In this document: positions 1-11,806 of the stretch, one piece after another
Position numbering within the stretch: the stretch's first letter is position 1
Layout of the letters: each line of letters starts with the position of its first letter
Assembly (NCBI GenBank): GCA_002794465.1
Contig: MTSL01000209.1
Location: 1-11,806 of the forward strand
Length of the DNA stretch: 11,806 nt
Direction of reading: 5' to 3'
From: Paramicrosporidium saccamoebae KSL3
Lineage: Eukaryota > Fungi > Cryptomycota
Translations under genes and position numbers: made by a program
Notes under the pieces: model-generated
Told to the model about the DNA's origin: nothing
The model's database searches: none
Seen by the model: the letters and a program-made list of their open reading frames with translations, nothing else

Positions 1-400
1 TGTCTTGTGCACAGTAATCCCAGGATAACTCAAATCGGGAGCGTGTCGACCCTGAAGACTGGAGCTGTGATTGTGCTGAGACTGAGCGCAACGGCTGCCT
101 CACCAGACTTACTACCCGCCCAGGATAAGCTTGCCGAGTCAAAGTGTAATAATTAGAGTTATGGCTGACCAAATAGGATTTGGATGGGCCAGCAGCCTGC
201 TTTGGCATGGACATTGGCCACACGCCATTGACCAGATCAACATACGCTTTTACTGGCATTCGACAATATAACCCTCACACAGCCTGGCGGAAGACAAAGA
301 TATTTTTTGTTACCGTTAGTATTTAATAGAGCATCGCCTGAAGCCGCAAAAATAGTATTCACTTAGACTACAGCTCAAGTGGAATAGCTATGGATGGCAT
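1..400 (-). pseudogene. B0: degenerate 5' exons of a B-family membrane protein gene (rest lies left of the window)
   Basis: 113-168 aligns without gaps to B3 exon 2 (SAITLIITL*LGKLILGG vs SARALLLLPWIAMLVLDD) with TGG->TGA at 139-141. An intron at 82-112 (GTAAGT...CTCAG, 31 nt) matches B3 intron 2. The exon 3 homologue has a -1 frameshift. Confidence 0.7.
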
Positions 401-417
401 TACTTAATGAGAATCAA

Positions 418-480
418 CCAATCACAAGTGGCCCCTTTCAAGATTGCAGGGGGGCCAATCATTCATAGTGATATATGTAT
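418..480 (+). promoter_or_regulatory. Putative A-gene promoter: two CCAAT boxes plus TATA-like element
   Basis: CCAAT at 418-422 and 455-459, then ATATATGTAT, then cacaccaacATG. The same arrangement precedes A2 (2916, 2952, TATA ~2968) and A3 (4995, 5031). Confidence 0.45.
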
Positions 481-509
481 CCCAATGTCAACATTCCACA
501 CACACCAAC

Positions 510-1097
510 ATGCGCATCCATGATAGGATACAATATCTTGCATTTGCAGCTCCTCACCCGTTTTACATGTATCTCCTTGGCCAAGCCCATCCTGTAGAAG
601 GGCTTGCGCCTGGGGCAATAATGATGCTCTTCATAGTACCCTTTTTCGCCCTCTTGGCTGTCCTGAAATATCGTGCTGCATATCACCGCAAAGTCTCAAA
701 GCGACAGAAGGGTGAAGGTGACATCGGATCTGGTTACAGTTTCAATGTATATCTGAGGGAGCTTTTTTTGTGGGAGGCAAAGGCGACCCCAGTTTATAGT
801 CCGGTTCTAAGTGCGGTATGGGACTTGCTATGCTCTCTTGTCATTTGGCTCCTCTTTCCACCTCGGTTTGCTGCTGCATACATAATGTTTGCGTGGTTGC
901 ATGGTATTCCTCAGGTGGCTATTACTGGGCGCAGCTGGGAGTCCTTCATTGGCACTGATAGCGTTGTATACAACTGTCGACGTTATAAACTTATCCGCGG
1001 GGGAGCGTACCAATTCAGGCTTGAAGATGAGAACCAAAATATTCTCTTTTATCCAGCAGCTGATTTCCGCGCACTAGTCCCACAAGGCAATGAATGA
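510..1097 (+). CDS. A1: uncharacterised membrane protein, 195 aa, ~3 TM, C-terminal MscS-beta-domain-like segment
   Basis: Start set at the ATG conserved in all three paralogs (cacaccaacATGCGCAT, MRI), not at the 444 start in the ORF track. About 55% identical to A3 by manual count. Shared motifs [10 protein letters not shown], FLWEAKxTPVYSP, WLxFPPRF. Confidence 0.85.
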   Translation: MRIHDRIQYLAFAAPHPFYMYLLGQAHPVEGLAPGAIMMLFIVPFFALLAVLKYRAAYHRKVSKRQKGEGDIGSGYSFNVYLRELFLWEAKATPVYSPVLSAVWDLLCSLVIWLLFPPRFAAAYIMFAWLHGIPQVAITGRSWESFIGTDSVVYNCRRYKLIRGGAYQFRLEDENQNILFYPAADFRALVPQGNE

Positions 1098-1205
1098 ATA
1101 TGGGGCTATTAAACCCGTAGTTGCGCAAACTTGTCTAAATTGCAGTTCTCGTCATGATCATGGCTCAAACCGACTCTTTTATACTGCTCCGCTACAATCA
1201 CTGGT

Positions 1206-1598
1206 TTATTTGATAATTTTGAGCAGGTTGGCGTCGAATAGTTCGCAGCGAACCGGCATTTCCGGTGTATGAAAAGGGTTCTTCAGGGCATAATCGGCAT
1301 AAATCTCATAGACCTTCCTGAGCACCGTTTCACATTCCCGTCCCACTGATGCGGTAAGCAGTATCTTCATTCCCGTGCCAGTCTGCAGACAATGCACGCT
1401 GAAGGGTTCCTCTCCACCCCACTCTATTGCCTCTACCCCGCCGCCGCCCGGCCCCACCCGTGCACTAATCGCATGCACACTCTGAAATGTACTGGCAATG
1501 ACCAAGTAGTCGTTGCTGGTGAGCTTGGGATGAAACCCAAAGGTCTTTTGATAGGCCAGCCCGCCAGCCTTGTTAACGAGCCACACCGAGTAGATCAT
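1206..1598 (-). CDS. TRS23: TRAPP complex subunit Trs23/TRAPPC4 (sybindin-like longin, short form without PDZ insert), 130 aa
   Basis: N-terminal MIYSVWLVNKAGGLAY and KLTSNDYLVIASTF; C-terminal LRKVYEIYADYALKNPFHTPEMPVRCELFD, characteristic of TRAPPC4. Confidence 0.93.
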   Translation of the reverse strand: MIYSVWLVNKAGGLAYQKTFGFHPKLTSNDYLVIASTFQSVHAISARVGPGGGGVEAIEWGGEEPFSVHCLQTGTGMKILLTASVGRECETVLRKVYEIYADYALKNPFHTPEMPVRCELFDANLLKIIK

Positions 1599-1605
1599 GC
1601 TACAG

Positions 1606-1830
1606 TTAACAATAAATATTTGGCAATATCAAAGCTGGTAATCAAGTTTTCGTTTTCATGCATAGTAAAAACCCGTAAATACACTCTATCTAACCTCTTG
1701 TCTCGTGAATATAGTCTCTCTCACCTTTCACGCTTACAGGATTTTCACCTCCTGTACGGAAAATAACCAGACTGCAATTATGGGTCACGACAGAACCGGA
1801 GCGCTTCTGGACCATTCCAGACGCAGATCA
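1606..1830 (+). pseudogene. Rab8 5' remnant 1 (promoter fragment plus switch II fragment)
   Basis: 1606-1626 gttaacaataaatatttggca matches 7235-7255 upstream of Rab8 (3 mismatches in 21). 1772-1828 translates LQLWVTTEPERFWTIPDA vs Rab8 [18 protein letters not shown]. Confidence 0.7.
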
Positions 1831-1899
1831 AGCTACTTTGAATAAAGTTGCAAAGATCATAGTGTTTATGTGGGATCTATAAAGAGATGTAATATCTAT

Positions 1900-2600
1900 T
1901 TAATTTCCCTTGTATGTTGCCACAACACGGGCAATGTTGACATTTCTTGCCAATATCGTGGTGACACACAAGGGAGTGTTCGGGAAGCCCATTGATCGTC
2001 CAAACTATAGATCCTGTGAACCGCAAAACTAGCAACCACTAACGTCCCACAATGCGTTGGATCCCATCTTCTGCAAACGACCTGCCTGTGAACAGATTGA
2101 TTGCAAGTTTCGATGCAAACTCTTTCCGAAAATCCAATTTACGATTCTTCAGTTCCGGCTCGAAACTTGTGTGCTTCACAAGTGAGATGAATTTCTTCGC
2201 AAATGCCTGCTCGGGCAGGCATTCTACGAAATGGGTCTTCAGAATCAGCAGGGCCAGGGAGATCCATCAGTGTCCTCAAGGTCCAGACCTTCCAAGCGCC
2301 TTTCCTAAGGGGTGCGCTTACTGCAAGCAAGAGCCACGCCCACAGCACGTGGACACTGGGGTCGCACTTAGCCATCTGGATAGCCGTACTCAGACATCCC
2401 ATGATGCAGACACCGAACTCAGCTATCAGTGTACCATACTCGGGATAGGCCGGCAGCTACAGAGCAGATTAGCAAGAGGGCTATGCGTACTCGTGACGTG
2501 CGAGAGATGGGAGAAAGCAAATGTTATTGCAATTTGAAACACGGATTGCGGGGGGGGGATCCACTGTTGAGCTTGTTTAGTACCAACCTAAAAAATTAAC
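1900..2600 (-). pseudogene. B1: frameshifted B-family membrane protein gene
   Basis: Homologous to B2/B3 exons 5-6, with the 34-nt intron 5 retained (gtacgc...gctaat...gtag). An 11-nt deletion follows AGL, a +1 frameshift lies near 2262 and a stop near 2040. The C-terminal remnant NVNIARVVATYKGN* ends ~1900. Confidence 0.85.
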
Positions 2601-2601
2601 T

Positions 2602-3014
2602 CAATATGGAAGTTTGCATGACTCGACCTGGAGGGCACCAAATACGGTAAGATATCCATGCCGCAATGCTGTGATTACAATGAGACCGTGTGTAAGGACT
2701 GCTTCACTAGTGTCACTACGTGTGCTGGCCACATGTCATCAATCAGATCAGCATACCGCTATTCAGCAGTATCACCCTCACATAGGCTGGCGGAAGACAA
2801 AGATATTCGTGTTGCAGTTGGTATTTGATAGCATCGCCTGAATCAGCAAATATGATGCTTCCTTTGAATAGTTTGTGTAAAATAGCTATGGATGGCAACG
2901 CTCAAAGGTAACCAACCAATCACAAGTGACCCCTTTCAAGATTGCAGGGGGCCAATCATTCATAGTGATATATATATCCTGATGTACACATCTCGCACAC
3001 ACCAACATGCGCAT
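2602..3014. repeat. Near-identical copy of 4681-5093 (B-A intergenic region)
   Basis: 8 differences in 413 bp by manual comparison; 2617-2926 is identical to 4696-5005 (310 bp). Confidence 0.95.
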
Positions 3015-3609
3015 CAGTGTCGAACTAGAAGAGTTCTCAATGATAGCACCAATGCTAGCTCACGTGTTTCTTTTTACCCAAATTAGCTCAGAGGAAGAGT
3101 GGGTGTCCGGGATAATAATGGCGCTTTTCGCAGTGCCTGCCCTCATCTTCTTGGGCATCTTGAAATATCGTGCTGCTTATCATCGCAAAATGCCAAAGTG
3201 GCAGCGTTTTGAAGGCAGCCTCAGACCTGGTAGCAATCTGAGTGTATATCTGAAAGAGATTTTTCTATGGGAGGCAAAAACGACCCCAGTCTACAGCCCA
3301 TTTCTAAGCGGAGTGTGGGATTCGCTTTGTTTTATTGTCATCTGGCTCCTATTTCCACCCCGATTTGCTCTGGCATACATAGGAATTGAGGGGTTTTATA
3401 GTGCCCTGTATACGATTGTGATTTTTTCCTGCATAGATCGCTTTGCTGAAATTGACAATTTTGTGTACAACCGCCGACGCTATACATTTGTCCGCAAGGG
3501 ATTATACCAGTCTGTGATTCAAGACGGAGATCAAAATGTTGTGTACTACCCAACGGTTGACCTCTATGCATTAGTTCCGCCCGGTAACCAATTAATACCA
3601 CACCAATAA
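3007..3609 (+). CDS. A2: uncharacterised membrane protein, 200 aa, paralog of A1/A3
   Basis: Intact ORF with the conserved start context and motifs. It is the most divergent copy in the N-terminus and after PPRF. Confidence 0.85.
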   Translation: MRISVELEEFSMIAPMLAHVFLFTQISSEEEWVSGIIMALFAVPALIFLGILKYRAAYHRKMPKWQRFEGSLRPGSNLSVYLKEIFLWEAKTTPVYSPFLSGVWDSLCFIVIWLLFPPRFALAYIGIEGFYSALYTIVIFSCIDRFAEIDNFVYNRRRYTFVRKGLYQSVIQDGDQNVVYYPTVDLYALVPPGNQLIPHQ

Positions 3610-3694
3610 AGCCATTTTTGCGCAAACTGGTATAAATTGTATTTTCTGACGCGGTCGCGGCCCATAAAGTTCATCGAAACATAACAGTCCATCG

Positions 3695-3820
3695 CTGCCA
3701 CCCTCACCCCAATTGTTCCCCATGAGTACAGGCATCGATTTTGAAATCTACACCATCTCCCTGGACGGCAATGATTCTGAAGTGTACCCGATCATCAGCC
3801 AAATGTTTCGTCGCTTGGAA
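3695..3820 (+). pseudogene. Rab8 5' remnant 2 (switch I/effector region)
   Basis: Translates TGIDFEIYTISLDG vs Rab8 [14 protein letters not shown]. 17-nt exact match accatctccctggacgg at 3752-3768 = 7461-7477. Confidence 0.85.
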
Positions 3821-3886
3821 TTGTTTTGAACATAACAGTATCGATAAAGCGATGAAATTTTTATTTAAGGTGTATACAGGTGTGGA

Positions 3887-4626
3887 TTAGTGAGCTTTGA
3901 ATGATTCTTTTCCTGTGTATACCGCCAGAACATGCGCAAAGTTGGCGTTCATTAGAAGGACCAATGGCTCGGAATCTTCTCGACCGTTCCAACAATATAC
4001 AAAAGAGCACCATGCAACGACGATCCAGCAAATCGCACCAAATCTTGTTGTCCTCTTGCAATCAAAGCCGTATGCAACCGCTACGGATGCGCAGTATGAA
4101 AAGTACGCAAAACCGAGCGCACCCCAGCCGAGCTGTACACTGGCTAGAACGGATGCCGTGCTCGCGCAAGCATTCAGAAAACATCTCAACCCGAGCTCCA
4201 CCCAAAAGCCCACTTTGCGATGCTTCAGATCCGGCTTGGGACATGTGCGTTCCACAAGTGAGATCAATTTCTCTATAAATGCCTGTCCGGGCAGGCGTTT
4301 TGTGCACTGGGTCATTAAAGTTGCCAGGACCAGGAACACTATCAGTGCCAATGAGGTCCAGACTTTCCCAGTGCCCCGCATGAAGGGTGCGCTTACTGCA
4401 AGCAGAAGCCACACCCATAACACGTGCACCCTGGGGTCGCGTCCGGCCATTTGGACGACCGTGCCCAGGCATGCCATTGTGCACACACTGAGAGCCTTGA
4501 TTACTAGATCATATTCTGGCCACACTTTGGTTAAGCCCGAGACTATAAACAGGTCAGTAGAAGATTTAGGGTACTAGCAATTTGTAAGAAGTGAGAAAAC
4601 AAACAAGCCGTGCCAATGTGGAACAT
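3887..4626 (-). CDS. B2: multi-pass membrane protein; minimal model 235 aa (exons 4626-4575, 4542-3887); 5' structure unresolved
   Basis: The last exon is 656 nt, the same length as in B3, with no stops or indels and roughly 45% aa identity. Intron 4574-4543 (32 nt, GTACCC...TACTGAC...TAG) absorbs both indels seen vs B3. Upstream FHIG...FSH is conserved through synonymous changes. Confidence 0.65.
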
Positions 4627-4631
4627 GAATG

Positions 4632-5093
4632 GCGGGAGACTCACTGCAGGGCATGTTAAATGCCAACACAAAGATTGTCCCAATATGGAAGTTTACATGA
4701 CTCGACCTGGAGGGCACCAAATACGGTAAGATATCCATGCCGCAATGCTGTGATTACAATGAGACCGTGTGTAAGGACTGCTTCACTAGTGTCACTACGT
4801 GTGCTGGCCACATGTCATCAATCAGATCAGCATACCGCTATTCAGCAGTATCACCCTCACATAGGCTGGCGGAAGACAAAGATATTCGTGTTGCAGTTGG
4901 TATTTGATAGCATCGCCTGAATCAGCAAATATGATGCTTCCTTTGAATAGTTTGTGTAAAATAGCTATGGATGGCAACGCTCAAAGGTAACCAACCAATC
5001 ACAAGCGACCCCTTTCAAGATTGCAGGGGACCAATCATTAATTGTATTATATATATCCTGATGTACACATCTCTCACACACCAACATGCGCAT
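4632..5093. repeat. Mosaic intergenic copy: 4681-5093 matches 2602-3014; 4632-4748 matches 6760-6876
   Basis: 4632-4748 vs 6760-6876 shows 5 differences in 117 bp, and 4632-4694 is identical to 6760-6822. Confidence 0.9.
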
Positions 5094-5670
5094 AAGTGAC
5101 AAGATACACAAGTTTTCGTTTGCAATCTCCCCTCCGTTTTACATTCATGTCCTCGGCCACATCCGCCCAGTAGAATTTGCACCTGGGATATTGCTGATGT
5201 TCTCCGTAGTGCCTTTTGTCTTTCTTTTGGCCATCCTGAAATATCGTGCTGCTTACCATCGCAAAGTTTTAAAGTGGCAGAGTTTTGAGAGCGGCGTCGG
5301 GTCTGACACTAGTTTCAGTGTATATCTGAGGGAAGTCTTTTTGTGGGAGGCAAAGACGACCCCAGTCTATAGCCCGGTTCTTAATGGATTTTGGGAATTG
5401 CTTTGTGGTCTCGTCGTATGGCTCATTTTTCCACCTCGATTTACTCTGGCCCATCTAATAATAGCGTGGATGTATGGCTTCCCTCAGATGTTCGCAACCA
5501 GACACAGATGGAGCCGTTTCACTGGCACCAGTAATTTTGTATATAACGGCCAACGTTATAGATATATCCGCTGGGGACAGTATCATTCCAGATTTGAAGA
5601 CAAAGACCAAAATGACATATATTATCCAACTGCCGATCTCCACGCATTAGTCCCGCAAGACCGGAGATGA
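5086..5670 (+). CDS. A3: uncharacterised membrane protein, 194 aa, paralog of A1/A2
   Basis: Intact ORF with the conserved start context and motifs. C-terminal [32 protein letters not shown]. Confidence 0.85.
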
Positions 5671-5769
5671 TTACTATACTAATGAAGTTACATTTGCGCA
5701 AACTCACTCGAGTTGCAACTCCCGCCGCTACTATGCTCCAGAAAATTCGCTATACACAGAACAATCCGT

Positions 5770-5923
5770 CATTACTGTCATCCACTCCCAGTCTTCCAGC
5801 ACAGTTACAGGCATTGATATCCATACAGTTGCCTTGGACAGCAAGCAAATCAAGCTGCAAATATGGGACGCGGCAGGATCGGAACGCTTCCCGGCCACTA
5901 CAAACGCACATTTCGTCGCTTGA
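5770..5923 (+). pseudogene. Rab8 5' remnant 3
   Basis: 5819-5923 translates [34 protein letters not shown], 20/31 identical to Rab8 [31 protein letters not shown]. It has a deletion after GID, no start and an early stop. Confidence 0.9.
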
Positions 5924-6012
5924 AATAAAGATGCAAATAACATGGTGTGGGCGAGATTCTGTGAAGTTGATAAGGAGATGAAATGTTTATATAATGTATA
6001 TAGAGACGCGGC

Positions 6013-7074
6013 TTACTGGCTCTTGACTGAGTCTTTTCCGGTGTGTGTTACCAGGAGATGAGCAAGGTTGGCGTTCAGCAAGACAATCAATGTCTCAGGA
6101 TCTTTATAACCGTTCCAACAATACCATCCCGTGCACCATAGGATCACAGGCCACCAAAATCCTGCGATGCGTTCGTTCCTATCTTCCGCAAAGCGACTTG
6201 CAACGAAACACGTCAGAAAAAAGGCGGCAGTCGGAATCAGGAGGCCCGCAAGTCCTAGTTGAATGTCCGAAAGGACTAGAGATCCGCTTGTAAAAAGGTT
6301 GACGGCCAACCTCAGCAGGAACTCTTGCCAAAAACCCAACAGGTAATTCTCAGGGTGCGGCCTGGGGCTTGCGCGCACTACCTGTGAGTTGAGCTTCTTT
6401 ATCCACTCTTGCCCAGGAAGGCGCTTGTGGAAATGGGACAGTATAACCACGATGGCTAGGGATGCTGCCAATGTCAACGAGGTCCACGCTTTCCAAGTGC
6501 CTCGCATGAGGGGTGCGCTTGCTGCAAGCAGCAGCCACACCCACAACACGTGGACACGGGGGTCGCACCTAGCCATCTGGATAGCCGTGCTCAGGCATCC
6601 CATGATGCAGAAACTAAGCACAGCTACCAGTACGCCATATTCTGGCCATATTTGGGCTAGGCCGGCAGCTACAAGGCAGATGAGTAAGAGGGTAGCGTGT
6701 ACTCATGATGTGGGAGAGGTGGGAAAAAGCAAATGTGACTCCGATATGGAACGTGGCTTGCGGGAGACTCACTGCAGGGCATGTTAAATGCCAACACAAA
6801 GATTGTCCCAATATGGAAGTTTGCATGACTCGACCTGGAGAGCACCAAATACGGTAAGACATACATGCTGCAATGCCCCATGAACAATGATTCCGAGGGA
6901 AATCAAATTGAGAGCGTGTCGACTCTGAAAGATGGGAGCTGGGATTGCAATGGGACTGAGTGCAAATACTGCTTCACTCACTAATCGTCCAAGACAAGCA
7001 TAGCGATCCAAGGTAGAAGTAGCAGAGCCCTCGCTGACTAATGGGGAATTGGATGAGCGTACCGAGTAGATCAT
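6013..7074 (-). CDS. B3: 6-exon, 306-aa membrane protein with ~10 hydrophobic segments (DMT/SLC35-like size and topology, unconfirmed)
   Basis: Exons 7074-7063, 7037-6982, 6955-6865, 6834-6798, 6771-6703, 6668-6013 sum to 921 nt, one open frame. Introns are 25, 26, 30, 26 and 34 nt, all GT-AG. Frames of exons 2, 3, 5 and 6 are supported by conservative or synonymous changes in the paralogous copies; exon 4 has only one informative site. Confidence 0.75.
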
Positions 7075-7267
7075 GTCGCCGATTAGTGGCGAATACTTGT
7101 TAGTGAAGACCCGAGAATCGGTGTGAGGCTTTTAATAGAGATGCTTTATTAAGGGATTCTTGATTTATATAGACACACTCTCTTGCACTCTTTTACGGAT
7201 GTAATAAGAAATCTTTGTTCCCTCATAACTGTGGTTAACGATAAATAATTGACATAAACACGACACG

Positions 7268-8073
7268 ATGGCGACTGGTTTTGCGGCGGGCAAGACAAAC
7301 TATGACCATTTAATCAAACTTTTGCTCATTGGGGACAGCGGTAGGGAGGGGGAGCGACTAAGGTGTAGGTGTGGGAAAGAGCTGCTTGCTGCTGCGTTTC
7401 TGTGACGACTCCTTCACGCCCAGCTTCATCACGACCATCGGTATCGACTTTAAAATCCGCACCATCTCCCTGGACGGAAAACGAATCAAGCTGCAAATCT
7501 GGGACACGGCGGGACAGGAGCGCTTCCGGACCATCACCAACGCATATTATCGGGGGGCGATGGGAATTCTGCTGGTGTACGATGTGACGGACGAACGGTC
7601 GTTCAACAATGTGCGGAATTGGATTCGGAATACGGAACAGTTTGCCAGCGAGGGTGTAGACAAGATTCTGGTGGGCAACAAATGCGACATGGCTGAAAAG
7701 CGGGTAGCAGGAGAGAATTGGGAGTCATATGTAGGCGGTGGAACGGGAGCGAGCACAGGCATTAGCCGACGAATATGGACTGTCGTTTCTGGAGACCAGC
7801 GCCAAGGCCAATGTCAATGTGGAGGAGGCATTTATGATGCTCGCTCGAGACATTAAGAAACGGCTAATTGACACGCAGAATGTTGTGAGCAACAAACCCC
7901 CTCCGACAGTCTCCTTGGAGAGCGATAGTACCATTGGTCGTCTCCGATCCGCCTGTTGTTGGGGCGGCACCTGCGAAGATTCATCGACAGCCGGATCAAC
8001 GGGCCCAGCTGGTTCAACGGTTCCAGTCGGATCGACCCCGCAGTCGCCGCAATCCACCCAATCTGCACACTAA
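7268..8073 (+). CDS. RAB8: Rab8/Sec4-family small GTPase, 248 aa, 3 exons (7268-7340, 7369-7703, 7735-8073)
   Basis: Motifs [14 protein letters not shown]|[45 protein letters not shown]. Introns of 28 nt (gtaggg...gactaa...gtag) and 31 nt (gtagca...atgtag) join the two ORF-track fragments. Confidence 0.95.
7990..8043 (+). repeat. 3 x 18-nt tandem repeat in the Rab8 tail ([18 protein letters not shown])
   Basis: gccggatcaacgggccca / gctggttcaacggttcca / gtcggatcgaccccgcag. Confidence 0.75.
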
Positions 8074-8112
8074 TTAGCTGTAAAGAATAAGATTGACTTT
8101 GTGTCACCCATC

Positions 8113-8647
8113 TCATGTGTGGTTTATTAGGAGTAGTCGAAGAATGTTTCGGTTCTCGATAAAGTCGTCTCTTGACAAGGGCGGTGGTTTGATAACAACA
8201 AGGCCCGCCGATCGGAGCAAAGTTGATTGTTCATCAGCCAACTTTTGATAATCGACCAACAATTGACAGTCAAAATCAGTCACCTTTCGGGTGGCCTCTT
8301 GGTGCAACAGTTGCACTTTGCTGGCATCCGACTCGACAGTGAGGATTTTGGTACAGGCGCTGATTAGTGCATTTCGTTCCTTTTGTCTCTCCTTCATCCA
8401 GCTGATCTGTGTCCTTCGCAAGGTCAAGGCCTGTTTTGGTATTTCTGGATGTTTTTGCACCAGTTGGGCCACTTTGTCGGCCGGACCAATGGGTGCTGCT
8501 TTGCGTTTCAATGGTATCAATTGGGGCTGTTCACATGGCACTCCTTCGGCTATTTCCTGTTTCACACGCTCAATGACCTCGGGGTCCAGAAGTGACAAGT
8601 CCTATAAATCAATAATGCCGCAGTCCTACTAAGGGTAGACTGTCCAT
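8113..8647 (-). CDS. Hypothetical helical protein, 168 aa, possibly DUF2458-like; exons 8647-8630 and 8601-8113
   Basis: The ORF-track start at 8598 is TTG. ATG 8647 plus a 28-nt intron (gtagga...ttatag) gives MDSLPL|DLSLLDP in frame. ERNAL...DFD...EQSTLLRSAGL...ILRLL resembles my recollection of the DUF2458 pattern; needs an HMM check. Confidence 0.75.
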
Positions 8648-8676
8648 CCTCACGCGACCGTCACCCTTGCACTGTG

Positions 8677-10767
8677 ATGCCAATGGAGCTGGGCCAGCCA
8701 CCGTTATGGCTTCCACAGCGTGACAGCAAAATGGAACACTTCCGGCAGGCCATTTGTGAACGTCATGGTGTGCAGCTCAAAACCTATCCGGACCTCCATC
8801 AATGGTCGATAAACAATCTGTCTTTATTTTGGCAGCATGTTTGGGAGTTTTGTGATATAGTCCATTCCCAGCCATTTGAACAGGTACACTTAGGGACGTG
8901 TTCACTAACAGAAAAGGTGGTGGACGAGGAAAAGACAATTGACAGTGTTCCAGAATGGTTCCGAGGTGCAAAACTCAATTTTGCCGAGAATTTGTTGCGC
9001 TTCAGAGACACGCGCACTGCAATCCTCTATGAAAGCGAGTTGGGCAGCGATTCCAGATCAATTTCCTACTTGGAACTCTACTCTGAGGTGGCCAAGGTGG
9101 CAGCCGCTCTACGGAGCAGTGGGGTGGGAGTAAATGACGTCATTGCTGCATTTGCAGGAAATGTGCCCGAGGTTGTCGTGTTTATGCTTGCAGCAGCCTC
9201 CATCGGGGCCATATTTACAACAGTACCGCCTGATTTCGGCGTAACGGCCGTCTGTGACCGTCTGAGTCAGACAAGTCCCAGGATAGTTCTAGCCAGTCCA
9301 TCAGTCTATTATAACGGCAAGGTCCACTGTCAAATGGACAAGGTCAACCAAATGGTCAGTCAAGTTTCGTCCATAGAAAAAATTGTCATCCTCGCCGACA
9401 AAGTAGCCAGTGATGGCCCTGAGGATGGCAAATTTGTGAAATATTCACAGTTCATCGAATCATTTGCCGTGGATGCCCTTTCTTTTACACAACTGCCGTT
9501 TAATCATCCACTGTATATTCTGTACTCTTCAGGAACTACGGGGAAACCAAAATGTCTGGTGCATTCCGCGGGCGGTACTTTGATCCAGCATCTAAAAGAA
9601 CACATTCTCCATGGCGATCTCACGCGTTCCGATGTCTTTCTGCAATACACCAATATTGGTTGGATGATGTGGCATTGGATGGTCTCAGTCCTAGCCGTAG
9701 GCTCCACCATTGTACTTTACGAAGGATCACCCTTTAAACCCGAGACTATACAACTGTGGAGACTGATTGAAAAGCATCAAGTTACCAGATTTGGAACAAG
9801 TGCAAAGTATATTCAACATCTCCAAGAGTGTGATACCAAGAAAAGTGATGGCGGCGAGGGCAGTGAGAGTGGTGAAAATGGTAAAAGTGGGACTAGGACT
9901 ACATCTACAACTACAAACGCGACTACGCCTGCAACTACAACCGCTCTCATTGCATCGTTTGATATTTCTTCCTTGTTAACTATCTATTCGACTGGATCAC
10001 CTCTCAGTCCTAGCGATTTCCGCTTTGTCCACGATAAGATCAAGGCAGATTTGCAAATCTCATCTATTACTGGCGGAACTGATATCATTTCCCTATTTGG
10101 CGCCGGAAATCCAATGTTGCCAGTCCACGCCGGCGAGATTCAATGTCCTGGTTTGGGAATGGCTGTCAAGGCTTATTCTGATGCAGGGGAGGAAGTATTG
10201 GAGACGCCAGGCGATTTGGTTTGCACTCGTCCATTCCCGTCAATGCCCGTGGCGTTCTGGAATGACTCGGATGGATCGCTCTACCGGAACTCGTACTTTG
10301 GTCGCTTCCCCCAGTGTTGGCATCACGGCGACTTTGTCAAATTCACAAAGAATGGCGGATTAGTAATGTTGGGACGGAGTGACTCGACGTTGAATCCCGC
10401 AGGGGTGAGGTTCGGTAGCGCAGAATTGTACAATGTGGTGGCCCGGTTCCCAGAGGTCAAAGATTCATTAGTGGTTGGTGTTAGAAAGCCAGACGAAAAT
10501 GACGAGCGTGTCATCATGTTCCTGCAGACTGATTCGGGAATCGTCTCTGACGATCTCGCGATGCAAATCAAGAAGCAGATTAGATCATTGCTGTCGGCAA
10601 GACATGTGCCCGCTCTGATCTTGGCCACCCCTGCCATCCCTTACACACTCAACGGTAAAAAGGTCGAAGTGGCCGTCAAGCGCATCCTCTCCGGCAGCCC
10701 CGACATTACCACCGTGGGACTCGCAAATTCTGAATGTCTTGCCTTCTACCGCACCCTTTCTCTGTAG
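8677..10767 (+). CDS. AACS: Acetoacetyl-CoA synthetase (ANL adenylate-forming superfamily), with a probable in-frame intron at 8884-8916
   Basis: Motifs PEWFRGAKLNFAENLL, YILYSSGTTGKPKC, SITGGTD, GRSDSTLNPAGVRFGSAE, TLNGKKVE. First ATG is 8677 (8674 is GTG). The 33-nt segment gtacac...cactaac...aag removes 11 extra residues, giving PFEQ|VVD. Confidence 0.95.
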   Translation: MPMELGQPPLWLPQRDSKMEHFRQAICERHGVQLKTYPDLHQWSINNLSLFWQHVWEFCDIVHSQPFEQVHLGTCSLTEKVVDEEKTIDSVPEWFRGAKLNFAENLLRFRDTRTAILYESELGSDSRSISYLELYSEVAKVAAALRSSGVGVNDVIAAFAGNVPEVVVFMLAAASIGAIFTTVPPDFGVTAVCDRLSQTSPRIVLASPSVYYNGKVHCQMDKVNQMVSQVSSIEKIVILADKVASDGPEDGKFVKYSQFIESFAVDALSFTQLPFNHPLYILYSSGTTGKPKCLVHSAGGTLIQHLKEHILHGDLTRSDVFLQYTNIGWMMWHWMVSVLAVGSTIVLYEGSPFKPETIQLWRLIEKHQVTRFGTSAKYIQHLQECDTKKSDGGEGSESGENGKSGTRTTSTTTNATTPATTTALIASFDISSLLTIYSTGSPLSPSDFRFVHDKIKADLQISSITGGTDIISLFGAGNPMLPVHAGEIQCPGLGMAVKAYSDAGEEVLETPGDLVCTRPFPSMPVAFWNDSDGSLYRNSYFGRFPQCWHHGDFVKFTKNGGLVMLGRSDSTLNPAGVRFGSAELYNVVARFPEVKDSLVVGVRKPDENDERVIMFLQTDSGIVSDDLAMQIKKQIRSLLSARHVPALILATPAIPYTLNGKKVEVAVKRILSGSPDITTVGLANSECLAFYRTLSL

Positions 10768-10892
10768 CCAATAAAATATGGCCATTCTGATTGGTTGCAT
10801 CTGTAATTAAGTATCAATCTGATGAGCCATGACCATAAGAAGTATATTAGACATTTGGGGATAAATCGGACCCCACCGCACTTTGGTTTAGG

Positions 10893-11806
10893 ATGATATT
10901 GCATAGGCTTGTCGCCGGCTTGGCGAGCATACTAGCCGTTAATGCAGCCGTATCGGTATCAATTGAACCAAGTAATAATCACGCTGTAGAGAGATCCCAA
11001 CTCGGCGGCAAACATTGACGTGTTCCAGACTACCCACATTGACTTGTCGTGGCATGTGGATTTCGCTACCTCGAAAATCAAGGCCGTCGCAACGCTAACT
11101 TTGAAACGTATCGGTGAGGGCGACCAATTGATCTTGGACTGCTCGGGTTTGGAGATTCGCAAAGTCACAGAGAGCTTCAAGTCCTTAAATATTGCTCTGG
11201 AACATTCCAACAATCCTTCTGCAGGCCGTTTTGGGGGAGCACTTACCATCACTCTTCCATACGAGCGTGACATCTATACCATTGTCATCCATTATGATAC
11301 CACTGACAAGAGCTCGGCTCTGCAATGGCTTACTCCTGAACAGACGCTCGGGAAAGAGCATCCGTATTTGTTCAGTCAGTGCCAAGCCATCCATGCAAGG
11401 ACTATGCTTCCGTGTCAAGACACGCCTGCTATCAAGGCCACTTACTCGGCATCCGTCAGCGTTCCAAAGCCACTGAGCGTCGTAATGAGCGCTAATCGTC
11501 GACAGGAGTGCCCGCTCAGAAATCACACTCTTCATGCATTTGACTTTGAACAAACCACACCCATTCCAGCATATCTGATCGCCATTGCAGTAGGAGACAT
11601 TCACCCGAGAGAGATTGGGCCGCGTTCCAGTGTATGGTCCGAAGCGGGGAACCTGGAGGCCGCTGCGGAAGAGTTTTCAGAAACTGAAACGTTTATCAAG
11701 ACTGCTGAGTCACTTGTTGGGCCGTATGTTTGGCAACGCTATGACATTCTAGTTCTCCCACCCTCATTTCCCTATGGCGGTATGGAGAATCCCTGCTTGA
11801 CATTTG
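10893..11806 (+). CDS. LTA4H: Leukotriene A4 hydrolase / M1 aminopeptidase, 5' part (runs off the window); exons 10893-10955 and 10990->11806
   Basis: Motifs DPNS..N, LQWLTPEQTLGKEHPYLFSQCQAIHAR, PCQDTP, YLIAIAVGD, YDILVLPPSFPYGGMENP. A 34-nt intron (gtatca...ctgtag) joins exon 1 in phase 0. Absent from the ORF track, presumably because there is no stop in the window. Confidence 0.92.

Follow-up and report, generated by a model that had tools for sequence, protein, structure and literature searches.

The start of contig MTSL01000209.1 of Paramicrosporidium saccamoebae (assembly GCA_002794465.1), of which the whole stretch analyzed here (positions 1-11806; 11,806 nucleotides) is called the window, carries repeated copies of two genes for membrane proteins, here named A and B. 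The question raised by this locus is whether A and B are maintained as a pair, or are neighbors that were copied together. We consider it reasonably likely that they form a two-protein membrane module that is specific to this clade and inherited together, and whose copies have multiplied by tandem duplication and undergo birth and death.

Organization of the Array

The tandem repeat proposed in the earlier note is real. Three units of an A/B cassette, of 2.1-2.5 kb each, are found in the window, with a repeat spacing (2497, 2079, and 2126 nt) far above chance, each consisting of gene A (~195 aa) followed, tail-to-tail, by gene B (~235 aa), with minus-strand B-like sequences located between the A ORFs. 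The features are as follows.

1..509, no strand: IG0, intergenic region upstream of A1 and upstream of an off-contig B0
510..1097, plus strand: gene A1, 195 aa, intact (ORF, profile match)
1206..1598, minus strand: Bet5/TRAPP sybindin-family gene, 130 aa, single exon (Pfam PF04099, E = 6.7e-34)
1746..1828, plus strand: Rab pseudogene fragment 1, homologous to Rab exon 2 at 7463-7547
2040..2542, minus strand: B1 pseudogene, with an intron remnant at 2457-2490
2602..3014, no strand: homogenized B-A intergenic tract, first copy
3007..3609, plus strand: gene A2, 200 aa, intact (ORF, profile match)
3716..3771, plus strand: Rab pseudogene fragment 2
3887..4626, minus strand: gene B2, 235 aa, intact (B profile E = 2.6e-106)
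4681..5093, no strand: homogenized B-A intergenic tract, second copy
5086..5670, plus strand: gene A3, 194 aa, intact (ORF, profile match)
5801..5914, plus strand: Rab pseudogene fragment 3, 60% amino acid identity to Rab residues 46-85
6013..6826, minus strand: gene B3 (B profile E = 3.6e-104)
6827..7267, no strand: IG3, the B3-Rab intergenic region, containing the ORF 7074-6784
7268..8073, plus strand: functional Rab GTPase gene next to the array, from which the Rab fragments derive

The head-to-head order of B and A that had been proposed as the basic arrangement holds within the array, but only as a product of arraying; outside an array, all of the pairs that can be judged (loci L005, L007, and L004) are tail-to-tail (A-> <-B). 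B0, previously listed as a dead B copy, is represented in the window only by its upstream intergenic region, its coding sequence lying outside, and no B-profile match is found below position 2042. Positions 1-190 of IG0 are non-coding and homologous to 6860-7058, and its 3' end corresponds to the A core promoter (CCAAT, CCAAT, TATA), an element common to the metagenome relatives. No Rfam families were detected within positions 1-7400. The array may have grown through unequal crossing-over of the ~2.1-2.5-kb unit.

Corrected Models of Genes A and B

As to gene A, all three of the intact ORFs reported earlier are recovered, with measured amino acid identities of 47-56% (~55% had been claimed). 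Only A1 is correctly annotated in GenBank (P0004), while the model for A2 (P0030) fuses part of this gene to antisense B2 sequence, and A3 has no annotation. Three TM helices are predicted by hydropathy and by AF2 secondary structure, and the A1 topology is predicted as N-out, with a C-terminal beta-rich tail of ~50 aa. A variable tail at the N terminus is followed by TM1, a conserved loop of basic character ([10 protein letters not shown]...YLRExFLWEAK), the TM2-FPP-TM3 hairpin, and the C-terminal beta-rich domain (VYNGRRY...YYPTxDLxGLIP). The motifs [10 protein letters not shown], FLWEAKxTPVYSP, and DPxVHVLW are all present, as described before, and the first two are still recognizable in the wider family; variation is greatest in the N-terminal tail, predicted to be external, and in the TM3 region.

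The earlier description of gene B, with ~10 TM helices and multiple exons, does not hold. Its product is a polytopic, all-helical protein of ~235 aa, for which hydropathy and AF2 secondary structure predict 6-8 helices, and the gene consists of a 52-nt first coding exon, a phase-1 intron of 32-34 nt, and one large exon. That the B copies are real genes is supported by the intron being found at the same phase-1 site in six of them, from its varying length (32, 33, or 34 nt), from its signals (GTAYRC...TGCTAAC/TGCTGAC...YAG), and from the reading frame being restored only through splicing. Short introns are normal in this genome, the first intron of the Rab gene (7343-7370) measuring 28 nt.

The individual copies are in different states. 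In B2, exon 1 (4626-4575) is followed by a 32-nt intron (4574-4543; GTACCC..TACTGAC..TATAG) and exon 2 (4542-3887), and the suspected truncation of this copy is not borne out, as it possesses its own ATG at 4626, where the full-length homologues start. The earlier listing of B3 (exon 1, 6754-6703; intron, 6702-6669, 34 nt; exon 2, 6668-6013) as intact is not supported as it stands. Its frame is open only if the intron is spliced, its canonical start codon is ACG, and translation would have to begin farther upstream, at an in-frame ATG (6826), which would yield a protein of 259 aa. The last exons of B2 and B3 do align without any indel, while YCWNG, listed as a family motif, is confined to these two copies. 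B1 is dead, as suggested, lacking an ATG and the 3' third (the last ~90 codons) and containing at least two frameshifts. Non-coding, too, is the segment formerly taken for exon 1 of B3 (7074-6865, within the ORF 7074-6784); the homologous positions 1-190 show stops in all frames, along with indels. This ORF, not being conserved as coding, was rejected as an exon. Enumeration of GT..AG pairs did not decide on the multi-exon B3 model, and comparative data were used instead.

Linkage and Distribution

A adjoins B at six further loci fetched from this genome and on three metagenome contigs, thus in uncultured relatives as well as, wherever the contig is long enough, in this genome, in agreement with the linkage and co-duplication proposed earlier. 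A followed by a convergent B is observed at L001, L005, L008, L010, L002, L004, and L007; the only place with an A and no trace of a B is L009, where the contig ends just after A, and no intact B without an A was found at any locus examined in this genome. Identities among the A copies track those among the partner B copies (mirror-tree r = 0.87, permutation p = 0.004), indicating that the two were co-duplicated. As the genes always sit together, A and B probably function together.

Over seven loci of the genome, at least 13 copies of A (PSACC_02503 being a further A copy) and at least 12 of B or B fragments are present, mostly arrayed, and the cassette is dispersed to at least seven loci of a 7-Mb genome. 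Birth and death, also part of the original proposal, is seen in B1 and in the B fragments present at L001, L008, and L010. Several A copies lack an intact partner, examples being A1, beside the dead B1, and two successive A genes in L001, so that A might function with no B linked to it in cis, or several A might share one B. No terminal inverted repeats were found flanking L005 and L008.

An exhaustive HMM profile search placed the A family in 38 clusters (63-334 aa) among 1.84 billion representatives; all of the named members that were looked up belong to P. saccamoebae, the rest being metagenome or Logan contigs, and the B family was likewise found only in P. saccamoebae and metagenomes. Neither family turned out to be an unlinked, single-copy known family in the relatives, the outcome that had been named as arguing against a pair. 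No description of the family was found in the literature, and the supplements of the genome paper do not contain these locus tags.

Both families are indeed unassigned, with no match in Pfam or among PDB sequences or folds. Pfam searches with single A and B proteins and with all family members returned nothing recurrent, only scattered noise, and a PDB profile search with B gave a noise match only. The AF2 models are both poor (A, pLDDT 55 from an 8-sequence alignment; B, pLDDT 45 from a 6-sequence alignment), and Foldseek searches with them against PDB returned nothing with E below 0.1. The top matches of the A model were MscS chains (E = 0.12, TM-score 0.27, rmsd 14 Å), and its order of three long helices followed by a beta-sheet tail does resemble one MscS protomer; however, the match falls short of significance, the two share no sequence similarity, the A tail is ~50 aa as opposed to more than 150 aa in MscS, and no A member has an MS_channel Pfam match.

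Selection, Passengers, and the Homogenized Tract

Both the A and the B families are under purifying selection, with pairwise dN/dS summarized as 0.15-0.45, the separate ranges being 0.21-0.60 for A and 0.14-0.39 for B (dS ~0.8-3). The diversifying selection previously suggested for some segments is not supported, as variable 15-codon windows peak at a pN/pS of ~0.8 (maximum 0.84 for A and 0.83 for B), none exceeding 1, near-saturated synonymous sites making this a weak test; these values fit relaxed constraint as well as diversification. B evolves much faster than A, with identities between loci of 16-24% versus 28-38%, and the frames stay open at dispersed loci whose identities have dropped to as little as ~30% for A and ~20% for B.

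These data bear on the alternative of passive co-duplication, in which A and B would be unrelated orphan neighbors whose linkage reflects a shared history of duplication and not function, a reading that we consider unlikely. It is consistent with all copies being derivable from one duplicated ancestral unit, with many B copies being dead while the adjacent A is intact, and with the units having carried unrelated passengers. One passenger is the Bet5 gene, located between A1 and B1 in unit 1, while units 2 and 3 lack ~476 nt at this place. No Bet5 remnants were detected in these two units and no extended Bet5 similarity beside Rab, where only a 14-nt identity is seen, the first 14 nt of the ORF 7074-6784 (7074-7061) being those of the Bet5 start (1598-1585). 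The other passenger is Rab, and while the co-duplicated Bet5 was kept in one unit only, every unit contains a mere remnant of the 5' part of Rab. However, while the passengers decayed fast, A and B kept open frames, with dN/dS below 0.5, and A lacks every trace of a B only at a contig end.

The B-A intergenic tract follows a different pattern. Its two copies (2602-3014 and 4681-5093) differ at 7 of 413 positions (98% identity) and share an exact 310-nt run (2617-2926), part of whose perfect identity could be explained by assembly collapse, since the assembly was built from 80-nt Illumina reads (PMC5701793). Within the tract lie the A core promoter (in the first copy, CCAAT at ~2915 and ~2952 and TATA at ~2966-2977) and, of the conserved B 5' block, the distal part. 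Elsewhere it is 97% identical in L002 and 90-97% in L008. The tract is near-identical between units with nearly saturated synonymous sites in their coding sequences, and gene conversion may hold this promoter region alike while the coding regions drift far apart.

Host Interface, Selfish Pair, or Membrane Module

A second alternative is that A and B are variant membrane proteins of the parasite surface or host interface, diversifying under host pressure, which seems to us quite improbable. In its favor are the obligate intranuclear parasitism of P. saccamoebae (PMC5701793), the multiple copies of the family and its restriction to one clade, the position of five of the seven loci no farther than ~11 kb from a contig end, and a conserved or homogenized upstream region beside strongly diverged coding sequence. 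It is also in the predicted external tail and the TM3 region that A varies most. On the other hand, no window reaches a pN/pS above 1, neither a signal peptide nor a known export motif was noticed, no telomere repeats were seen at the locus ends, and the contig ends may be mere assembly breaks in repeats. Very unlikely, in our view, is a selfish, poison/antidote-like pair that would spread because its loss is harmful: two fast-evolving membrane-protein genes are tightly linked and dispersed to many loci, with many copies degenerate, but no similarity to a known driver family (WTF, for example) was found, and Pfam gave no match beyond scattered noise. That A is a degenerate fragment of the membrane domain of an ABCC-type ABC exporter we treat as already refuted. 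The match of an 8-sequence A profile to human ABCC3 in PDB (residues 1044-1134; E = 1.1e-4), with a plausible-looking coupling-helix alignment, is gone (E above 10) with a 28-sequence profile, none of 28 A members matches PF00664 (ABC_membrane) even when E values up to 1 are allowed, and Foldseek shows no ABC match either. An ABC exporter couples a six-helix TMD to an NBD, while the ~195 aa of A hold three predicted TM helices without an NBD, and no ABC gene is located in the cassette.

If A and B are a co-inherited membrane module, they could be subunits of one membrane complex, the polytopic B protein forming the core and the small A protein being its partner, with the conserved loop and tail of A facing the cytosol. 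Such a complex might be used at a membrane of this intranuclear parasite of amoebae, in a role for which copy number and sequence diversity matter. Transport, channel function, and membrane anchoring are candidate activities, and host interaction and allorecognition, suggested earlier, are likewise candidate roles. Redundant copies do decay, B1 and several other B fragments being dead. More specific, and quite improbable, is the idea of a Paramicrosporidium-specific heteromeric A-B machine of a hitherto undescribed kind, a channel/transporter or a self/partner-recognition pair, with many divergent allotypes in matched A-B pairs and with promoters kept identical by gene conversion. If true, this would be either a new two-component system where the intranuclear parasite meets its amoeba host, or a selfish poison-antidote cassette of a new kind.

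Multiple known systems offer comparisons. One example is the lineage-specific expanded families of microsporidia, such as the large gene families of Nematocida and the subtelomeric families of Encephalitozoon, which are clustered and species-restricted and encode signal peptides or TM domains. A and B resemble these in belonging to an obligate intracellular parasite of the same broad clade, in being restricted to one genus-level lineage, and in their many clustered copies, membrane products with TM domains, rapid divergence, pseudogenes, and a tendency toward contig-end positions; however, the amplified unit here is a fixed pair of different membrane-protein genes and not one gene, and no sequence or fold similarity to A or B was found. 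Another example is the rifin, stevor, and Pfmc-2TM families of Plasmodium, small multi-copy 2-TM families, with which A and B share small proteins, conserved TM helices, variable segments, conserved upstream regions, birth and death, and gene conversion; yet there is no homology, A has three TM helices and a conserved beta tail, predicted to be cytosolic, no dN/dS above 1 is seen in the variable parts, and B has no counterpart there. A third example is the linked toxin/antidote membrane-protein pairs (wtf of S. pombe, peel-1/zeel-1 of C. elegans), which are similar in the tight linkage of fast-evolving multi-TM genes, copy expansion, and frequent dead copies, but have no homology to A or B, for which Pfam gave no family match, and wtf is one gene with two isoforms, not two genes.

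Implications

With only ~3,750 genes, P. saccamoebae stands at the base of the microsporidian radiation, and more than 12 copies each of two orphan membrane proteins therefore represent one of the larger lineage-specific inventions of its genome, one that has been overlooked because most copies are unannotated or mis-modeled. The corrected gene models are directly usable for re-annotation, and the locus presents a clean natural example of tandem birth and death with passengers, of probable promoter-confined gene conversion, and of conserved 32-34-nt spliceosomal introns. Should A and B make up one complex, located at the parasite surface, they would be candidates for the handling of the host nucleus by this lineage.

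Array Layout and Surroundings

The earlier note's observation of a tandemly amplified array was real, while its account of gene B anatomy and of the status of individual copies had to be corrected. Direct-repeat analysis gave start-to-start spacings of 2497, 2079, and 2126 nt for the repeat families across 1-7074, and, since the window (1-11806) begins at position 1 of the 21-kb contig MTSL01000209.1, the array reaches the contig end. Paramicrosporidium saccamoebae, whose genome assembly (GCA_002794465.1) was built with 80-nt Illumina reads, is an intranuclear parasite of amoebae that sits close to the base of Microsporidia (PMC5701793). The features, in three units containing copies of the orphan membrane-protein genes A and B separated by intergenic regions (IG), are as follows.

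1-509: IG0, upstream of A1
510-1097 (+): A1
1206-1598 (-): Bet5/TRAPP (sybindin), intact, single-exon, inside unit 1
1746-1828 (+): Rab fragment, unit 1
2040-2542 (-): B1 pseudogene
between B1 and A2: IG1
3007-3609 (+): A2
3716-3771 (+): Rab fragment, unit 2
3887-4626 (-): B2
between B2 and A3: IG2
5086-5670 (+): A3
5801-5914 (+): Rab fragment, unit 3
6013-6826 (-): B3
between B3 and Rab: IG3
7268-8073 (+): Rab GTPase, single-copy, right of the array
8113-8647 (-): single-copy ORF of 153-161 aa between Rab and the acyl-CoA synthetase, without a Pfam match
8683-10767 (+): acetoacetyl-CoA-synthetase-like gene, single-copy
10942 (start): M1 peptidase, single-copy

No Rfam match was found in 1-7400, no telomere repeats were seen at locus ends, and no inverted repeats flank two other loci of the pair, L005 and L008. 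The acetoacetyl-CoA-synthetase-like protein has a Gly/Ser/Thr-rich low-complexity insertion (…GGEGSESGENGKSGTRTTSTTTNATTPATTTA…) in its AMP-binding domain (window ~9780-9950, +).

Genes A and B

MRI opens the ORFs of A1, A2, and A3, whose pairwise identity is 47-56% as proteins and 63-71% as DNA. Hydropathy and AF2 secondary structure predict a variable N-terminus of ~30 aa, TM1, a conserved basic loop (a motif of ten residues, not spelled out here, followed by YLRExFLWEAK), TM2-FPPRF-TM3, and a tail of four beta strands that contains VYNGRRY and YYPTxDLxGLIP; the positive-inside rule would place this tail and the conserved loop in the cytosol and the variable N-terminus outside. Neither A3 nor B2 is annotated as such in GenBank, whose model P0030 (334 aa, window 2888-4577, +) is a chimera of A2 pieces and antisense B2.

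The multi-exon anatomy proposed earlier for B does not hold. Its upstream “exon” of B3 (ORF 7074-6784) was rejected as coding because the homologous sequence at window 1-190 carries stops in every frame; it also differs by 1- and 5-nt indels, and 63 nt of this ORF are absent from IG1 and IG2. The same ORF is part of GenBank model PSACC_03511 (P0008, 357 aa, window 5731-7074, -), which is a chimera of the non-coding upstream ORF, B3, and an antisense Rab fragment. Instead, two frames are joined by an intron of 32-34 nt. Full-length B homologs (P0007, 254 aa; P0010, 247 aa; a copy in locus L010, 242 aa) share an N-terminus of M-L/F-x-I/F-G plus a short hydrophobic helix, and in B2 the homologous start is the ATG at 4626 (MFHIGTACLFSHFLQIA), in a frame different from that of the large exon; excising 32 nt (GTACCC..TACTGAC..TTTATAG, 4543-4574) fuses the two frames exactly. 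This phase-1 site is common to B2, B3, dead B1, and the homologs in L002, L007 (both metagenome relatives), and L006, the segment being 34 nt in B3 (6669-6702), L002, L007, and B1 (2457-2490), and 33 nt and in frame in P0010 (L006), where the ORF caller read through it. Each segment possesses GTAYRC, a branch site of the TGCTAAC/TGCTGAC/TGCTAAT type (weaker in B3, CTTACTCAT), and YAG. As its length varies, as the frame is recovered by splicing only, and as the first intron of the adjoining Rab gene is 28 nt (7343-7370), we take this segment as a real mini-intron. Within the window, Rab, B1, B2, and B3 all have ultra-short spliceosomal introns (28-34 nt) that carry GTA..., a branch site of the CTAAC/CTGAC type, and YAG.

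With the mini-intron accepted, B2, previously considered possibly truncated, is an intact protein of 235 aa. B3, previously called intact, would encode 259 aa from an in-frame ATG at 6826, 72 nt upstream of the canonical start, which itself is replaced by ACG. As to the two copies previously described as dead, the description fits B1 (which lacks a start and the 3' third and has at least two frameshifts), while B0, the presumed leftmost B, itself lies off the contig, since the B profile matches nothing left of 2042. AF2 models B as an all-helical protein of about nine helices (pLDDT 45), and 6-8 membrane segments are supported by hydropathy.

Distribution and Relation to Known Families

A word-indexed search with A3 returned six proteins only, and an HMM search run exhaustively against 1.84 billion representatives returned 38 clusters of A, most of 100-225 aa, with nothing further at E < 0.001. 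All named A members looked up are from P. saccamoebae (PSACC_02190, _00357, _02498, _02503, _01406, and _01069), the remainder being from JGI metagenomes or Logan assemblies; likewise, B matched only P. saccamoebae (PSACC_02192, _03511, _00358, and _02499) and metagenome proteins. No Pfam family matched A or B members recurrently, and a literature search found no published description of the family. A relation of A to ABCC3 (E = 1e-4 with a shallow profile) was discarded, as a profile of 28 sequences no longer gave the match. Foldseek on the low-confidence models of A and B returned nothing significant; the best match for A was MscS (E = 0.12, TM 0.27), a likeness in the order of elements only.

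Linkage and Selection

Local profile searches of six-frame ORFs in all the fetched loci revealed the following arrangements.

L001 (MTSL01000150): A, A, B, A, B fragment
L005 (MTSL01000040): A then B
L008 (MTSL01000166): B fragment, A, B
L010 (MTSL01000077): A, B fragment, A, B, A, B fragment
L009: A, 470 nt from the contig end
L002: A, B, A
L004: A, B
L007: B, A

Outside arrays, pairs whose orientation could be judged are convergent (A-> <-B). For eight A copies, identity between copies correlates with identity between the B partners (r = 0.87, permutation p = 0.004, a signal dominated by one close clade versus the rest), which shows that the pair was duplicated as a unit.

By the Nei-Gojobori method, dN/dS is 0.21-0.60 for A (mostly about 0.3) and 0.14-0.39 for B, and dS is about 0.8-1.3 among the window paralogs and higher elsewhere, values that indicate old duplications and maintenance of both genes. 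When pN/pS was calculated in 15-codon windows with all pairs pooled, the conserved cores of both proteins gave 0.2-0.3, and the most variable stretches (in A, the N-terminus and the TM3 region; in B, the segment around FAEDRNER) 0.6-0.85. The diversifying selection proposed earlier is therefore not demonstrated, as no window exceeds 1 in a test weakened by near-saturated synonymous sites.

Intergenic Tracts and Promoters

Between neighboring units, intergenic/promoter tracts are 90-100% identical, versus 50-80% for coding sequences, with a sharp boundary at the A start codon. Comparing window tracts 2602-3014 and 4681-5093 gives 7 differences over 413 positions and one uninterrupted match of 310 nt, and identity falls to about 50% eight nucleotides inside the A coding sequence. 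Among the independent assemblies, L002 has 97% identity upstream (1-297 matching 2286-2582) versus 73-80% in coding sequence, and L008 has 90-97% over the B 5' end plus upstream sequence (5088-5814 similar to 7390-8058); this contrast was looked for and not seen in L010. Tract identity of 98-100% is beyond what selection alone can produce, given coding synonymous sites near saturation, and the simplest explanation is gene conversion that does not extend beyond the shared promoter region. Collapse in the short-read assembly may, in part, add to the identity within the window.

The last ~120 nt upstream of each A start contain two CCAAT boxes and TATATATA, common to L002 and L007; in the window this core promoter is at ~2911-2977, with TATATATA ~30-40 nt ahead of the ATG, and A1 and A3 are preceded by equivalents. 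A block of ~100 nt upstream of the B start (6780-6860 and 4650-4730, -) shows stronger conservation than the coding sequence: it reaches 92% for B2 against B3, is recognizable in L002, and is conserved in no reading frame. This block also holds a CArG-like element, CCATATTGG, and a short upstream ATG.

History of the Array

In every unit, a decayed piece of Rab exon 2 separates the A and B 3' ends; its source gene (7268-8073) flanks the array. Units 2 and 3 lack the Bet5 of unit 1, a difference of about 476 nt; GenBank model 1206-2402 (217 aa) fuses this Bet5 to the dead B1 N-terminus, and a Bet5-like fragment is present in L007 (790-966) between B and A, positioned as in unit 1. One 14-nt string, ATGATCTACTCGGT, occurs both at 7074-7061 and at 1598-1585 (-), where it opens the non-coding ORF by Rab and Bet5, respectively; no similarity is detectable beyond this string, which at 7074-7061 may be what remains of a deleted copy of Bet5. 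These features fit tandem duplication of an ancestral B-A-Bet5-Rab segment whose breakpoint lay within Rab, as implied by the Rab fragment in every unit; the redundant Bet5 and Rab copies would have been lost afterwards.

Conclusion

Linkage, joint duplication, and purifying selection support the core of the earlier proposal, a co-inherited two-gene membrane module under birth-and-death evolution; neither diversifying selection nor any specific function has such support. That the pair is a new heteromeric membrane machine, or a selfish element, has a low probability. We rate the array as a clade-specific expanded parasite gene family, represented here by a fixed pair of orphan membrane proteins.

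Follow-up and report, generated by a model that had tools for sequence, protein, structure and literature searches.

Has a gene of the B family in Paramicrosporidium saccamoebae, an amoeba parasite, taken over the start codon of the TRS23 gene? The question is raised by a 15-nucleotide leftover of TRS23 that borders a tandem gene array in the window analyzed here (bases 1-11806 of contig MTSL01000209.1, 11,806 nt in all). The original prediction held that the B copy next to this leftover, B3, takes its start codon from TRS23, with a 25-nt stretch turned into an intron at the point of fusion. The answer reached below is that the 15 bases are, on good support, a deletion scar, and that B3 probably functions without any fusion of TRS23 to B.

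The identity on which the prediction was built is exact. Positions 7061-7075 and 1585-1599 both read ACCGAGTAGATCATG on the plus strand (CATGATCTACTCGGT on the minus strand), with mismatches on both flanks, and the window holds no further copy even when one mismatch is allowed (none expected from 200 shuffles). Also as predicted, 1585-1599 is the start of TRS23: it heads a minus-strand ORF of 130 aa (1206-1598) that matches the Sybindin/TRS23 family of TRAPP subunits (Pfam PF04099, E = 6.7e-34), and this surviving intact gene with its proximal upstream motif (1599-1625) occupies 1206-1625. Both 15-mers point away from Rab8 sequence, the one at 7061-7075 from intact Rab8 (7268-8073), the other from a decayed remnant (~1613/1720 to 1904). 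B-homologous DNA begins two bases past the 15-mer, where 6900-7058 on the minus strand, the B3 upstream region, is homologous to the region upstream of B0 (window 27-189; 69.5% identity).

The origin of the 15-mer is revealed by a close relative, L007, whose TRS23 is 99% identical in protein and 89.5% identical in DNA to that at 1206-1598 (the sequences of relatives L004-L007 come from JGI metagenomes 3300042203 and 3300042205). The pre-deletion state is still visible in L007, which carries an intact TRS23 at the site of the relic, head-to-head with the real Rab8. The relic of the TRS23 5′ end spans 7060-7077 on the minus strand (GAC ATG ATC TAC TCG GTA; start codon 7074-7072), retains four and two-thirds codons, and matches the start of the intact L007 gene (517-534) at 18 of 18 nt; the alignment score of the relic region against this 5′ end was reached by 0 of 1000 shuffles. 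The homology continues upstream into 7078-7140 (minus strand), which lay just before the lost TRS23 copy and has since decayed, its AT-rich CAAATRTTTATYGTTAAC motif now degraded. This segment aligns with L007 ~450-516, and with the 15-mer excluded its score is 24 vs. 14.2 ± 2.7, reached by 7 of 1000 shuffles. Counted by hand, matches make up 17 of the 27 nt preceding the relic ATG, and the functional copy (1599-1625) retains 18 of 20 positions of the motif; for the upstream region of this surviving TRS23, homology to L007 gave a score reached by none of 1000 shuffles. Compared with L007, the 16 coding bases of the relic are unchanged and 8 of the 18 adjoining motif bases differ (hand count). 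The unchanged bases could reflect constraint on the relic, or merely a recent deletion. On the other side, TRS23 homology ends after codon 5, B-type sequence follows from 7058, and the remaining TRS23 coding sequence is absent.

The relic occupies the site held by TRS23 in relatives, head-to-head with Rab8, both in L007 and in the more distant L008-L011 and L012. In four lineages the two genes are divergent neighbors separated by ~190-350 nt, and an AT-rich motif containing GTTAAC lies 6-15 nt ahead of each of the two ATGs. The gene order in L007 runs from the 5′ end of real Rab8 through the intergenic region and intact TRS23 to B-A intergenic DNA and B genes; in L008, the genes that come after TRS23 are Rbsn-TPD-eRF1, which belong to contig 8. 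In the window, intact Rab8 (7268-8073, plus strand) encodes 249 aa after removal of introns at 7341-7368 (28 nt) and 7704-7734 (31 nt), the first of which is also 28 nt in L007 with a diverged interior. Between Rab8 and the decayed segment lies the remainder of the ancestral TRS23-Rab8 intergenic region (7141-7267), colinear with L007, and 7219-7441 is 88% identical to L007 223-1. The Rab8-proximal motif GTTAACGATAAATAATTGACA at 7234-7254 has a second copy at 1613-1633 (18 of 21 matches), at the edge of Rab8 remnant 1 (1613-1904, plus strand), the dead partner of the surviving TRS23. This remnant is recognized by 76% identity between 1751-1828 and 7469-7547, with weaker colinear matches extending back to the promoter motif. 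Direct comparison of the spacers 1600-1750 and 7076-7267 found the 21-nt motif as their sole common element (reached by 6 of 300 shuffles), and in a global alignment a shuffled spacer did at least as well; the link between the two spacers became clear through the L007 comparison alone. The 15-mer is thus well supported as a true relic of a TRS23 copy that once stood head-to-head with Rab8, as is its history as a deletion scar.

The following order of events would account for this arrangement. The ancestor would have had Rbsn, B, A and TRS23 in sequence, with TRS23 and Rab8 head-to-head across a short intergenic region. A tandem duplication reaching from B to the middle of Rab8 would have created two TRS23 copies and placed a Rab8 fragment beside the B 3′ end, where such a fragment is found in every array unit and in the relatives L004, L005, and L006; the array would have grown by further duplications. 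P. saccamoebae would later have lost, from codon 5 on, the TRS23 copy beside intact Rab8, along with some of the DNA upstream of B3 and possibly a copy of A, leaving the other TRS23 copy (1206-1598), beside a dead Rab8 remnant, as the working gene. Since the B upstream region and the relic stand in ancestral order, the junction between them can only be a deletion. That part of the original prediction, a TRS23 relic joined by deletion to the B3 upstream region, holds. Its further proposal, that a fourth A copy was lost in the same single deletion, is uncertain, as L007 lacks A yet has TRS23 and the two losses are therefore separable. The relic ATG now lies ~320 nt upstream of the normal B start position, in DNA upstream of B3 that is most likely non-coding.

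Where B genes normally begin is evident from the family itself. The B genes form an unnamed family of membrane proteins with 15 members found; a Pfam search assigned neither A nor B to a family (the TgpA_N hit, with E = 0.0013, falls below its cut-off), and two metagenome scans, with B protein patterns and with the conserved block described below, gave no matches. B relatives down to 23% identity begin at a conserved M..IGT.F...HL..I, ~320 nt downstream of the relic. This start is conserved in P0002, P0007, P0010, P0015, B2, B4, L005, and L007, with P0007, P0010, and P0015 starting at the same aligned position as the B-family ATG. At that position an ATG is present in B2 (4626-4624), B4, L002, L005, and L007, and a GTG in B1. 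In B3, alignment with the family places an ACG there (6752-6754, minus strand), the first mini-exon being otherwise intact, and another start is therefore required. Two ATGs (6862-6860 and 6826-6824, minus strand) are in frame with this conserved mini-exon, and from ATG 6862 the removal of the conserved B intron alone gives a complete B3 ORF of 271 aa; in B2 the counterpart of the second ATG (6826) runs straight into a TAA. With an ACG in place of its own start codon, B3 is more likely translated from one of these in-frame ATGs, 6862 or 6826, from the ATG that ends the mini-exon (6705-6703), or weakly from the ACG.

The remainder of B3 bears the marks of the family. The conserved intron (6669-6702, minus strand; 34 nt, GTACAC...ACTCAT...TTGTAG) lies at the same place in B1, B2, B5, L002, L005, and L007, where it measures 32-34 nt, with length differences that are not multiples of three. 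The main exon (6013-6668, minus strand), which runs through the stop codon, has a frame open over 221 codons and carries the invariant residues of the family. Comparison of this exon with paralogues and relatives gives pN of ~0.33 vs. pS of 0.6-0.76, a signature of purifying selection, and the main exon looks functional on these grounds.

The DNA between the relic and the B start has a different character. Substitutions between the B0 and B3 upstream regions fall evenly across codon positions (7/7/7 and 7/8/8, hand counts), the B0 region is interrupted by stops and by indels of 5 and 1 nt that shift the frame, and B1 and B2 lack most of it. When coding exons upstream of the B start were sought in three frames across B0-B4, L002, and L005, none was open in all, and the intact B copies and relatives showed no coding exon at the region corresponding to 7038-7062. 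In L007 a B gene is preceded by only ~45 nt of a conserved block, and before that by a B pseudogene fragment. From these comparisons, 6900-7058 is most likely non-coding. The conserved block, TTGGGACAATCTTTGTGTTGGCATTTAACATGCCCTGCAGTGAGT (6767-6811, minus strand), lies just upstream of the B start, is identical in B2 (4639-4683) and nearly identical in B4 and L002, and has no frame common to all copies. It may be a core promoter or a leader; as an RNA gene it gave no Rfam match, no tRNA, and no stable fold (z = -0.29).

The alternative that survives best, though we regard it as rather improbable, is that the relic ATG is used without the 25-nt intron, from the orphaned TRS23 promoter. It would then open either a 96-codon upstream ORF that damps B3 or a 333-aa extension of B3 made by removing a 26-nt intron (6797-6772). 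The unspliced frame from the relic ATG is indeed open for 96 codons (6784-7074, minus strand; TAA at 6786-6784) and includes the first 76 residues of the public gene model PSACC_03511, a purine stands at -3 of the ATG, and removal of 6797-6772 together with the conserved intron leaves one ORF. The 26-nt piece, which lies in the conserved block, holds both the TAA and a branch-like TTAAC motif, and L002 lacks the two together, with a 1-nt indel that maintains the frame. Three of the four base differences of the L002 block are substitutions removing two relic-frame stops and the extra base, which brings a relic-type frame into frame with the B start; two substitutions in the block, two positions apart, do not lie at a stop. 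These differences hint that upstream coding may be possible in some B copies. However, the 26-nt piece is also below the supported intron lengths, and its branch A falls at position 14; this frame has no ATG in B2, L007 has no donor, and the promoter motif before the relic is decayed. The 91 B-derived codons of the ORF stay open in 110 of 2000 dinucleotide shuffles (only p ~0.055). A protein search with the 96-aa relic ORF gave no match, which is not a reliable negative because the known self-match P0001 was missed too; the protein searches found no transcript-derived protein.

The fusion proper demands much more. A bold form of it, in which B3, its own ATG having changed to ACG, would depend on the start codon captured from TRS23 and on the promoter half orphaned from the bidirectional Rab8/TRS23 pair, with new introns of 25-26 nt, made out of former upstream DNA, stitching the TRS23 ATG to the B body, is very unlikely in our estimation; were it true, gene fusion and intron birth would coincide at a dated deletion junction whose pre-deletion state is preserved in a sister lineage. 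The chimera as first proposed, with B3 beginning at the TRS23 ATG, 7062-7038 spliced as a new intron, and the TRS23 side of a bidirectional promoter driving transcription, is if anything less credible still. Several of its elements exist. The TRS23 5′ end is followed on the same strand by B3 upstream DNA, the relic is perfectly conserved, the family ATG is missing from B3, and the removal of four introns leaves an open frame of 316 aa. The GT...AG at 7062-7038 is present, with TGG in B0 where B3 has TAG, and its donor GTACGC is the same hexamer as that of the conserved B intron in B1.

The 25-nt candidate GTACGCTCATCCAATTCCCCATTAG (7038-7062, minus strand) was nevertheless judged not to be an intron. 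The supported set comprises four independent introns in 11 copies, a small sample, with lengths of 28-34 nt, all of which exceed 25 nt. A YTNAY motif occurs in 10 of the 11 copies at positions 21-25, 7-12 nt from the 3′ end, vs. a sole such motif in the candidate, whose A lies at position 9, 16 nt before the 3′ end. The boundaries GTACGC...TTAG include a lineage-typical donor (supported introns have GTA[CGT]NN), but the candidate is not conserved, B0 having no acceptor AG. Papers on the P. saccamoebae genome yielded no intron-length statistics; RNA-seq for the species has been published (Quandt et al., 2017; PMC5701793).

Nor does splicing of the 25 nt restore the frame into a second B exon, as had been claimed: that removal alone gives MIYSSARALLLLPWIAMLVLDD and then a stop, after 22 codons, and the B0 frame reading AHPNPIW meets a TGA nine codons further on. 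The unspliced relic frame is open for 96 codons, so no rescue by intronization is needed, and it ends at the TAA 6786-6784, before the conserved B start. A continuous frame from the relic into B3 would take one to three unsupported mini-introns; the model with the 25-nt intron calls for three (25, 26, and 26 nt), none of them found in any paralogue or relative, all below the supported intron length and with misplaced branch motifs. A chance GT...AG giving a chosen frame within ~40 nt is common. The "exons" so joined lie upstream of the conserved B start, where the copies have no common open frame: they are non-coding in B0 (stop and frameshifts), mostly deleted in B1 and B2, and absent in L007. 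The decay of the AT-rich motif upstream of the relic ATG speaks against promoter capture as well. Translation of B3 from the TRS23 ATG through the 25-nt intron is thus not borne out, and B3 probably does not encode a TRS23-B fusion protein. Also rejected was a 16-nt "intron" that would link ATGCCCTGCA to CCACGTTC in B3, because B2 and L002 have no acceptor there.

There is a very slight chance that the junction is artefactual, the assembly having wrongly connected two parts of a repeated array through the common 15-mer. The assembly is a short-read draft, the array is tandem, the contig begins inside a repeat, and B1 and B2 share ~390 nt at 99-100% identity. Against this, usual assembly k-mers are longer than a 15-nt overlap, and both relic flanks differ from those of intact TRS23. 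The relic also has GTA, as in L007, and not the GTG of the window TRS23, so it is not a copy of 1585-1600. That the match is coincidental, or that the B3 ATG is a native B upstream ATG (B0 ATGTTGATCTGGTCA, B1/B2 ATGCTGATCTGATTG) resembling TRS23, as a MAFFT alignment setting it under the B0, B1, and B2 ATGs could suggest (10 of 15 matches, 3-nt gap), is refuted by a chance expectation of zero matches, by the upstream homology and flanking synteny with L007, and by shuffle scores that put the relic region at chance against B0 and B2 upstream DNA (309 and 624 of 1000).

The history favored here, a deletion scar next to a B3 without fusion, resembles gene relocation by tandem segmental duplication followed by differential, or reciprocal, loss that leaves pseudogene relics. 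As in such systems, duplication of the unit would have produced two TRS23 copies; P. saccamoebae retains the distal one and a 15-18-nt scar at the ancestral site, L007 retains the copy at the ancestral site, and the Rab8 fragments are matching relics of the other partner. The relic differs in being the start-codon region alone and not a recognizable pseudogene. Rab8 and TRS23 resemble bidirectional-promoter pairs in that they are divergent neighbors in four lineages, whereas in P. saccamoebae the pair is split, Rab8 facing the relic alone and TRS23 facing a dead Rab8 fragment. The locus offers a clean, dated case in which a tandem duplication and a later deletion separated an essential gene from the bidirectional partner it had in the ancestor and left a tiny relic, with the intact pre-deletion state still visible in a sister lineage.

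Two further comparisons concern the fusion reading of B3, which is unlikely. Chimeric genes formed by duplication and deletion join the 5′ end and promoter of one gene to the body of another, as with Sdic in Drosophila. Here too the deletion set the TRS23 promoter side and first codons before B3 in the same orientation, and B3 lost its start codon, but the recipient DNA at the junction is upstream non-coding sequence, and frame continuity needs unsupported introns. Intronization, in which point mutations create splice sites and so turn exonic or other sequence into an intron, is resembled by a GT from one parent and an AG from one substitution (TGG to TAG) bracketing a short stretch. In contrast, this 25-nt stretch is shorter than the supported introns of the lineage, its branch motif is misplaced, and the frame is open without it, which leaves it a candidate only. 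If the fusion were true, it would be a rare case in which the origin of both a chimeric gene and new introns could be traced to a single recognizable deletion.

The public annotation starts PSACC_03511 at the relic ATG. This model is judged artefactual at both ends, because the conserved first mini-exon is passed over by the intron of the model and the C-terminus is read antisense through Rab8 remnant 3. It is one of three untrustworthy gene models in the array, along with a 217-aa "TRS23" and a 334-aa A1, and introns of ~30 nt appear to have been missed by the P. saccamoebae genome annotation. At the opposite end of the array, the B0 upstream region (1-214, minus strand) is cut by the contig start. 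Most likely, B4 is the missing body of B0; it lies at the end of contig MTSL01000008.1, which the gene order of L008 links to MTSL01000209.1.

The 15 nt at 7061-7075 (minus strand, ATG at 7074-7072), beside B3, are identical to 1585-1599, with both flanks mismatched. Even allowing one mismatch, this 15-mer has only two matches in the window, where none is expected by chance. As predicted, 1585-1599 is the start of TRS23: it opens a 130-aa ORF (1206-1598, minus strand) of the Sybindin family (E = 6.7e-34), whose relatives are 130-138 aa long and start with MIYS, MIFN or MIYT. B-type DNA begins two bases beyond the 15-mer (6900-7058 versus 27-189, 69.5% identity). With L007, a locus from a close relative (TRS23 at 99% protein and ~89% DNA identity), the match extends to 18 bases, GACATGATCTACTCGGTA, including a GTA where the window's own TRS23 has GTG. 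The ~50 nt upstream of the ATG at 7074 also align with the upstream region of L007 TRS23 when the 15-mer is excluded (7/1000 shuffles), and no shuffle of 1000 reaches the score of the whole region against L007; comparison with the native B0 and B2 upstream regions stays at chance level (309/1000 and 624/1000 shuffles). By this identity, upstream homology and shuffle scores, the 15-mer is the relic of a TRS23 copy at its ancestral site.

The contig look-up places the window at 1-11806 of MTSL01000209.1 (assembly GCA_002794465.1), and the large 3′ exon of B3, used as a protein query, returns PSACC_03511 of Paramicrosporidium saccamoebae. This intranuclear parasite of amoebae has a genome annotated with MAKER and a Rhizopus-trained Augustus, and RNA-seq exists (PMC5701793). 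In plus-strand order, the B0 upstream region (1-214, minus strand), interrupted by the contig start, is followed by A0, TRS23, Rab8 remnant 1, B1, A1, Rab8 remnant 2, B2, A2, Rab8 remnant 3, B3, the relic, a 193-nt spacer and intact Rab8. Beyond Rab8 lie a small gene, acetoacetyl-CoA synthetase and leukotriene-A4-hydrolase copies; three tandem genes of this last type follow the synthetase gene outside the window (1-6133 of L001, which is this contig in a numbering of its own), a second tandem expansion on this contig. The A genes (507-1097, 3007-3609 and 5086-5670; 934-1356 in L004 and 1109-1672 in L005, from relatives) encode ~190-200 aa without a hit in Pfam, constitute a second family restricted to this lineage and always accompany B and a Rab8 fragment. 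B1 and B2, together with the A1 and A2 upstream regions, share ~390 nt at 99-100% identity (2600-2990 versus 4679-5069), which looks like a recent gene-conversion tract, the rest of the B1/A1 and B2/A2 units being ~74% identical.

A further pair, B4 and B5, closes MTSL01000008.1 (contig 8; L003 is its end), adjoining an Rbsn/FYVE gene, TPD and eRF1. Just downstream of B5 is an inverted repeat (L003 1224-1295) with 30-nt arms, 93% complementary, and a 12-nt loop; a degenerate version is seen by eye downstream of B1 (~1905-1975), where the repeat tool made no call. On L008, a 98-kb contig of a relative with 70% identical TRS23, the genes run AMP-binding enzyme, small gene, Rab8 (minus), TRS23 (plus), Rbsn/FYVE (minus), TPD and eRF1, and L012 (TRS23 76% identical) has the same head-to-head Rab8/TRS23 pair. 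By the L008 order, Rab8 and TRS23 are ancestral head-to-head neighbours, and the genes now on contig 8 lay behind TRS23. The order also implies a join between contig 8 and the window (L003 1 to window 1), which would make B4 the body of B0, with ~70 nt seemingly absent between the two ends.

Synteny settles the origin of the relic, and L007 is the decisive locus. There the 5′ end of the real Rab8 (88% identity to window 7219-7441) is followed by a 346-nt spacer (193 nt in the window) and intact TRS23, behind which come B-A intergenic DNA, a fragment of a B pseudogene and one full B gene. Its spacer also holds a tandem repeat of ~137 nt and three same-orientation copies (189-209, 358-376 and 495-513) of the motif (T/A)CAA(T/A)T(A/G)TTTATCGTTAA(C/T), each with an ATG 6-8 nt after it.

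A tandem duplication from B to mid-Rab8 would explain both why each B has a Rab8 fragment at its 3′ end, an arrangement found also in the relatives L004, L005 and L006, and the existence of two TRS23 copies. P. saccamoebae would then have retained the distal copy and lost the one adjoining Rab8, which L007 retains; the surviving distal TRS23 keeps the proximal upstream motif (18/20 to L007). The B-A intergenic DNA behind L007 TRS23, which aligns up to the B0-equivalent position ~189, the site of the B3/relic junction, suggests that an A copy once stood there, and a tblastn search of L007 finds no A-like coding sequence (best E = 1.7). The junction itself must be a deletion, as had been proposed, since relic and upstream B DNA still stand in their ancestral order. 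We infer the order of events; the losses of A and of TRS23 are separable, and one deletion may have caused both in P. saccamoebae. The same spot upstream of B (...GCTGCTGG) is broken twice (L007 1085-1095; window 189-199 / 7058), once at the B3/relic junction and once in the deletion that made the L007 B pseudogene fragment, with possible GCTG-type microhomology to both partners.

The DNA joined to the relic had been read as a B exon. An exhaustive HMMER search gives the B family 15 members, and several of them, some only 23-27% identical, share one aligned start position: MLYIGTTFILSRLLHIA in P0002, MLRIGTAFIFAHLANIA in P0007, MYLGVGGILIHLFQII in P0010 and MLVFNATYILSHLARIL in P0015 among the proteins, and MPRLGTFCLFSHLVRIL in L005, MLQIGTTFIISRFLHIA in L007 and MFHIGTACLFSHFLQIA in B2 among the loci. 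In every copy this start mini-exon is followed by a 32-34-nt intron, with lengths differing by non-multiples of three. Upstream of the mini-exon, no frame is open across all copies: the frame of the relic type meets TAA and TGA in B2, B3 and B4, and the one that runs on into the mini-exon is interrupted in B2 and loses register in L002 (another species). B0 carries stops and, relative to B3, indels of 5 and 1 nt. Most of the B3-type region is absent from B1 and B2, and the complete B gene of L007 is preceded by only a ~45-nt conserved block, before which lies the pseudogene fragment. With no shared frame, with stops and indels, and with an L007 gene that does without the region, no exon can be demonstrated at the junction, and the DNA there is most likely upstream non-coding DNA of B3.

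The 45-nt block itself (6767-6811), which directly precedes the B start, is identical in B2 (4639-4683) and nearly identical in B4 (L003 1-48) and L002 (~89-133), though the L002 protein is only ~44% identical. It has no RNA family match, no special fold and no common frame, and is possibly a core promoter or leader. In B1 (2450-2620, ~1905-2140) the block is degraded with a C run, GTG occupies the start position (2542-2540) and the 3′ end is truncated; this copy looks dead. B4 has GA for GT at the conserved intron donor (L003 107-112) and a later frame break (480-500), and may be a pseudogene. The public 278-aa P0007 runs out of frame through two tandem B copies.

B3 has ACG (6754-6752) at the family's ATG position and an intact main exon in a family under purifying selection (pN ~0.33 versus pS 0.6-0.76), and therefore needs another start. 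ATGs at 6862 and 6826 are in frame with the mini-exon, and either gives a complete protein (271 aa from 6862) with only the conserved intron removed; in B2 the second of these directly precedes TAA. Further options are the ATG that closes the mini-exon and weak initiation at ACG, near-cognate starts being known. The data still leave room for translation from the relic ATG, the least economical start. The relic is perfectly conserved beside a decayed motif (0/16 versus 8/18 bases differ from L007, by hand count), and in the conserved block of L002 three of four base differences are those that remove both stops of the relic-type frame, while one extra base restores register. The public model PSACC_03511 (5731-7074, minus strand) also starts at the relic ATG, but we judge it artefactual because the conserved mini-exon is missing from it and its C-terminal part runs antisense through Rab8 remnant 3.

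A 25-nt intron at 7062-7038 had been proposed to carry the relic ATG into B. The GT...AG is present, but splicing does not restore the frame, which reads MIYSSARALLLLPWIAMLVLDD and then stops. Unspliced, the frame is open for 96 codons, which is weak evidence: 5.5% of composition-matched shuffles also keep it open, and 13% keep some frame open. A protein search with this 96-aa ORF gave no matches, and was insensitive, missing the known self-match P0001 too. Four independent introns in 11 copies (both Rab8 introns, that of the synthetase and that of B) are supported across species or paralogues. They are 28-34 nt long, and 10 of 11 copies have a YTNAY-type branch motif (Rab8 intron 2 has only the near-match GTCAT), whose A is 21-25 nt away from the 5′ end and 7-12 nt short of the 3′ end. 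The candidate has a good donor and its sole YTNAY-type motif at position 9, and two more mini-introns, likewise atypical, would be required (6981-6956 and 6797-6772). Because the supported set is small, this layout only argues against the intron. The birth of a chimeric gene at B3 is thus not what the sequence suggests: the likeness to deletion-made chimeric genes is one of layout, whereas there is neither a continuous frame into the recipient coding sequence nor a coding recipient at the junction. The 15-mer is instead a pseudogene-type relic, left when duplicates were differentially lost and a bidirectional pair was split.

Introns are tiny here (28-33 nt; 8884-8916, 7341-7368 and 7704-7734). 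The in-frame 33-nt synthetase intron is seemingly read through (694 aa annotated versus a 697-codon ORF), and Rab8, annotated at 229 aa, has 249 aa once its 28- and 31-nt introns are removed. The public 217-aa "Sybindin" model (1206-2402, minus strand; 14673-15869 of L001) joins TRS23 to a piece of B1, beginning at the B1 ORF 2139-2402; given the 130-aa ORF and its similarly sized relatives, it is an artefactual chimera. A 334-aa model (2888-4577, plus strand) combines A1 with antisense B2 sequence in one fusion, and A2 (plus strand) carries no annotation.
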